Below the pieces are notes generated by a model. That model saw only the letters and a program-made list of their open reading frames with translations. It did no database searches and was not told the DNA's origin. Positions 1 through 64,000 of a DNA stretch of 64,000 bases are shown one piece after another (positions within the stretch are counted from its first letter, which is position 1; every line of letters begins with the position of its first letter). The translations under genes and the position numbers were made by a program. The stretch comes from Desulfomonilia bacterium (lineage in GTDB: Bacteria; Desulfobacterota; Desulfomonilia; UBA1062): the NCBI GenBank assembly GCA_963664325.2, contig CAXXDQ010000007.1:832001-896000 (forward strand). The letters are read 5' to 3'.

Positions 1-1493
1 TCGAAGCGTATCTCATTGTAGTTCGCGTCCGAGCCCCCCTTGCTGCTGCGCGATTTGATGCCGGACTGGGTTGCGTTAGCGGGCAGCGCATAAGGCGGTG
101 TCTGGTGGCCGTTGTAGACGCTGCCGGTGATTATGGGCCTGTCGGGGTCGCCTTCAAGGAAATCGACAATAACCTCCTGGCCTATGCGGGGTATCCAGAC
201 CGCTCCCCAGCCCTGGCCCGCCCATACCTGTCCCACCCGGATCCAGCATGAGCTCTTCTCATCCTTTTTACCTTCCCTGTCCCAGTGGAACTGTACCTTT
301 ACCCTGCCGTGCTCGTCCGTGTAAATCTCCTCCCCCTTGGGGCCTGTAACAATGGCCGTCTGTGTGCCGTAAACCCTGGGTTTGGGAGTCTCCCTCCTGG
401 GCCTGTACGTGCCCTCATGCGGAATGCATGAGAAAAAATTCTCATATTTTGCATCGACCGATTCTCCGCCGGCCCCGACATCTTCCCTGGCCTCGTGCCT
501 GATGGCCGTGATTACGTATTCCTTCTTGTTCATGTCTTCCCTGTAATGGTCCTGCAGCTCGAACCGGTATCCTGAAATGAAGGCCCGGCACCTGCTGCTG
601 CCCGAGATCACCGTGATCATCGCCTCTTCTTCCTGCATGCGGATGTTAGCAATAGTGTCGCCGTCTTTCCTGTTTTCATAATAGCCCGGGTAATCATAGA
701 ATTCCCTCCCCGGAGGACCAATGGGGATTTTCGTATCATTTTCAACCTTGAGGTCTGTCGCGGGCATCTTGAAATTAAAATCAGCCATGGAATATTTGTC
801 CGGCCTTATGTCGACCGTGCGCTCAAGCCCGGTGATATAGTCTTTTTCACGAAGGCTGCCCGAGCTTATCTGGCACTGCGCCTGTTCTTGGCCCGGGCAC
901 GGCTTATGGGCCGCAGCGGAATCCGCAATGACCATTGTGTGCTTGCCGTTCTGGTGCTCGAAGAAATAGAAGATGCCCTCGTGCTCCATCAGTCTGGATA
1001 TGAAGTTCAGATCCGTTTCGTTGTACTGGACGCAATATTCCCTCTTTATGTACGGCTCCTTCTCGTCGATCCTGTAGTTCATAAGCTTTTTCTCAGTCAG
1101 TATCTTGTCAATAATCTCCAAAGGTTTCATGTTCTGGAAAATCCTTGAATCCGTTGTACGGGACAATATCCAGAAGGAAGGGACCATTATCGCCCTGTAC
1201 TGGGCCAGCTGAAGGTTCTTTTCCGTCCCGCCCGCGCCGCGTGTCTGTCTGAAGCTGGATATGATACCGTTAAAATATCGCCAGTCGCCGTTATGCAGCA
1301 TCAATGAGACCGTTACGGCCTTGCCCATTATGTCTTCGAATTTGATGTCGTTTTTTTCCGAAACCATTTCAAGCTCGTACCTGAACAGGCTCGATATCCC
1401 TTCAGTCCCTGAAAAGCCTGTAAGGATAAGGACATCTTTTCCAAGAGGGGTTTCAATCTTCATTGCCCTGTTATCCTGTGTGAATGTCTGCAT
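1..1493 (-). CDS. vgrG: Type VI secretion system spike protein VgrG (TssI); 3' end runs off the left edge
   Basis: Missing from the ORF track because it has no stop in the window. Read by hand: ATG at 1493 after GAGG gives MQTFTQDNRAMKIETPLGKDVLILTGFSGTEGISSLFRYELE..., and near the edge WIPRIGQEVIVDFLEGDPDRPIITGSVYN, the VgrG/gp5 OB-fold signature. Confidence 0.95.
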   Translation of the reverse strand, partial: MQTFTQDNRAMKIETPLGKDVLILTGFSGTEGISSLFRYELEMVSEKNDIKFEDIMGKAVTVSLMLHNGDWRYFNGIISSFRQTRGAGGTEKNLQLAQYRAIMVPSFWILSRTTDSRIFQNMKPLEIIDKILTEKKLMNYRIDEKEPYIKREYCVQYNETDLNFISRLMEHEGIFYFFEHQNGKHTMVIADSAAAHKPCPGQEQAQCQISSGSLREKDYITGLERTVDIRPDKYSMADFNFKMPATDLKVENDTKIPIGPPGREFYDYPGYYENRKDGDTIANIRMQEEEAMITVISGSSRCRAFISGYRFELQDHYREDMNKKEYVITAIRHEAREDVGAGGESVDAKYENFFSCIPHEGTYRPRRETPKPRVYGTQTAIVTGPKGEEIYTDEHGRVKVQFHWDREGKKDEKSSCWIRVGQVWAGQGWGAVWIPRIGQEVIVDFLEGDPDRPIITGSVYNGHQTPPYALPANATQSGIKSRSSKGGSDANYNEIRF

Positions 1494-1944
1494 GGCTTTA
1501 CCTCGCTTAAAAATATTGTCCAGTGAACAAGGCTCTGAAGCCGGCAGAAAAGTCGGGCTTCTGCTGCCTGCTCCTGTCGTGTTGATTATGATAACAACAA
1601 TATAAGGATTAAAAACATTACTGTCTACTGACTACTTTGTCCTTTTCTGTTATTCTCGGACAATGCCGAACTTTCCGGGACTGGATAAAGAAAAAGTTCC
1701 GGAATCAGACGATCTCCTTTGACGGACGGCAATTGCTTGCCGGGCTCCTGGCCGGGATTTCATCAGCTGTAAAGGCCCCGGTAGAAAACCTGCAGCAGGG
1801 GTTCTGCAGCCACATAAGAGAGATTGTTTCAAAAGGGTTCCTGTTCAGGGCCGGGTAAAAGGCCGCAAGGAAACCGGCGCCGGGAGACGGCATAAAAAAC
1901 GGGTTACAAACATTAAAAAATTCAATATCCTTGGTAACTAAATC

Positions 1945-3675
1945 ATGAAAGAGAAAACTGTGACAAGGAAAATGCTCAAGGCAAGGATTGACGCCGCACG
2001 GGGCTCGATAAAGCCCGACCTAGTGCTGAAGGAAGGCAATGTCGTAAACGTATTTACCGGCGGCATAAACATCTGCGATGTCGCCGTTCATTCAGACGTC
2101 ATAGTAGGTCTTGGAAGCTATGACGGCAGGGTCAACATCGATGCAAAGAACAAGTTCGTCATACCCGGACTCGTTGAAGGGCATATCCACATTGAAAGCA
2201 CGTTGCTGTCCCCGTCTGAATTCGCCCGCGCCGTGCTTCCCTGCGGGACCACAACAGTCGTGGCTGACCCTCATGAAATAGCAAATGTAATGGGCACCGA
2301 AGGCATCGAATATATGCTCGATGCGTCTCTGAACCTGCCGGTCGATATCTATTACATGGCACCTTCATGCGTGCCGGCCACAACCTTTGAAACGGCCGGG
2401 GCAACCCTGGAGGCAAAGACGCTGAAAAAGTTCATCGGCCACCCGCGCATCCTCGGGCTTGGCGAGGTCATGAACTATCCGGGCGTCATTGCAGGCGACA
2501 GCCCGGTGCTTGAAAAGCTGCTCGCCTTTTCAGGAAGGACGATCGACGGACATGCCCCGCTCGTGACCGGAAACAATCTCAATGCTTACGCCGTAACAGG
2601 CATCAGTTCGGACCATGAATGCTCCATGATGAAAGAGGCCAGAGCGCAGGTTTCGGCAGGCATGCACCTGATGATAAGGGAAGGCACGCAGGCCAAAAAC
2701 ATGAGGGACCTGATAGGCTTTGTCACACCCTTCAACAATCCCAGATGTTCGTTTGTAACAGATGACCTGCATCCCCATGACCTCATGCGGAAAGGGCACT
2801 TGAACAACCTGATCGACCTGGCGGTTGAGCTCGGGCTGGACCCTGTCACTGCCATCAAGATGGCTTCATTCAACACGGCTCAGCATTTCGGGCTGAACGG
2901 CATCGGCGCCATTGCACCCGGTTACCGGGCGGATATTGTCCTCCTTTCATCGATCAAACCGGTAAGGGTTGAAAAGGTCATAAAGCGTGGCGGCATGGTA
3001 TTTGACGGCGGCAAAATCCTTGCGTCTGTTCCGGCTCCCGTTGTTTCGGGACAGCTCAGGCGCATGAATGTTGCGCCATTTGATGAGAACTCGCTGAGGG
3101 TGAAGGATACGGGCCGGAAAATCCGCGTAATCGGCATCATACCCGAACAGGTCATCACCCGCGGCCTGGTCATGGAGCCCAATGTCAGGGACGGCCTGAT
3201 CCTGCCCGACGTGAAAAGCGATATTCTCAAGGTGGTCGTAATTGAGCGGCACAGGGCTACCGGCAATCTCGGTTTAGGCTTTGTACACGGTCTGGGCCTC
3301 GAGTCCGGGGCGATCGCATCGAGTGTGGCCCACGATTCGCACAACATAATCTCGGCAGGAACCAATGATACTGACATCTATATGGCGGCCAAAGCGGTTG
3401 AGAGGATGAAGGGGGGACTGGCGGCGGTCAGGGAGGGAAAAGTCATCGCCAGCCTTGCCCTGCCGGTTGCAGGCCTTATGTCGGACAAGCCGCTCAAGAA
3501 AGTTGCCGCCTCCTGGGAAAAGCTGCGCAGTGTCGCCAAGGACCTGGGCTCGCTGCACAGGGAGCCTTTCATGGAACTCTCGTTCCTGGCCCTTCCCGTC
3601 ATACCTGAACTGAAGCTGACGGATAAGGGGCTGTTTGATGTCAGTGCATTCAAGCCGGTCGATCTTTTTGTCTGA
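1945..3675 (+). CDS. ade: Adenine deaminase
   Basis: 576 aa amidohydrolase with GHIHIES, DPHEIANV, DGHAP, SDHEC and AHDSHN motifs. Confidence 0.93.
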   Translation: MKEKTVTRKMLKARIDAARGSIKPDLVLKEGNVVNVFTGGINICDVAVHSDVIVGLGSYDGRVNIDAKNKFVIPGLVEGHIHIESTLLSPSEFARAVLPCGTTTVVADPHEIANVMGTEGIEYMLDASLNLPVDIYYMAPSCVPATTFETAGATLEAKTLKKFIGHPRILGLGEVMNYPGVIAGDSPVLEKLLAFSGRTIDGHAPLVTGNNLNAYAVTGISSDHECSMMKEARAQVSAGMHLMIREGTQAKNMRDLIGFVTPFNNPRCSFVTDDLHPHDLMRKGHLNNLIDLAVELGLDPVTAIKMASFNTAQHFGLNGIGAIAPGYRADIVLLSSIKPVRVEKVIKRGGMVFDGGKILASVPAPVVSGQLRRMNVAPFDENSLRVKDTGRKIRVIGIIPEQVITRGLVMEPNVRDGLILPDVKSDILKVVVIERHRATGNLGLGFVHGLGLESGAIASSVAHDSHNIISAGTNDTDIYMAAKAVERMKGGLAAVREGKVIASLALPVAGLMSDKPLKKVAASWEKLRSVAKDLGSLHREPFMELSFLALPVIPELKLTDKGLFDVSAFKPVDLFV

Positions 3676-3715
3676 TTATGCTTCGCAGGCGATTTTTTAT
3701 CACGCCCTGCACAGA

Positions 3716-4270
3716 TCACGCGGCGGCCGGCCCTCCCGCGCCCTGCCTTGCAACAAAGCCCTGCGAGTTCAGGCCGGTTGCCGAAGGGGTCCCGGCGATC
3801 TGGGCAAGGTATTTTTCACCGAGCTTTGCAATATGGTCGCTGACATTGTCGAAATAATTGAAGTGGATCTGCTCCTCGTCGGTTATCGCCTCAAAAAGTT
3901 TCGCGCTTATGTTGTCGCCGTTGTCCCTGCATACCTGGAGAAACTGATTATACTGATCGATCGTATCGTCTTCGAGCTTGGCGTCGAACGGGAATATGGC
4001 CTGCATTTTCTGCCCTTTTTCAGCCTTCTTCAAAGGCTCGACGGTAGGCTCTCCGTCAAGCTCCTTTATCCTGTCGGCAAACATCTCGGCATGCCTCATT
4101 TCGTCAATGGCTATGAGCTTGACCTTGGCGGCCAGTTCGCCGTAGTCCATGTCATCGAGATTGTAGTGCTGGTTCATGTACTGGGCAATGGCCTGCAGTT
4201 CCATGCCCCTGGCCTTGTTCAGCACGCCGATAACCTTTGCCCTTTTCTGTTCCTTTGAGTTCTGAGCCAT
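3716..4270 (-). CDS. bfr: Bacterioferritin
   Basis: Ferroxidase ligands (ELQAIAQY, IDEMRHAE, DEEQIH) and the haem-ligand Met in DEMRH. ATG at 4270 follows AGGAGG. Confidence 0.8.
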   Translation of the reverse strand: MAQNSKEQKRAKVIGVLNKARGMELQAIAQYMNQHYNLDDMDYGELAAKVKLIAIDEMRHAEMFADRIKELDGEPTVEPLKKAEKGQKMQAIFPFDAKLEDDTIDQYNQFLQVCRDNGDNISAKLFEAITDEEQIHFNYFDNVSDHIAKLGEKYLAQIAGTPSATGLNSQGFVARQGAGGPAAA

Positions 4271-4304
4271 GAACAACCTCCTTTGTTTGATCTTCAAAAG
4301 TTAC

Positions 4305-4321
4305 TTGATATTGGTTCGCAA
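4305..4321. promoter_or_regulatory. Possible Fur/PerR-type box upstream of bfr
   Basis: Imperfect palindrome TTGATATTGGTTCGCAA 35 bp upstream of an iron-storage gene. Confidence 0.3.
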
Positions 4322-4394
4322 TATTATATTTATTTGAATATGAAATAAAGAAGGATTCACACTCCAGTCACATTGCCTCAAACGGAGGAAGCTC

Positions 4395-5009
4395 TTGGAA
4401 ACGCTTGAAGAAAAGATAGCCCGCGTGGTGAAAGAGGAAGCGGCCGTTGTTCCGTACGATCCCTGCTGGCCGGAACTGTTTGAGCAGGAGCGGTTCCATC
4501 TGCTGGCCAGCCTGCCCGAGGGTCTCATCAAGAGGATCGAGCATTTCGGCAGCACCGCCGTCCCCGGACTTCCGGCCAAGCCCGTTGTGGATATACTGGT
4601 CGAGGTGGCAAGCCTTGACGAGACCAGGCGGATAATTGCGCCCATCCTCGAAGCTCAGGGCTATGATTACTTCTGGAGGCCGACATCAGGAGACGATACG
4701 CCGCCCTATTATGCGTGGTTTATCAAGCGTGACGGCAGCGGAAACAGGACGCATCACATCCACATGGTCGAGTCCCGGTTCGAACACTGGGACAGGCTCC
4801 TGTTCCGGGACTATCTCATCGAACATCCAGACACCGCCCGGGAATACGGCGATCTCAAGGTGAGACTATCAAGGGTGCACCAAAATGACCGGACAGCCTA
4901 TACCGAGGCCAAGAGCGACTTTATCGGACGGGTTACCGAAACGGCCAAAAAGCACTACGCTAAGACCCTGCAAGTGCATGACGATCAGGGGCCGGACGCA
5001 GGCAACTAG
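4395..5009 (+). CDS. GrpB family (nucleotidyltransferase-like) protein
   Basis: IEHFGSTAVPGLPAKPVVDI, RTHHIH, LLFRDYL and YTEAKSDFI motifs. TTG start after GGAGG. Confidence 0.9.
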   Translation: METLEEKIARVVKEEAAVVPYDPCWPELFEQERFHLLASLPEGLIKRIEHFGSTAVPGLPAKPVVDILVEVASLDETRRIIAPILEAQGYDYFWRPTSGDDTPPYYAWFIKRDGSGNRTHHIHMVESRFEHWDRLLFRDYLIEHPDTAREYGDLKVRLSRVHQNDRTAYTEAKSDFIGRVTETAKKHYAKTLQVHDDQGPDAGN

Positions 5010-5085
5010 CATAAGAATTAGTTTTTTACACAATCAGCTCTTTCCGGTATAAACATTAGTTAAGCCGTCATTGGGAGGGAAGGAA

Positions 5086-5478
5086 ATGGAAAATAAGGAT
5101 CGCTACCAGAGAGGCTGGGAAAAGCTTAAAGAGGTCGATGGAGAAGCCGGAGAACGCGTCATCGAAAGTCTGAAAGATATAGCACCTGATTTTGCCCGCT
5201 ACCTGATTGAGTTCCCGTTCGGAGATATCTACTCCCGCACTGCCCTTGATCTCAAATCCCGCGAAATTGCTGTTGTTGCGGCCCTTACGGCCCTCGGCAA
5301 TGCGGCCCCTCAATTGAAGGTCCACATTCACGGGGCACTGAATGTCGGCTGTAGCCGGCAGGAAGTCGTAGAGGTAATCATGCAGATGGCGGTCTATGCC
5401 GGATTTCCTGCTGCGCTCAACGGACTGTTCGCGGCGAAAGAGGTTTTCAAAGAGCGTGACGAATCGGGAAAAAGTTAG
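5086..5478 (+). CDS. Carboxymuconolactone decarboxylase family protein
   Basis: [27 protein letters not shown] and YAGFPAALN motifs. Confidence 0.9.
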
Positions 5479-5491
5479 ACTGTTCGGTGAT

Positions 5492-5556
5492 TGAATAAAC
5501 TCAGGCCGGCAAATCCTTTCACTCTTTTGCCGGAAGGTTATGCGAGGCGTTAGAAC
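5492..5556 (+). repeat. Degenerate integron attC-like site (R'' box missing)
   Basis: Inner stem CCGGCAAA/TTTGCCGG, L-box-like ATAAACT/AGGTTAT and terminal GCGTTAGAAC, lying between two short co-oriented genes. Confidence 0.45.
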
Positions 5557-5583
5557 AAGGCACCCTACGAAAGGAATATAATC

Positions 5584-5784
5584 ATGAAAGAAGTTTCAAT
5601 AAACAATGACATTATTCCAATTACCGATTTCAAGTCAGGCATATCAAAAGACTATGACGATCTCGTTTATAGAAAATCATTTCTCGATTCTGTAAGCAGA
5701 GGTATTGCTGATGCTGACAGCGGAAGAACATCCAGCACAAAAAGTCTCAGGGCAAAAATGTCTTCAAAAAGGAATGGGATATAA
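5584..5784 (+). pseudogene. Phd/YefM-family antitoxin with an in-frame internal deletion
   Basis: N-terminal DIIPITDFKSGISK is joined directly to the C-terminal DYDDLVYRKSFLDSVSRGIADADSGR. The usual central 'PxxITxNGxxxxVL' segment is absent. Confidence 0.6.
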
Positions 5785-5792
5785 AGTTTCTC

Positions 5793-5826
5793 TTGAAATA
5801 TTGTATCCTAAAGGATACTGTACAAT
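5793..5826 (+). promoter_or_regulatory. TA promoter with operator palindrome; transcript probably leaderless
   Basis: Perfect inverted repeat GTATCCT-AA-AGGATAC (5803-5818) between TTGAAA and a -10-like TACTGT/TACAAT just before ATG 5830. No RBS. Confidence 0.6.
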
Positions 5827-5829
5827 ATA

Positions 5830-6120
5830 ATGATAAAAGTTCTCCAAACTGTGGAATATTCAAAATGGTTTGATAATCTTCACGACCGTCATGCTCGAAT
5901 GAGGATTGACATCAGGATCAGGCGATTGTCTCTTGGGAATCCAGGTGATGTTAAGCCTGTCGGTGAAGGTGTTTCAGAGCTTAGAATTGATTTTGGTCCA
6001 GGCTACAGGATTTATTTTATTCAGAAAGGTAGCACATTGATAATACTTCTTGCAGGTGGAACAAAAGGCACTCAGAAAAAAGATATCAGGCAAGCTATCG
6101 AACTGGCGAAACAGACATAG
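5830..6120 (+). CDS. Type II TA toxin, RelE/ParE superfamily (addiction module killer type)
   Basis: RIRRLSLGNPGDVKPVGEGVSELRIDFGPGYRIYF...LLAGGTKGTQKKDI. Confidence 0.93.
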   Translation: MIKVLQTVEYSKWFDNLHDRHARMRIDIRIRRLSLGNPGDVKPVGEGVSELRIDFGPGYRIYFIQKGSTLIILLAGGTKGTQKKDIRQAIELAKQT

Positions 6121-6129
6121 GAGTTGAAT

Positions 6130-6420
6130 ATGAAAAAAACAAAAACTAAACCATGGGATGCAGCAGAGCACCTTGAGACTGAAGAAGATATGGCAGCATA
6201 TTTAGAGGCTGCCCTTGAAGATGGTGATCCTGCGCTTGTTGCAGCCGCCATCGGGGATATAGCCCGAGCGCGGGGAATGGCTCAGATCGCTAGAGATTCA
6301 GGACTCGGAAGAGAAAGCCTTTACAAAGCGCTATCTCCTGAAGGTAATCCCGAATTTGCCACAATTCTAAAAGTTGTTCATGCACTCGGCCTTAAGCTGC
6401 ATGCAACACCTGCGAATTGA
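6130..6420 (+). CDS. Type II TA antitoxin (addiction module antidote, HTH)
   Basis: WDAAEHLETEEDMAAYL...GMAQIARDSGLGRESLYKALSPEGNPEFATILKV, directly downstream of the toxin. Confidence 0.93.
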   Translation: MKKTKTKPWDAAEHLETEEDMAAYLEAALEDGDPALVAAAIGDIARARGMAQIARDSGLGRESLYKALSPEGNPEFATILKVVHALGLKLHATPAN

Positions 6421-6587
6421 AAATTAATGGGAGGCATAATTAACGCTTTACTGTATAATCATTAAATATCAAATCAAGCAAAGCCAAGAAGGGGGAATTC
6501 ATGATAGCTCCCGGGATTTAAAAGGCTGATTTCTGATTTTATTTTATACTGTGGCAGAATAATGAATTGTTAGACTCTAAGGTAAAT

Positions 6588-8123
6588 ATGAAGCAAAATA
6601 CCACACCTGATTTTCATCAAATAATTGAAGAATACACCGATGAGCTTGGTTTGCTACGACAGAACCGTCTGCAAGATGAAGGTGGTTTCATTAGATTCTC
6701 TTCAGAACGAGGTATTTCAGTATGGGGTATTATAACAGGCGATCCCGGTGATTTTTATAGACGAAGGTGGCTTTCTAGTGATGGCACGAATTACAATGGT
6801 GGCCCCTTATTTCACCCTTTCAGGATGTACACACTTTTCAAAATACTTGAAGCCTGTAAACTTAATATTGCAACATCCTCAACTATTAATAGGGATTCTT
6901 TGATTGGACTTATTGAATGTGCACTATCATTAATGCAAAATGTAGAACAAATTGGCGAAATGACAAGTCAATGGGATCAGGTAGTTAACCTCGCAATCCT
7001 GCTGGAGCCAATCTATTGGCCTAAAATTACTGGTCATCTATCAATATCAGGAATAATGAATGAAGAAAATTTCAAGAAACATCGTGAATGTTATCGTGAT
7101 AAAATAAGGCAGTTGGTAGTTTCTTTAAATTCAACAGATTGGCGCAAGATTCACGAGTCTTTACGTTTTGATGCTGCTAATATTGATGATAACGGAAGCT
7201 TATATCTCTTGCTTCGTCTTTCAAGCTGGAGCCAACGTGAGAGGTTGAAAGGACATATTGCAGGGGCTCTCTGGTTTAGACATATGGCAGAAGTAATCAG
7301 ACGAGCTTTTGAAGATTTCACTTCTGAAAAGTGGGAAGAAGAAGACCAAGCCTATGGAATGTGGTCCCATGGTGTTCGAACTAATATATACGGTTCCGAA
7401 AGACCTCTTGATGATGAATTGCATAGCAGGCCTTATATAGCGTTGTACCACAGACTTTTCACTGGCAGTGTTATTCGTTGGTATGTTGAAGGGGATACAG
7501 AATATTATGCGATACTAAAGATTCTTCCCGAGCTATCAAAAATAGGTGTTGAATTGGTGAATCTACATGGAAACATAGCGACCTCAAAGCAAAATGTGGC
7601 ACTGAAACTAAGAGATTGTCTAAAAGAAGATAAAGCATTGAGACGTTTTAGCATGATTTCCTTTGATACTGATGTTGCTGCAAATGTTAAATTGGTTAAG
7701 CGCCAAATTAAGCAGAAAAACATTATAGGTTTCATTGCTGCTCATAAACCCGATTTTGAGTTTTCAAATTTCACAATCTATGAACTTTCAGATATTGCCG
7801 CAAAAATCTATGAAACAGGTGGTTTCTCTGGCAAAGTGATACGCAATGCAAATTGGTCAGGTGTGGATTGCAGTCGTATTTTCGAGGAAAGATATAAGAA
7901 ATTTTCAGCTAAGCATCCCCAGAGCCTCAAAGGCAAAGAATGGGGTGAAGCATTAGCATCGTATGCTCTTGAACATCCACATCGAGAAGACGATGGAAGT
8001 GAGCGCCCCTTTTGGCGAGAGATTCGAGTTGCTTTACAGTCTAGAGTAGCCAATTATGATTTCCAAAAAGACCACTATGAATTCAACCCTGTCACTTTTG
8101 AATTAATTAAGTCTAATACTTAG
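6588..8123 (+). CDS. AT-rich hypothetical protein with a C-terminal OLD-type TOPRIM-like domain
   Basis: About 510 aa. WYVEGDTE, VELVNLHG, SFDTD and PDFE match the TOPRIM acidic motif order. N-terminal ~300 aa not recognised. Confidence 0.65.
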   Translation: MKQNTTPDFHQIIEEYTDELGLLRQNRLQDEGGFIRFSSERGISVWGIITGDPGDFYRRRWLSSDGTNYNGGPLFHPFRMYTLFKILEACKLNIATSSTINRDSLIGLIECALSLMQNVEQIGEMTSQWDQVVNLAILLEPIYWPKITGHLSISGIMNEENFKKHRECYRDKIRQLVVSLNSTDWRKIHESLRFDAANIDDNGSLYLLLRLSSWSQRERLKGHIAGALWFRHMAEVIRRAFEDFTSEKWEEEDQAYGMWSHGVRTNIYGSERPLDDELHSRPYIALYHRLFTGSVIRWYVEGDTEYYAILKILPELSKIGVELVNLHGNIATSKQNVALKLRDCLKEDKALRRFSMISFDTDVAANVKLVKRQIKQKNIIGFIAAHKPDFEFSNFTIYELSDIAAKIYETGGFSGKVIRNANWSGVDCSRIFEERYKKFSAKHPQSLKGKEWGEALASYALEHPHREDDGSERPFWREIRVALQSRVANYDFQKDHYEFNPVTFELIKSNT

Positions 8124-8326
8124 TTATAATATTTTGTAGAATACAACTAAATCAGTTATTGATAGTTGAAAAACCTGTAAAGATAAAAAGATAAATAATT
8201 GCCAAAAAATTCAATTCCACAGTTGATTATCTAACCTGTTAACATATAACATACAGGGCGGTAGAATAAGGCAGACCGCGAAGCGACTAAGGTCGGAAGT
8301 TAGGAAAACACATATGACACAAACCA

Positions 8327-8522
8327 TTCCATTTAGCATTCAAGATGATGCCGAGGCGGCAAGGAGGAAGCGACGCAGGTGTACTTTTGACGTACTCCGA
8401 GGAGCATTCCGACGCAGCCAACAAATTTTCGCTTCACGAAAATTGACGCACCAAAGGTACGCCCGGAGGGTGAGGGCCGTCAATGGCCCGAATCAAAGGC
8501 AGGGCTTGAATGATAAATGGAA
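8327..8522. mobile_element. Miniature inverted-repeat (MITE/REP-like) element
   Basis: 18-bp terminal inverted repeats TTCCATTTAGCATTCAAG / CTTGAATGATAAATGGAA (17/18 match), with internal hairpins such as AATTTTCG-CTTCA-CGAAAATT. Confidence 0.6.
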
Positions 8523-8537
8523 GTAAAGGAGGATATT

Positions 8538-9059
8538 ATGAGCATAGAAGCTAATTTACAGGCCCTCGAAAAGGCCCTGCAGCTGGAAATCGACGGCATG
8601 GCATTCTACAGGAAGGCTTCAAACGCGGCGCAGAACACGGTCACCAAAGAAATGTTCGCCTACCTTGCCGATGCCGAGGTGACCCACATGGACAGGATCA
8701 AGCATATAAGCGAATCGCTCAATATGACCGGCAACTGGTCCAGGACCGAGCATGACAAGGCGCATGCCGGGATAAAAGAGATTTTCAGTAGACTGGCCAG
8801 AGAAAACAAGGACAGCCTTGTGCCCGCAGCCGCAGAAATGCAGGCGCTCGAAACCGGCCTTGACCTTGAAGTGAAGTCCATAGACTTTTACACTATCCAG
8901 CTCGGAAAAGCTGGCGACGCAAATGAAAAGGCCTTTTATTCGAGCCTGATTGAAGAAGAGGAATCGCATTTCAGGACGCTCAAAGACATGAAGTTTTATC
9001 TCGAACAGCCGGACGCCTGGTTTATTGAGCATGAGAGGCATGGGCTGGACGGCGCCTGA
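8538..9059 (+). CDS. Ferritin-like / rubrerythrin-family di-iron protein
   Basis: Two helix pairs: ALQLEIDGMAFY...AEVTH and LEVKSIDFY...EEESH. AGGAGG RBS. Confidence 0.85.
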   Translation: MSIEANLQALEKALQLEIDGMAFYRKASNAAQNTVTKEMFAYLADAEVTHMDRIKHISESLNMTGNWSRTEHDKAHAGIKEIFSRLARENKDSLVPAAAEMQALETGLDLEVKSIDFYTIQLGKAGDANEKAFYSSLIEEEESHFRTLKDMKFYLEQPDAWFIEHERHGLDGA

Positions 9060-9409
9060 TACAGGGCGTAATAACTTCACATCCCTTTGCCGCTTCTTTG
9101 GCTCAACATTGCGGCATATGAACAAGCTGTTGAGCTTTTAAACAGGACCTTTACAGCCTTTGATCCTGCCTATCAGCTTTTCGGTTCATCATCTTGTCAG
9201 TTAAGAGGCATGCTCGCGTCCCTTCCCTGCCACGGCCTTTGCTGCTTCATCCTGACTGGAAACCTGGATAGAAAAAGAAATGCCGGCGGTAGCAAAAAAA
9301 CGATTTATGTTTTGGGCTTTATGCTTTAAACAGGAATAAGAAATCAGGCTTTTTAAACTCTCAACTCTCCAATGACCGCTCAGCACTTAATACTTTTTAA
9401 GGAGGATAC

Positions 9410-12055
9410 ATGGCGCTTCTTAACCTGAAATCGCTAATCGGAAAATTGAACCCAGCCTGCCGCACTGCCCTTGAAACGGCTGCCGGGCTTTGCATGTCAA
9501 AGACCAACTATGAGATCGAGGTCGAGCATTTCATGCTCAAGCTCATCGACGCCCAGAACACCGACCTGCACAAGATATTGAGATATTTCGAGATCAACGT
9601 CGACCGTTTCTCAACCGATCTTACGCGGACTATAGAAGGCTTCAAAACAGGCAATGCCCGCACGCCGGTTTTTTCCCCGCGCATACCGGCCATGATAGAG
9701 GACGCATGGATGGTTGCATCGATTGATTATGAGGCCGACGCCGTACGCTCCGGCCACATCATTATTGCCATGCTGGGAGACGACCAGAGCGCGCGCATGC
9801 TCTATTCCACATCGGAGGCGCTCAAGAAGATATCCCTTGAAACACTGGAAAAAAGCCTGCTCGACATAGTTGCCGGCTCGGCTGAAGACGCAGGGCCTGC
9901 GGCTTCAAAGGGCGTTCAGCCATCAGGCAGGGACTCGGCAGAGGCCAGGCCCGCCGGAACAAAGGCGCTCGATATGTTCACCATCAACCTTACGGAGCAG
10001 GCCAGGGCCGGAAGGATCGACCCCGTGCTCGGCCGCGATATGGAAGTAAGGCAGATGATAGACATCCTTATCCGCCGCCGCCAGAACAACCCTATCCTTA
10101 CCGGCGAGGCGGGCGTCGGCAAAACAGCCGTCGTCGAGGGCTTTGCTCTCAAAATAGCCGAGGGCGATGTCCCGCCTGCATTAAGGGATGTGGAAATCCG
10201 CACGCTGGACCTGGGGCTGCTTCAGGCCGGGGCCGGCGTCAAGGGCGAGTTCGAGAACAGGCTCAAAGAGGTCATCAAGGAGGTCAAGGCCTCCCCGAAG
10301 CCGGTAATCCTTTTCATCGACGAGGCGCACACGCTGATCGGCGCGGGAGGCTCCGCAGGCTCGGGGGATGCCGCAAACCTGCTCAAGCCTGCGCTGGCGC
10401 GCGGCGAATTGAGGACGATAGCTGCGACGACCTGGGCGGAGTACAAGAAATATTTTGAAAAGGACGCCGCCCTCACGAGGCGCTTCCAGGTGGTGAAGAT
10501 AGAGGAGCCCGACGAGCCCAAGGCCGTTGTCATGATGCGCGGAATAGCGCCCTTCCTTGAGAAGCACCACAAGGTCATGATCACCGACGAGGCGCTGAAG
10601 GATACCGTAAGCCTGACGCACCGCTATCTCTCGGGCCGCCAGCTTCCCGACAAGGCGGTAAGCGTGCTCGATACCGCATGCGCCCGCGTGGCCATCGGCC
10701 TGACAACAAGCCCCGGGCCTGTCGAGGAGGCTTCACGCAGGATAACCCAGATGGATGGTGAACTGAAAATCCTGGAAAAAGAGTCGCTCATGGGAAAGGA
10801 CCACAGCGCCAGGGTCGAATCCCTCATTAAGGAAAAGGAAGAGGTAACGAAGAAGCTCGGGGCCCTGGACAGGAAATGGAAGACCGAGCTTGAGCTTGCA
10901 AATAAAATAATTGAGGTCATGGCCGCGATAAAGGAACTGCACGAGGCCGACCCGAAGAGCAAGGATATCGCAAAAAAGCAGAAGGAGCTCAAAGACCTTG
11001 AAAAGCAGCTGGCCAAAGTGCAGGCCGGGGATGCCCTGATACAGGTGGCGGTCGATTCCCAGACCATATCCGAGGTCATATCGGGCTGGACCGGCATCCC
11101 GGTCGGCAAGATGATGACCGATGAGATCGAGACTGTCCTGAAGATGCCGGCACTGCTCGGTGAGCGCATCATCGGTCAGGACCATGCTCTATCCGCAATC
11201 GGACAGATGATCCAGACCGCCCATGCAGGAATCGAGGACCCGTCGAAGCCGACAGCGGTGTTCATGTTCGTCGGCCCCTCCGGAGTCGGCAAGACCGAGA
11301 CCGCGCTTGCCCTGTCCGAGCTGCTTTACGGCGGCGAGGACAACGTCATCACCATAAACATGAGCGAGTATCAGGAGGCGCATACCGTATCCAGCCTCAA
11401 GGGTTCGCCCCCGGGCTATGTGGGCTACGGCGAGGGAGGCGTGCTGACCGAGGCGGTGAGGCGCAGACCGTACAGCGTTGTGCTGCTCGATGAAGTGGAA
11501 AAGGCGCACCCCGACGTCATGGAGATGTTCTACCAGGTCTTCGACAAGGGGCAGATGGAGGACGGCGAAGGCCGTTTGATAGATTTCAAGAACACGGTCA
11601 TTATCCTGACCTCGAACATCGGGACCGACCTTATAATGAAGGTGAGCCAGGACGAGGAGACCAGGCCCGAACCCCCGGCGCTGGCCGAGATGATAAGGCC
11701 CGAACTGCTCAAGCACTTCAAGCCTGCATTTCTGGGGCGCATGAAGATAGTGCCCTACTACCCGATAACCGACAGGATGATGAAGGCGATAATAAGGCTG
11801 AAGCTGAACAAGGTGGCAAAGCGTCTCAAGGAAAACCGCAAGGTGGATTTCGTGTTCGGCGACGAGATAATCGATGCGATAGCCTCCCGCTGCACCGAGG
11901 TGGACAGCGGCGCGCGCAACGCGGACCATATCCTGACCAATACCCTGCTGCCGGAGATATCCAGGGAGATCCTCGCCCGCATGGCCACCGGCGAGCAGAT
12001 AAAGCAGGTAAAGGTCCTGATAAAGGGCGAAGGATTCGGGTTCGAGATAAAATAG
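9410..12055 (+). CDS. tssH: Type VI secretion ATPase TssH/ClpV
   Basis: ClpV-type N-terminus (LKSLIGKLN...AAGLC), RRRQNNPILTGEAGVGKT, LLQAGAGVKGEFENRLK, second Walker A GPSGVGKT and GGVLTEAVRRRPYSV. Confidence 0.96.
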   Translation: MALLNLKSLIGKLNPACRTALETAAGLCMSKTNYEIEVEHFMLKLIDAQNTDLHKILRYFEINVDRFSTDLTRTIEGFKTGNARTPVFSPRIPAMIEDAWMVASIDYEADAVRSGHIIIAMLGDDQSARMLYSTSEALKKISLETLEKSLLDIVAGSAEDAGPAASKGVQPSGRDSAEARPAGTKALDMFTINLTEQARAGRIDPVLGRDMEVRQMIDILIRRRQNNPILTGEAGVGKTAVVEGFALKIAEGDVPPALRDVEIRTLDLGLLQAGAGVKGEFENRLKEVIKEVKASPKPVILFIDEAHTLIGAGGSAGSGDAANLLKPALARGELRTIAATTWAEYKKYFEKDAALTRRFQVVKIEEPDEPKAVVMMRGIAPFLEKHHKVMITDEALKDTVSLTHRYLSGRQLPDKAVSVLDTACARVAIGLTTSPGPVEEASRRITQMDGELKILEKESLMGKDHSARVESLIKEKEEVTKKLGALDRKWKTELELANKIIEVMAAIKELHEADPKSKDIAKKQKELKDLEKQLAKVQAGDALIQVAVDSQTISEVISGWTGIPVGKMMTDEIETVLKMPALLGERIIGQDHALSAIGQMIQTAHAGIEDPSKPTAVFMFVGPSGVGKTETALALSELLYGGEDNVITINMSEYQEAHTVSSLKGSPPGYVGYGEGGVLTEAVRRRPYSVVLLDEVEKAHPDVMEMFYQVFDKGQMEDGEGRLIDFKNTVIILTSNIGTDLIMKVSQDEETRPEPPALAEMIRPELLKHFKPAFLGRMKIVPYYPITDRMMKAIIRLKLNKVAKRLKENRKVDFVFGDEIIDAIASRCTEVDSGARNADHILTNTLLPEISREILARMATGEQIKQVKVLIKGEGFGFEIK

Positions 12056-12121
12056 CCGATAAGCCGCCGAACTGTTTAGAACTCCTGCTGTTTCAGGAGC
12101 ATGAGGCTGGTGGTCAACATA

Positions 12122-13318
12122 TTATTCTCCGTCCCATCCGGCCAGTCTGGCGAACATCCACCATGCGGCATAAGCCTTCAGGTTGGCGTTCAGAGGCTGG
12201 GAATGGGCTGAACCGCAGTAATACCAGTCAACACCTTCTGTGTGCGATTTCTGCCAGTCCAGCGCCCAGTTGTGATCTTTACCGGTCGGCAGCGGGGGTT
12301 CATCAGAACTTTGCGATGTTACCCCGTCATTGTCATAATCATAATTGCAGGCACCTGTCACATGTCTGTCGCCATAGTAATTCCAATCGGGATCATAGCT
12401 TTCAATATCTGCAAAATCATATAGTATCTTGGAATTGGCAATGCAGTAATCACGTATCTGTTTGTTTCTTATAAACAGGTTTCCGGAAAGTCCCGTACCG
12501 TCGGTATGCCCTGTCATATAAACAAATTTTACACCCGGAAAATCAGATTCAAGCTGCGACATGAGATTAAGATAAGTGTTTATGTCGGATTCCGTCGAGG
12601 TAGAGACCTGACCGCACCATGCCCACATTATAACATTAACACCGGTATTGTTTCTGAGGTATTCCCTTGTTGCGGCCGCCCAGGATGTCCTGTCAGGATT
12701 CCCGAGGTCATACCCGCTCGCTATCGCCTCGTCCCTCAGGTCCAGTGCGCCACCCGTACCCCCTTCATTATATGAATACAAAGAACCTTTAAACCCCGGA
12801 AGAGAGTACATGCCCGTCACTATCTGGCTCCCGTGCGACGTGTGCCCGTATGCTATGTGCAGACTGCCCTTCGCCTGGCTTATCCATTGTTCCGGAATCA
12901 ATTCTAGCTTCGCACATCTGTGGTCGATGATGAAATCTGAAGAAGCGGGGTTGGCAGCCCACATTGCAAACAGCGCCACATTGGCTTCTCCCATCAGGAA
13001 AACCCGCCCCGGCTCATAGCAATCTCCGTTTCCATCCGCCTTTGTACACCATCGCCTAAAGCTATATCCTGTTTTAACCAGATTGCCAGTATTGCCAAGC
13101 ACAGTTACACTCTGCCCCTGTTCATAGCCCGTCATATCCACAGGTGCACTGCCGCCCGTATTGCCGTTGCCGTCATAGGTCACCGAAAACCCGGCTGAAT
13201 AGGAGATTATTGATTCGCTGCCGCTGCCGCCTCCCCCGCCGCCGCAATTTATGAAAAGCGCAAGAACGGCGAGAAACGTTACCGTCGATATGATCCTCAA
13301 AACATGTACTTTGTTCAT
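12122..13318 (-). CDS. Putative lipoprotein with a Listeria-Bacteroides (InlB B) repeat and an uncharacterised hydrolase-like domain
   Basis: Hydrophobic N-terminus plus Cys and poly-Gly; VTYDGNGNTGGSAP...GYSFRRW repeat; C-terminal domain with GHTSHGSQ and SAHS. Confidence 0.7.
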   Translation of the reverse strand: MNKVHVLRIISTVTFLAVLALFINCGGGGGGSGSESIISYSAGFSVTYDGNGNTGGSAPVDMTGYEQGQSVTVLGNTGNLVKTGYSFRRWCTKADGNGDCYEPGRVFLMGEANVALFAMWAANPASSDFIIDHRCAKLELIPEQWISQAKGSLHIAYGHTSHGSQIVTGMYSLPGFKGSLYSYNEGGTGGALDLRDEAIASGYDLGNPDRTSWAAATREYLRNNTGVNVIMWAWCGQVSTSTESDINTYLNLMSQLESDFPGVKFVYMTGHTDGTGLSGNLFIRNKQIRDYCIANSKILYDFADIESYDPDWNYYGDRHVTGACNYDYDNDGVTSQSSDEPPLPTGKDHNWALDWQKSHTEGVDWYYCGSAHSQPLNANLKAYAAWWMFARLAGWDGE

Positions 13319-13633
13319 GTGCCGCTCCACTTTTATACCAACGGGTTCAAGCATCCAAAGATACTCTAAAGGATGCCCTGCTCTGTTCAATAATTGTGCA
13401 TATCCTGATAATGGTAAAACATATAATAATAAAATTTCAACATTAATGCTATAAGATGTATGATTGACATCATATGATTTACTCCTGTTACAAGCATAAA
13501 AGCTTCCTTGTTCGGCTCAACCTTTTCCGCCGAATTGACGATACGAATCTTGCATAATTGAATGACGATGCAAATGGCTGGAATGTTGAGGACAATTTTA
13601 TGCATCCCGGGAATACAATCAAATTAAGGAAAG

Positions 13634-15607
13634 GTGTTCAGATTGGGCATAGCATCAGATATTGCAATAATAATAGTGGCCGCTTTGATCGGCGGCGTGA
13701 TCGCTCAGAAGCTTAAGCAGCCGCTCATATTGGGCTACATCCTTGCCGGCATTGCCGTCGGGCCTTATACCGGCGGGGTTACGGTGTCAGACGTAGACAA
13801 TATCGAACTGCTTTCTGACATAGGTGTGGCCCTGCTGCTGTTTGCTCTGGGCCTTGAATTCTCCTTCAAGGAACTGAAGCCGGTCAGAAAGGTTGCACTT
13901 CTCGGAACGCCGCTGCAGATGATCCTTACAATCGTCTACGGATTCGGCATGGCAAAGATAATGGGCTGGGACAATGTATCGTCCCTGTGGGCGGGCGCCG
14001 TGCTTTCGCTTTCGAGCACCATGGTGATGCTTAAGACCCTTATGAACAGAGGGCTTTTCGGCACTCTTTCCAGCAGGGTCATGATAGGCATGCTGATAGT
14101 CCAGGACCTGGCGGTAATTCCTCTGATGATAATTCTGCCGCAGCTAAGCGGTGCGTCACTCGATATATCTTCGATCGGCCTTTCCATATTGAAAGCCCTG
14201 GTGTTCCTGGGGCTGATGATATTTGTCGGGACGAAGCTCATTCCGAAGCTGATGTCGTGGATAGTAAAATGGAATTCGCGTGAGCTGTTCCTGCTCTCGG
14301 TAACAGCGACAGGCCTCGGCGTGGGTTACGGAACATACCTTTTCGGACTGTCGTTCTCTTTCGGCGCGTTTGCTGCCGGCCTTGTGCTGAGCGAATCGGA
14401 ATACAGCCACCAGGCCTTGAGTGATATCATACCTCTGAGGGATATATTCGGTCTGATATTCTTCGTATCCGTAGGCATGCTGATAGACCCGAAGATTTTC
14501 ATCAACAACTACAAAGAGATCATCATTGTTATTCTGCTTGTCATCATCGGTAAAGGACTTATATTCGGCTCTGTCGTAAGCCTGTTCGGTTATGGCAATA
14601 TCATCCCGATAGCAGTGGGATTGGGATTATTCCAGATAGGAGAATTTGCATTCGTTCTCGCCGGCGTAGGGCAGGACGCAGGTTTTTTGAGCGACAGGCA
14701 TTATGACACCATGCTTGCCGTGACCGTTGCCACAATGATACTTACCCCTTTCGTCTCAGGGTTTACAGCACCGCTCTACAGGCTGAAAAAGAAATATTTC
14801 AGGCATGAGGTTCTGAGAACAGTCAATATTGAAAATGATAAACTGAAAGACCATGTCGTGATCGCCGGGGCGGGAAGGACCGGGACATATGTTTCACAGG
14901 TGCTGAAGGCGCTGGACATTACTTTCGTTATTATTGAGATAGATTCGAGGCATTACGAGAGCTTCAAGCAGTCAGGCATACAGATGGTCTTCGGTGATGC
15001 AAGCCAGTCAGTCGTGCTGAAGGCGGCAGGGATTGAAAACGCCCGGTTGCTTATTATCACCACACCTCAAATGGCTATAACCAGAATAGTGTCCGAGCAG
15101 GCCAGAAGCCTTAACGCCAATATCCATATTGTCGCAAGGGCCGAAGGCATTGACGATATGAATCTGCTCTGCAACCTCGGCGTAAACGAAATCATCCAGC
15201 CCGAACTCGAGGCCGGCCTTGAGATCACCCGCCAGGCGCTTATTTCACTCAGGATACCACCGGCCAAGATAATGAAATATACGGATGAGGTGAGAAAAGG
15301 CCTTTATTCACCCGTGTGCTATGTGAGTTCTGATCACCAGACCCTCCTTCATCTTAAGAACGCAACCAGCCACCTTGAACTCGAATGGATAGAGATTCCC
15401 GAACACAGCATATTGAACGGCAAGAGCATTTCCGATCTTGACATCAGAAACAGGGCCGGTGTTACGGTGGTCGGCATAGACCGTATGAATGAGGTGATAC
15501 CGAATCCGGGGGGCTATTTCATTTTTCTCCCCGGAGACAGAGTCGGAATCATGGGCGGACCTGAACAGATCGACAAGTTCAAGCAACTGGCCTCGGAGCA
15601 TGCATGA
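13634..15607 (+). CDS. CPA2/Kef-type cation:proton antiporter with TrkA-N and TrkA-C domains
   Basis: Multi-TM N-terminus (SLSST, VQDL motifs), GAGRTG Rossmann motif and RCK-C tail. Confidence 0.92.
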
Positions 15608-15692
15608 CTGTGCGGGTTCATGCAGCCAAAGCGTCCTTTGGGCAGGTTAACAGGAGCAATCCAACATGGTTTGCGAAAGGAGATATCCGGAT

Positions 15693-16739
15693 ATGAAAGA
15701 CTTCAGAAAATTCATGATAGTCCTGGTCCTGGTTTTCTCATGCAGGACGGCGGCGGCCATGGAGCCGCCCAAATTCTGGGAAATGGGAGATTTCAAGCTG
15801 GAAAGCGGCGAGGTCATCAAAGACTTCAAGCTGGCCTACCGCACCATGGGTGTCATGAACAAGAGCAAGTCGAATATCATACTCATGACCACATGGTTTT
15901 CAGGCACTTCCCAGGAGCTCGTCGACCTTGGGTATATCGGAGACGGGAAGATGCTGGATACCAGGAAGTATTATGTGATTGCCGTCGATGCGATCGGCAA
16001 CGGCGTGTCGAGTTCCCCATCAAACAGCCTGAAGCAGCCGGACGAGAAGTTCCCTCTTTTCTCAATCAGGGACATGGTGAATTCAGAGTACATGCTCTTG
16101 ACGAAGCATCTGAAGATAAGCCATATCCTTGCAGTTGCGGGCATATCGATGGGGGGCATGCAGGCCTTCCAGTGGATGGTCTCATACCCCGACTTCATGG
16201 ATAAGTCGGTCCCGATTGCCGGTACTCCCAGGCTTTCATCCTATGACATGCTTGCCTGGACAGCAGAGCTCAGGGTGATCGAGGCCGCAAAAAAATGCGG
16301 CACTGCAAACGATGAGATCATGAGAGAGATCACCCCGATACAGAACCTGTTTGTCTGGACGCCGAGTTTCCGTGCCTCGAACACAAAACCCGGGGATTTC
16401 GATACCTTCCTTGCCGATGCCGAAAAATCCCTGATCAAATACAATGCAACGGACTGGTCATGGCAGCTCAAGGCTATCATGACACAGGATATATTCAGAA
16501 ATTTCGGCGGGTCCGCAGACAAGGCAGCCCAGGCCGTGAAGGCCAGGGCTATGATAATAACTTCCGCACAGGACAACGCGGTTTATCCCGGACCGGCCAG
16601 GGCCTTTGCCGTTTTGATAAGCGCGGAGGCGCCGCAGCTTACAGGGGACTGCGGTCACTTCGAGTTCCTGTGCGCGCAGAGCCTGCTGGACAGCCTCGTA
16701 AACGGCTTCCTGGTAAAACCCGAAGAAAAGAAAAAATGA
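15693..16739 (+). CDS. Exported alpha/beta hydrolase, homoserine O-acetyltransferase (MetX)-like fold
   Basis: Signal peptide, FKLESG, TWFSG, GISMGG nucleophile elbow, late Asp and GH. Confidence 0.8.
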   Translation: MKDFRKFMIVLVLVFSCRTAAAMEPPKFWEMGDFKLESGEVIKDFKLAYRTMGVMNKSKSNIILMTTWFSGTSQELVDLGYIGDGKMLDTRKYYVIAVDAIGNGVSSSPSNSLKQPDEKFPLFSIRDMVNSEYMLLTKHLKISHILAVAGISMGGMQAFQWMVSYPDFMDKSVPIAGTPRLSSYDMLAWTAELRVIEAAKKCGTANDEIMREITPIQNLFVWTPSFRASNTKPGDFDTFLADAEKSLIKYNATDWSWQLKAIMTQDIFRNFGGSADKAAQAVKARAMIITSAQDNAVYPGPARAFAVLISAEAPQLTGDCGHFEFLCAQSLLDSLVNGFLVKPEEKKK

Positions 16740-16840
16740 ACGTGGTAATCCCAGGCAATGCGGCATGCCTTATGTTGAGCAGACCGCCTTTTCTTTTTGA
16801 GGCTGCGGAAAACTGAAACGGCAGACCTTTTAAAAAATAT

Positions 16841-17755
16841 ATGACCCCGGAGGCGGGTTTGAAAAAATACAGATTCAAGAAACTCGACGCCTTTGCATCG
16901 GGATACTCGTCAGGCAATCCGGCTGCCGCCGTTTATCCTGAAAGCTTCGATGATATCACTCGAGACGAGATGTCGCGGATTGCCAAGGAATTGAAAGGCT
17001 TCGTATCGGAAGTGGGCTATATCTGCAGGTCCGGTAAAACGGGCTTTAAACTGAGATATTTCTCGTCCGAGAAGGAAGTTGAATTCTGCGGCCACGCAAC
17101 GATTGCGATCATGTATGACATGCTGAAGGAAGATCCTGTGCTTTCAAAGCTGCCTTTAGTGACAATAGAGACAAACAAGGGTGTGCTCGATGTCGAGAAC
17201 AGGGTTTCAAGCGAAGACTGCGTTTTCATAACAGCCCCCGCGCCCGAATACACCGATAATTTTATCGCTCCTGATGAGATAGGCGAAGCTCTGGGCATCA
17301 GTCCGGATTCAATACGCCCGGATATTCCCCCAGGAATTGTAAATGCGGGAAACCAGACCCTCTGTGTGCCGATAAAATCCCTTGCTGAAGTTTTAAGAAT
17401 TTCCCCGGATTTTGAAAGGCTGAGGAAATTTTGCGAAGATGGCGGCCTCGATGTGGTGACGGTCTTTACCAATGATGTTTCAGACCCGTTGCGGGCCTAC
17501 AGGACCAGGGTCTTTGCAGCCCCGTTCGGTTATCTTGAAGATCCGGCGACAGGCTCCGGCAACGCCGCCCTCGGCTACCATCTGCTCAAATGCAATCTCT
17601 GGCGGGGTGAAGCCCTTATCCTCGAGCAGAACAACGACATGTCCAACCCGAATATAATCAGGCTCGCTTCAAAGCAGGACCCCCAAGGTCATGAAAGAGT
17701 CATCTTCGGCGGCTCTGCAATCACCAGGATCGACGGTTTCTATCAGATTCCCTGA
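16841..17755 (+). CDS. PhzF family isomerase
   Basis: DAF...GNPAA, EVEFCGHAT and EDPATGSG motifs. Confidence 0.92.
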   Translation: MTPEAGLKKYRFKKLDAFASGYSSGNPAAAVYPESFDDITRDEMSRIAKELKGFVSEVGYICRSGKTGFKLRYFSSEKEVEFCGHATIAIMYDMLKEDPVLSKLPLVTIETNKGVLDVENRVSSEDCVFITAPAPEYTDNFIAPDEIGEALGISPDSIRPDIPPGIVNAGNQTLCVPIKSLAEVLRISPDFERLRKFCEDGGLDVVTVFTNDVSDPLRAYRTRVFAAPFGYLEDPATGSGNAALGYHLLKCNLWRGEALILEQNNDMSNPNIIRLASKQDPQGHERVIFGGSAITRIDGFYQIP

Positions 17756-17844
17756 CGGACGGATCCATGTTACAATTTTTTTGTTTTTAATATTATTGAA
17801 ACGGTGTTTAAGAATTTTTAAATTCACAGGTACGGAGGAAGATC

Positions 17845-18330
17845 ATGAAAAAGATCCTGATGCTGGCATTACTGGTTTTATTTTCGGGCTGCGCTTTCTT
17901 ATCCGGCAATGTCGTGAAAAATTACGACGCGGACAGGATCGTCCATTACAGCAAGATCAGCGGGATAACCGGTGATATCGGGAATTATGCATTTTATATC
18001 GACAAGGGCGACAAAATCCCCGTTTCTCTGAACGTAGAGACAGGCCTTGCCAGTGCCTCCGACAAGATCGAGCTCACTTCCGGCACGAAACTTTATTTCA
18101 CGCTTAACATTCCGGCGGGCATTGAAAAGATGGATGAAAAAGAAAGGAACAGGGCCTTAAAGGACATAAAAATCTATATCAGCAGGGACGCGGTCAACTG
18201 GACTCCTTATACCGACCTGAAAGCCGTCAAGAAGATGCTGGGCATTGAAAAGGGTTCCGTGAGCTACGGGGCATCGATAACAAAGGAAGAAGGCCTCAAG
18301 CTGAACGTCGATGTAAAGGCAGGGAAATAA
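17845..18330 (+). CDS. Hypothetical lipoprotein
   Basis: MKKILMLALLVLFSGC lipobox; GGAGG RBS. Confidence 0.75.
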   Translation: MKKILMLALLVLFSGCAFLSGNVVKNYDADRIVHYSKISGITGDIGNYAFYIDKGDKIPVSLNVETGLASASDKIELTSGTKLYFTLNIPAGIEKMDEKERNRALKDIKIYISRDAVNWTPYTDLKAVKKMLGIEKGSVSYGASITKEEGLKLNVDVKAGK

Positions 18331-18338
18331 GGACCATC

Positions 18339-19124
18339 ATGGAATACAGCGAGTATAAAAAGATCTCGGATGATTATCACCTGAGGTTCGCCAGGTATAA
18401 CCGGATAAAAAAGGCGATCCTCATAAAGTATTTCAAGTATTACCACAGGCTTCTTGTGATCGGGCAGGAAAATATCCCTGACGGTCCAGCCATCCTGGCG
18501 CCCAACCATCCGGGGGGCATGGAGCTTGATATTTTCGCGCTTGAATACTGCGGACATAAAACGAGGGAGATAACGACCCTGGTGGTTGAAAGCTGGCATT
18601 TTCTGAATCATGCCTGGGGCCGGTGGTATGTGGGCGGCGGGATACCGCTATGGATGACGGGCGGCTTGAGGTACGACTACACTGACCCGTATCTTAAAGA
18701 GGGCGGTGAAAAATATCCCGGGATTATATGCATATACCCCGAAGGCAATGTCCCGCATTTCAGGGACAGGAACAGCGTGTTCAAGTATTTTCCGGGAGTG
18801 GTGAGGCTCGCACTTCATTACAGAGCCCCGATAATTCCTGTCGCGCTGATCAACTTTTCCGAGGCCTGTCCGGTCGTCAAAATCATTCCGAAGGAAAAAA
18901 TGCCTGACGACATAATCTGCCTGCCGTTTGCGTTTCCTCTTAAGCTCAGGATCGAATACGGCAAACCGGTCTACCTTGATGAATATTACGGCAGGCGGCT
19001 TTCAAAGGCCGAGGAGTTCTGGATTGCGAACGAGATTGTAAAGCCTGCTTATGTCGATCTGAGACAGAAGTACCACAGGATGGACGTGAAACCGGTTGAT
19101 GTCGAAATGAAAAAACCTGATTGA
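18339..19124 (+). CDS. Lysophospholipid/glycerol acyltransferase family protein
   Basis: PNH-x5-D, IYPEG and APIIPVA blocks. Confidence 0.85.
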   Translation: MEYSEYKKISDDYHLRFARYNRIKKAILIKYFKYYHRLLVIGQENIPDGPAILAPNHPGGMELDIFALEYCGHKTREITTLVVESWHFLNHAWGRWYVGGGIPLWMTGGLRYDYTDPYLKEGGEKYPGIICIYPEGNVPHFRDRNSVFKYFPGVVRLALHYRAPIIPVALINFSEACPVVKIIPKEKMPDDIICLPFAFPLKLRIEYGKPVYLDEYYGRRLSKAEEFWIANEIVKPAYVDLRQKYHRMDVKPVDVEMKKPD

Positions 19125-19150
19125 ATGACTTGCATGGGAAATGGAGGGAA

Positions 19151-20389
19151 ATGAAAATGGCTGAAGAAGTTAAAAAGAGGAGAACAGGTAAAACAATTTT
19201 AAAGATTCTGGCGGTTATCCTTGTTGTCCTGGTTATTGCCGGGGTCTATAACCACAAGCGCATTGCCAGGCTGTATTATGCCGTTACCCTGTTCGATGCC
19301 GCCAGGGTCGTGGAAAATTTCAGGAGCATCGGGGATAAGTTCGACAGCAGGACCATCCATCACGGGAAAGACGTTTTCAAATTCAAATATGACCTCAAGA
19401 AACTCCCTGAAACATACACCTATAAGGGAGAGGTGAAGAACACAAAGGCCTTCATCGACCACACCTGGACAACAGGGCTTGTTGTCGTGAAAGACGACAC
19501 CATCCTTTTCGAGGACTATTACCTGGGAAATGCGCAGGATTCAAAAACGATCGCATGGTCCGTGACAAAATCCTTCAACTCGGCCCTTTTCGGAATAGCG
19601 ATTTCAGAGGGCAAGATCAAGAGCATCGAGCAGACCGTGACCGATTACCTGCCCGAACTGAAATCGTCCGGTTATAACGGGGTGCGGATCAAGGACGTCC
19701 TTCAGATGTCCTCGGGAGTCAAATTCGACGAGGATTACGGCGACTTCAATTCCGACATAAACAGGATGGGCAGGTATTTTGCGTTGAATATTCCCCTCAG
19801 TAAATTCGTGGCTTCGCTGAAACCGGATATGAAACCCGGGACATTCAACCACTATGTGAGCATGGATACACAGGTACTGGGGATGATTATAGTAGCGGCA
19901 ACGGGCCGGAATCTTTCGGATTATATGGAGGAAAAGCTCTGGAAGCCCCTGGGAATGGAATATGACGCCATCTGGATAATTGACAGCGACGGCATGGAGG
20001 CCGCTTTCGGAGGCCTCTGCGCGGCGCTCAGGGATTATGCTCGCTTCGGCAGGCTTTACCTGCATCAGGGCAACTGGAACGGTGCACAGATTGTGCCTGC
20101 GCAGTGGGTGAAGGATTCGGTCACTCCCGACGCCCCGCACCTGATGCCGGGCAAAAGGAAGAATTCGGATTCCATCATGGGATACGGATATCAATGGTGG
20201 ATTCCGGAAAACTCGGACGGCGATTTCATGGCAATAGGCATTTACGGCCAGGCCATCTACGTATCACCCAGGGACAACATCGTGATCGCGAGATCCGCCG
20301 CATATGCAGGCTATGACAATGACGGGGAGCAGATGGAGATCGAGTCGGCCGAATTCTTCAGGGCCATTGCAAAAAATATCGGAAAATAA
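19151..20389 (+). CDS. Membrane-anchored serine hydrolase (beta-lactamase/6-aminohexanoate-dimer hydrolase family)
   Basis: SxxK motif (WSVTKS), LQMSSG, YVS, YGYQWW and an N-terminal TM helix. Confidence 0.88.
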   Translation: MKMAEEVKKRRTGKTILKILAVILVVLVIAGVYNHKRIARLYYAVTLFDAARVVENFRSIGDKFDSRTIHHGKDVFKFKYDLKKLPETYTYKGEVKNTKAFIDHTWTTGLVVVKDDTILFEDYYLGNAQDSKTIAWSVTKSFNSALFGIAISEGKIKSIEQTVTDYLPELKSSGYNGVRIKDVLQMSSGVKFDEDYGDFNSDINRMGRYFALNIPLSKFVASLKPDMKPGTFNHYVSMDTQVLGMIIVAATGRNLSDYMEEKLWKPLGMEYDAIWIIDSDGMEAAFGGLCAALRDYARFGRLYLHQGNWNGAQIVPAQWVKDSVTPDAPHLMPGKRKNSDSIMGYGYQWWIPENSDGDFMAIGIYGQAIYVSPRDNIVIARSAAYAGYDNDGEQMEIESAEFFRAIAKNIGK

Positions 20390-20436
20390 CAAAAGTGGTG
20401 AGTGAAGATTGGTGAGATAAAAAAATGCTCATGCAA

Positions 20437-20479
20437 CTGACATGATATTTCGAATATATCTTTTGAAATATCATGTCAG
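20437..20479. repeat. Perfect 15-bp inverted repeat (operator or hairpin)
   Basis: CTGACATGATATTTC-N13-GAAATATCATGTCAG. Confidence 0.8.
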
Positions 20480-20558
20480 ATGTATCTGCAAAACCTCTGG
20501 AACAGTCATGTTCAGGAACGATTGAAACCGGATATCTCTTAAAAAAGGGGGCTTTAAT

Positions 20559-20834
20559 ATGGTCAGTGCAATAGTTTTGATCAATACCGAGAGAAAAAGG
20601 ATAAATGAGGTTGCGGAAAAACTGGTGCAGATCGACGGGATAACAGAGGTGTATTCGGTTGCCGGCGAATATGACCTGATTGCAATAGTAAGGGTGGCCG
20701 ACAACCAGTCGATGGCCGATGTCGTGACAGGACAGATGTCAAAGGTGGAAGGAATTGTAAAGACAAGGACCATGATCGCCTTCACGGTGTTATCAAAGCA
20801 TGACCTTGAAAGGATGTTTTCAATCGGGGCGTGA
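20559..20834 (+). CDS. Lrp/AsnC ligand-binding (RAM) domain protein without HTH
   Basis: 91 aa with EVYSVAGEYDLIAIVRV. Confidence 0.88.
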   Translation: MVSAIVLINTERKRINEVAEKLVQIDGITEVYSVAGEYDLIAIVRVADNQSMADVVTGQMSKVEGIVKTRTMIAFTVLSKHDLERMFSIGA

Positions 20835-20889
20835 CGGTGACATCATTGTGCACGGCACCGACAGGTCAATTGCTGCTGTCATCATACGA

Positions 20890-21085
20890 CAGGCTGAATT
20901 CAACTGTTTTCATGGCATCGGTCGCCGGGCTCATTATGCAACCTGCACTGCCGGAACCTTCTCCTATCGGGTAGAGGTTTTCATATTCACGGTTTCTTAT
21001 TTTCTGCCGCGCCTGATCCCTATCGGGCATGAGGTCCCTGTCTCCACGCCCGGCAGCATCCTGTGGTCTGAAACAAACAGAGTTT
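20890..21085 (-). pseudogene. Decayed 3' fragment of an FAD-dependent oxidoreductase (COG2509-like)
   Basis: Across a stop and a frameshift it reads FVSDHRMLPGVETGTSCPIGIRRG..*ETVN / NLYPIGEGSGSAGCIMSPATDA, resembling the GVETRTSSP...GLYPxGEGAGYAGGIMSAAxDG tail. Confidence 0.65.
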
Positions 21086-21174
21086 TCGGCTGGCAATATT
21101 TGAGAAGCGGATTAAAATATGCGAACAGATATGAGAAGGGCTGCAGGGCCGGATGATTCGAGGGCGGATAAGAT

Positions 21175-21648
21175 ATGATTGATTATCAGGTAACAGATGA
21201 GAAGGATCTTGAAAAGATAAGGCCCCTCTGGGAAGGGCTGAACGAGCACCATCATGCGAAAGCGCGCCATTTCCGGCGCCATTATGAAACATGGGGCTTC
21301 GATGACAGGAAGGCTTACTTTGATAAAATTGCCGGTGCGGGAACGCTGCGCATAGACCTCGCCTTTGATAATGACAAGAAAAGGTATGTCGGGTACTGCG
21401 TGAGCTTCATTTCAAAAGAAAGGCATGGGGAGATAGAATCGATTTTCATAGAGGAGGCTTACCGCTCGCAGGGCGTTGGAACGGAACTCCTGTCAAGGGC
21501 CCTTTCATGGATGGATGCCAAGGAAGTCCTCAGAAAGAGGGTCGCCGTTGCCGACGGCAATGAAGATGCCTGGGGATTTTACCGGAAGTTCGGATTTTAT
21601 CCGCGCATGATGCTGCTTGAGCAGAAGAATAAACACGACGGCAGTTGA
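21175..21648 (+). CDS. GNAT family N-acetyltransferase
   Basis: YRSQGVG acetyl-CoA motif and N..A.GFYRKFGF. Confidence 0.9.
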   Translation: MIDYQVTDEKDLEKIRPLWEGLNEHHHAKARHFRRHYETWGFDDRKAYFDKIAGAGTLRIDLAFDNDKKRYVGYCVSFISKERHGEIESIFIEEAYRSQGVGTELLSRALSWMDAKEVLRKRVAVADGNEDAWGFYRKFGFYPRMMLLEQKNKHDGS

Positions 21649-21733
21649 ACCGATCGGAATAAAAATAAAATGCGCGACGGATAAACGTATGGTAACCGTA
21701 CATAATCATAATTAATATTTCCGGAGGCTGTGG

Positions 21734-22774
21734 ATGCAGAACGAAATCATAAAAAGCATTAACCTTTTGGACGGCAGCGGCCATATCACCGAAGAGGGAT
21801 GGGCCAGGTTTCCTTACTGGAAATATGACAGGCAGGCAATAAAGGCCTCAGCCCTGAGGATCAAGGAATGGGACTATTACGCCGTGCTCTCCGGGGACAA
21901 AAAATACGGACTGACCTTCACGGTCAGCGACCTGGGTTACCTGGGGCTCTCCGCAATATGCTTCCTTGATTTCGAGAAGAGATATTTCAAACAGGTCGAT
22001 ACCATGAGCATCCTGCCCCTGGGCAAAACCGGGTTTCCTGCGGGAAGCGAAGACAGCGGGACCATAAGGTTCGCCGACAAGAAGCTATCTGTCGAATATG
22101 TGATGGCGCCCGGAAAGAGGACCATCAGGTTCGAGTGTCCGGGCATGGTCGATGCGCATGGAAACAAAGGGCTTAAGGGCGAGATCACGCTGATGCAGCC
22201 CGAAGGCATTGAGAGCATGGTGATAGCGACCTCGTGGAAGGAGAACAGGAAGGCCTTCTACTATAACCGCAAGATTAACTGCATGCCCGCTTCGGGATAT
22301 TTCGAAATCGGGGCCAGAAGGTATCCCTTTGAGCCCGGAAAAGACTTCGGCGTGCTGGACTGGGGCCGGGGCAACTGGACCTACAAGAACCGCTGGTACT
22401 GGGGCTCGGCCTCGGGGCTGGCCGAGGGCGTGCCCTTCGGCTGGAACATTGGCTACGGGTTCAGCGACCGCACGCCTGCCACGGAAAACGTCATCTTTTA
22501 TAGCGGCAAGGCGCACAAAATAACGGATGTGACCTTTCATATCGACACCTCGGACTACTTAAAGCCCTGGATATTCACCAGCAGCGACGGCCGGTTCGAG
22601 ATGGCGTTTGAGCCTGCAATAGACAGGGCCAGCGCCGTCAACCTGCTTATTTTGAAATCCGTCCAGCACCAGGTCTTCGGGTACTTTACCGGAAAGGCCG
22701 TCCTGGACGACGGCAGGACAATAAACATCAAAAACTTCCTGGGCTTTGCGGAAGACGTTCTGAATTGGTATTAA
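21734..22774 (+). CDS. DUF2804 family protein
   Basis: RIKEWDYY, LDWGRGNW, WYWG and HQVFG motifs. Confidence 0.8.
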   Translation: MQNEIIKSINLLDGSGHITEEGWARFPYWKYDRQAIKASALRIKEWDYYAVLSGDKKYGLTFTVSDLGYLGLSAICFLDFEKRYFKQVDTMSILPLGKTGFPAGSEDSGTIRFADKKLSVEYVMAPGKRTIRFECPGMVDAHGNKGLKGEITLMQPEGIESMVIATSWKENRKAFYYNRKINCMPASGYFEIGARRYPFEPGKDFGVLDWGRGNWTYKNRWYWGSASGLAEGVPFGWNIGYGFSDRTPATENVIFYSGKAHKITDVTFHIDTSDYLKPWIFTSSDGRFEMAFEPAIDRASAVNLLILKSVQHQVFGYFTGKAVLDDGRTINIKNFLGFAEDVLNWY

Positions 22775-22866
22775 GTTATTCTGCTTCACAATCAAGGCCT
22801 TCGCGATGTCTGCCCTGCAGGTGGAATATTGAAGGCAGAATGGAATCGGCTGAATTATGAGGGGTT

Positions 22867-24411
22867 ATGAAAAGGAAAAATCTTGACAGGCGTGAGTTCA
22901 TAAAGCTTGGCGCGGCATCAGGTGCGGCGATAATGCTCGGAGGCATTACCGCATGCGGCGCAGGCAGCAATTACGACAGTCCTCAAAGTGAATCTGATGG
23001 ACAGAATACATCAACTCCGAAAGTTGAGAGCAGGGAATTCGATGTCATAATTGCAGGGGCAGGCCCCGGGGGCTGCCTTGCGGCGTTAAGGCTTGCGCAG
23101 CAGGGATTTTCAGTAGGCCTTTTCGATTCCGGAAACGAGGACAGGCTCGGGAAACAAGTCGTTCTAGCAGTGGAAAGGGATATCTTCGGGGCAGTCGGTC
23201 TGGCCTGTCCCGAAGGCGATGTCCTTGCCTATGAAAATGATTGCGAGCGCATTTTCTCACCCGCCGGCAAGGAATGCTTTATGATCGACTGCAGAGAATA
23301 CCCCATGCCTCAAGCCATTCATCTCGACAGATTCACCCGCTCTATCTTTGCCGAAGCCCTTGAAAAAGGCGTGAATTTCTTCGGCGGATACAGGGCTGTG
23401 GCGCCTTTGTGCTCAGGGAGGCGCGTCTACGGCGCCAGGTTTGAAAGCCCTGAAGGAACGGCTGAAGTGAAAGCAGGGCTGGTCATTGACGCAACCGGCT
23501 ACAGCGCCGCGCTCACCCGCAATCTGCCGGCTTCATTTGACATGAGATTCAAGGAATCGAGCTCGGACATTGTAAGCGCCGCAAACAGGTTCTACACGAT
23601 CGATTATGACGCTGCAGACTCGGCAATCGATAAAGGCCTTCAGGGGGCCGAAGAAGGCTGGAACCGCATGGGCAAATTCGGCGTCTATTCAACTTTTTTC
23701 TCGTGCCTGTCGCTCAAGAAAGGCCAGGCCTTTGTCCTTACCGGATGCAAGAAGGATTTTGAAACAGAGGCCCTTTCGGCAAAAACAGCGGCCGACAGCT
23801 TCATGGATGAACTTGGTTGCTTCAATGAAAAAATATCCGCGGCGGAGTCTCTGATAAGGATCAGCAATTCGCTCGATGCGCCTGTTGCAGACGGGTTCAT
23901 GGCGATAGGAGAGGCCGCATGCCAGACGGTCACAATACATGCAAGCGGCGTGGCCTCTTCACTTTATGCCGGGCATCTGGCCGCCAAAGCCGCAACTGAA
24001 GCACTGAAGGCCGGAAGCACGTCCAAAACGGCCCTCTGGCCTTATGCCGCGGCATACCAGAGGACAAGGGGGGCTATTATCGCAGGGCTGGAAGTTACGC
24101 GCAGGACCGTTGACAGGCTGAGAGTGGAAGATTTAAACATATTGATAGAGTCGGGCATAATGCACAAGGAAGATTATATCGGCGGCGTACTGGTTAAAGA
24201 TCCGGCAATCACTGCGGCTAGCATACCGGACCGCATGGACGGCTTTTTAAAACACCCGGCTTACATCCCGGTGCTCCTGAAGATGGGGCTGACGGCACAG
24301 AAGGTTTCAAGGCACTACAAAAAATATCCTGACAGGTATAACGTGCAGGAGTTTACCGGGTGGCGCTCGGAAAAGGACAGGCTTTTCACTTCGATCGAGG
24401 AGCAGGCATAA
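22867..24411 (+). CDS. Tat-exported lipoprotein, geranylgeranyl-reductase-like FAD oxidoreductase
   Basis: DRREFIK twin-arginine motif, ITAC lipobox, GAGPGG, VIDATG and IGEAA. Confidence 0.8.
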   Translation: MKRKNLDRREFIKLGAASGAAIMLGGITACGAGSNYDSPQSESDGQNTSTPKVESREFDVIIAGAGPGGCLAALRLAQQGFSVGLFDSGNEDRLGKQVVLAVERDIFGAVGLACPEGDVLAYENDCERIFSPAGKECFMIDCREYPMPQAIHLDRFTRSIFAEALEKGVNFFGGYRAVAPLCSGRRVYGARFESPEGTAEVKAGLVIDATGYSAALTRNLPASFDMRFKESSSDIVSAANRFYTIDYDAADSAIDKGLQGAEEGWNRMGKFGVYSTFFSCLSLKKGQAFVLTGCKKDFETEALSAKTAADSFMDELGCFNEKISAAESLIRISNSLDAPVADGFMAIGEAACQTVTIHASGVASSLYAGHLAAKAATEALKAGSTSKTALWPYAAAYQRTRGAIIAGLEVTRRTVDRLRVEDLNILIESGIMHKEDYIGGVLVKDPAITAASIPDRMDGFLKHPAYIPVLLKMGLTAQKVSRHYKKYPDRYNVQEFTGWRSEKDRLFTSIEEQA

Positions 24412-24972
24412 ATGTTTAAAAAACGCATTTTTACATTAAAGACATTTGCAGAAGGTCTTGCAGGCCTTATCCTGGGCCTGCCCGGCACGGTTGGCGCCCG
24501 CGTGCACAAGGGCATAACCCATGCTTTTGCGGAAAAGCTGAGGCTGTCGACAACATCCGTAAACGGCTGCGTGTACTGCTCGTACACTCACACCATGCTT
24601 GCCATAAGGGCCGGGATATCAGGAGAGGAAATCGGCCTCCTGCTCAAGGGAGACCTCGGATGCGAGGTGGATTCATCCGAAACCCCGGGCCTCATATTCG
24701 CGCAGCATTACGCGGAAACAGGGGGCAACCCGGATACGGTTATGCTTGAAAAACTGGAGTCCGCTTACGGCGGGAGGCTCTCAAGGGATATCCTTGCCCT
24801 GGTCAGGGAAATCGAGTTCGCCAATCTGAACGGCAACACGTTCGAGGCCTTTCTCAGCAGGATGAGGGGAAATGCTGCGCCCGGCAGCAGCCCTTTGTTT
24901 GAAGCCCTCTTCTTTCTTGTAAACCTCCCGATCCTCGGGCCGCTGCACCTTATTATGAAAATGAAGAAATAG
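24412..24972 (+). CDS. AhpD/CMD-family protein with CxxC
   Basis: VNGCVYCSYTH; starts immediately after the oxidoreductase stop. Confidence 0.8.
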   Translation: MFKKRIFTLKTFAEGLAGLILGLPGTVGARVHKGITHAFAEKLRLSTTSVNGCVYCSYTHTMLAIRAGISGEEIGLLLKGDLGCEVDSSETPGLIFAQHYAETGGNPDTVMLEKLESAYGGRLSRDILALVREIEFANLNGNTFEAFLSRMRGNAAPGSSPLFEALFFLVNLPILGPLHLIMKMKK

Positions 24973-25256
24973 GCCAGCCCTTATAAACTCAAATCAGGCA
25001 TGAATGACAGAATAACCGGATATCCTGACCGTCTTTCAGGGGACAGGCGGGCAAACGCATTTTGCGGACATAAAGCAACACATGCAGGGTTGTCTTAAAA
25101 TCAAAAAAATCGTTAAAAAAATTTTCCGTGGTAATTTTTTTATTAAAATTTCCGATATAATATATGATCCGGCCTGAAGGGTGTTTATAACGATTCCGAC
25201 ATGAATGCCTGCGAGCGGACAACCAGTAACGGACAAGAAAAATGACGGGAGGTAGC

Positions 25257-25775
25257 ATGAATACGATTGGAAGATATTGCCTGTTGACAATATGTGCATG
25301 TTTTCTCTTTTCCGGATGTTCGACGATTAATGAAAAGCGCGTGCCTGTCGCGGAAAACGTCGCGGGCAAAGGTTCGGTCATCGTGTCGTGCTACGATGAC
25401 ATGGGCGACAAGGGGGTCGAGCTTTTAACTAGGCGTCTCATGATAATGGCCCTTTACAGCGGAAAACCGGACCGCGACGGTTCAGAGATTATAAAACAGG
25501 TTGAAGCCCCGACATTCAACGTGGGAAACCTTGAGCCCGGTGCATATTATTTGAGGATAAGCGGCTGGAAGGATGAAAACGGAAAGCTCAATTCTTCCAA
25601 ATCAAGGGATTACAAGCTGAAAATCGAACCCGGGAAAGAAACCGAGGTCAGCGTCATCATATCGGATTACATGAAATCAGGCATCCTGGTCGGAGGGGTC
25701 GTTGTTGGAACCGTGGCCGTCGCCAGTGTGATTTTTTCCGTTGTACTGGTCCTGGCACTGATTGCGGCAATATAA
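25257..25775 (+). CDS. Hypothetical lipoprotein with a C-terminal TM helix
   Basis: LFSGC lipobox, hydrophobic C-terminus and GGAGG RBS. Confidence 0.7.
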   Translation: MNTIGRYCLLTICACFLFSGCSTINEKRVPVAENVAGKGSVIVSCYDDMGDKGVELLTRRLMIMALYSGKPDRDGSEIIKQVEAPTFNVGNLEPGAYYLRISGWKDENGKLNSSKSRDYKLKIEPGKETEVSVIISDYMKSGILVGGVVVGTVAVASVIFSVVLVLALIAAI

Positions 25776-25801
25776 ACCTGCGGGTTTGGAGGGGTAAAGG
25801 A

Positions 25802-26185
25802 ATGAAAAATATTGATGATATACTGGCCGGAGCCGCGACTGACTATGCGGTCGGCGTCAAAGTCATACCAATGGCAGGGAATGAAAGACTTTCCCTACTT
25901 GCCGCCGAGGTCGGGACCGGAAAGGAACTCAAGCCCCATTACCACAAGAACAGCATAGAGATATATTTCATTGAACAGGGTACGGGCATAATGAAACTCG
26001 GCGACCTGAAGGCAGACGGAGATGTCCAGTGGACGGATATATTTGATGTCAAAAAAGGCGACTGCGTAACGATAAGCCCGAATCAGGTCCATACACTTAG
26101 AAACACAGGGGAGGAAAACCTTATTATAATAGTCGGCTGTCCGATGACTAACATAACGACCGACCGGTTTGTAATAAACAGATAG
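25802..26185 (+). CDS. Cupin domain protein
   Basis: PHYH...EIYFI..GTG and VHTLRNTG. Confidence 0.88.
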   Translation: MKNIDDILAGAATDYAVGVKVIPMAGNERLSLLAAEVGTGKELKPHYHKNSIEIYFIEQGTGIMKLGDLKADGDVQWTDIFDVKKGDCVTISPNQVHTLRNTGEENLIIIVGCPMTNITTDRFVINR

Positions 26186-26332
26186 CCGGGCAGTCGAGCT
26201 GTTGAACCGGTAAGAAGAATCTATACCTTTCTTGCGCTGTGCATCTTTCATGCAGATATATGCCCGGGAAGGATTATCAAAAAGCCCTAACCTTCCGATA
26301 AGACTTTGACAGCCTGTAAAAAGGAGACATCA

Positions 26333-28090
26333 ATGCATCCGTTAAAGCTTATCGTCCTCCTGGGATTTATACTGAGCGTTGCCGCGTGCAGTTCCTCATC
26401 GGGTAATGAACCGACTCCGGTCAGCATTTGCATAATACATCTGAACGACACTCACTCGCATCTTGACCCCCTATCGAACGAAGAGCTGTATTTTGACGGC
26501 GTGAAAACCAGGACCGATCTCGGCGGCGCTTCCAGGATGAAAACCGCTATTGAGGCCCTCGGCGCGGACAAGGAGAATATTTTGGTTCTCCATGCCGGCG
26601 ATGCGGTTCAGGGGACTTTGTATTATACCGCCTTCAACGGGGAAGCCGATTTTGCCCTGCTAAATTATTACGGGTTGGATGCCATGACACTCGGCAATCA
26701 CGAGTTCGACAAGGGGCCTCAAAGCGTTTCAAACTATATTGCCTGGGCTCATTTCCCGATACTGTCCGCCAATATTGATGCGGATAATGAACCCCTGCTG
26801 AAAGGGAAAATACTGCCCTTCACCCTCAAGATTTTCGGCGACAACGTCATCGGAATCATCGGCGCCACCACAAAAGACACGGAAAGCACTTCAAGCCCGG
26901 GCGATAATGTCAAGTTCAATGACGTTGAAGAAAGCGTCAGTAATACGGTCGCTACTCTTCAGCGCTACGGCCTGAATAAAATCATCGTGCTGTCCCATAT
27001 CGGATACGAGGAAGACATTGAACTGGCAGAGTCTGTTCCGGGAATTGACGTCATCGTGGGAGGGCACTCCCATACATTGCTCGGTAACCAGGCTGAGTTT
27101 GCGGATTTCGGCATAACGGTTCCCGCGGGTTATGACTATCCGACGGTGGTGAAAAGCCCTGAAGGGAAAAATGTGCTCGTGGTGCAGGCCTGGTGCTGGG
27201 GCCGCGCGATCGGCGAACTTGATGTGAATTTTGACAGGAACGGAGATATCGCCTCATACGGAGGACATCCCTATCTTTTGAATTCGGAAAGCTTCAAACA
27301 GAATTACGGGGCGGGATGGGTAGTCGTCGGCCCGGATATCAGGGACCGGATCATGGCGCTGATCCTCGGGTCCGAACTGCTGGAAGTCTTTGAAGAAGAT
27401 GCACAGGCCGCGGCTATTCTACAGCCATATACCGACCAGATCGAGGAAAAGAAGAAAACCGTCGTCGCTCTCGCTTCCGATGACATCCTGAGGGGGAGTG
27501 CGGCGAGCAGCTTCAACTCGGGTCCGGGCCCTGTTGCAGCCGACAGCATGGTCTTTAAGACCATCTCCCAGGGCGCGACCATCGCCATCCTGCCCAGGGG
27601 CGGAGTCAAGGCGGATTTCCTTGCCGGAAACATCACAATGGGCGACGTGCTTTCCGTGCTGCCCTATAACTCCCTGCTCTGCACAATAGAAATGACAGGC
27701 ACCGAGGTCAAGAACGCGCTTGAAGACGGCATCGATTACCAGGTGGTGAACAATCCGCGCGGCCCTTCGAACTGCCCCTGGTATCCGTATGTTTCAGGGT
27801 TGAAGTTCGATGTGATTGAAAACGCCGCAAAAGGTTCCCGTGTGACGAACATCCAGTACAGGAGCACCCTGGGCGGCAGCTACACCGATTTCGACCTTGA
27901 TGCAACCTACAGGATTACAGTGACTTCATATGTGGCCGGAGGCGGAGACGGGTATACGACGCTTAAAAACATCCCTGCCGCCAGGAAAACAGATACCGGA
28001 TTCATTGACTCGGATGCCTTCAGCGAGTATCTTGTTTCCCTGGGTACCGTCTCGAATCCCACTGAAGTGAGGGTGACGGTAACATATTAA
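26333..28090 (+). CDS. 5'-nucleotidase (UshA/NadN family) lipoprotein
   Basis: HLNDTHSH, AGD, LGNHEFD, LSHIG and GGHSH motifs, C-terminal GGDGY and a lipobox. Confidence 0.92.
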   Translation: MHPLKLIVLLGFILSVAACSSSSGNEPTPVSICIIHLNDTHSHLDPLSNEELYFDGVKTRTDLGGASRMKTAIEALGADKENILVLHAGDAVQGTLYYTAFNGEADFALLNYYGLDAMTLGNHEFDKGPQSVSNYIAWAHFPILSANIDADNEPLLKGKILPFTLKIFGDNVIGIIGATTKDTESTSSPGDNVKFNDVEESVSNTVATLQRYGLNKIIVLSHIGYEEDIELAESVPGIDVIVGGHSHTLLGNQAEFADFGITVPAGYDYPTVVKSPEGKNVLVVQAWCWGRAIGELDVNFDRNGDIASYGGHPYLLNSESFKQNYGAGWVVVGPDIRDRIMALILGSELLEVFEEDAQAAAILQPYTDQIEEKKKTVVALASDDILRGSAASSFNSGPGPVAADSMVFKTISQGATIAILPRGGVKADFLAGNITMGDVLSVLPYNSLLCTIEMTGTEVKNALEDGIDYQVVNNPRGPSNCPWYPYVSGLKFDVIENAAKGSRVTNIQYRSTLGGSYTDFDLDATYRITVTSYVAGGGDGYTTLKNIPAARKTDTGFIDSDAFSEYLVSLGTVSNPTEVRVTVTY

Positions 28091-28108
28091 AGGATCAGGG
28101 GGGGGAAC

Positions 28109-28444
28109 ATGATTGCATACTGCGGACTTGACTGCGACAGGTGCGATGCGTTTATTGCAACGGCTACGAATGACGATGCGATGAGAGCACGGGTGGCCGA
28201 AATCTGGGCACGGGAATACAATGTGTCCGTCAGGCCCGAAGACATAAACTGCACAGGCTGCAAGTCCGACGGCCCCAGGGTCCATTACTGCGAGAGCATG
28301 TGCGGGATCAGGAAATGCGCGGTGAAGATGAACCTGTCCACATGCGCGGCATGTGCGGATTATCCCTGCAAACCGCTCGAGGATACCATCTTCGGACATG
28401 CGCCCGATGCCAAAGCAAGACTGGACGCGCTGCGCAGGGCATAA
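28109..28444 (+). CDS. DUF3795 Cys-rich protein
   Basis: IAYCGLDCDRC...CTGC...C.IRKC...CAACADYPC. Confidence 0.85.
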   Translation: MIAYCGLDCDRCDAFIATATNDDAMRARVAEIWAREYNVSVRPEDINCTGCKSDGPRVHYCESMCGIRKCAVKMNLSTCAACADYPCKPLEDTIFGHAPDAKARLDALRRA

Positions 28445-28543
28445 TTTAAGCGGCTTATAAATGCGGGACGGCAGAGCTCAACCGGACGCCATAAATAACA
28501 GCCTACATTTTGCACGCCGCCCGCATGTATTTATTAAACCCCG

Positions 28544-28999
28544 ATGAGGCTATGGTCTGTTCATCCGAAATATCTTGATCCCTCAGGGCTTGCCGCCTTG
28601 TGGAGGGAAGCCCTGCTTGCAAAAAAAGTGCTGGAAGGTGGGACAAAGGGATACAGAAACCATCCCCAGCTTGAACGGTTCAAAATGACATTAAATCCTG
28701 TTGCAGCGATTAATGCATACCTTCAGGAAGTTTGCGCAGAGGCCCGGTCAAGAGGATATAAGTTTAACGCTTCAAGGATCGGGAATATATCATCCGACGG
28801 GAAAATCACCGTGACATCTGGTCAGCTGGAATATGAATGGCGGCATCTTTTAGCCAAACTGGAGAAAAGATCCCCGGAATGGCTTATGAAATATTCAGGG
28901 GTTGCCTCACCGGAACCGCACCCTTTATTCAGAGCGGTTAAAGGGGATATTGAAGAATGGGAAAGGTATAAGGATGAAGGTTTATCATCAACAGAGTGA
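28544..28999 (+). CDS. Pyrimidine dimer DNA glycosylase / endonuclease V family protein
   Basis: MRLWSVHPKYLD..GL.ALWRE.LLA..VL.G.TKGYRNHPQL.RF. Confidence 0.85.
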   Translation: MRLWSVHPKYLDPSGLAALWREALLAKKVLEGGTKGYRNHPQLERFKMTLNPVAAINAYLQEVCAEARSRGYKFNASRIGNISSDGKITVTSGQLEYEWRHLLAKLEKRSPEWLMKYSGVASPEPHPLFRAVKGDIEEWERYKDEGLSSTE

Positions 29000-29207
29000 A
29001 TCATATCTTTGATAATGCGAGGGGAAGATATGAGAAATCTGTCCCCTGTTCTTGCTTTGTAAGACCTGCCGTTTCGATATTTCATCGACATCTGCGAACT
29101 TTATGGATTACGGCCATTTTTCTTGCAAGGCGGGCTTTTTTGAACTAAAAAATGTATTCTTTGGTCTCCTTTGAATCTCAGCCGAATATTAACCAGCGAG
29201 GTGACGT

Positions 29208-29990
29208 ATGGACTACCGGAACAAAGTGATACTCATTACCGGGGCCTCTTCGGGCATCGGCCGGGCCACGGCCCTGGCCCTGAGCCGCCACAGCAATACC
29301 CTGGTTATTACCGCCCGTCGCCAGGCCCTTCTTGACCAGACCGCCGAGCTTATCCGCGGCAACGGGAGCCGATGCCTGGCCATAGCCGGCGATGCACTGG
29401 CCGAGGGACATGCCGATTCGGTGGTCGAGAAGACGATTGAGCTGTACGGGCGCATCGACATCGCTATTCTGAACATCGGCCACGGCCCCTGCTCCAACAC
29501 ACTTACAACCCCCAGGGAAACGCTGCTGTACTGCATGCGGTCCAACTACGACAGCATGATAAATTTCTACTGCCCGCTGATACGGCAGATGAAGAAGCAG
29601 ACAACCCCGTGCATGATCGCTCACATGAACTCTCAAGCCACCTATTTCGGAATCCCAATGCAGGGTGATTACACCGCAGCCAAAGGCGCGGCACGGCTTT
29701 TCCTCGAGACCGCCCGCATGGAACTCAGGCATTTCAGGCACAGACATATCCTCATCCAGACGATCCATCCGGGGTTCGTGGACACCGAAATCTGCCGCAA
29801 CGACGGCCTCCCCAAACCCAACGAGATCAGTGAAGAAAAGGCGGCCGAATATGTACTTAAAGGCATTCGCAGCGAGGTGCGCGAGAACCTTTTCCCGCCC
29901 GGCACCAAATGGGCCACATGGCTGGGGCGGATCGTGCCCCATGGGATACTTACGCGGGTCCTTTTATCAACCATCCCGGATAATTATTGA
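29208..29990 (+). CDS. Short-chain dehydrogenase/reductase
   Basis: TGASSGIG, YTAAK and PGFVDT. Confidence 0.92.
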   Translation: MDYRNKVILITGASSGIGRATALALSRHSNTLVITARRQALLDQTAELIRGNGSRCLAIAGDALAEGHADSVVEKTIELYGRIDIAILNIGHGPCSNTLTTPRETLLYCMRSNYDSMINFYCPLIRQMKKQTTPCMIAHMNSQATYFGIPMQGDYTAAKGAARLFLETARMELRHFRHRHILIQTIHPGFVDTEICRNDGLPKPNEISEEKAAEYVLKGIRSEVRENLFPPGTKWATWLGRIVPHGILTRVLLSTIPDNY

Positions 29991-30030
29991 AGAGGGCACC
30001 GAAAGCCATGAGACCCGGATATGTAAAAAT

Positions 30031-30978
30031 ATGAGCAATGCCATAATTGACAGGATTTTAAAAAAGGCGGACCTTCCAGGACTGGTCGATGTGCTGACCG
30101 GCAGGCTCAGCCAGAGCGAGCTTCAGTCCCTGCTCATCGAAGTCTGCAGGCAGAGGGCCGGCGGGATTGACCCGGCCCGCCTGTTAGATTCCTACAAAAC
30201 CAACAGGTTTGTACGGCCCTCGGGGATCGCTCCTGAAAAGATGCTCGAGTTTGACCTGCTCGCATTTTCGCTTTTACCCGAATCGTACGAACCGATCGAG
30301 CTCTCGCCCGTAGGCCCGCTCGGAGCCTGCTCGGCTGTTGCGCCCGTATCGCAGAACAACATCCTGAGCACGACCAGGAACACCGAGGTCTGCTCCGATT
30401 CTACAAACATGATGGCTCTCGAATGTGCAGTCAGGCGGGAGGCCTTGTTGAAGGTTAACAGAAAAGACACAAAAAAAATAAAACTCTGCTCCAGCCATCG
30501 CCTGCTCAGAACGCAGGCCTTCGAGGGGCCCGCGACCATGTCCCATTTCAGGCTTTTCTCACTCTCGGCCGCAGGAAGGGATGAGGGTTCTTATGCATTC
30601 GAAAGAGCGGTGCTCGATGAGCAGGTCAGGTTTTTCATTAAACTGCTGATGAATGCAGGCGCCCTTGACATGAACATTTCCAGGATCAGGCTGGTTGCCA
30701 AAGTTGCCGATGAAGCCTTTACGCCAGGGCTCAAAGAAATGATTGATGCGCTCAGCCGGGATTTTCCCGGGCTAACAGCCGGGATCGAGACTATGGAGAA
30801 AGCTCAGAGCTATTACAGAACGCTGAGGTACAACTTATTCGCGACAAACGTTTCCGGCGCGGAATATTTCATATGCGACGGGGGTTTCACAGACTGGACG
30901 GCCAGGCTTTTGAACAACAGCAAGGAAAGATACCTCATAAGCGGTTTCGGGACAGAGAGGCTGTTAACCGCTTTTTAA
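30031..30978 (+). CDS. Hypothetical protein with a class II aaRS (HisRS/HisZ-like) catalytic-core resemblance
   Basis: Motif-2-like LRTQ...HFRLF, SYY, DGG and motif-3-like SGFGTERLL. No anticodon-binding domain. Confidence 0.55.
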   Translation: MSNAIIDRILKKADLPGLVDVLTGRLSQSELQSLLIEVCRQRAGGIDPARLLDSYKTNRFVRPSGIAPEKMLEFDLLAFSLLPESYEPIELSPVGPLGACSAVAPVSQNNILSTTRNTEVCSDSTNMMALECAVRREALLKVNRKDTKKIKLCSSHRLLRTQAFEGPATMSHFRLFSLSAAGRDEGSYAFERAVLDEQVRFFIKLLMNAGALDMNISRIRLVAKVADEAFTPGLKEMIDALSRDFPGLTAGIETMEKAQSYYRTLRYNLFATNVSGAEYFICDGGFTDWTARLLNNSKERYLISGFGTERLLTAF

Positions 30979-31107
30979 CTCCGGTCCTGACTTTCATTGA
31001 GCCCCTGCATGGCCGGGTTTCTAAGCCGGAGAAGCTGAGAGTTTCATCCTTTTCTCAAGTATTGAGGCCCGGCGCAGGGCGTTCCGGTTCACCGGATGGA
31101 GGGTAAT

Positions 31108-31857
31108 ATGAATTTTATTTCAGTTGAGAGACATGACAATATCGCAACATTGGCTCTCAAAAGAGACAGGGTCAACGCGCTGAACAGTTCTGTTGTCGGC
31201 GAACTGGCCGAAGCGTTCAGATGTCTCGAAGACGATGCAGCAGTTAAGTCGGTTATATTGACCGGGACGGGAGCCTTCTTTTCCTTCGGCTTCGACATAC
31301 CGGAATTCCTGCCGTACCCGAAAGAGCGGTTCACCGAATATCTGAATGGCTTTACGGCCTTCTACACATACCTTTTCATGTATCCCAAACCAGTGATCGC
31401 GGCGCTCAACGGCCACACCATAGCAGGCGGCTGCATGATAGCCCTTGCATGCGACTACCGTGTGATGGTCACGGGCAGGGCCAGGATTTCCTTGAACGAG
31501 ATCGCATTCGGTTCGTCGGTTTTTGCAGGAAGCACCGAAATGCTCAGGTTCTGGTGCGGCGGTTCAAATGCTGCAAAAATACTCTATTCAGGCGGCATGT
31601 TCGGGGCCGAAGAAGCCCTCGAAATGGGATTGATAAACAAGGCGTCCGTTGAATCAGACCTCATGCCGCATGCAACAGCCCAGGCCGTTGACATGGGAGC
31701 CAAAGACCCGAAGGCGTTTGCAAGCATCAAGAAGCTGCTCAGGGGCCCTATCGCAGAAAAGATGAAATCGCGTGAGGCGGCCTCGATAAGGGAATTCGCC
31801 GACATCTGGTACTCGGAAGCATGCCGGGAAAACCTCAAGAATATAAAGATCCGCTGA
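31108..31857 (+). CDS. Enoyl-CoA hydratase/isomerase family protein
   Basis: FFSFGFD, PKPVIAALNGHTIAGG, ALACDYR and LNE. Confidence 0.92.
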   Translation: MNFISVERHDNIATLALKRDRVNALNSSVVGELAEAFRCLEDDAAVKSVILTGTGAFFSFGFDIPEFLPYPKERFTEYLNGFTAFYTYLFMYPKPVIAALNGHTIAGGCMIALACDYRVMVTGRARISLNEIAFGSSVFAGSTEMLRFWCGGSNAAKILYSGGMFGAEEALEMGLINKASVESDLMPHATAQAVDMGAKDPKAFASIKKLLRGPIAEKMKSREAASIREFADIWYSEACRENLKNIKIR

Positions 31858-31953
31858 TTAACTTCCTGTCCGGGAAGACAATAAGCGCCCGGCCCCGGTC
31901 CCTGATAAGAATTGCCAGGAACAAGGCCGGACGCCTTCGTCCGTTATTTCAGA

Positions 31954-32994
31954 TCAGTTTATCGCCCCGCCGTATGACGTGGCATCATCAAGTATCAATT
32001 CCGTCGCCGCTTTGTTGAGGAATACGAGCAGGTTCTGGTAGGTGAAGGCGCTACCCTGCTTTGTCACATTTATCAGTTCCAGTGTCGGTTCAAATAAAAT
32101 ATTGGTATTTTCCAGCTGCTGCTGCTGGTGAAGAGACCTCACCACATACAGTTTGTATCCGCCTGAGGTCACGTCCTGATACCACGGGATGTGATAATGC
32201 CCGGCATAATTGGCGTAAAAATAGTCCTTGAAAGGAAGCGTAAAACCTGTGATGGTCCTGAAATCACTCACGCTGAATGCCCCCAGGTCCGCCTGGATCA
32301 GCGGATATACAGGCGAGACGTGCATGGGGTGGTGAGAAAAGACCAGGATATTGTTCTGGTTTTCCGTAGGGGAGTTCCCCATATCCTGCTTGAACCACGG
32401 CCATGTGCCGCCTTCGAAATCAAAGAGTTCAGCCTGCTCGGACCCGAGGCCAGGTCCGGGATTTCTGGTTCCCCAGTCCGTACAGATTATGTGCAGACCC
32501 TTATAATCAAAGGAATAGTTCTGCAGATAAAGGTCCTGATCCGTCCGGGGGTCCTGCACGGGGATTGGGGCCTTGTCCCACGAATCCGGGAATAGTGCTT
32601 CCAGGTCGTCGAAATGAGACGAAAAAACAGTATTGAAAGTGACTTCGTCTCCGGCATTGACTTCATTGTCGCCTATAACCGGGAGATACGGCACTGTCAG
32701 GCCGTCAAGCTTTCCCCTGATCACCGATAAATTGCTGCCGCCCCAGGCCATGTCGCCCACGATGACCACGAGTTCGATCTTTTTCGCAGTCCTGTTCTCG
32801 TTGATCCAGTTCACTGCCGAATCAAGACGGTCCCAATGCTCCTGGCTGCCGGTGCAGTGTGGATCGGCAATAACGGCGATGGAGAAATCGCTGGGCTTTT
32901 TACACCCGGCTGCCATGAACATTACAAGAAGACAAACCAAGACTGAAGACACGAGAAGAAGATGCGATTGTCTGACCCGGACCTGATTCTTCAT
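31954..32994 (-). CDS. Calcineurin-like metallophosphoesterase lipoprotein
   Basis: ADPH, VGD, GDNE, SHHP and AGHYH motifs; AAGC lipobox. Confidence 0.85.
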   Translation of the reverse strand: MKNQVRVRQSHLLLVSSVLVCLLVMFMAAGCKKPSDFSIAVIADPHCTGSQEHWDRLDSAVNWINENRTAKKIELVVIVGDMAWGGSNLSVIRGKLDGLTVPYLPVIGDNEVNAGDEVTFNTVFSSHFDDLEALFPDSWDKAPIPVQDPRTDQDLYLQNYSFDYKGLHIICTDWGTRNPGPGLGSEQAELFDFEGGTWPWFKQDMGNSPTENQNNILVFSHHPMHVSPVYPLIQADLGAFSVSDFRTITGFTLPFKDYFYANYAGHYHIPWYQDVTSGGYKLYVVRSLHQQQQLENTNILFEPTLELINVTKQGSAFTYQNLLVFLNKAATELILDDATSYGGAIN

Positions 32995-33166
32995 GTTTTT
33001 CCCCTTTTCTATCGTAAAATTATTCAAATCAAAATTTACAGATTTCTCATTCAGCATCATAAATTATATTATACAGCAAAATCGCCGTAATGTCCACATG
33101 AGATGGCCGTATACTGCTTGACGGCGGTCGATTGGGGCGTCAAACATCGGTGCTGAAACCGTCATG

Positions 33167-33188
33167 GAAAAGGGCCTGGCACCTTTTC
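33167..33188. repeat. Short REP-like palindrome
   Basis: GAAAAGG-GCCTGGCA-CCTTTTC. The core GGCCTG(A/G)CACCTTTT recurs on the minus strand at about 38108 and 42157. Confidence 0.5.
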
Positions 33189-33278
33189 ACGTTTAGAAAG
33201 CAGAACCGCGCCGTTTTATGATTTATGGTATTGTCAATAAAACACGGCAGGCTGTATATCATGTTCCGGGAATATATC

Positions 33279-33929
33279 ATGGGACAGGATTTGAACAGAA
33301 TAGAGAGCCTGTACGATGCCCTGGCAAGGGAATATGCGGAAGCATTTACGGGCGAGCATGAAAAGAAGCCGAAAGACCGGGAGATGCTCCTCAGGTTCTC
33401 GCAAATTATCGGGGACAGAAAGCCGGTCTGGGATCTGGGCTGCGGCCCGGGTCAGACTGCAAAATACCTGAAAGATCTCGGTGTTGAAATCTCGGGGCTG
33501 GACCTGTCCGAAAAACTGCTTGAGCAGGCCAGGACTATCTACCCGGAGATACGCTTTGTAAAGGGGAATATCCTGAATCTCGGGTTTGAAAATGATACGG
33601 TAGCCGGTGCCGTCTCGTTCTACTTAATAGTCCACTTCACAGAAGACCAGGTCGGTACTGCATTCAGCGAAGTATTCCGGGTATTGCAGCCGGGCGGGAT
33701 ATTCCTTCTCACCTGCCACGTCGGTGAAGGAACGGTCCATCTGGATGAGTTCCTCGGCAGGAAAATCGACATAGACTTCATGTTTTTCACCGCTGATTTC
33801 ATTTCCAGGTGTCTGAAGGATGCCGGATTTGAAAATATAGAAATAACCGAAAGAGAGCCGTATCCCGGAATAGAGTACGGCAGCCGGAGGGCCTATGTGT
33901 TCGCTAAAAAACCGGCACGGGATAAATGA
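33279..33929 (+). CDS. Class I SAM-dependent methyltransferase
   Basis: DLGCGPG, GLDLS and RVLQPGG. Confidence 0.92.
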   Translation: MGQDLNRIESLYDALAREYAEAFTGEHEKKPKDREMLLRFSQIIGDRKPVWDLGCGPGQTAKYLKDLGVEISGLDLSEKLLEQARTIYPEIRFVKGNILNLGFENDTVAGAVSFYLIVHFTEDQVGTAFSEVFRVLQPGGIFLLTCHVGEGTVHLDEFLGRKIDIDFMFFTADFISRCLKDAGFENIEITEREPYPGIEYGSRRAYVFAKKPARDK

Positions 33930-34087
33930 TCAAAGGGCCCCGGCACGGGACAAAACATAAAGGGCAGGAACCTGATGAGTTTTACCGCTCTGAACGGCAT
34001 AAATAGAGATTCTTCTTGTAGCCATTTTGAATGTTGTATATTATACTTGTCTAAAATTTTATATTAATTATTCTTAAAGGAGCGGAA

Positions 34088-37000
34088 ATGGAGACTGAGC
34101 GGAGCAAGGAAACTTTGGAACAGCATGAATCAGGTCTGCCTGCCATAAAGAGACACGGCGTACGAACCGACAAGCTGCGAGTCCTTAAGATACAGCGCAC
34201 CTGTGTTCATGACGGCCCCGGCATACGCACCACGGTTTTCTTCCAGGGGTGCGGTTTGAGGTGTCTGTGGTGCCAGAACCCCGAGGCGCTGTCCATCAAT
34301 CCGGACCTGGCTCCGGACAGCGACTATTCGATTTCCGACATCATGGAAGCGGTCCTGCGGGACAAGGACTATTACTTCAAAACCGGCGGCGGGGTGACGC
34401 TGAGCGGAGGCGACCCGCTGCTGCAGGACCCGGACAGCCTGATACGCCTGCTGGAACTGCTTATAAAAGAAAAAATCCACATTGCCGTCGAAACCTCCCT
34501 TCACGTGCCCTGGGAAAATATTGACAAAATTGCGCCCTATGCAGACCTGTTCCTTGTCGACCTGAAGCTTGTCGGCGATGACAGCCTTCACAAGCAGTAC
34601 ACGAAGCAGGACAGCAGGCTGATCCATGAGAATATCAGGAAGCTGATCGATTTGAATGCGAAAGTCAAATTCCGCATGGTCATGGTGCCAGGCTACAACG
34701 ACAGCGACAGCCGGATAAAAGCGACCGCGGATTTTCTGAAGTCAGTCGGCCACGATTCAATCGAACTGCTCAAATACCACAACATGTACGAGGATAAGGC
34801 GAAGCGCCTGGGCATAGAACAGAAATCACTGAACATATCGAATGAGAGCGCCGTCGCTTCGGTCAAAGCGGCCGTCGAGCTGTTCAAATCATACGGCATA
34901 AAGGCGGAATGCATCGACCTGGACACCGCCAGACACAAGGCCGTCTTTACCCAGCGGGTCTATGACATACAGAACGCGATCAGGACCAGCGATCACAGCC
35001 TGTGTTTCGAGGTTTCCAACCTCAAGACCGACTTCTACAAGAAGAACGGTTTCGACGAGCCTTCATACATCCACAGGGCCAAGCGCCTTGATTATGTGCT
35101 CAAAAACAAGAGCGTCATCGTCTATCCCGGCGAGCTGCTGGTCGGCAACTATACCGAAAAAAGGCGCGGCGCACAGGTATGGGAAGAGCACTATGGCGCT
35201 CTCCTGGTTTCAATCATCCACCAGATCCATAAACAGACCCCGGTTTCATTTCAATGCTCGTTAAAAGACAAGCTGACCTTCTATTTCAAGATATTCCCGT
35301 TCTGGATGAACCGTTGCCTCATGATGAAGGTGAACAAGACCTTCAAGGATTTGAGGATGATGATTGCGCGCTCTTCCGAGATGAATGTGGGATTCAACAA
35401 TAATATGGCATCTGTCGCACATTTTGTAGTCAACTACGAGCGCATGCTCGAGCTTGGAACAACGGGCATCATCAAAGAGATCGAGACCATGAAGAAGGAG
35501 AAACCTGAAAACAATCAGGACTTCTATGACGCCGCAATCATTACGCTCAGGGCGCTGGAAGCCTGGGCCGAACGCTATGCCGGTAAACTGGCAGAGATGA
35601 GCAGAACGGAATCCGACCCGGCGCGCAAAAAAGAGCTCGAAGACATGGCCGCCATCTGCAGGTATGTCCCCAGAAACCCGGCGCGCACATACCATGAGGC
35701 GCTCCAGAGCATGATGTTCATACATATCGGGCTTTGCCTGGAGACCTTTGAAAATGCGATATCCCCGGGCAGGCTGGACATGATACTCAACCCCTACTAC
35801 GAAAGGGACAAGGCGGCCGGTATAATCGATTATGAAAGGGCGAAAGAGCTCCTTGCGCTCTTTATCATCAAGATGGACGAAGCCATCTTTGTAAACGACG
35901 GCGATACCTATCTCAGGGTCGGAAGGCTATTCGAGACCATGTCCACAGACCAGACAGTAACCGCGGGCGGCCTTGGCAGAGACGGCAAGGATGCGACAAA
36001 TGACCTCACTTATGCCCTCCTTGATATCTGCGAACTGCAGCCCTATGCCATAAACATGACGGCCAGAATCCATCAGGACAGCCCGGTTGAATATCTCGAC
36101 AGGCTTGCCGAAGTCTACATAAACGGCGCGCCGATGCCTGCGCTTTATAATGACGAGCTTTACATCGAGACTCTGCAGAAGCATTACGGCACCACGGTTG
36201 AAGACGCCAGGAACTATGCGATAATAGGCTGCGTCGAGCCCAATGCATCGGACGACCATTACGGCAATACCGACTGCGCGAACATGAACGTGACGCTTCC
36301 GTTCCTTCAGGCATTAAAAGGCGAAGAAAACGATTTGTGGAACTTCGACTTCTGGGACGAGCAGGAAAAAATCCAGACCAAATTTATAGAATACAACTTC
36401 AGCGGCGACGGCAAGGCCTCGAAGTTCATATTCAACAATTACATGAAGGCGAGAGACTTCTACAAGAAGATGAGAACCCCTGCTCCGAATCCGCCCAGGA
36501 ACATGGATGAGCTGATGGAGCGCTTCCAGACCCGCCTTAACTTCCTGGCGACCTCCATCCTGACAGACCACCAGAAGATCGAAGTGGCTATCCGCAAAGA
36601 CTTCACCACTCCGCTCGCTTCATCCCTGTCCAGAAATTCCATCGCCACCGGAAAAGACCTTAACGAAGGCGGCGCTAAGTTCAACAGCAGCGGCATTCAG
36701 GCGGTCGGCATCACCGATGTGGCCGATTCCCTGCACGCAATAGACGTGGTCGTTTTCAAGAAAAAGCTCTACTCTCTCATGGACATCATCAATGCCATAA
36801 ACCATGATTTCAAAGGCGAATACTATACCCAGATAAGAGAGGCCCTTCTTGCAGTGCCCAAGTTCGGGCAGGACGAGTCCCAGGAGGCAATCGACTGGGT
36901 CAACAGGACATTGCAGGTTTATATAAACGCGCTCGCCCAGGTGCCCAACTGCACGAGAAACGGCATATATGCAGCCGGCTATTACGCGCTCAACGTAAGC

Positions 37001-37429
37001 GACGTCTACGGCAAAAAGACGCCGTCGCTGCCTTCAGGCAGGTTGAAGGGCGTGCCCCTGGCCAACAGTGTGGCCCCTCATTACGGAATGGAGTTCGCCG
37101 ACCTCTTATCATCGCTCAATTCGGTGGCAGGCGTTGACTTTGTGAAATACGCGCCGAACGGGACTACTGTTACATTTACCATCGACTCAGCCCTGTTCCA
37201 GGGACCGGGAGGAACCAGGAACCTTGCCAGCATATTCAGCACCTATTTCAAAAAGGGCGGCATGCAGTTCCAGCCCAATGTCATCGACAAACAGATTTTG
37301 ATAGACGCATACGACCACCCGGAAAAGTACCCGTTCCTGCTGGTCCGCGTTGCAGGCTACTGCGCCTACTTCAACGACCTGTCAGACGATCTAAAGAAGA
37401 TAATTATCAACAGGACGTGTTACTGCTAG
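34088..37429 (+). CDS. Fusion of a radical-SAM glycyl-radical activating enzyme and a glycyl radical enzyme (PFL-like superfamily)
   Basis: N-terminal HDGPGIRTTVFFQGCGLRCLWCQNPE (CX3CX2C) and GGVTLSGGD; C-terminal SPGRLD, YAIIGCVEP and LLVRVAGYCAYF. One uninterrupted 1113-aa ORF. Confidence 0.93.
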   Translation: METERSKETLEQHESGLPAIKRHGVRTDKLRVLKIQRTCVHDGPGIRTTVFFQGCGLRCLWCQNPEALSINPDLAPDSDYSISDIMEAVLRDKDYYFKTGGGVTLSGGDPLLQDPDSLIRLLELLIKEKIHIAVETSLHVPWENIDKIAPYADLFLVDLKLVGDDSLHKQYTKQDSRLIHENIRKLIDLNAKVKFRMVMVPGYNDSDSRIKATADFLKSVGHDSIELLKYHNMYEDKAKRLGIEQKSLNISNESAVASVKAAVELFKSYGIKAECIDLDTARHKAVFTQRVYDIQNAIRTSDHSLCFEVSNLKTDFYKKNGFDEPSYIHRAKRLDYVLKNKSVIVYPGELLVGNYTEKRRGAQVWEEHYGALLVSIIHQIHKQTPVSFQCSLKDKLTFYFKIFPFWMNRCLMMKVNKTFKDLRMMIARSSEMNVGFNNNMASVAHFVVNYERMLELGTTGIIKEIETMKKEKPENNQDFYDAAIITLRALEAWAERYAGKLAEMSRTESDPARKKELEDMAAICRYVPRNPARTYHEALQSMMFIHIGLCLETFENAISPGRLDMILNPYYERDKAAGIIDYERAKELLALFIIKMDEAIFVNDGDTYLRVGRLFETMSTDQTVTAGGLGRDGKDATNDLTYALLDICELQPYAINMTARIHQDSPVEYLDRLAEVYINGAPMPALYNDELYIETLQKHYGTTVEDARNYAIIGCVEPNASDDHYGNTDCANMNVTLPFLQALKGEENDLWNFDFWDEQEKIQTKFIEYNFSGDGKASKFIFNNYMKARDFYKKMRTPAPNPPRNMDELMERFQTRLNFLATSILTDHQKIEVAIRKDFTTPLASSLSRNSIATGKDLNEGGAKFNSSGIQAVGITDVADSLHAIDVVVFKKKLYSLMDIINAINHDFKGEYYTQIREALLAVPKFGQDESQEAIDWVNRTLQVYINALAQVPNCTRNGIYAAGYYALNVSDVYGKKTPSLPSGRLKGVPLANSVAPHYGMEFADLLSSLNSVAGVDFVKYAPNGTTVTFTIDSALFQGPGGTRNLASIFSTYFKKGGMQFQPNVIDKQILIDAYDHPEKYPFLLVRVAGYCAYFNDLSDDLKKIIINRTCYC

Positions 37430-37442
37430 ATTGATCTATGAA

Positions 37443-37476
37443 GGGCCATGTCATTGAGACATGGCCCCTGTGTTTT
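37443..37476 (+). terminator. Probable intrinsic terminator after the GRE fusion
   Basis: GGGCCATGTC-ATTGA-GACATGGCCC followed by CTGTGTTTT. Confidence 0.65.
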
Positions 37477-37531
37477 CCTAAAAACATTTATTCCGATAAA
37501 AATGATGGGGAGTCTTACCCAAAGGAACAAA

Positions 37532-38056
37532 ATGAAATACAAGATATTTGAGGCAAACACTGCCGATCTTGAGCCACTTCAAAAATACCTGATACAGTTT
37601 TTCAATCTAGAGATTGAAGGAATTTCACAAAGGCCTGATGGGATAACCCTGGCCGAGGTAAAAGAATATATTCCAGATGATTCAAATATTAATGATAAGC
37701 TTTGCCTCCTGGCAAAACTCGATAATGCAATTGTTGGCAACCTGACTTTGAAAAGAAACCCCAAGTTCGAATACCGTCATTCAGGCGAATTCGGGATAAC
37801 AGTCTTTCCTGAGCATCAAAACAAAGGCATAGGTACAGCTCTGATCAGCAAAATGGAAAAATGGGCAAAACAAAATAATTTTATAAGACTCGAGCTTGGA
37901 GTTTGGTCAAACAACACCAATGCAATAAATCTCTATAAAAAGCTTGGATATTCGTTTGAAGGTATAAAGAAAGATGCTATCATCAGGTTCTCTAATGTTT
38001 ATGACTTGATACTTATGGTGAAAATGATTCGCGACATAAAAAGCGGCCATTATTGA
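37532..38056 (+). CDS. GNAT family N-acetyltransferase (AT-rich)
   Basis: HQNKGIG and NTNAINLYKKLGY. Confidence 0.9.
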   Translation: MKYKIFEANTADLEPLQKYLIQFFNLEIEGISQRPDGITLAEVKEYIPDDSNINDKLCLLAKLDNAIVGNLTLKRNPKFEYRHSGEFGITVFPEHQNKGIGTALISKMEKWAKQNNFIRLELGVWSNNTNAINLYKKLGYSFEGIKKDAIIRFSNVYDLILMVKMIRDIKSGHY

Positions 38057-38106
38057 GTATCATCATGTTCCTCTCCTGTATGCCAACCCGATGAAAACCA
38101 GAAATA

Positions 38107-38529
38107 CAAAAGGTGTCAGGCCTTTATTCTTGAGATTTAGTTTCATTATCTCTTTCGAACAGCGCGCGCCAATATCCATTCTGTTAAGAAAGTCTTCAAC
38201 ACATACACCCTGACATAATCAAGCAGTCGGCTCCAGTTTGGCAACTGCCCATTTCATGACCTTGCGCACATCTTCATACTCATCCTCACGCATCTTTTTC
38301 ATGACAGGCAGCAGAGGCCTGGCCCTTTCGCCGATGTAATCCACGGCGTTGGCGGCATAGAGCCTGACCATCTGGTTCCCGCTCCCCAGCGCCTTTGACA
38401 GAACAGGCAGCGCCCTGCCCGTATCACCGGCAACGCAGAGGGTCTGCGCAGCGGTTATGCGTACCGTAACCGAAGGGTCATCAAGGAGTCCGGTAAGATC
38501 GCATTTCTCTCCCGTAATGAGACAACCGA
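38107..38529. repeat. 423-bp direct repeat, copy 1 (sulfatase 3' end plus downstream DNA)
   Basis: Aligns without gaps to 42156-42578, about 18 mismatches counted by eye. Confidence 0.95.
38219..38529 (-). pseudogene. Orphan C-terminal HEAT-repeat fragment of the sulfatase
   Basis: GCLITGEKCDLTGLLDDPSVTVR...KLEPTA is nearly identical to the last ~100 aa of 42268..44082. Confidence 0.9.
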
Positions 38530-38725
38530 TACCGATCCCGGCTTCGCAACCTCTAAAAATGACTATTCGCTGGAAACATACATATTGAAGCAAAACCACT
38601 ATCAAATCGAGCTGCTGACAAATCTGGACGAGCTGCTCGAAGCAGGCGCACTTCTTGTGGTAACTTTCCCGAAGCCGAAAGACGGGTCCGGTTTTCCCGC
38701 CCGTGTGTTCGCCATCCTGCCATGA
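38519..38725 (+). pseudogene. 3' fragment of a cyclase (kynurenine formamidase-like) family gene
   Basis: Hand translation: ETTDTDPGFATSKNDYSLETYILKQNHYQIELLTNLDELLEAGALLVVTFPKPKDGSGFPARVFAILP*. No start or 5' part. Confidence 0.75.
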
Positions 38726-38938
38726 AGGTACTCATTAAGTTGTATTGGATTAATCCTTTCCGATCATTTTGCCGATTCTTAAAATAGAAAGTACTGATGA
38801 ACATACTAACATCGGAAGAAAATTACTGAATGCGAATCTGACAGATGGTCAAATATGTTTGGAAGCGGCCATTTCTGATAATTTTTTTCCATGAGGCAGA
38901 TAGTTGAATAAGTTTATTATAAAAAAGTATCGAGGGAT

Positions 38939-39871
38939 ATGAGTAAAATAAATCGACCATGCCGGATATTTGCTTTCTCAGTTTTCTTTATACTTTCGTC
39001 ATTATTTATTTCAGGATGTGAAAACAGATATGAATATTTAGATCTTAGCTGCTATCAATATCGTGATACAAAAGACCTTGTTAAATTTGTTTATGATGCT
39101 TCGCTGATAGTTAAGAAAGATGGTTTGAAAAGCCTGAGCTATTTTAGAAACAACCGCAAACTTTATAATACTGCCGAGCGTTATCTCTACATCCACGATA
39201 TAAACGGGGTAACTATCTATCACGCAGGGATGCCTCAGCTCGAGGGCAGGAACCTGTGTGATCTTAAAGATAAAAACGGCAAGAAACCATATCTATTGGC
39301 GATAGCGGCGTTAGCTGACAAAAACAATCCGCACGCCTGGGTGCATTATTCCTGGTGGGAGCCGGGTAAATTCTATCCTGTCCCGAAATCATCCTGTCAT
39401 TTCAAGGTTATAACACCTGAAGGTAAAGTTTTATTCGTTGGCGGCGGTTTGAATTATCCTCACGAAGAAAAGGAATTCATCAGGATTATCGTCGATTGCG
39501 CTGCCCAATTGATTAAGGAAAAAGGCTATGCCGCTCTTTCGGAAATAGCAGATCCTGTCTCTCAATACATTTTTAGGGATGTAAAAGTTTTTGTTTTTAC
39601 CCCTGACGGCGAACTGCTTATATCGCCTGTATTAAACGACAGTCTTACGAAAATCAATCTTGTGGATTGTGTCGATGAGATGGGTCATAAACCATTTGAG
39701 AAGGCTCTGGGAGAACTGACCAATCAAGATTCGGTCTGGGAAATCTTCCTTGAGAAAAACAGATATCAGCGGATGCTTGTCAAGAAGAGTTTATATTTGC
39801 GCAAAACATATATCGGCGGGCAGAAAATCTATGTCGGCGCTATAACAGACCTTCCGCAACCGCCGGGATAG
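38939..39871 (+). CDS. Lipoprotein with two Cache-like sensor domains and no output domain
   Basis: ISGC lipobox; repeated units YLYIHD.NG...GRNLCDLKDKNGK and VFVFTPDG...NLVDCVDEMG. Confidence 0.75.
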   Translation: MSKINRPCRIFAFSVFFILSSLFISGCENRYEYLDLSCYQYRDTKDLVKFVYDASLIVKKDGLKSLSYFRNNRKLYNTAERYLYIHDINGVTIYHAGMPQLEGRNLCDLKDKNGKKPYLLAIAALADKNNPHAWVHYSWWEPGKFYPVPKSSCHFKVITPEGKVLFVGGGLNYPHEEKEFIRIIVDCAAQLIKEKGYAALSEIADPVSQYIFRDVKVFVFTPDGELLISPVLNDSLTKINLVDCVDEMGHKPFEKALGELTNQDSVWEIFLEKNRYQRMLVKKSLYLRKTYIGGQKIYVGAITDLPQPPG

Positions 39872-39886
39872 TTGAGGATACTACTG

Positions 39887-41227
39887 ATGGCAGAAGATAA
39901 AAAATACGAATATTCTGTAAATGAAGTGCCGCCTGCAGGTCATCTGGTATTATCTGCGTTTCAGCATGTTCTGCTGATGGTTGTTTCTATCGGCCTGCCA
40001 ATAATTTTTTCTGCCCAGCTCAATGAAACGCCGGAATTTACAGCTTCTCTGGTAACCTTTTCAATGCTGGCCTCGGGTATCGGCTCGATTATACAGGCCT
40101 TGAGATTGCCTTATCTGGGTTCCGGCTATTTATGCCCTAATCTTTGCGGTCCTTCATATTTAAGTCTTTCGCTTTCTGCGACATGGATCGGCGGCCTGCC
40201 TTTGATGCGCGGTATTACTATCATTGCCGGTTTAATCGAGATATTTCTTGCACCAGCCGTGCAAAAGCTTAAAAGCATATTCCCGATATACATCGTCGGC
40301 CTTGTTGTTACTTTGGTCGGAATAAGCATTATTCAAATTGCGATAACATCTTTTTTCGGTCTTACCTTTCAAGGTGATGCCATAAGAAGCATAGATATTT
40401 TTATCGGCGCTGTATCTTTGTTCATAATGGTTTTCTGCAATGTGTGGGGTAAGGGATTTGTCAAGACTTACTGTCTGATTATCGGGATGTTCTCAGGCTG
40501 GATTCTGTCCTTGATCATCGTTCCTGAGTACTGGCAAAACCTTGTTTCAATCAAAAACAGTCCTTTTTTTGCACTGCCTCAATTCAGTTCGCTTCTTAAT
40601 CCGATTACATTTAAGCTCAATCTTCTGATTCCTCTGATAGTTATCGCCATCGGCAGCACCTTGAAAACCTTCGGTAATCTTTTGGCCGCACAGAAGATAT
40701 CAGAGCCTGAGCTTGATGAGGTTAATTTTATACCTATCCGTAATGGAATTGTTGCCGATGGCCTTGCAACTACTTTATCAGGATTATTAGGAGCCATGGC
40801 AGTGGATACATCATCAAGCAATATCGGGCTGGCCGGCGCTACCAGGGTGCTTAGCAGGTGGATCAGCATTGTGGCGGGGATAATTTTTATTGTGCTCGCA
40901 TTTTTTCCAATGCTTATTAATGGACTTTCCAATATACCAAAGCCAGTTCTTGGCGCTTCGACCATTTTCAGTGGATGTTTTATGATTTGCGCGGGTTTAA
41001 TTCAGATGATGGATGAAAAATGGGATCAACGTAAAACATTTGTAGTGGGCATCGCCTTGTTTTTCGGCTTGAGCACCGCTTTCCTGCCTTCGCTCTATGC
41101 CAGGGCGCCAAAGATCATACAGACATTTTTTACAGACCCGCTGCCGACAGCAACAATTCTTGCCGTCATCTTAAATCAGATTATCAACCTTGATATACTT
41201 TATAAAAAATTAAGGAAAAAAGATTAA
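39887..41227 (+). CDS. NCS2 (xanthine/uracil) family permease
   Basis: QH motif in TM1, GPSY, GIVADGL, SSSNIGL...T.V.SR signature region and IPKPVLG. Confidence 0.88.
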   Translation: MAEDKKYEYSVNEVPPAGHLVLSAFQHVLLMVVSIGLPIIFSAQLNETPEFTASLVTFSMLASGIGSIIQALRLPYLGSGYLCPNLCGPSYLSLSLSATWIGGLPLMRGITIIAGLIEIFLAPAVQKLKSIFPIYIVGLVVTLVGISIIQIAITSFFGLTFQGDAIRSIDIFIGAVSLFIMVFCNVWGKGFVKTYCLIIGMFSGWILSLIIVPEYWQNLVSIKNSPFFALPQFSSLLNPITFKLNLLIPLIVIAIGSTLKTFGNLLAAQKISEPELDEVNFIPIRNGIVADGLATTLSGLLGAMAVDTSSSNIGLAGATRVLSRWISIVAGIIFIVLAFFPMLINGLSNIPKPVLGASTIFSGCFMICAGLIQMMDEKWDQRKTFVVGIALFFGLSTAFLPSLYARAPKIIQTFFTDPLPTATILAVILNQIINLDILYKKLRKKD

Positions 41228-41604
41228 AATTGTTCGTTTAAAAAGCCGGGAGGCCATAACCAGCTCTGGAATCTCAGCTCTTTTTTTTCAGCCCTCGATA
41301 AATTGAATCAGCCCTGTCCCGGCGGAAAAAATGCCAAGTCTCAAATGAGTTTTTGGCGAGCTCAGATGCTGTATTGAAAGGTGATTTATGCTTTTGAAAA
41401 ATCATAGATTGCTTACAGTAATATGTGGTTTTACCTCAACGCTTGATAGTAGAGATTTCGTGGTGATATATTAAGTCCAAATGGAACTGTTTTTGCTATA
41501 ATTGAAACAAAGATGGTATTGTAAGAAATAGAATTCATTTGATTGAAGTTCTTTGACAACTAAGTTGGTTTTAATGGAATAATCATTTTAGGAGGCAGTC
41601 TATA

Positions 41605-42141
41605 ATGATCCATCGAATATATTTCTTCTTGTTGATAGTTTTTATAACAACAGGATGTGGGATAACATCAACAATGGTATCTAGTATAGGAGCTAAAGCC
41701 AAATGGAGTAGGCAAGAAAGCACCAACAAAGATAATATTGTTTCAATGTCACTTTTAAACTCAAAGATGGAAATTTCAAAAAATGGAGATATGCCAATTT
41801 ATTTCCCATACAAAAGTTTGAGACCATCAAAAGAAGGTGAGTTTCTTGATACTATTGAATTAAAAATGTCAGATATAAAATGGTCGTCAAAGAACAATAC
41901 AAACAAGACAGGAGAAATATCATGTTTTTTAAGTGGAGAACCAATTCTTTTTGAAGTTAATTTATACAATGATGGGAAAGGTAATGAATTTTTGTCACTT
42001 ATAAGTCGCTATAGAAGCTGGTATGGATATCCTGCACAATGCTTAATGCTTGTGGCTGTACCAGCAGATTTTGTAATTGGAACATTATGGTTTACGGGAG
42101 TTGCAATAATTACTCCAATACAATTAATCATTCACAATTGA
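41605..42141 (+). CDS. AT-rich hypothetical lipoprotein with a hydrophobic C-terminus
   Basis: ITTGC lipobox; AGGAGG RBS. Confidence 0.7.
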   Translation: MIHRIYFFLLIVFITTGCGITSTMVSSIGAKAKWSRQESTNKDNIVSMSLLNSKMEISKNGDMPIYFPYKSLRPSKEGEFLDTIELKMSDIKWSSKNNTNKTGEISCFLSGEPILFEVNLYNDGKGNEFLSLISRYRSWYGYPAQCLMLVAVPADFVIGTLWFTGVAIITPIQLIIHN

Positions 42142-42155
42142 ATAATTAAAGGAAC

Positions 42156-42578
42156 CAAAAGGTGTCAGGCCTTTATTCTTGACATTAAGTTTCATTATCT
42201 CTTTCGAACAGCGCCCGCCAATATCCATTCTGTTCAGAGAGTCTTCAACAAATACACCCTGACATAATCAAGCAGTCGGCTCCAGTTTGGCAACTGCCCA
42301 TTTCATGACCTTGCGCACATCCTCGTACTCATCATCACGCATCTTTTTCATGACAGGCAGCAGAGGCCTGGCCCTTTCGCCGATGTAATCCACGGCGTTG
42401 GCGGCATAGAGCCTGACCATCTGGTTCCCGCTCCCCAGCGCCTTTGACAGAACAGGCAGCGCCCTGCCCGTATCACCGGCAGCGCAGAGGGTCTGCGCAG
42501 CGGTTATGCGTACCGTAACAGAAGGGTCGTCAAGCAGTCCGGCGAGATCACATTTTGCTCCCGTAATGAGACAACCGA
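42156..42578. repeat. 423-bp direct repeat, copy 2
   Basis: Partner of 38107-38529 (offset 4049 bp). Confidence 0.95.
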
Positions 42579-44082
42579 CCGCGCCCCAGTAGCGGACAGC
42601 GCTGTCGGAATGGCGCAGAAAGCCGTTCAGTTCGGAAGAGTTAGCACCCATTGATGCCCGGTCGGCGGCATACATTATTTCATTCAGGTTATATTTTTCA
42701 GGATTATGCACCATATCGTAGATGGTCCCGTTCCCTGCGCGCTCCACCATCTCGACCTCGTGCAGGAAACCGGCGTCTCGGATTTCCATCGACCAGCGCC
42801 CGCACTCCTTGCGCAGACGCAGGAGTTCGTCCCTGTACAGCGGATCACCGGCCAGATTGTTTATTTCATAAGGGTCGTTTTTAAGATCATAGAGTTCCTC
42901 TGGAGGCTTCCGGCCGAAAAAGGCGGCTGGGGGTCCGCTCAGTTTGCCTTCATCATGCAAGAGCTGCCAGGAGCGCATCGAGGGAATGGCCCAGAGATAT
43001 TCAATATGCTGGGCATAGGGCAGGTGCGGCATATAATTGCGGATATACTTATAGCGCCTTTCCGTAACCGAGCGCATCATATCGAAGCGTTCATCCATGC
43101 GTCCGCGGAAACAGTAAACATATTCCCGCCCGGCCTTCAGGAAATCCCGCCCCTGCATGTGGCCGGGAACAGCACAACCGGCCAGGCCCAGAATTGCGGG
43201 CGCGAAGTCCACACAGCTGACCAGGCTGTCATCGCGTTTGTTTTTCGGGGCCAGATGGCGATACTTCCCGGGAAAACGGATGACCAGGGGCACACGAACA
43301 CCCCATTCCCTTAAAAATCGTTTGGTTCCAGGCAGAATACCGCCGTGATCGCTGAAGTAGAAGACGATGGTATTGTCGATCTCGTCACCGAGCATTTCGA
43401 GCACCCTGCCTACCTGGCTGTCCATCTTTGTGATCTGGTCGTAATATTGAGCATAGTCATGTCTGAACTCAGGCGTATCAGGGTGGAATGGCGGCAATTT
43501 AACCGTCCGGGGGTCGTGCACGAGATTATCGCGCCATTCCTGCAGATAACCCTCATGGGTGGCCGGAATATTGATCACATGGAAGAAGGGCTGGCCGGAT
43601 TTGCGTGTACGCCAGGCGGCGAACCAGCTCAAGACATTGCGGTCCCAGGCCCCGGGCGGAGTAGGCCCGCAGTTGTAATCCTCCTTGAAGCGGTTCGTGC
43701 AGTAGTAGCCTGCGTCTCTCAGGTATTCGGTAAAGAAGCGAACATTTTTCGGAATGGGGTACTGGCTGCGCATGTGCTCATTGCCCAGGCTCGGAGAGTA
43801 CACCCCGGTAAGAAGCGTGTTCCTGGCCGGGGCACAGACCGGACTGGAGCAATACGCCCGCGTATATACAACACCCTCGGCAGCGAGACGATCGATATTG
43901 GGAGTAACGGCATACATATCCCCGTAACAGCCCAGAAACGGACTGTTGTCTTCGCCCATCAGCCAGAGAATATTGGGCCGGTCCTGCGAGGATTTCCCCA
44001 TGTTCATTATGGCGGGCACGGCCTGCGTCGCCACGGCCGCCACGCCAAGCCCTTTGATGAATTCCCGCCTGGTGTATTTCAT
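42268..44082 (-). CDS. Tat-exported formylglycine-dependent sulfatase with C-terminal HEAT repeats
   Basis: TRREFIK, RPNILW, CAPAR (CxPxR), SDHGG and EELYDL..DP.E..NLA. Confidence 0.93.
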   Translation of the reverse strand: MKYTRREFIKGLGVAAVATQAVPAIMNMGKSSQDRPNILWLMGEDNSPFLGCYGDMYAVTPNIDRLAAEGVVYTRAYCSSPVCAPARNTLLTGVYSPSLGNEHMRSQYPIPKNVRFFTEYLRDAGYYCTNRFKEDYNCGPTPPGAWDRNVLSWFAAWRTRKSGQPFFHVINIPATHEGYLQEWRDNLVHDPRTVKLPPFHPDTPEFRHDYAQYYDQITKMDSQVGRVLEMLGDEIDNTIVFYFSDHGGILPGTKRFLREWGVRVPLVIRFPGKYRHLAPKNKRDDSLVSCVDFAPAILGLAGCAVPGHMQGRDFLKAGREYVYCFRGRMDERFDMMRSVTERRYKYIRNYMPHLPYAQHIEYLWAIPSMRSWQLLHDEGKLSGPPAAFFGRKPPEELYDLKNDPYEINNLAGDPLYRDELLRLRKECGRWSMEIRDAGFLHEVEMVERAGNGTIYDMVHNPEKYNLNEIMYAADRASMGANSSELNGFLRHSDSAVRYWGAVGCLITGAKCDLAGLLDDPSVTVRITAAQTLCAAGDTGRALPVLSKALGSGNQMVRLYAANAVDYIGERARPLLPVMKKMRDDEYEDVRKVMKWAVAKLEPTA

Positions 44083-44453
44083 GCTTCCTCCGGCATCTGC
44101 GCAAACATCAGGATAACGAACAGCAGGTCAAACACAAGGATAATCCAGAGCTGATAAACGCACAAAACATAGAAGGCCATGCCGACCACCATAACAAGGC
44201 TGGTCAGAACGGATGAAAGCAGAGCGCCGAATACGGACGCCAGGATCGAATGCCGTCGGCCCAGCAGCCGATGTATCAACAGGGAAAAAATTGAAGCCAA
44301 AAGCACAATCCCGAGCAATACACCTGCAATAACCGGGAAATCGGGCCAGCCGTAATCCGCGGCCAGCTTGTCCCGCTGGAAAAGAAAGAAGCCCGAATAG
44401 GTCAGCATCCCGAGAAAAAAAACCGTCCATATGCAGAGCGGAAGCCTTTTCAT
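44079..44453 (-). CDS. Small multi-pass membrane protein
   Basis: About four hydrophobic segments; overlaps the sulfatase start (ATGA); GGAGG RBS. Confidence 0.7.
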   Translation of the reverse strand: MKRLPLCIWTVFFLGMLTYSGFFLFQRDKLAADYGWPDFPVIAGVLLGIVLLASIFSLLIHRLLGRRHSILASVFGALLSSVLTSLVMVVGMAFYVLCVYQLWIILVFDLLFVILMFAQMPEEA

Positions 44454-44526
44454 CAGAATCCTCCAATAGTACATATCAACTTGTAAACGATAAAAGAAAT
44501 ATGGGCAGATTTCAATGGCATTCTGT

Positions 44527-45357
44527 TTATTTTGAATCGCTCAAGGCATACACCCTGACATAATCGACAGTAAAGGAATCCGGGAGAGCTGCCTTTGTGA
44601 TGTCGCCGCCCCAGGTGCCGATTTCGTCGCTGATGATAAGTTCGCCGGGCTTTTCGCAGACGCCGCCGTAGCTGTGGCTCCAGGTCTTTACCCCGTCGAT
44701 GTAATAGACATATTTTTCAGGCGTCCATAAGAGGCCGAAGGTGTGCCAGCCTTCCATTGCGCCGTTCAGAAAGACCTTCCTTGCCGATGACTTATGCTCT
44801 TTTCCGTAGCCGTCCCAGTGGATAGTCTGCTGAATGATATTATCGAGTGTGGGCTTTTCGAATATGTCTATTTCTGCGCCGTCAACGCCGCCGTTTTCTA
44901 TGCTGCCCACATCGCCCGCCATCATCCAGAAGGCGGGCCAGTGGCCCTGCTCTTTGTGCAGCTTCACCCTTACCGTGTAATATCCCCAGGGCTCTACCAT
45001 CAGGCTTGTGAGCCCTTTGGAGGTTATGCAGCCGTCGATGAACCGGCCGTCCTCTTCATACGTAGTCATGACAAGATTGCCCACACCGTCAAGGCTTACG
45101 GCCTCTTTCTCCCACCAGCCGTCTCGCCTGGGGCTGTTGTCTTCATATCTCCACTTGTTTTCATCGAGGACAGTTCCATCGAAATTGTCCTCGAATACGA
45201 GGCTCAGTTCACAGCCTGCGGGAGGTTCGGGGACAAAGTTTTCCCGGTTATCAGGCTTCACGGCATCCGGCGAAATCCAGAAGTAGGTGATTGCAGGGAC
45301 GCAGGCGGCCAGCGTCAGCAGCATTGCGGTGAAAAGGGCTCTTTTAAGGTTTCTCAT
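44527..45357 (-). CDS. Glycoside hydrolase family 16 protein
   Basis: WPAFWM, EIDIFE catalytic motif, WHTFGLLW and VDYVRVY. Confidence 0.92.
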   Translation of the reverse strand: MRNLKRALFTAMLLTLAACVPAITYFWISPDAVKPDNRENFVPEPPAGCELSLVFEDNFDGTVLDENKWRYEDNSPRRDGWWEKEAVSLDGVGNLVMTTYEEDGRFIDGCITSKGLTSLMVEPWGYYTVRVKLHKEQGHWPAFWMMAGDVGSIENGGVDGAEIDIFEKPTLDNIIQQTIHWDGYGKEHKSSARKVFLNGAMEGWHTFGLLWTPEKYVYYIDGVKTWSHSYGGVCEKPGELIISDEIGTWGGDITKAALPDSFTVDYVRVYALSDSK

Positions 45358-45476
45358 AATCTCCTCAATATAAGAAAGTTATAAAATCTATTTTAATATA
45401 TGCCCGCTCAAAAAGCTACCATTGCCAAAACATGGGAAAGAGATTGCCCGGCCTGATGAAGGACTTTCTGCTGTCC

Positions 45477-47072
45477 TCACCCTGCAGCGGCAGTGATAAA
45501 GCAATTGCCCCCGCCGCCTGATGCAGAGCTTTCCGGTGCAGTAATAAATGATGTCGATGCTGAAACTGGAGATTCGGCTCCCCTGTCATCCCGGTATATG
45601 ACCTGCCAGTAATATTGCATTCCCCTCTGAAGGGTACCGGAAGGGACATTGAAAGCGGTCTTGCCGGCAGTATCAAAAGGACCGGAATAGACGATGGCCC
45701 CTGTTGAGTCCTTAATTATCCAGCGGCTTGCTTCATGGGCGTCGCCATCTTCATCTTCGAATTCCGAGGCGGAAAGCGTCACGGGCTGCCCCATGATTGC
45801 CGTCCATCCGTTTGGAGGCAGCAAGTTTACCGGTTGATCCGGCCTTGTGTTGGCATGGCCGCTCAGTGTTATGCTGCGGGTGACGCCGGAAGAAAACACG
45901 CTCAGCTCCGCCGTATCCGGGGTCAGTTCTCCAATCCCGGCATATGTCACCTGTATATCCTCGGATGCCGCAGATTCTATTGGGGTACCGCTTGACTCGG
46001 AAACGACAAACTTCGCGTTCGTCACATCAAAAGAAATGTCGGACAAAGGCACCGATCCGTTGTTGGTGATCGTGAAGGAAAAAGTCTGGAACTGCTGGTC
46101 AGGAAGCAGCAGCATACCGAAATCGATTGAGGAAGGGCTTAAAACAAAGGATGCGCCGGGAACGATGGCATAATCTATAGTAAAGACTTCTGTTTCGACC
46201 ATACACTCGTTCACGCCCATCGCCACCCTGAAATATCCGTTATCACCCCAGTCCGGTCCCCAGCTGTTCTTTACTATCCAGCACTGCTCTTCATCATCGT
46301 AACCCACGATAACGACATCATGCCCCCCTTCTATCGTACCGGATACGTGACGATAGACTCCCGATTTGTAGTAAAGAAAGTCCGAATAGATCACAAATGC
46401 CGTCACTACCGGTCCATTATGGGCAACAGCGCTTTTTATCGACTCTACTGAAGATGAAACATTCTCAAATGATGTTACACGGTAGGTGTTCTGCCGCCAG
46501 TCCGCACATCCTGCAGGGTCTTCGGTTATTCCGTTTTCGCCGGATACGTACGGATAGCATGATTCAAGCGGGGCTCCGGTAGTTTTAAGGAAATCAATCG
46601 AACTGTCAAGAAACCCGCCGCCGCACCCCATTTCATTCGTGTCGCAAGATATCATCGACTGCTCCGAAAGGTTAAGCTCCGTGTCGGGAGTATGGCTGGT
46701 AATGAGTATGCTGGATTCCAGGGCCGCAGTAGAGGCAAAGGCATAGCATGCTCCGCATTTCCCCTGGTTTTTTATGCTCGTGACATAATTGTGGCCATTT
46801 ACATTTCGCCAGTCAACCTTGGCAGGGAGAACTTCTTCGGTATAAAATTTGCCGGATTTGGGTTTAAGGACGGGCAAGCTAATCGGCTTCATCGGAAAAA
46901 GGCGCTTTCTTTCTGCAGGCGTTAGTTTCGAAATGGGCGTTTCCCCTGCAACCCAGTCTGCTCCCTTTTCGCGGATGGCCCTGTTTACATCATCTGCATT
47001 TATCGCCAGGAGAGGCGAGGAAATGAGCAGGAGCATCAGGCATGCAACAAACCTGACAATTGTACTCTTCAT
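45477..47072 (-). CDS. Exported papain-like (C1) cysteine peptidase with Ig-like domains and a short CFI tail
   Basis: DWR, QGKCGACYAF, LSEQ, GGH and KNSWG motifs; ends SASGGGGNCFITAAAG. Confidence 0.92.
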   Translation of the reverse strand: MKSTIVRFVACLMLLLISSPLLAINADDVNRAIREKGADWVAGETPISKLTPAERKRLFPMKPISLPVLKPKSGKFYTEEVLPAKVDWRNVNGHNYVTSIKNQGKCGACYAFASTAALESSILITSHTPDTELNLSEQSMISCDTNEMGCGGGFLDSSIDFLKTTGAPLESCYPYVSGENGITEDPAGCADWRQNTYRVTSFENVSSSVESIKSAVAHNGPVVTAFVIYSDFLYYKSGVYRHVSGTIEGGHDVVIVGYDDEEQCWIVKNSWGPDWGDNGYFRVAMGVNECMVETEVFTIDYAIVPGASFVLSPSSIDFGMLLLPDQQFQTFSFTITNNGSVPLSDISFDVTNAKFVVSESSGTPIESAASEDIQVTYAGIGELTPDTAELSVFSSGVTRSITLSGHANTRPDQPVNLLPPNGWTAIMGQPVTLSASEFEDEDGDAHEASRWIIKDSTGAIVYSGPFDTAGKTAFNVPSGTLQRGMQYYWQVIYRDDRGAESPVSASTSFITAPESSASGGGGNCFITAAAG

Positions 47073-47307
47073 GCCGCTCTCCTGTTTTTGGGGAATAACT
47101 TTATTTATTCAGCAGTGTATATATTCTATCGACATCTAACCTGGAAACTTAAGCGGGTCATTCCTCGACAGATGCACGGTTTATTCCTTATATGTTTCCA
47201 GCAGAGAGGACATCCGCAGATGCCGCCCTTCCCTGCCGGAAATACAGGCTTACTTACTGACCGGCTTTCTCTATATAAATTCCCGAGCCGATCCAGTTCA
47301 AGACTGT

Positions 47308-49440
47308 CTATGAAACCTCCACCATTATAAAATCCCCCGGCTTGCCGGAAAACTGGAGGTAATAATTTCCCGATACGGCCGGGAGTACGGCCGAGCCGGT
47401 GCTTTTGCCCGAAGCTGCAAGTTTAAGATCAGGGCCCCGGATTATCCAGGGCGAACTGCTGATTATGCTTACAGACCCTCCGGCGGCACCGTCGAACTTT
47501 CGCCATTCATCATACCCGCCAGCCCCGATTATGATCGTCGCCTCTGGTGTTGCTATTGCTGTCACCGATTCCAGGGGCCGGTAAATGTTGCTGCCGAACC
47601 TCGCCCAGTTTCCGGTCTCGCCCTGAGGGGTAAAGATAAAAAGATCGTTCACGTCCCTTCCCGCCTGCGGAAGGAGGAACAGCTTCACGGAAGCCAGTTT
47701 ATCCACATCGGAACCCTCGGCCAGAGTCGGGTCGAGCATGCTGTATGTGCCGCTGCCGGTTGAAACGCACAGCAGGCCTTCAAGGCCCGTTATCTCTTCA
47801 ATGCCCAGTTTCACAAGGCCTTCCAGCGATACGGAATCAAGGCTCTCGTTGACAACCAGCCATTTCAACGGAATCCGGCTGCTCCAGGCCGTGCTCAGTG
47901 TCCCCTTCGGGCTTATCTTCTCAGCAAGCATCATGTCATCCTGGTAATGCCCGTTGCCGCCTTTCCGCCTCACGATCAGGTATGTCCTGAGATTTGCGCT
48001 GACAGTGCAGAGCTCTGTCAGGGGATCGCTGTCCGACGAAAAAAGACCGTCTGTCCGGAGTTTCAGGTTCAGCATTGCAGGCGACCAATTGTTGTCGCCC
48101 GAGTATATGTCGGCTTTAATTGAGCTGTCCGGATTCTTTTGTATATGCCATACCCGGGATGGATTGGCGAAGTAGCCGGTTATGTCGTCAAGCTGGCTTT
48201 GTGTCGGTGTTTTAATATCTTTGGGAGTCATGGGCAAGGCTTGTGGAAATGCAGCTATGCGACCTTTTTCTACAAGTGCCCTGAGCAGAATCCTCTCGGC
48301 AACCGCCTTTGCCATCGATGAACCCACTCCTCTAGTACCGGCAACGAAGACCGTCATGCCTTCATCAGGCAGGACGATCATATCGGCCCCGTATTCAGAG
48401 ATGTCTCCGCCCTTCTCCCAGGCCCTTATGCCGAGGACCTTGAAAGCGGGCTGCGTAACCGTATCCCAGCCCAGGCCGAAGCGTACTCCTTCGTTTATGA
48501 CCGGGCTGAACTTGCCGGGCGTCTGGTCCGTGCCCATGGCCGCAACCGAGCTTTCAGAAAGAATCCTGGTATCGCCCGACTTTCCTTTCCCTACAAACAT
48601 CATCAGGAATCTGAGCATATCCGTATGCGTCGTATTCATGCCGGCGGAGGCGTAGGGGTTTGCAAAAACCTGCGGGTCCGCCACGCCTGAGGTATAGGAC
48701 CTGGCATAGGAATCATCCGGGAAATAGGACAACGCATAACGGCTGTGGCCCATTTCCAGGGGGTCAAGTATTTCATCCTGCACGAACTGGGCGTATTTTT
48801 CCCCGCTTATATTCTCGATGAGCTTTTCGAGCAGGGAAAACCCGTCATTGCAGTAGGTCTGAAGGTATCCTGGCGCGTGCTTGAGCCTCTCGTTCTTAAG
48901 GCTGTCAATGAGCTGATCCAGGTAATCGACCATCGGTGAAACCGTTTGGCTGTTTCTGTACTCGGAGCCCGGGAAGCCTGAAGAGTGGTTCAGAAGCATC
49001 CTTACAGTGACCTGTTCATACTCGGGGGAAAGCATGCTGAACTCCGGGATATATGTTTTGACAGGCTCATCGAGATTGACCTTGCCCTGATCCACAAGGA
49101 TCATGGTCGCGACGGCTGCGAACATTTTGCTGACCGAACCTATGCCGAACATGGTGTCCGGAGCGGGCGCCGTTTTCCGGCCGGCTCCGGTAAATCCGAA
49201 GTCTTCGGTCCAGACAATGCGGCCGTCTGCGAAAAAGCCGACAGATATCGAACTGGCCCCGGTCTGCTGGAGCGTCTCGTTTGCGGCAAGGCGACCTTCT
49301 TCAACAGTTGCGCCGTATGCGGGCTGGCTTTCCGAATTCGAGCTGCTCTCGCTGCCGCATCCTGCAGTCAGCATCAGTGAAAACAGAATGAGAGCAGAGA
49401 GAACATGACGAAGGCTTCTGGTGAGGTTGAATTCAATCAT
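47308..49440 (-). CDS. Beta-lactamase-family serine hydrolase lipoprotein with a long C-terminal extension
   Basis: TAGC lipobox, GSVSK (SxxK), LLNHSSG, YCN and KGGD. Confidence 0.88.
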   Translation of the reverse strand: MIEFNLTRSLRHVLSALILFSLMLTAGCGSESSSNSESQPAYGATVEEGRLAANETLQQTGASSISVGFFADGRIVWTEDFGFTGAGRKTAPAPDTMFGIGSVSKMFAAVATMILVDQGKVNLDEPVKTYIPEFSMLSPEYEQVTVRMLLNHSSGFPGSEYRNSQTVSPMVDYLDQLIDSLKNERLKHAPGYLQTYCNDGFSLLEKLIENISGEKYAQFVQDEILDPLEMGHSRYALSYFPDDSYARSYTSGVADPQVFANPYASAGMNTTHTDMLRFLMMFVGKGKSGDTRILSESSVAAMGTDQTPGKFSPVINEGVRFGLGWDTVTQPAFKVLGIRAWEKGGDISEYGADMIVLPDEGMTVFVAGTRGVGSSMAKAVAERILLRALVEKGRIAAFPQALPMTPKDIKTPTQSQLDDITGYFANPSRVWHIQKNPDSSIKADIYSGDNNWSPAMLNLKLRTDGLFSSDSDPLTELCTVSANLRTYLIVRRKGGNGHYQDDMMLAEKISPKGTLSTAWSSRIPLKWLVVNESLDSVSLEGLVKLGIEEITGLEGLLCVSTGSGTYSMLDPTLAEGSDVDKLASVKLFLLPQAGRDVNDLFIFTPQGETGNWARFGSNIYRPLESVTAIATPEATIIIGAGGYDEWRKFDGAAGGSVSIISSSPWIIRGPDLKLAASGKSTGSAVLPAVSGNYYLQFSGKPGDFIMVEVS

Positions 49441-49754
49441 AAAAACCCCTTTCATTTTAAAATTATCCGGAACACGTTCCGCCTTATAAAGGCAACTTTT
49501 CATCGCATCACATGAAATGTATTTATCGGCATAACAGGGAAAATAATTAAGGCCGGGAAACCGTTCACCAGTGTCTGTTTGATCATCGCTTTGAAAGCAG
49601 GAAGGGGCCGGGTATCAGCAATTGACAATCACCTGCCGGCTGCCCTGCCCGGCCTGTTCCCATGGTTCCGGGTTGACCGGCGTACCGGCATAACCATTCC
49701 CGGCAGCAACACATGAGACCAGGTTCCGTTGTTCCGGCTCAATATTTATGTTTG

Positions 49755-49781
49755 CATTTTATGAGATGCTTTCATAAAATG
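49755..49781. promoter_or_regulatory. Palindromic operator-like site between divergent hydrolase genes
   Basis: CATTTTATGA-N7-TCATAAAATG, perfect 10-bp arms. Confidence 0.5.
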
Positions 49782-49895
49782 GGATATATTTTTTTCCTGT
49801 TCCTGTTCCGCTCCGGGATGATTTTATATGAACGGGATTTGTTTCTGCACCTGTTTCCGTACGCATTTCGATGCGTATGAATGAAAGGGGGAATC

Positions 49896-52274
49896 ATGAA
49901 GAACGCTTGTATATTCTCCGCCATGCTGGCAATAGGTATGATCATAGCGTGTCCTCTCGCGCTCCCCGCGGCCGAAGCCATGTCTTCCGCAGAGGCCTCT
50001 TTGCGCAAGGACCTGGCGGCCCTGGGAATCACCGACGCCCTTGTGGACATGAGCGTGCGTATTCCCATACCCGACCGGTACCGTCTGAACAACATCGGAC
50101 AGCAGGAGCTTATGCCCGGGGTTGACCTCTGGGGCACGCTCGTCCGGCCCGCAGACGGGGGGAAGCGGCCCACCATACTCATCTCCACCGCCTACCGCAG
50201 GGAAATCTGCCTCTCAATGGGGGAATCGCTGGTCAGGCACGGCTACAACGTACTGGCCATCGACAACCGCGGGACCGGTTCGGCCGGCGGGAGCTGGACC
50301 GCATTCGACATAATAGAGCACTATGACACCGCCTATGTCATCGACAGCTGGATACCCGCACAGGCATGGTCCGACGGCAAGGTCGGCATGATCGGCGGCT
50401 CATATATGGCCATCATTCAGTTCATGGCTGCCGGCCTCATAGACACAGACCCTGTAACAGGAGAGCCCACGCATTTGAAAGCCCTTTTCCCGCAACTGCC
50501 CATGAGCGACCCCTACCGCGTGATAGCGATTCAGGGCGGCATGTACGAGCGCGAGTTCATGATAATCTGGCTGACCATAACCAATGTATGCTCCATCCTG
50601 GAGCCGCTTATCGCCACGGACGACCCAGGCTCCCGGGCCGAGGCGTGGGACATATGGGCCCTGCACATGCAGAACATGGGGACGACAATAGACTGGGTCA
50701 TGGACCCATCGCACAAGAACTACTGCGACTGGTTCAAGCTCAAGAACCCGTCGCTATATTTTCCGGTCAAGCCCAGGAAGGGATGGCGCTATGACAACGG
50801 CACGCCGATCGAGGAAGGCAAGCGCATCCTCCCGGCCAAGCTGCCGGTCTTCATGATCGGCGGATGGTTTGATATCTTCACCCTGGGCGAAAGCGAGTGC
50901 TACCAGTACGGGCTGGCCGGTCATGCCGCAGGCGACAAGGCCATGGTTATCGGGCCCTGGTACCACGGCACCGGCGCCATGGGGCTCGGCCTGCAGGGGC
51001 TCGCCGATATCGAGCTGGCCGCACGATGGTTCGACTGGAAGATCAAGGGCAACCAGGACCCGTTCATGGAGGAATACCCGGTGCTGCTGTACGTAATGGG
51101 CGCCGACCGCTGGCGGGCGGAAAAGGACTGGCCCCTGGACAAAGTCATGAACCGTACCGAGAAGAAGAAACTGTACCTCTCGCAGCAGCGGCCGTCTCCG
51201 GTTGATGGCGACTGGTTCTCGACATTAAATGCCGGCAGCAACTACTCCCTCGTCGAAAACCTCAACCTTGCTGACCACCAGGGCACGCCTCCCGTGCTGA
51301 GGCATGACCCTCCGGTATTCCACGGAAAGAACTCCCGCTCCAATGCGCGCTGGTCGGCCGGCGGCATGGACATAAGCTACGACGTGTCCCTGTATCAGGA
51401 AGGCATGGACATGGACAGCGATTCCCCTTACGAGGACGAACGCAAGGACGAGGTGGGCGTTCTCACCTTCTCCACCGGGCCGCTCGAGCAGGACCTCGAA
51501 ATCGCAGGCCCGCTAACGCTGACCTTTCTGGCCAGGACAAAATTCACGCGTCCGCTCACACAGGCAATCGTTGATCAGAGCATCGCCGCTATCAAGGAAT
51601 TCCTTAACCTGGACGACGCACTGCTCCTCGACATACGCAACATGCGCGACGTCCAGTGGATCGTGGAGCTCAACGACGTGTTCCCGGAGGGCCGCGCCAG
51701 GAACATAACCTCGGGCTGGCTTTCGGCACAGCACAGGCCCTATGACCCTGAACATCCCACCAGGACCGATCCCGGCTATACCCCGTTCGATCCGTTCTAC
51801 TACGCCGATACCTTTGATGCCGTTCTCCATCCCGATTTCAACCCGATCGAGGAAGGCGAGACCTACCGTTATGTCGTGGAGCTCTGGCCCACCTGCAATG
51901 TTTTCAAAAAGGGGCACCGGATCCGTGTGAGCATCTCTAATTCGGACTTCCCGCATTTGGCGCCAATACTAATACCCTCTGAGAATACCGTCATGCTCTA
52001 CAATCCGGAAAATCCGGCAGACCAGAATGACTGGGCACGTCTCGAGTTCACAACCACCACAGCCCCAGGCGAAGGCGATACCTGGAAGTGGATAACAGGC
52101 GCAAAGGCCAGGAGCAGCATTTTAGAAGAGTTCGCCGCCGCAAACGCCTATCTGCTCCAGGGCCAGCAGCCGGTAGACGGTCCGGTCACACCCGAGGACA
52201 GTCCCGCACCGGATACAGCGCAGGACGATTCATCATCCTCAAGCTCCTGCTTTATTGTCAGCGCACTGCTGTAG
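49896..52274 (+). CDS. Exported CocE/NonD (S15) family hydrolase with a short CFI tail
   Basis: Signal peptide, RGTG.S.G, WSDGKVGMIGGSYM, GGWFD, IGPWYH and FKKGHRIRVSIS; ends SSSSSSCFIVSALL. Confidence 0.92.
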   Translation: MKNACIFSAMLAIGMIIACPLALPAAEAMSSAEASLRKDLAALGITDALVDMSVRIPIPDRYRLNNIGQQELMPGVDLWGTLVRPADGGKRPTILISTAYRREICLSMGESLVRHGYNVLAIDNRGTGSAGGSWTAFDIIEHYDTAYVIDSWIPAQAWSDGKVGMIGGSYMAIIQFMAAGLIDTDPVTGEPTHLKALFPQLPMSDPYRVIAIQGGMYEREFMIIWLTITNVCSILEPLIATDDPGSRAEAWDIWALHMQNMGTTIDWVMDPSHKNYCDWFKLKNPSLYFPVKPRKGWRYDNGTPIEEGKRILPAKLPVFMIGGWFDIFTLGESECYQYGLAGHAAGDKAMVIGPWYHGTGAMGLGLQGLADIELAARWFDWKIKGNQDPFMEEYPVLLYVMGADRWRAEKDWPLDKVMNRTEKKKLYLSQQRPSPVDGDWFSTLNAGSNYSLVENLNLADHQGTPPVLRHDPPVFHGKNSRSNARWSAGGMDISYDVSLYQEGMDMDSDSPYEDERKDEVGVLTFSTGPLEQDLEIAGPLTLTFLARTKFTRPLTQAIVDQSIAAIKEFLNLDDALLLDIRNMRDVQWIVELNDVFPEGRARNITSGWLSAQHRPYDPEHPTRTDPGYTPFDPFYYADTFDAVLHPDFNPIEEGETYRYVVELWPTCNVFKKGHRIRVSISNSDFPHLAPILIPSENTVMLYNPENPADQNDWARLEFTTTTAPGEGDTWKWITGAKARSSILEEFAAANAYLLQGQQPVDGPVTPEDSPAPDTAQDDSSSSSSCFIVSALL

Positions 52275-52284
52275 GGGAAAACCA

Positions 52285-52320
52285 CGGGGAACTTTTTAAA
52301 ACGTTCCCCGGATTTTTTAT
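52285..52320 (+). terminator. Probable intrinsic terminator
   Basis: CGGGGAAC-N10-GTTCCCCG followed by GATTTTTTAT. Confidence 0.65.
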
Positions 52321-52478
52321 AACTGTTTCGAATAATGCATCGGAGTCTTAAGATCAGAGAGATTAAAATTTTTATAGAAGGGGATTGCAAGTTTCAGGAA
52401 TGCAGGAGGCTTATATTTCAGGTTTCATAAAGGGCCCTGCTTTGATTGCACAGGTAAACGATTTTATGGGAGGGTAAA

Positions 52479-54344
52479 ATGAGATTAAATTATAAATTTC
52501 TGGTTGTCCTTTTTGCTCTTATGTTTATCTCCAGTAATGCTATGGCCGTTAATGAAGCGGCCCAATGGAACTGGAAAGACGTCAAGGTGGGACTTGAAGG
52601 CAACTATCAGATGTTCGGCAAGTATTTCAATGAACGGGACATCAATTCGTATGACGGCAACCAGAAGCCCAGTTACAATATCTCCCCGCCGCCCTCGCAG
52701 GACATTATTGACAATCCACCCTACAACGGCGCGGCAATAAACGGCCAGACTGATAAAATAGAAGCCTGGCTTGAAAATGAACTTTTCCTTGTACCGTCAA
52801 TTGCATTCACAGACAAACTTACATTCCAGGCACGACTTGATATTGATTATCTGATATTCAGTTCTGACGACAATACCAAAACGCTATACGACCCAATTGA
52901 CCAGGGCAATGGTTATGTACTTTATTCAAAAAAGAAGGCTGACCAGGAAATAAGGCTGACCGAGGCCTTTGTTCAGATGATTACGCCGGTAGGGCTCTTT
53001 GTTGCCGGCCGCTTTAATGACGGCAGCAACGGTCTTGTATGGGCGGCACAGTTTGATGAGGCCCTGCCCGGCTGGACTTTTGCCGTTGCCTGGAACAAGA
53101 AAGCCGAGCAAAAGTATTATTATGAAGACCCTGATGTCCCGTATTACAATCCCAACACCAGAAACGGCGATTACCTGGACAGGGATGACATGGATGAAAT
53201 AAGGGTTGTTACCATATATGAAAAGCCCGATAAGACATTAAAATCAGAGCAGTGGCTTGATTTCCGTCTGGGCGCTTCCAAATCGGCTGCCACCAATATG
53301 AGGATATGCATGCCTCAGTGGAAATTCAATTACAATAAAGGGAACCTGCACTATTCCCATGGTCTTGGAACCGGCCTTGGCACTCTGGCGGAGATAACGA
53401 AAAGCAGTATCGGTGACGATCTTAAAGCCCTCATGGATAATGGTAATGCCCAGGCCCCACCAGGATATTCCTTTCCAAGCTATATACCGGGTTCCGCACA
53501 TTATCTGCCCATAAAAGACATGGGACCTGTCGAAGGTAAAGTGGGCATTGCGCTTTTTGATGTCTCTTACGACATCGGTAAAGTGACTCCTTTTGCAACA
53601 GCTGTTTATACCACAGGCATTACGCACTGGACTGAAATCAATGGATTCCTGTGGGATGAATATAATCCAAAAGGATACAGGACGCCATCCATGCTGAACA
53701 TGATACTTATAGGAGAAGTAGAAGATAAATATTTCAACGTGCTTGTCAATATCGCTACAAAAGAGGCTTTTGACCAGAATGATATATGCTTGAACAACAT
53801 GACTTTGGGAAGACTGGGAGCCAGATACCATTTTGCCAGGAAATGGGAATTCCAGGGACAGGCAGTTGCAGCATGGCGCTCAAATGTTAAATATTTTGAG
53901 GATGAATACTGGTCATCATTCCCAATCAATTACGCCTTATGGTTCCAATATACTGACTACCAGGGTCACAGTATAGTCCCGTTCGTATTTATGGATAATA
54001 GCGTGAAGTATACAACCAACGTGTCGCCATATCTTGGCACAGAACTTACAGGCTTTCTTACTTACAACCTTTTCCCCGGCCTTGATGTTTCATTGATAGG
54101 TTCCTATTTCTGGGCCGGAGATTTCTATAAGGACACGTTGACCCCAAAACCTTATCTGGTTAAGTGGCTTGATACGACTGCGGTTGATCCTGATGTTAAA
54201 GAATATACAATATATGGCCCCAACCTGAGCGCTGACAAATTCGAACTAACAAACGCATGGACTGTCCAGTTCAAGATCGACTTCAAGTTTAATATCAATC
54301 CGACAGCACTTGCCGCCGTGACAAGCACTGAAATGCAGCAATAA
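52479..54344 (+). CDS. Putative outer-membrane beta-barrel protein
   Basis: Signal peptide (NAMA), many alternating aromatic/hydrophobic strands, YLGTEL...YNL and a WTVQFKIDFKF terminal-type strand. Confidence 0.65.
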   Translation: MRLNYKFLVVLFALMFISSNAMAVNEAAQWNWKDVKVGLEGNYQMFGKYFNERDINSYDGNQKPSYNISPPPSQDIIDNPPYNGAAINGQTDKIEAWLENELFLVPSIAFTDKLTFQARLDIDYLIFSSDDNTKTLYDPIDQGNGYVLYSKKKADQEIRLTEAFVQMITPVGLFVAGRFNDGSNGLVWAAQFDEALPGWTFAVAWNKKAEQKYYYEDPDVPYYNPNTRNGDYLDRDDMDEIRVVTIYEKPDKTLKSEQWLDFRLGASKSAATNMRICMPQWKFNYNKGNLHYSHGLGTGLGTLAEITKSSIGDDLKALMDNGNAQAPPGYSFPSYIPGSAHYLPIKDMGPVEGKVGIALFDVSYDIGKVTPFATAVYTTGITHWTEINGFLWDEYNPKGYRTPSMLNMILIGEVEDKYFNVLVNIATKEAFDQNDICLNNMTLGRLGARYHFARKWEFQGQAVAAWRSNVKYFEDEYWSSFPINYALWFQYTDYQGHSIVPFVFMDNSVKYTTNVSPYLGTELTGFLTYNLFPGLDVSLIGSYFWAGDFYKDTLTPKPYLVKWLDTTAVDPDVKEYTIYGPNLSADKFELTNAWTVQFKIDFKFNINPTALAAVTSTEMQQ

Positions 54345-54578
54345 TACTTGAACGAATAGTCAGCAGGTTAAAGCCCGCACGAAAGGCCGGCTCCGGACGG
54401 ATTATTTACTTCCGTGAGAACAGCGCCAATGAATGTATGACTTTTAAAAACCCGCCATTTGCAGGCCTCGATTCTCCAAGATCCGGTTTGTTTGTCCCAT
54501 TTCAGGACCTCAGGCCGGGTATTATCGACCGCTCGGGATGACCTTCAGCTTTTTGCCTGATATTCCGATACGTACTTC

Positions 54579-56066
54579 ATGAAGAAAACACCCCTTGCCG
54601 GATTCGCTCTTGCCTCAATAATCATTTTTTTTCTTGCGGCCTCCTGCTCTGAAAGCGGCAACAGCAGCGCACCTGTTGAGTATACGCCGCCGGCGGACGA
54701 AGACATCAGCTCTTTAGGCTGGGCCGAAGCATTCAGCAAGGCCCATGACAGGTTTTCCATGGAATACGCCTTCACGGACTGGAAGAAAATCGATTTCGAT
54801 GCCCTTTACGAAGAGTTTTATCCGAGGATAGCCCAAGCCGAGGCGTCCCATGATACGAAGTCATATTACCTTGCAATCAGGGAATACCTCTCTAACATTC
54901 ATGACGGCCACATCTCGTTTCCGGCGATAGACGAGACCATCATGAAAGAAGAAGTGGGCTGCAGCTACGGTCTTGCCATATTAGAGCTTGACGACGGACG
55001 GTTCATCGCCGCAAAGCTTTTGCCCGGCGGCCCGGCGGAGACCGCCGGAATTCTTCAGGGCGCGGAAATAACAAGCTGGGACAGCATCCCGGTCGGGGAA
55101 GCGGCGGCCCTGGTTAAACCCATCTGGAAATCGGGCCCGCCCGCAACGAATGATTACGCAAAGATCATAAGGCTCAATTACCTGACCCGCGCACCTTCAG
55201 GAAGCGAGATCACCCTGATATACAAAAATCCCGGAAGCATGTCTTCATCAGAAGCGACACTCACGGCAGCGGATGATTCATATCTAAGCCCGGATATCAC
55301 CCAGTGGTTTGCCAGAAGGCCCACCATGGAACAGGCGAGCCGTTTTCTGGATTACTGCATGCTGCCTCAAGGCTACGGCTATTTGGCCCTTTACATAGAG
55401 CTGGACTTAAACGACCCGTATTCATTGCAGAACCGCGTTATTGACAAGTTCAGGCAGGCCATTGAATACTTTATAAGCAACAATGCCAAAGGCATTATTG
55501 TCGACATCAGGGCGAATTTCGGCGGCTCCGACCAGATGGCGGCGGACATCTGCGGGTTCTTCAATAAAAGAAGGCTCTTTTATGAAAGGACCGTACAGTA
55601 TGATGCAAGGCTCGATGCCTTTGTTGATGTAATGACGGATCCCCAAACACAGATGAGCTTCCTCGGGAAAACCCCTGCCTTCATACGCCCGCAGGAGCCC
55701 TATTACGGGGGTTATGTAGTCGCCCTTGTATCGCCTGGCAACATAAGTTCGGGCGAGGGTGTCGCCATGGGCATAAAGAATCTCGCAAAAGGTAAAGTCA
55801 TTGGCTTTAACGGCACAAACGGCTCGTTCGGTATAGTGGGCGTGCACCTCACGCTGCCCGGGCCATATACCTTCAGATACGCATACGGCCGTTCTCTTGA
55901 CGCTAAAGGCATCGTTCAGCTTGACAGCAACTCTGAGGGCGTCGGCGGCGTCATCCCCGATATCAGGGTCCCTTCCACCTATGACAACATCATCGCCCTG
56001 GCCAACGGGACCGATGTGGAGCTTGCTTATGCCGTTGATTATCTTGACAGTGTCATAAACAACTGA
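54579..56066 (+). CDS. S41 family peptidase lipoprotein with a PDZ-like domain
   Basis: AASC lipobox, DGH, IVDIRANFGG, ISSGE and GVIPDIRV. Confidence 0.88.
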   Translation: MKKTPLAGFALASIIIFFLAASCSESGNSSAPVEYTPPADEDISSLGWAEAFSKAHDRFSMEYAFTDWKKIDFDALYEEFYPRIAQAEASHDTKSYYLAIREYLSNIHDGHISFPAIDETIMKEEVGCSYGLAILELDDGRFIAAKLLPGGPAETAGILQGAEITSWDSIPVGEAAALVKPIWKSGPPATNDYAKIIRLNYLTRAPSGSEITLIYKNPGSMSSSEATLTAADDSYLSPDITQWFARRPTMEQASRFLDYCMLPQGYGYLALYIELDLNDPYSLQNRVIDKFRQAIEYFISNNAKGIIVDIRANFGGSDQMAADICGFFNKRRLFYERTVQYDARLDAFVDVMTDPQTQMSFLGKTPAFIRPQEPYYGGYVVALVSPGNISSGEGVAMGIKNLAKGKVIGFNGTNGSFGIVGVHLTLPGPYTFRYAYGRSLDAKGIVQLDSNSEGVGGVIPDIRVPSTYDNIIALANGTDVELAYAVDYLDSVINN

Positions 56067-56164
56067 TGGTATCAGGCCTTGAAATGCCCTCCCCGATTCT
56101 CAAGGCAGGAGCTGACCATCATCCCGGGATGGTTTGGAAGCTCTCTTCCCGTTTAATGATCATG

Positions 56165-56812
56165 CTATTTGAGCGCTTTTTGAATGCCTTTGTCATTGAG
56201 CAGTTCGGTCATTTTCTTCTGGTACCACCCCGGTATGGTGTCCTGCGGCCAGCCGGACTCCACATTTACGATCTCTTTGAGCTTTTTTGAACCCAGGGAT
56301 TTCCTGCTGTTGTCCATGACCTTCAATTCAACGTCTATGATAAGCTCGCTCTTTTCAGCGCCGAAGCTCCTCGGATAGTAGTTGCTCCACCAGTCATTCA
56401 TCACCATCAGTACGAGACGCTGGGCACCTGTCGTTTTCATTTCGGCAAGCATCTCCGAGGCATCCTTTCCTACGAAGGCTTTTGTCAATACGACCTTGAA
56501 GCCTCTTCCGCGCAGAGATTCAGCCATAGTGGAAGCCATCTCATCCGACAGCCTGAGATCGCTCGTTGTCCAGAGGTCGAACGGGTTGCCGTACCCGCCT
56601 CGCATGGTTCCAACAAACCTGGGGTCGTTTTCCCCGCTGATTACATAGGGCCGCTTGTCCAGTACGCCGACCGCCACTGTCCTGGTGCCGCTGTAATTGA
56701 GGTCCGCCTTTACGTTTGAATAATTGATACGATAACTGCTGCCGCAGCCTGCAAGCATCCATGCGGCAAGCATCAAAGAAAACAGTGAAAACATTTTTAC
56801 ATACCGATTCAC
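56165..56812 (-). CDS. Hypothetical lipoprotein (YajG-like)
   Basis: LAGC lipobox; V.DKR...GTMRGGYGNP. GTG start after AGGAG. Confidence 0.7.
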   Translation of the reverse strand: MNRYVKMFSLFSLMLAAWMLAGCGSSYRINYSNVKADLNYSGTRTVAVGVLDKRPYVISGENDPRFVGTMRGGYGNPFDLWTTSDLRLSDEMASTMAESLRGRGFKVVLTKAFVGKDASEMLAEMKTTGAQRLVLMVMNDWWSNYYPRSFGAEKSELIIDVELKVMDNSRKSLGSKKLKEIVNVESGWPQDTIPGWYQKKMTELLNDKGIQKALK

Positions 56813-57000
56813 TCTCAACTCCTTTTCAAGGGTTTATTATATATTGCCTGGATCATAACTACTCATATTTGTCCTTTTTGGTAAACAACAGTCTTTCAGC
56901 ATGTCAGCATGAACAACGGGAATCAATGACCCTGAAGGATACCCCGGGTACCCAAGCCGGCTGAGGATTGCAGTGCAGTAACCGAATTTTTTTCATGCAA

Positions 57001-57903
57001 TCAGCCTGCCGTTTCTTCAATGATTTTTAAAAGCTCGGCTGTTCTTGCAAACTGCAGCATGTGGCCGGTTTCCCTGATCAGGAGGAGCCTGGAGCCGGGG
57101 ATCATCCCGTGAGCTTTTATGGAATGGGACACAGGCACGATCTGATCATCCTCTCCGTGCACAAGAAAAACGGGTTTCGAAATTTTGCCGTAAAGCGACG
57201 ATATCCTGTCCATTTCATAAAGGATTGTTATGTGTTCGCAAGCGAGCGCTTTTACGACCTTGGGCTGCTTCCAGATGGCAAGGCGCTCATCGATATAACC
57301 CGGGGGTATCTCGCTTTCATTGGGATGAGCGGCAGCAAGAATGCCGTCCCTGATCATGCCCGCACCTCCGAAGAGCTTGAACAGCCGGATCAGGGCTGTC
57401 CCGAGAACAGGCGTTTTCAGCAGGTAAAATATCATTTCCGGTTTCCAGCCATCGGTTACGGTTGCAGGGCTTACTGCAACAAACGCCCTGATGTTTTCAG
57501 GATTTCTCACTGCAAGGCCCATTACAATGCTGCCTCCGAAAGATTCACCGGCAACGACAGGATTCTGTAGTTTAAGCTTTTCAATGAGGGCCAGAGCGAA
57601 ATCCGCATTTTCATCGACCGTATACTTGAGATTGTTTCCGGAACTGAAGCCCTGCCCCGGCCTGTCATAAAAGGTCAGCCTGTACCTCCTGGACAGCTCA
57701 TCCTTAACCGGCGCCCACTCTTCAAGCGAACCGGGCGAGCCGTGTATGAACAGAATATCCGGGCCCGATCCGGTCTGGCAACAGCGTATGTGCTGGCCCA
57801 TCACCTCGATATACTGGCCGTCAAATCCTTCGGGTATGCCGTCAGTGCCCGGTGAAAAAATTGAGCAAACCGATGAGTCCGAAACATTAATACGATTCTT
57901 CAC
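57001..57903 (-). CDS. Alpha/beta fold hydrolase
   Basis: IHG, DRPGQGFS, GESFGG, GEDD and GH. Confidence 0.9.
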   Translation of the reverse strand: MKNRINVSDSSVCSIFSPGTDGIPEGFDGQYIEVMGQHIRCCQTGSGPDILFIHGSPGSLEEWAPVKDELSRRYRLTFYDRPGQGFSSGNNLKYTVDENADFALALIEKLKLQNPVVAGESFGGSIVMGLAVRNPENIRAFVAVSPATVTDGWKPEMIFYLLKTPVLGTALIRLFKLFGGAGMIRDGILAAAHPNESEIPPGYIDERLAIWKQPKVVKALACEHITILYEMDRISSLYGKISKPVFLVHGEDDQIVPVSHSIKAHGMIPGSRLLLIRETGHMLQFARTAELLKIIEETAG

Positions 57904-58102
57904 GGGGCCTCCTTAGCAAACGATATTTCAAGATGATGCTACCAACATCGGATGGAATTGTCCTTATAAATCATGAGCTCCGGCAGGGAAGACCGAAAAG
58001 TAAAGAAACAGAAGATAACTGGCCTTGAAGGCCTGCCTTCTGAATGGAATATGGACGTTTCCTCTGAATATCCTGCAGCCTCAGTGGCGCACCGGGGACC
58101 GG

Positions 58103-58810
58103 TTACTTTTCCAGCGGCAGAGTCAGAGTGGCGCCATACCAGCCGATTGCACCCACTATGGGGATCAATGCAAGGAGAAGTACAAGACAAACGATGGTCT
58201 CGAAGTTCAGCACCGGCTCGATTTCAGGATGGACAAACTCCCACCAGAAGGCCGCTGTCGAGACCGCCAGCATAATAAATGACAGCCGTATTTTCAGTTT
58301 GACCGCTGTTACCGGTTTTGCATCATAATTGAGCCACCATGTGAAATAACCGCTCAGCATGGCCGGGATGGTGAAGATGATTCCCGCCCAGAGACAGTTA
58401 AAAGACGTGCTTTTAAAGGATGCGTTGTCCGTGGCCAGATAAAGGACAAAAAAAAGTGCTGTCGATATTATGAGGGCCACCGGGAAGTGGACAATGGACG
58501 GGTGGGGATGCCTGCGCAAAAACGGATGGCGTTCCAGCAAATCCGTCAGAAATCGAGGCCCCCTGCTCTCCACAGCAGGATGTTTCAGTATGCCGATCTC
58601 GGGATGCTTATCAAGGTTCTCCGGACCGTGAGGCGCTGCGGCAAGCTCATTGCTCAGGTCCCTGCCGGCAAAATGCCTGTTCATATGCAGGCCTTTTTTC
58701 CACATGGGGCTTTTTGTGACGTCAAAGACTTTTCCATTATAGGCCACATAGGCCGGCTGGCCATCACGGCCATTGAATTTTTCCAGTGACTCCGGGTCAA
58801 ATTCCTGCAT
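58103..58810 (-). CDS. Cytochrome b5-like haem/steroid-binding domain fused to a DUF2231 membrane domain
   Basis: YVAYNGKVFDVT...H.AG.DL...APHG, followed by HPSIVHFP and TM helices. Confidence 0.85.
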   Translation of the reverse strand: MQEFDPESLEKFNGRDGQPAYVAYNGKVFDVTKSPMWKKGLHMNRHFAGRDLSNELAAAPHGPENLDKHPEIGILKHPAVESRGPRFLTDLLERHPFLRRHPHPSIVHFPVALIISTALFFVLYLATDNASFKSTSFNCLWAGIIFTIPAMLSGYFTWWLNYDAKPVTAVKLKIRLSFIMLAVSTAAFWWEFVHPEIEPVLNFETIVCLVLLLALIPIVGAIGWYGATLTLPLEK

Positions 58811-59119
58811 CGGAATGCTCCTTTCGCCTTAATTATACGAAGCGGGATAAGAAAGGAAAAGGAATATTCAAGAATTTTTAATTATTCTAATTTGTCTCTA
58901 CACCTGTTGAGCAAACCGGATAATTATTTAAGGACACCTGTGGAGCATGATCAAACAGGATATCAATTGACATGAAGGCAAATCAATTGCATATTCAGCG
59001 ACATCCCATCAAATAGATTTTTCATTAGTGTTGGACGAATAGCTGCTTAATCATTATTTCATCTTTAGCCTGGACATCGGGGTTACTTTAAAGCATTTCA
59101 GCTGAAGAGATACTTCAAA

Positions 59120-59890
59120 ATGAAGATTGAACATATCAGAAATGCATGCATGATCATTCATTACAGGGATCAGAATATTCTTGTTGATCCCTGTCTGAAC
59201 AAAAAAGGCAGTTTGCCGCCGTATACCCTTTTTCGCAAGAAGCCGCAGCTTAACCCTACTCTCGATTTGCCCCCTGCCGCTGAATCGGCATTGAGCCGGA
59301 TAACTTGCGGGCTTATTACTCACTGCCGTTATGGGCATTTCGATCATCTTGATAAATCCGGAATCCGGCTTCTGGTGCAGAAGCAGGTTCCCGTATATTG
59401 CAGCAGCCTCGATGAAACATTCCTGAGAAAATGCAGGATCAGATCGATTCCACTTAAGATCAATCAGAAGAACGAATTCCTGTCGGGTATTATCACACCC
59501 TTCCCTACAAAACACGGACACGGGATAATCGATAAATTCATGGGACATGGCGCCGGGTATTTCATTGAATTACCGCAAGACAAAACCATTTATGTCAGCG
59601 GCGATACGGTAATGAACCACACCGTTCGACACATACTCAAGGACCTCAGGCCCGACATCTCAATACTTAATGCAGGAACGGCGACCCTTGACCTTGGCAG
59701 GCCGATTCTTATGCCACTTGACGAAATTATGGATTTCATAAAAGCTGCACCCGGCAAGGTCGTCGCTGTGCATCTGGATGCATTCAATCATTGTCTGACA
59801 ACCCGCAGCATACTTAAAGATGCTGTTTTAAAAGAAGGGTTGTCCGATAAAGTGCTGATCCCGGCAGATGGGGAATCAATGGAGTTTTAA
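59120..59890 (+). CDS. MBL-fold metallo-hydrolase
   Basis: IRNA, ILVDP, TH....HFDHLD, HG, SGDT and VHL. Confidence 0.88.
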   Translation: MKIEHIRNACMIIHYRDQNILVDPCLNKKGSLPPYTLFRKKPQLNPTLDLPPAAESALSRITCGLITHCRYGHFDHLDKSGIRLLVQKQVPVYCSSLDETFLRKCRIRSIPLKINQKNEFLSGIITPFPTKHGHGIIDKFMGHGAGYFIELPQDKTIYVSGDTVMNHTVRHILKDLRPDISILNAGTATLDLGRPILMPLDEIMDFIKAAPGKVVAVHLDAFNHCLTTRSILKDAVLKEGLSDKVLIPADGESMEF

Positions 59891-59931
59891 AGCCCGGCGG
59901 ACTAAAGAAAAACAACAGATAAAACCTGGCG

Positions 59932-59961
59932 GGAAGCCCTGCCTTTTAAGGCAGGGCTTCC
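59932..59961. terminator. Probable bidirectional terminator between convergent genes
   Basis: GGAAGCCCTGCCTT-TT-AAGGCAGGGCTTCC, perfect arms. Confidence 0.7.
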
Positions 59962-59968
59962 TTTGAAA

Positions 59969-61126
59969 TCATTTGCTGAATGAGTCTATTATTTCACCGT
60001 CGACATTTACTGCGCTGCAGTTGAGATTGTCGCCGTCAACATCAACGATCATGAAATGGTGCTGAGATTCGACCACCTCAAGCTGAGGCCAGTCTTTCCA
60101 TGCCTCGGTGTCAAGCCCTCCGCCGCCCCCGCCTGTGACAACGAAATAGGTGAAGGGTTCGCCTTCGAGAGGTTCTCTTCCACGTTCGTATGCATGCGTA
60201 TGGCCGTTGAATATGACGTCGACACCGGCCTCTTCGAGAATCGGGATTAAGGTTTCCCTGACAGTCAGATTGCCGTCATAATAATACCCGTTCCACAGTT
60301 CGGTGTATGCGGGATGATGGAAAAATGCGAATTTAAACTTGGCATTCCTGAACTCATCCGACTTGACGAGATTCGCAAGCCAGGCATGCTGGGCCGTATA
60401 CGGGAACCAGACATTTGAATCAATGACTATGAAAATGCTGTTGCCGTAAGAAAATGAGAACCAGTGGTCATTACCGGGCTGTGAAAAGTATTTGTAAAAG
60501 TACGGGGATTCGACTTCATGATTCCCTATCGCCGAGAATACAGGAATCCTGTCGTTGAATTCCATCATCGGAACAAAATATCTGTTTTTCCATTCAGGAA
60601 GGTCCCAGCCGTTTGTTACAAGGTCCCCGACCCCGATTGCGATGTCGGGCTCATATTCCTTCATGAGTCCGAGCAGCTTGCCAAAGATGTCCGGGTTTTC
60701 CTGGGAATCGCCCCATACAGTGAACCTGAACGGTGTATCCGTGTTCGGGGCTGTCCGGAATATGGACTGCGGGCCGGGCATATCTTCCCAGCTGTTTAAA
60801 ATGGCTGACTTGACCTTGTTGAATATCTGGTAGTCGTAATGCGTTTCCGTCGACAGGCCCTCCAGCCTTATTTCATGGAATGTTCTGGCGGTATCTTCGA
60901 CAGCGCTTGAGGACATCGGCTGCATGGAACCTGACACGGTGTAATTGACCATCCCGCGTGTAGGCAAAGTGGTTTCCCAGCAGATCGTGATGCCTTCTTT
61001 CGTTACGTCCTGAAGATACGGGCCCTTGGAAATGTCCGGTTTGGGGCAGCCTGTTAGAAAGATGACTGATGCCAGCAGAATAGCCGAAAAGACAAGATTC
61101 CTTTTTCCCCGTTCAAGATGCTTCAT
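59969..61126 (-). CDS. Purple-acid-phosphatase-like metallophosphoesterase lipoprotein with an FN3 domain
   Basis: LTGC lipobox, GPYLQ, GD, GDL, GNHE, HHP and GHTHAYER. Confidence 0.9.
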   Translation of the reverse strand: MKHLERGKRNLVFSAILLASVIFLTGCPKPDISKGPYLQDVTKEGITICWETTLPTRGMVNYTVSGSMQPMSSSAVEDTARTFHEIRLEGLSTETHYDYQIFNKVKSAILNSWEDMPGPQSIFRTAPNTDTPFRFTVWGDSQENPDIFGKLLGLMKEYEPDIAIGVGDLVTNGWDLPEWKNRYFVPMMEFNDRIPVFSAIGNHEVESPYFYKYFSQPGNDHWFSFSYGNSIFIVIDSNVWFPYTAQHAWLANLVKSDEFRNAKFKFAFFHHPAYTELWNGYYYDGNLTVRETLIPILEEAGVDVIFNGHTHAYERGREPLEGEPFTYFVVTGGGGGGLDTEAWKDWPQLEVVESQHHFMIVDVDGDNLNCSAVNVDGEIIDSFSK

Positions 61127-61158
61127 ATTATCTCCTCATATTCTAAAATAATATTGTA

Positions 61159-61191
61159 AATATTAACAGAATATTAACAGAATATTAACAA
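61159..61191 (-). promoter_or_regulatory. Three tandem 11-bp repeats, Pho-box/OmpR-family-like
   Basis: AATATTAACAG x3 (CTGTTAATATT on the sense strand), 33 bp upstream of a phosphoesterase start. Confidence 0.5.
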
Positions 61192-61264
61192 TTTTAAAAG
61201 GGATTTCTCGTCTTTTCAGCGCGTGAACCGATATCAATGGTCCCAGTCCAGAGAAGATTGATGA

Positions 61265-61849
61265 TCAGTCAACCACATGGCTTACCAGCTTGTCTGCAAA
61301 AGCGGCAATCTTTGCGGCAACCTCTTTACGGCCAAGCATGTCCTGCCCGGTATACCCGCCTATTACAAGATGCCCGAGATTTTTCATCCTGTAAAACTCC
61401 GCCATCCTGGTGAAGCCTTCCACGACGAGGTCCGCACCGTCGGACTCGTCACCGCCCGCCGTAATCACCAGGGCGCATTTCCTGCCTTCAAGAAGAGAGA
61501 CCATGGGTTCAATCTCATATTTGCCCAGGCAGAAAAGCCTGTCGATGAAAGGCTTTATCTGGGCTGCGTAGGACCAGAAGAATACCGGGACGGCGAATAC
61601 TATGACTTCAGCGGCAAGAACTTTCTCATACATTTTCTGCATATCGTCTTTTATCTTACATCCCGGTTTTTTCTTTTTTTTCTGGCAGGCAAAGCATTCA
61701 CTGCACGGCTTTATCTCATAATCGGGGAGAAATACTGTCTTTGGTTTAAAGCCTTTTTCTTCGAGTGATCCGCACAATTTTTCAAGCAGGCGGGCCGTGT
61801 TTCCGTGTTTGCGCGGGGAACCGAGAAAAAATGTAATGCCTTGTTTCAT
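61265..61849 (-). CDS. Flavodoxin-family iron-sulfur flavoprotein
   Basis: GSPRKHGNT, CSECFAC...C.IKDDM and K.FIDR. Confidence 0.9.
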   Translation of the reverse strand: MKQGITFFLGSPRKHGNTARLLEKLCGSLEEKGFKPKTVFLPDYEIKPCSECFACQKKKKKPGCKIKDDMQKMYEKVLAAEVIVFAVPVFFWSYAAQIKPFIDRLFCLGKYEIEPMVSLLEGRKCALVITAGGDESDGADLVVEGFTRMAEFYRMKNLGHLVIGGYTGQDMLGRKEVAAKIAAFADKLVSHVVD

Positions 61850-62039
61850 CCTGTCCTCCTTTAATACGTTCATTAATCGCCCTGGTCAGAAAGTATATGC
61901 ACATCTAACATTCTACAATTTGTCCGGTTCTGTCAATTGCAGAGTCTTGACACAGGTGGCCCTTTGGGGTTGTCATTTCCATTTGAGTCTAGTAAAATAT
62001 ATAAGTTGCGTCTGACAATTTATTAGAAGGGGGTATGAT

Positions 62040-63446
62040 ATGAGGTTGTTCAGGTCACAATCCTGCATCTTTGATCTTTTCAGAAGAAACATTTCCAGGT
62101 TGCTGATTCAAATCGCGCTTGTTGCGATAATGAGTATATGCTTCATTACCATGCCTCGCGAGGCCTCTGCTGACTACCTCTTTCCGCCAATTACTGGGTG
62201 CGGTGCTTCAATTGACGCTTCAAACGGGAGGACGCTGTCCCCATACCTCGGGGTGAACAATACCATCTCCTGCTCCGCCTCCGACGGGGCAGGCGGCTTC
62301 TACATAGGCGGCTTTTTTACACAGGTCAACGGGGTCACCCGGAACCGTATCGCTCACATCCTGCCCAATGGTAGTCTTGATGCTGCCTGGAACCCGAATG
62401 CGGACGGGGAAGTCTCAACCATTGCGGTCAGCCGTGACAGAAAAACCGTTTATGCGGGTGGCGACTTTGGATTCATAGGCACACAAGGGAGATCATACAT
62501 TGCCGCACTGAACGCGGACCCAAGTTCCATCAACTATGGCAAGGCTACAGCCTGGAACCCACGGGCGAGCCATTATGTCAAAGCCCTTGCGGTAGGGGTC
62601 AGTCCTAACGGAACACCCGTTGTCTATGCGATAGGTGAATTCAGAACAATCGGCGAAGACCCAAATCTTGTACCGGGTACATATAACAGGAACTGTATTG
62701 CTGCACTGAACGCAGACCCCAGTTCCATCAACTATGGCAGGGCCACTGCCTGGAACCCGTCTGGATCCTGGCCGGTGCACGGGTATACCGGGCCGCAAGC
62801 AATCGCGGTCAGCCCTGACGGTTTAACCGTCTATATAGGAGGCGCTTTCACCCTGGGCGGCACACAGCATGGACTCTTCGCTATCAGTGCCCAGACAGGA
62901 GTGGTCCTTCCCATCTGGAGCCCGAGCCCGAACCCGAACGGCATTATCTACGCCATTGCGGTCAGCCCTGACGGAAATACCGTCTACGTTGGAGGGGATT
63001 TCACGGAGATAGGCTGGCAGCGTGTCTATTTGAAAGATAATGGTTATGTCGAGCATCCTTATTACAGAAAAAACATCGCCGCCATTCGTGCTGTTGATGG
63101 ACAGATCACCGGATGGAACCCGAGAGCAAACGACACCGTCAAAACCATTTCAGTCAGCCCGGATGGAAGAACCGTCTACGCTGGAGGAGAGTTCACGAAG
63201 CTGGAAGGGCCGTTAACAACCTGCCCCGTTGTCACACGCAACAAGGTTGCTGCTATCGATAGCGCGGCTTCGGAACCTATTTGCAATCCGACCGGGATAC
63301 CCACGTCATGGGACCCGAATCCGAACGGTGATGTCTACGCTCTGGCACTCAATCCCGGCGGCTCCATTGTCTATGTTGGCGGTTATTTCACCATAATCGG
63401 AAGCGTCATACCTTCCGCAAACACGGGGAACCAGATAGGGCACTAG
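62040..63446 (+). CDS. Exported beta-propeller repeat protein (WNP...VYxGGxF repeats)
   Basis: Signal peptide and about six repeats of WNP.....V..IAVSPDG.TVY.GG.FT, with an internal DNA duplication at about 62505-62560 / 62703-62758. Confidence 0.75.
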   Translation: MRLFRSQSCIFDLFRRNISRLLIQIALVAIMSICFITMPREASADYLFPPITGCGASIDASNGRTLSPYLGVNNTISCSASDGAGGFYIGGFFTQVNGVTRNRIAHILPNGSLDAAWNPNADGEVSTIAVSRDRKTVYAGGDFGFIGTQGRSYIAALNADPSSINYGKATAWNPRASHYVKALAVGVSPNGTPVVYAIGEFRTIGEDPNLVPGTYNRNCIAALNADPSSINYGRATAWNPSGSWPVHGYTGPQAIAVSPDGLTVYIGGAFTLGGTQHGLFAISAQTGVVLPIWSPSPNPNGIIYAIAVSPDGNTVYVGGDFTEIGWQRVYLKDNGYVEHPYYRKNIAAIRAVDGQITGWNPRANDTVKTISVSPDGRTVYAGGEFTKLEGPLTTCPVVTRNKVAAIDSAASEPICNPTGIPTSWDPNPNGDVYALALNPGGSIVYVGGYFTIIGSVIPSANTGNQIGH

Positions 63447-63682
63447 ACAAACTGCCTTACAGTATCAGGCCCTGTGCCTATGACCTGTCAGGCCTTTACG
63501 GTCTGTTGCCCGAATAGACAATATCCTGATTCGAGAAGAGGAGGCACGCTGAAGTAATGAAGCTTGCCTTCCTTTTTATTATAATGGAAGATTCAGTTTA
63601 ATTTCCCATGGAACCGCTTATTTTGGTTATGAACCGTTTGTTATGGTACTGTTTCCACATATGTTACTGAGGTTCTTAGCCT

Positions 63683-63906
63683 GTGATGGGAAAAGACAAG
63701 ACAGTTCAGGAAAACCTCTTTTCATATAATGCCAGCCTGGATGCCGGAGTCAGGAAAGACCATGTATTAAGAAAGATACAACAGAGTGTTAACTTCGGAT
63801 TTATATATACAAAGGGGTCGAACACCTTTACGGCGAAAGAAGCAATGTTTCCATACCGCCTGAAGATGATGTCTTTGTTGTTCTTCTTTGACGTGAGATC
63901 GGAAGA
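63683..63906 (+). pseudogene. Decayed N-terminus of an IS1182/IS5-like transposase (DUF772 region)
   Basis: MGKDKTVQENLFSYNASLDAGVRKDHVLRKIQQSVNFGFIY, then frameshifted VEHLYGERSNVSIPP, then LKMMSLLFFFDVRSE. Similarity is lost after that. Confidence 0.7.
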
Positions 63907-64000
63907 GGCAAATATCCGGCCAAACTCGGAGACTAATATTTCAGCTAATTCGATTTTTAACTGCTCGATCTGCTTCTTGATCCAAAACACAAATATTAAT

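Follow-up and report, generated by a model that had tools for sequence, protein, structure and literature searches.

One gene in the window, the 64,000-nucleotide stretch of DNA analyzed here, encodes both an activase and a glycyl radical enzyme (GRE), although the activase of a GRE is ordinarily a protein separate from it. The fused ORF occupies 34088..37429 on the forward strand, as do all the features described below, and it encodes 1113 aa from an ATG start, the stop codon being included in the range. Translation of the window shows no internal stop in this interval, and the single stop-free frame proposed by the initial annotation stands with its coordinates unchanged.

The ribosome-binding site and terminator that the same annotation credited to the gene are both present. 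The RBS, AAGGAG, is read from the sequence at 34077..34082, 5 nt upstream of the ATG. Downstream, a stem search and the fold energy reveal an intrinsic-terminator-like hairpin with a T-rich tail (37443..37477): a 10-bp stem at 37443-37467, followed by CTGTGTTTTC, folds at -23.6 kcal/mol (z -4.47), and 0 of 200 shuffles are equally good. A sigma-70-like promoter (TAGCCA-17-TATACT, 34019..34047) has 9 of 12 consensus matches and is a weak candidate only, because the region yields 8 such sites versus 3.4 expected. The gene and its upstream surroundings have the same GC content (0.51), which gives no sign of a genomic island. No RNA run was listed among those containing the stretch, and 0 raw reads of run X5 align to it.

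The neighbors in the window are a methyltransferase, a GNAT protein, a metallophosphoesterase, and an enoyl-CoA hydratase; across 81 loci none of them recurs beside homologues and no conserved pathway genes appear; the gene does stand apart from any neighboring pathway, as first thought. A GntR/FCD (FadR-type) regulator lies upstream in 17 of the 81 loci, and an MFS_2 transporter is found in 8, all from Bacillota. The Bacillota neighbors give a weak hint that the substrate is a sugar or polyol, a lead based on these 8 MFS_2 loci and on two pairs of related loci.

Conservation of the fused gene

How common is this arrangement? The search for homologues of the same architecture, suggested by the initial annotation, was productive: at least 120 database homologues are fused, since 120 of the 120 matches listed carry PF04055, PF02901, and PF01228 within about 1040-1139 aa. 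Among 80 loci inspected, all 70 complete ones are single ORFs, while the remaining 10 are short and ended by contig ends; the independent support for the fusion is therefore these 70 other loci. Their hosts are MAGs of Thermodesulfobacteriota, Spirochaetota, Myxococcota, Bacillota, Asgard, and Hadarchaeota. Within the window's own class, 12 of 122 genomes have the fused gene, every copy being free of internal stops. Hundreds of homologues are already in public databases under generic annotation.

In the alignment, C55/C59/C62, GGxTxSGG(D/E)P, GCVEP, RVAGY, H445, and D729 are invariant in 71 of 71 sequences. The mean identity to the window protein is 0.67 for the activase and 0.68 for the GRE, the two values being correlated (r = 0.70); judged by these comparisons, both halves are under constraint.

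Another question is whether two genes might have been joined by an error of assembly or sequencing, or whether the activase half might be dead. A stop or frameshift at the junction is what spanning reads were expected to expose if this were so, and none occurs in contigs from three runs (X1, X2, X3), which cross the junction with 0 differences and 0 gaps. However, all the runs containing the stretch come from one sample, possibly the window's own source, so these contigs give no independent support. The independent check comes instead from the 70 other complete loci, where one frame persists in independent assemblies from six phylum-level groups, and from the activase motifs, all invariant in 71 of 71. 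It is true that many short database proteins match the activase part only. Yet the 49 best of them have scattered query end points, many with tails that do not match, or finish at contig ends; no natural split form was found among these 49, although fragments of this kind cannot exclude one. Two candidates were set aside individually: P0308, at first sight a stand-alone 264-aa activase, belongs to a frame that runs past the contig end in L097, and L128, a supposed split form, is an ordinary PflB with a frameshifted PflA. An origin by artefact or decay is thus scarcely credible: as far as sequence comparison can tell, many uncultured anaerobes, bacterial and archaeal alike, retain the fusion, which is not an assembly artefact.

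The two halves and their junction

The activase half is a radical-SAM domain of the RS-only type, lacking a ferredoxin insert (34175..34912, residues ~30-275; Pfam and TIGR02494). Pfam places Radical_SAM at residues 50-207 and Fer4_12 at residues 42-130. What identifies it as a GRE-activating enzyme is the combination of a CX3CX2C motif, a SAM-binding glycine motif, and a TIGR02494 (PFLE_PFLC) score of 218.6 bits, above the curated cut-off of 174.35; TIGR02493 aligns in one stretch and scores 154.9, below its cut-off of 231.75. The CX3CX2C motif, read from the ORF, lies exactly where it had been placed at the outset (34250..34273), with C55, C59, and C62 as the predicted ligands of the radical-SAM [4Fe-4S] cluster. 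The family alignment locates two further motifs. One is the DGPGIR loop (residues 42-47, 34211..34228), presumably the part of the activase by which the Gly loop is bound; D42, G43, and G45 are invariant, and P44 and R47 are conserved at 90% or more. The other is the SAM-binding glycine-rich GGVTLSGGDP (residues 101-110, 34388..34417), in which G102, T104, S106, G107, G108, and P110 are invariant in 71 of 71 and position 109 is D or E.

The short type of activase first proposed is confirmed by the way in which TIGR02494 aligns, that is, in two stretches (model positions 1-43 and 103-283). The match skips positions 44-102, so the 8-Cys insert region is absent from the alignment. Residues 1-285 contain only five Cys (C39, C55, C59, C62, and C275), and the segment replacing the insert has 20 aa and 0 Cys versus ~70 aa and 8 Cys in relatives; in the model, the expected insert site (residues 71-77) has a pLDDT below 50. 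The eight conserved Cys of ferredoxin-insert-type activases are therefore missing, whereas that type is the majority among GRE-activating enzymes according to a 2026 review (PMC13450708). In an activase tree rooted on PflA, the family is one clade (SH-aLRT 99) nested among 8-Cys activases; because of this position the insert was probably lost, and the short RS-only form is probably secondarily derived.

The junction, defined by alignment and model, spans residues 276-288 (34913..34951) and leads over ~13 residues from the last strand of the activase to the first helix of the GRE. Its length hardly varies: segment 265-300 has 36 aa in 67 of the 71 sequences, 35 in 2, and 37 in 2. The model places a strand at 272-274 and a helix at 289-300, with pLDDT 76-85.

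The GRE half, a PFL-like enzyme by Pfam and Foldseek, covers residues 289-1113 (34952..37426). It has both domains of a PFL-like GRE (IPR004184 / PF02901 + PF01228): PF02901 scores 451.5 bits from residue 288, and Gly_radical PF01228 scores 77.2 bits (E = 1.7e-21), the glycyl radical domain extending over residues 992-1096 (37061..37375). It also has both signature loops, RVxG[YF] and the catalytic Cys loop, invariant in 71 of 71, and each is found where the initial annotation of a complete GRE had put it. Sequence and alignment give the Cys loop as GCVEP (residues 714-718, 36227..36241), with the single catalytic Cys C715 and the CXE glutamate E717; it aligns with Cys433 and Glu435 of the structure 1r8w and is likewise invariant in 71 of 71. 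The Gly loop, RVAGY (residues 1087-1091, 37346..37360), contains the predicted radical site G1090 (37355-37357), and R1087, A1089, G1090, and Y1091 are invariant throughout the 71 sequences. By HMMER, H445 (35420..35422; invariant in 71 of 71) aligns with His164 of glycerol dehydratase, the proton donor of that enzyme according to the review (PMC13450708). A family-specific insertion follows the Cys loop at residues ~735-802 (36290..36493; alignment to 1r8w and model). It has about 68 residues versus about 29 in 1r8w, varies from 68 to 77 aa with a poorly conserved sequence across the family, and is predicted to be a helical hairpin (helices 755-771 and 776-796).

How the two halves might meet is suggested by structure prediction. 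The full-length AF2 model has a pLDDT of 88.2 and a pTM of 0.86. Docking of the untethered activase domain onto the glycyl radical domain is predicted at an ipSAE of 0.77, versus 0.00 for the best of 3 controls. Of 80 solved complexes, 58 attained this mark, compared with 2 of 110 mismatched pairs; these counts apply only roughly here, since the docking used an alignment of its own. The docking runs have at least 82% of contacts in common and a partner pLDDT of at least 81. Predicted contacts span residues 1005-1056 (37100..37255; helices 1006-1014 and 1039-1055) and comprise 1005-1008, 1011, 1036-1039, 1041-1042, 1044-1045, 1048-1049, 1051-1052, and 1055-1056 on the GRE; DGPGIR residues 45-46 fall in the interface. 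Conservation at the predicted interface is not significantly higher than elsewhere (18/37 versus 339/963 positions at ≥90%, Mann-Whitney p = 0.23). Memory of a solved complex is an unlikely source of the docking result, since only a peptide-bound PFL-AE structure exists, according to the 2026 review (PMC13450708). In this prediction the activase rests immediately against the glycyl radical domain.

Activation, chemistry, and significance

Taken together, the gene probably encodes a natural and functional fusion that joins a GRE-activating enzyme to a GRE of its own. We infer the activity of the fused enzyme, its self-activation, its chemistry, and its substrate class along the following lines. 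The N-terminal RS-only activase, with one [4Fe-4S] cluster on C55/C59/C62, would bind SAM and, once reduced by cellular flavodoxin or ferredoxin, would generate a 5'-deoxyadenosyl radical; this radical would take a hydrogen from G1090 of RVAGY when the glycyl radical domain swings out. The short junction of fixed length and the predicted seat on the glycyl radical domain suggest that the enzyme carries its own 1:1 activase. The radical may be installed within the same chain (cis) or in the other subunit of a dimer (trans). For self-activation, indirect support comes from the intact motifs, from the GRE and activase genes of G125 and G126 (see below), and from the predicted docking. A permanent 1:1 tether is not obviously advantageous, because PFL-AE and PFL at 1:1 hasten both the installation and the loss of the radical, according to the review (PMC13450708).

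The genome to which the window belongs has 7 intact GREs plus one broken, and 3 stand-alone activases, each adjoining one GRE. Three GREs (C7:76528, C7:86190, and C4:41542) are thereby left with no adjacent activase, and the fused activase could also serve these orphans. One may then wonder whether it is mainly a shared enzyme acting in trans on other GREs, its fusion to one of them being merely a means of coregulation. The shortage of activases speaks for this, but the orphan GREs might just as well be activated by the stand-alone enzymes, and two other genomes, a Hadarchaeota MAG (G125) and a Christensenellales MAG (G126), keep the fusion even though their single other GRE adjoins its own stand-alone activase. 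A shared role also fits poorly with halves that co-vary (r = 0.70), with the fixed junction length, and with the predicted docking on the enzyme's own glycyl radical domain. We consider it improbable; the activase of the fusion would rather be dedicated to its own GRE.

Once activated, the GRE half would work like the CXE-type GREs, that is, 1,2-eliminases and isomerases. The G1090 radical would pass to C715, and the resulting thiyl radical would abstract a hydrogen from a hydroxylated substrate; E717 would deprotonate or hydrogen-bond the substrate hydroxyl, and H445, perhaps with D729, would assist departure of the leaving group. A Glu at the second position after the Cys also occurs in decarboxylases, so the CXE motif alone is not diagnostic. 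The Cys-x-Glu of the GRE half, invariant in 71 of 71, suggests an eliminase or isomerase; both retain CXE according to the review (PMC13450708). The active-site set of glycerol dehydratase is only partly kept: C715, E717, H445, and D729 are there, and H281/S282 are not. Because these two residues, presumably those that contact glycerol, are replaced by N556/A557, and because the cut-off of no characterized family is reached, the chemistry is assigned by motif only.

A self-activating fusion could, alternatively, carry out other chemistry, its GRE half being an X-succinate synthase-like hydroalkylase or a decarboxylase and not a C-O/C-N/C-S eliminase or isomerase. Many of the hosts, Smithella and Asgard MAGs among them, are of Smithella-like or Asgard lineages, which have been discussed as hydrocarbon degraders; the FadR-type regulator in 17 of 81 loci points the same way, as does a score below the PFL2-3 subfamily cut-off (475 versus 678 bits). 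Among the best fold matches is also the structure of A. fulgidus PFL2, the function of which is debated between dehydratase and alkylsuccinate synthase (PMC13450708). However, small-subunit genes are not conserved beside the family's loci, MasD (9o8u) and BSS (4pkc) reach 151.7 and 88.6 bits versus 336 for 1r8w, the invariant E717, H445, and D729 have aligned counterparts in glycerol dehydratase, and the gene neighbors in Bacillota are of sugar type. Such a hydroalkylase or decarboxylase is therefore unlikely.

What would the fusion be for? Our tentative answer, held with about as much doubt as conviction, is that the family may be a preassembled activation complex: an RS-only activase without the two auxiliary clusters it once had, parked for good on the glycyl radical domain of its own GRE. 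If so, one gene would be enough for a working radical enzyme in a cell, which would account for the stand-alone context, the patchy distribution, and the spread over bacteria, Asgard, and Hadarchaeota. For cryo-EM it would also be the first full-length activase:GRE assembly that is tractable, and it would bypass the problem of insoluble activases. According to the review (PMC13450708), PFL-AE alone among activases has an experimental structure, and the only structural view of GRE activation comes from a complex with a 7-mer peptide; it is not understood how the glycyl radical domain flips out and returns. The review also names insoluble activases as a serious obstacle, calls for stabilized GRE:AE interfaces, and states that all characterized PFL-like GREs are bacterial. 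A conserved fusion could ease the study of this activation step, and its rigid junction and predicted activase-on-radical-domain pose make it an obvious specimen for capturing it. It allows a test of cis versus trans radical installation and of half-site loading, and it can address whether an activase with a tethered partner can do without auxiliary ferredoxin clusters. Finally, it marks a large uncharacterized GRE clade in syntrophs, Spirochaetota, Clostridia, and Asgard archaea.

Relation to known glycyl radical enzymes

Placed in a GRE tree, as had been proposed, the family forms its own clade (SH-aLRT 100) outside the characterized subfamilies, and its GRE half shares no more than 38% identity with any of the other GRE representatives. 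In a profile search, the GRE half is below every NCBIfam equivalog cut-off: HypD (NF043068, 344.6 versus 1100), CutC (TIGR04394, 299.2 versus 1050), HpsG/HpfG (NF048011/NF048009, 343 and 340.8 versus 1000 each), PflD (NF007437, 326.7 versus 1109), indoleacetate decarboxylase (235.3 versus 1100), and HPA decarboxylase (211.1 versus 1150). It is no pyruvate formate-lyase (TIGR01255, 122.3 bits versus 994.2), having a single Cys and not two adjacent ones, and it stays outside the PFL2/glycerol dehydratase subfamily (TIGR01774, 475.2 bits versus 678.2). Nearest neighbors such as P0124 (623) and P0128 (646) are likewise under this last cut-off. The "new class" of the initial annotation is correct as regards a separate clade belonging to no characterized subfamily, but the term is too strong: by sequence, the GRE half is an uncharacterized subfamily of the CXE-type PFL-like GREs.

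An activase-GRE fusion is not described in the literature searched, which did not extend to subscription papers and supplementary files, so an earlier mention is possible; a term look-up gave no mention of one in PMC13450708, PMC9850924, PMC9888536, PMC6325248, PMC8163825, PMC12583861, and PMC11528403.

Among known systems, one close to the activase half is the RS-only E. coli PFL-AE (PflA; 3c8f, 3cb8), which matches residues 40-269 with 97 bits, is of the same size class, and has a single CX3CX2C cluster and no insert. However, PflA is a free protein acting catalytically on PFL, whereas the activase of the window is fused. The closest match of the GRE half, in sequence (336 bits) and by Foldseek (TM 0.92, target-normalized; 29% identity), is the B12-independent glycerol dehydratase of C. 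butyricum, 1r8w. Together with 5i2a and 9rco, this represents the glycerol and 1,2-propanediol dehydratases, CXE-type 1,2-eliminases 27-29% identical to the GRE half that have the identical GCVEP and RVAGY loops; H445, D729, and Y966 align with H164, D447, and Y640 of glycerol dehydratase, while N556 and A557 replace its H281 and S282, and the GRE half is ~40 aa longer after the Cys loop. These dehydratases use a separate activase with a ferredoxin insert, in contrast to the fused, RS-only one of the window. The 1,5-anhydrohexitol-6-phosphate isomerases PflD and YbiW, similar to a comparable degree (257-266 bits), also have the CXE motif, but their activase is separate; in the window's family, the genomic context of some Bacillota loci is of sugar type.

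The nearest parallel in architecture is provided by P0124 (1095 aa) and P0133 (1136 aa), likewise uncharacterized fused proteins with the same order of domains, activase then GRE, whose GRE halves are among the family's nearest neighbors (38% and 35% identity). Their activases differ in retaining the two-cluster ferredoxin insert, TIGR02494 aligning in one stretch, and they do not form one clade with the window's family, as P0125 and P0128, which are unfused, branch in between. Long activases of the ferredoxin type are thus joined to GREs in at least two further lineages, and fusion as such is not unique to this family.

One gene for activase and glycyl radical enzyme

Positions 34088-37429 of the forward strand hold one open reading frame of 1113 codons, with an ATG start and no internal stop, in which a radical-SAM activase precedes a glycyl radical enzyme (GRE). 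Pfam places Radical_SAM (residues 50-207) and Fer4_12 (residues 42-130) N-terminally, a PFL-like domain from residue 288, and Gly_radical at residues 992-1096. The stop-free 1113-aa activase-GRE fusion of the initial annotation is thus borne out, and its motif coordinates match exactly on re-reading of the sequence: CX3CX2C (C55/C59/C62) at 34250-34273, the Cys loop GCVEP (residues 714-718) at 36227-36241, and the Gly loop RVAGY (residues 1087-1091) at 37346-37360, all on the forward strand. The gene also has the ribosome-binding site and terminator ascribed to it, namely an AAGGAG box 5 nt upstream of the ATG and, downstream of the stop, a 10-bp GC-rich hairpin followed by a T-rich tail (-23.6 kcal/mol, z -4.47). 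Contigs from three runs of one sample span the junction without any difference, though that sample is possibly the window's source and the contigs are not counted as independent support. That the fusion is real is virtually certain.

Downstream, a mechanical ORF at 37448-38056 starts within the terminator hairpin; the ATG at 37532 is the more likely start of this GNAT acetyltransferase because the Pfam match covers that shorter form. Farther on, a 300-nt direct repeat (38107-38406 and 42156-42455, 97% identity) flanks ∼3.7 kb of low-GC DNA (0.35-0.45 vs ∼0.52 around it), and the 3' end of a sulfatase-like gene on the reverse strand (42268-44082) is duplicated by the repeat copy at 38.2-38.6 kb. 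The arrangement resembles an insertion accompanied by target duplication.

As for other genomes, 585 of 8000 scored candidates from a collection of 5.8 billion proteins matched at E <= 0.001, and PF04055, PF02901 and PF01228 occur together in all 120 matches listed (1040-1139 aa, 68-91% identity), which their sources name no more precisely than "pyruvate formate lyase family protein", "radical SAM protein" or "formate C-acetyltransferase". A set of contigs with one genome per species contains 120 stretches coding for a relative. Eighty of these were taken for ORF calling: 70 carry a complete single ORF of at least 1085 aa, and each of the remaining 10 reaches a contig end. Full-length homologues of the same architecture therefore exist in number, and the close homologues are not pairs of separate genes, the case that the initial annotation had held against itself. 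By NCBI label the carriers, all of them MAGs, are Smithella and other Thermodesulfobacteriota, Desulfomonilia, "Bacteriovoracaceae", Myxococcota, Spirochaetota, Clostridia/Christensenellales, Promethearchaeota, Sigynarchaeota and Hadarchaeota. Within the window's class the gene is present in 12 of 122 genomes (own family, 11/51; other family, 0/70; other genomes of the window's genus, 3/3), with internal stops in none. The fusion is conserved and is not an artefact.

Split or stand-alone forms, sought among shorter proteins, yielded fragments only and no natural split form; the short matches stop at contig ends or at varied positions, and many carry tails unlike the query. P0308, the one candidate for an activase standing alone, was dropped because its frame runs off its contig. 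A separate metagenome locus (L128:5567-8673) carries a classical PflB, with two adjacent Cys and RVSGY, and after it a PflA gene that is broken up between two frames, 7956-8294 and 8278-8673.

Conservation was read from 71 full-length members, which share 52-92% identity with the window protein. Invariant residues are C55, C59, W61, C62, G102, T104, S106, G107, G108 and P110 in the activase; H445, E555, N556, A557, G714, C715, V716, E717 and P718 up to and at the Cys loop; N727, T728, D729, G964, Y965, Y966, A967 and L968 further on; and R1087, A1089, G1090 and Y1091 in the Gly loop. In the DGPGIR loop, a 50-sequence alignment adds D42, G43 and G45. Measured against the window, the activase part averages 0.67 identity and the GRE part 0.68, and the halves correlate at r = 0.70. 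Both halves are constrained and evolve together, and very probably both are functional. The junction segment 265-300 measures 36 aa in 67 sequences, 35 in two and 37 in two; with so constant a length, it is a fixed connection and not a flexible linker.

Origins of the two halves

Among 1.84 billion 50%-identity representatives, the GRE-half family consists of one full-length protein (P0002) and fragments, and the next match is only 38% identical. The 13 family members in a quick 59-row ML tree group together in a clade of their own (SH-aLRT 100) on a long stem (0.65), in no characterised subfamily; the neighbours are uncharacterised, and none reaches an NCBIfam equivalog cut-off. Two of them, P0124 (1095 aa) and P0133 (1136 aa), likewise join an activase to a GRE, and they score under all equivalog cut-offs as well as under that of the PFL2-3 subfamily. 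Their activase is of the long type and keeps the two-cluster ferredoxin insert, whereas that of the window's family is RS-only, i.e., without this insert. The unfused P0125 and P0128 are interleaved with them, so that in this neighbourhood fusion has been gained or lost more than once. In another GRE from the databases, P0139 (943 aa), the PFL-like domain is preceded by an N-terminal SCP2 sterol/lipid-transfer domain (PF02036, residues 37-118); this protein may handle lipids or hydrocarbons.

The activase half scores above the TIGR02494 cut-off, skipping model positions 44-102. In a tree of 78 activases rooted on E. coli PflA, the family is a clade (SH-aLRT 99) within activases that bear a ∼70-aa, 8-Cys insert; at the insert site the family has 16-20 aa with 0-2 Cys. 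The family more likely lost the insert, a reading graded no higher because the rows were picked by similarity to the query and PflA is a single sequence. According to a 2026 review (PMC13450708), the ferredoxin domain is absent only from PFL-AE and the class III RNR activase; the activase tree lengthens this RS-only list by the fused family and a few stand-alone short activases.

Predicted structure and clients of the activase

The full-length AF2 model, built on a 50-row alignment, is confident (mean pLDDT 88.2, pTM 0.86), with pLDDT < 50 only at residues 1-26 and 71-77; the latter would be the stump of the lost insert. After the Cys loop, ∼40 extra residues of variable sequence are modelled as two helices. 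A Sigynarchaeum MAG (G123) has two short-activase fused GREs, C205:1819-4653 and C265:8123-10936, whose open frames measure 1129 and 1117 aa. As the PFL-like match of the C205 copy is unbroken (positions 2-647), this copy may be without the family's insertion and represent a second fused subfamily.

When residues 30-285 (activase) and 370-1113 (GRE body) were folded as separate chains, ipSAE was 0.77 (best of three controls, 0.00), runs shared at least 82% of contacts, and partner pLDDT was at least 81. This mark is reached by 58/80 solved complexes and 2/110 mismatched pairs, counts that are rough because our own alignment was used. As a measure of model confidence, this supports binding of the activase to the GRE body. 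Confident GRE contacts lie at 929-930 and 1005-1056, the latter within or next to two modelled helices (1006-1014 and 1039-1055) of the glycyl radical domain, shortly before the Gly loop; those of the activase lie at 37-46 (including the DGPGIR loop), 87-99 and 276-279. Conservation of the predicted interface is not significantly higher than that of the remaining residues (p = 0.23). The docking model alone does not separate cis from trans, and a cis-docked resting pose is favoured because the junction is short and fixed and the monomer model confident.

Another question is which GRE the activase serves. In a Hadarchaeota and a Christensenellales MAG (G125 and G126), the sole other GRE is paired with a long activase next to it, which leaves the fused activase without another obvious client. 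The window's own genome gives a less clear picture: with seven intact GREs and three stand-alone activases there, the fused activase may also work in trans on orphan GREs. On balance, the activase probably serves its own GRE half.

That genome is unusually GRE-rich. Six further intact genes lie outside the window (C7:76528-78465, C4:41542-43446, C7:239205-241136, C7:86190-88307, C3:409498-411627 and C5:38673-40208), only three with an adjacent activase, and none of the seven reaches a characterised equivalog cut-off. A GRE gene at C3:416129-418265, a few kb from another GRE-activase pair, is in two pieces, with one in-frame TGA within the upstream piece's match; a pseudogene, a frameshift and a recoded codon are all conceivable readings.

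Chemistry and comparison with known systems

Neither the activase-GRE architecture nor an RS-only activase joined to a GRE of the CXE type (Cys-x-Glu on the Cys loop) is described in the openly searchable main texts of the literature; neither "fused" nor "fusion" appears in the text of the 2026 review (PMC13450708) or of a 2024 paper on aminoacyl-radical enzymes (PMC11528403). The initial annotation's reading of a potentially self-activating GRE is supported, but its "new class" is too strong a term for what is an uncharacterised subfamily of PFL-like GREs of the CXE type. The component parts of the architecture are known, and it is not categorically new, because anyone browsing domain databases can see it.

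With regard to the substrate, the neighbouring genes say little for the most part. At 17 of 81 loci, Smithella-type ones among them, a GntR/FCD(FadR_C) regulator is encoded upstream, and at 3 a TetR regulator. An MFS_2 sugar-type transporter occurs at eight Bacillota loci; two related loci have two xylose-isomerase-like TIM barrels, a GDPD, a PI-PLC-X protein and a flavoprotein, and two other related ones a transketolase subunit, RpiB and IclR. This context points weakly to a sugar or polyol substrate.

The single Cys on the Cys loop rules out PFL-type chemistry, and the window protein is far below the cut-off of every characterised equivalog. According to the 2026 review (PMC13450708), CXE is kept by 1,2-eliminases and isomerases, and a C-O eliminase or isomerase of this type is the most likely chemistry, a reading to which we give fair credence. 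The top Foldseek match is glycerol dehydratase 1r8w (TM 0.92 of target, 29% identity), followed by propanediol dehydratases and then A. fulgidus PFL2, CutC, PflD and HypD; no matched chain spans more than two thirds of the query. Like glycerol dehydratase, the window protein has H445 aligned with His164, which that review (PMC13450708) gives as the residue proposed to protonate the departing hydroxyl, D729 with D447, and Y966 with Y640; unlike it, N556 and A557 stand in place of H281 and S282.
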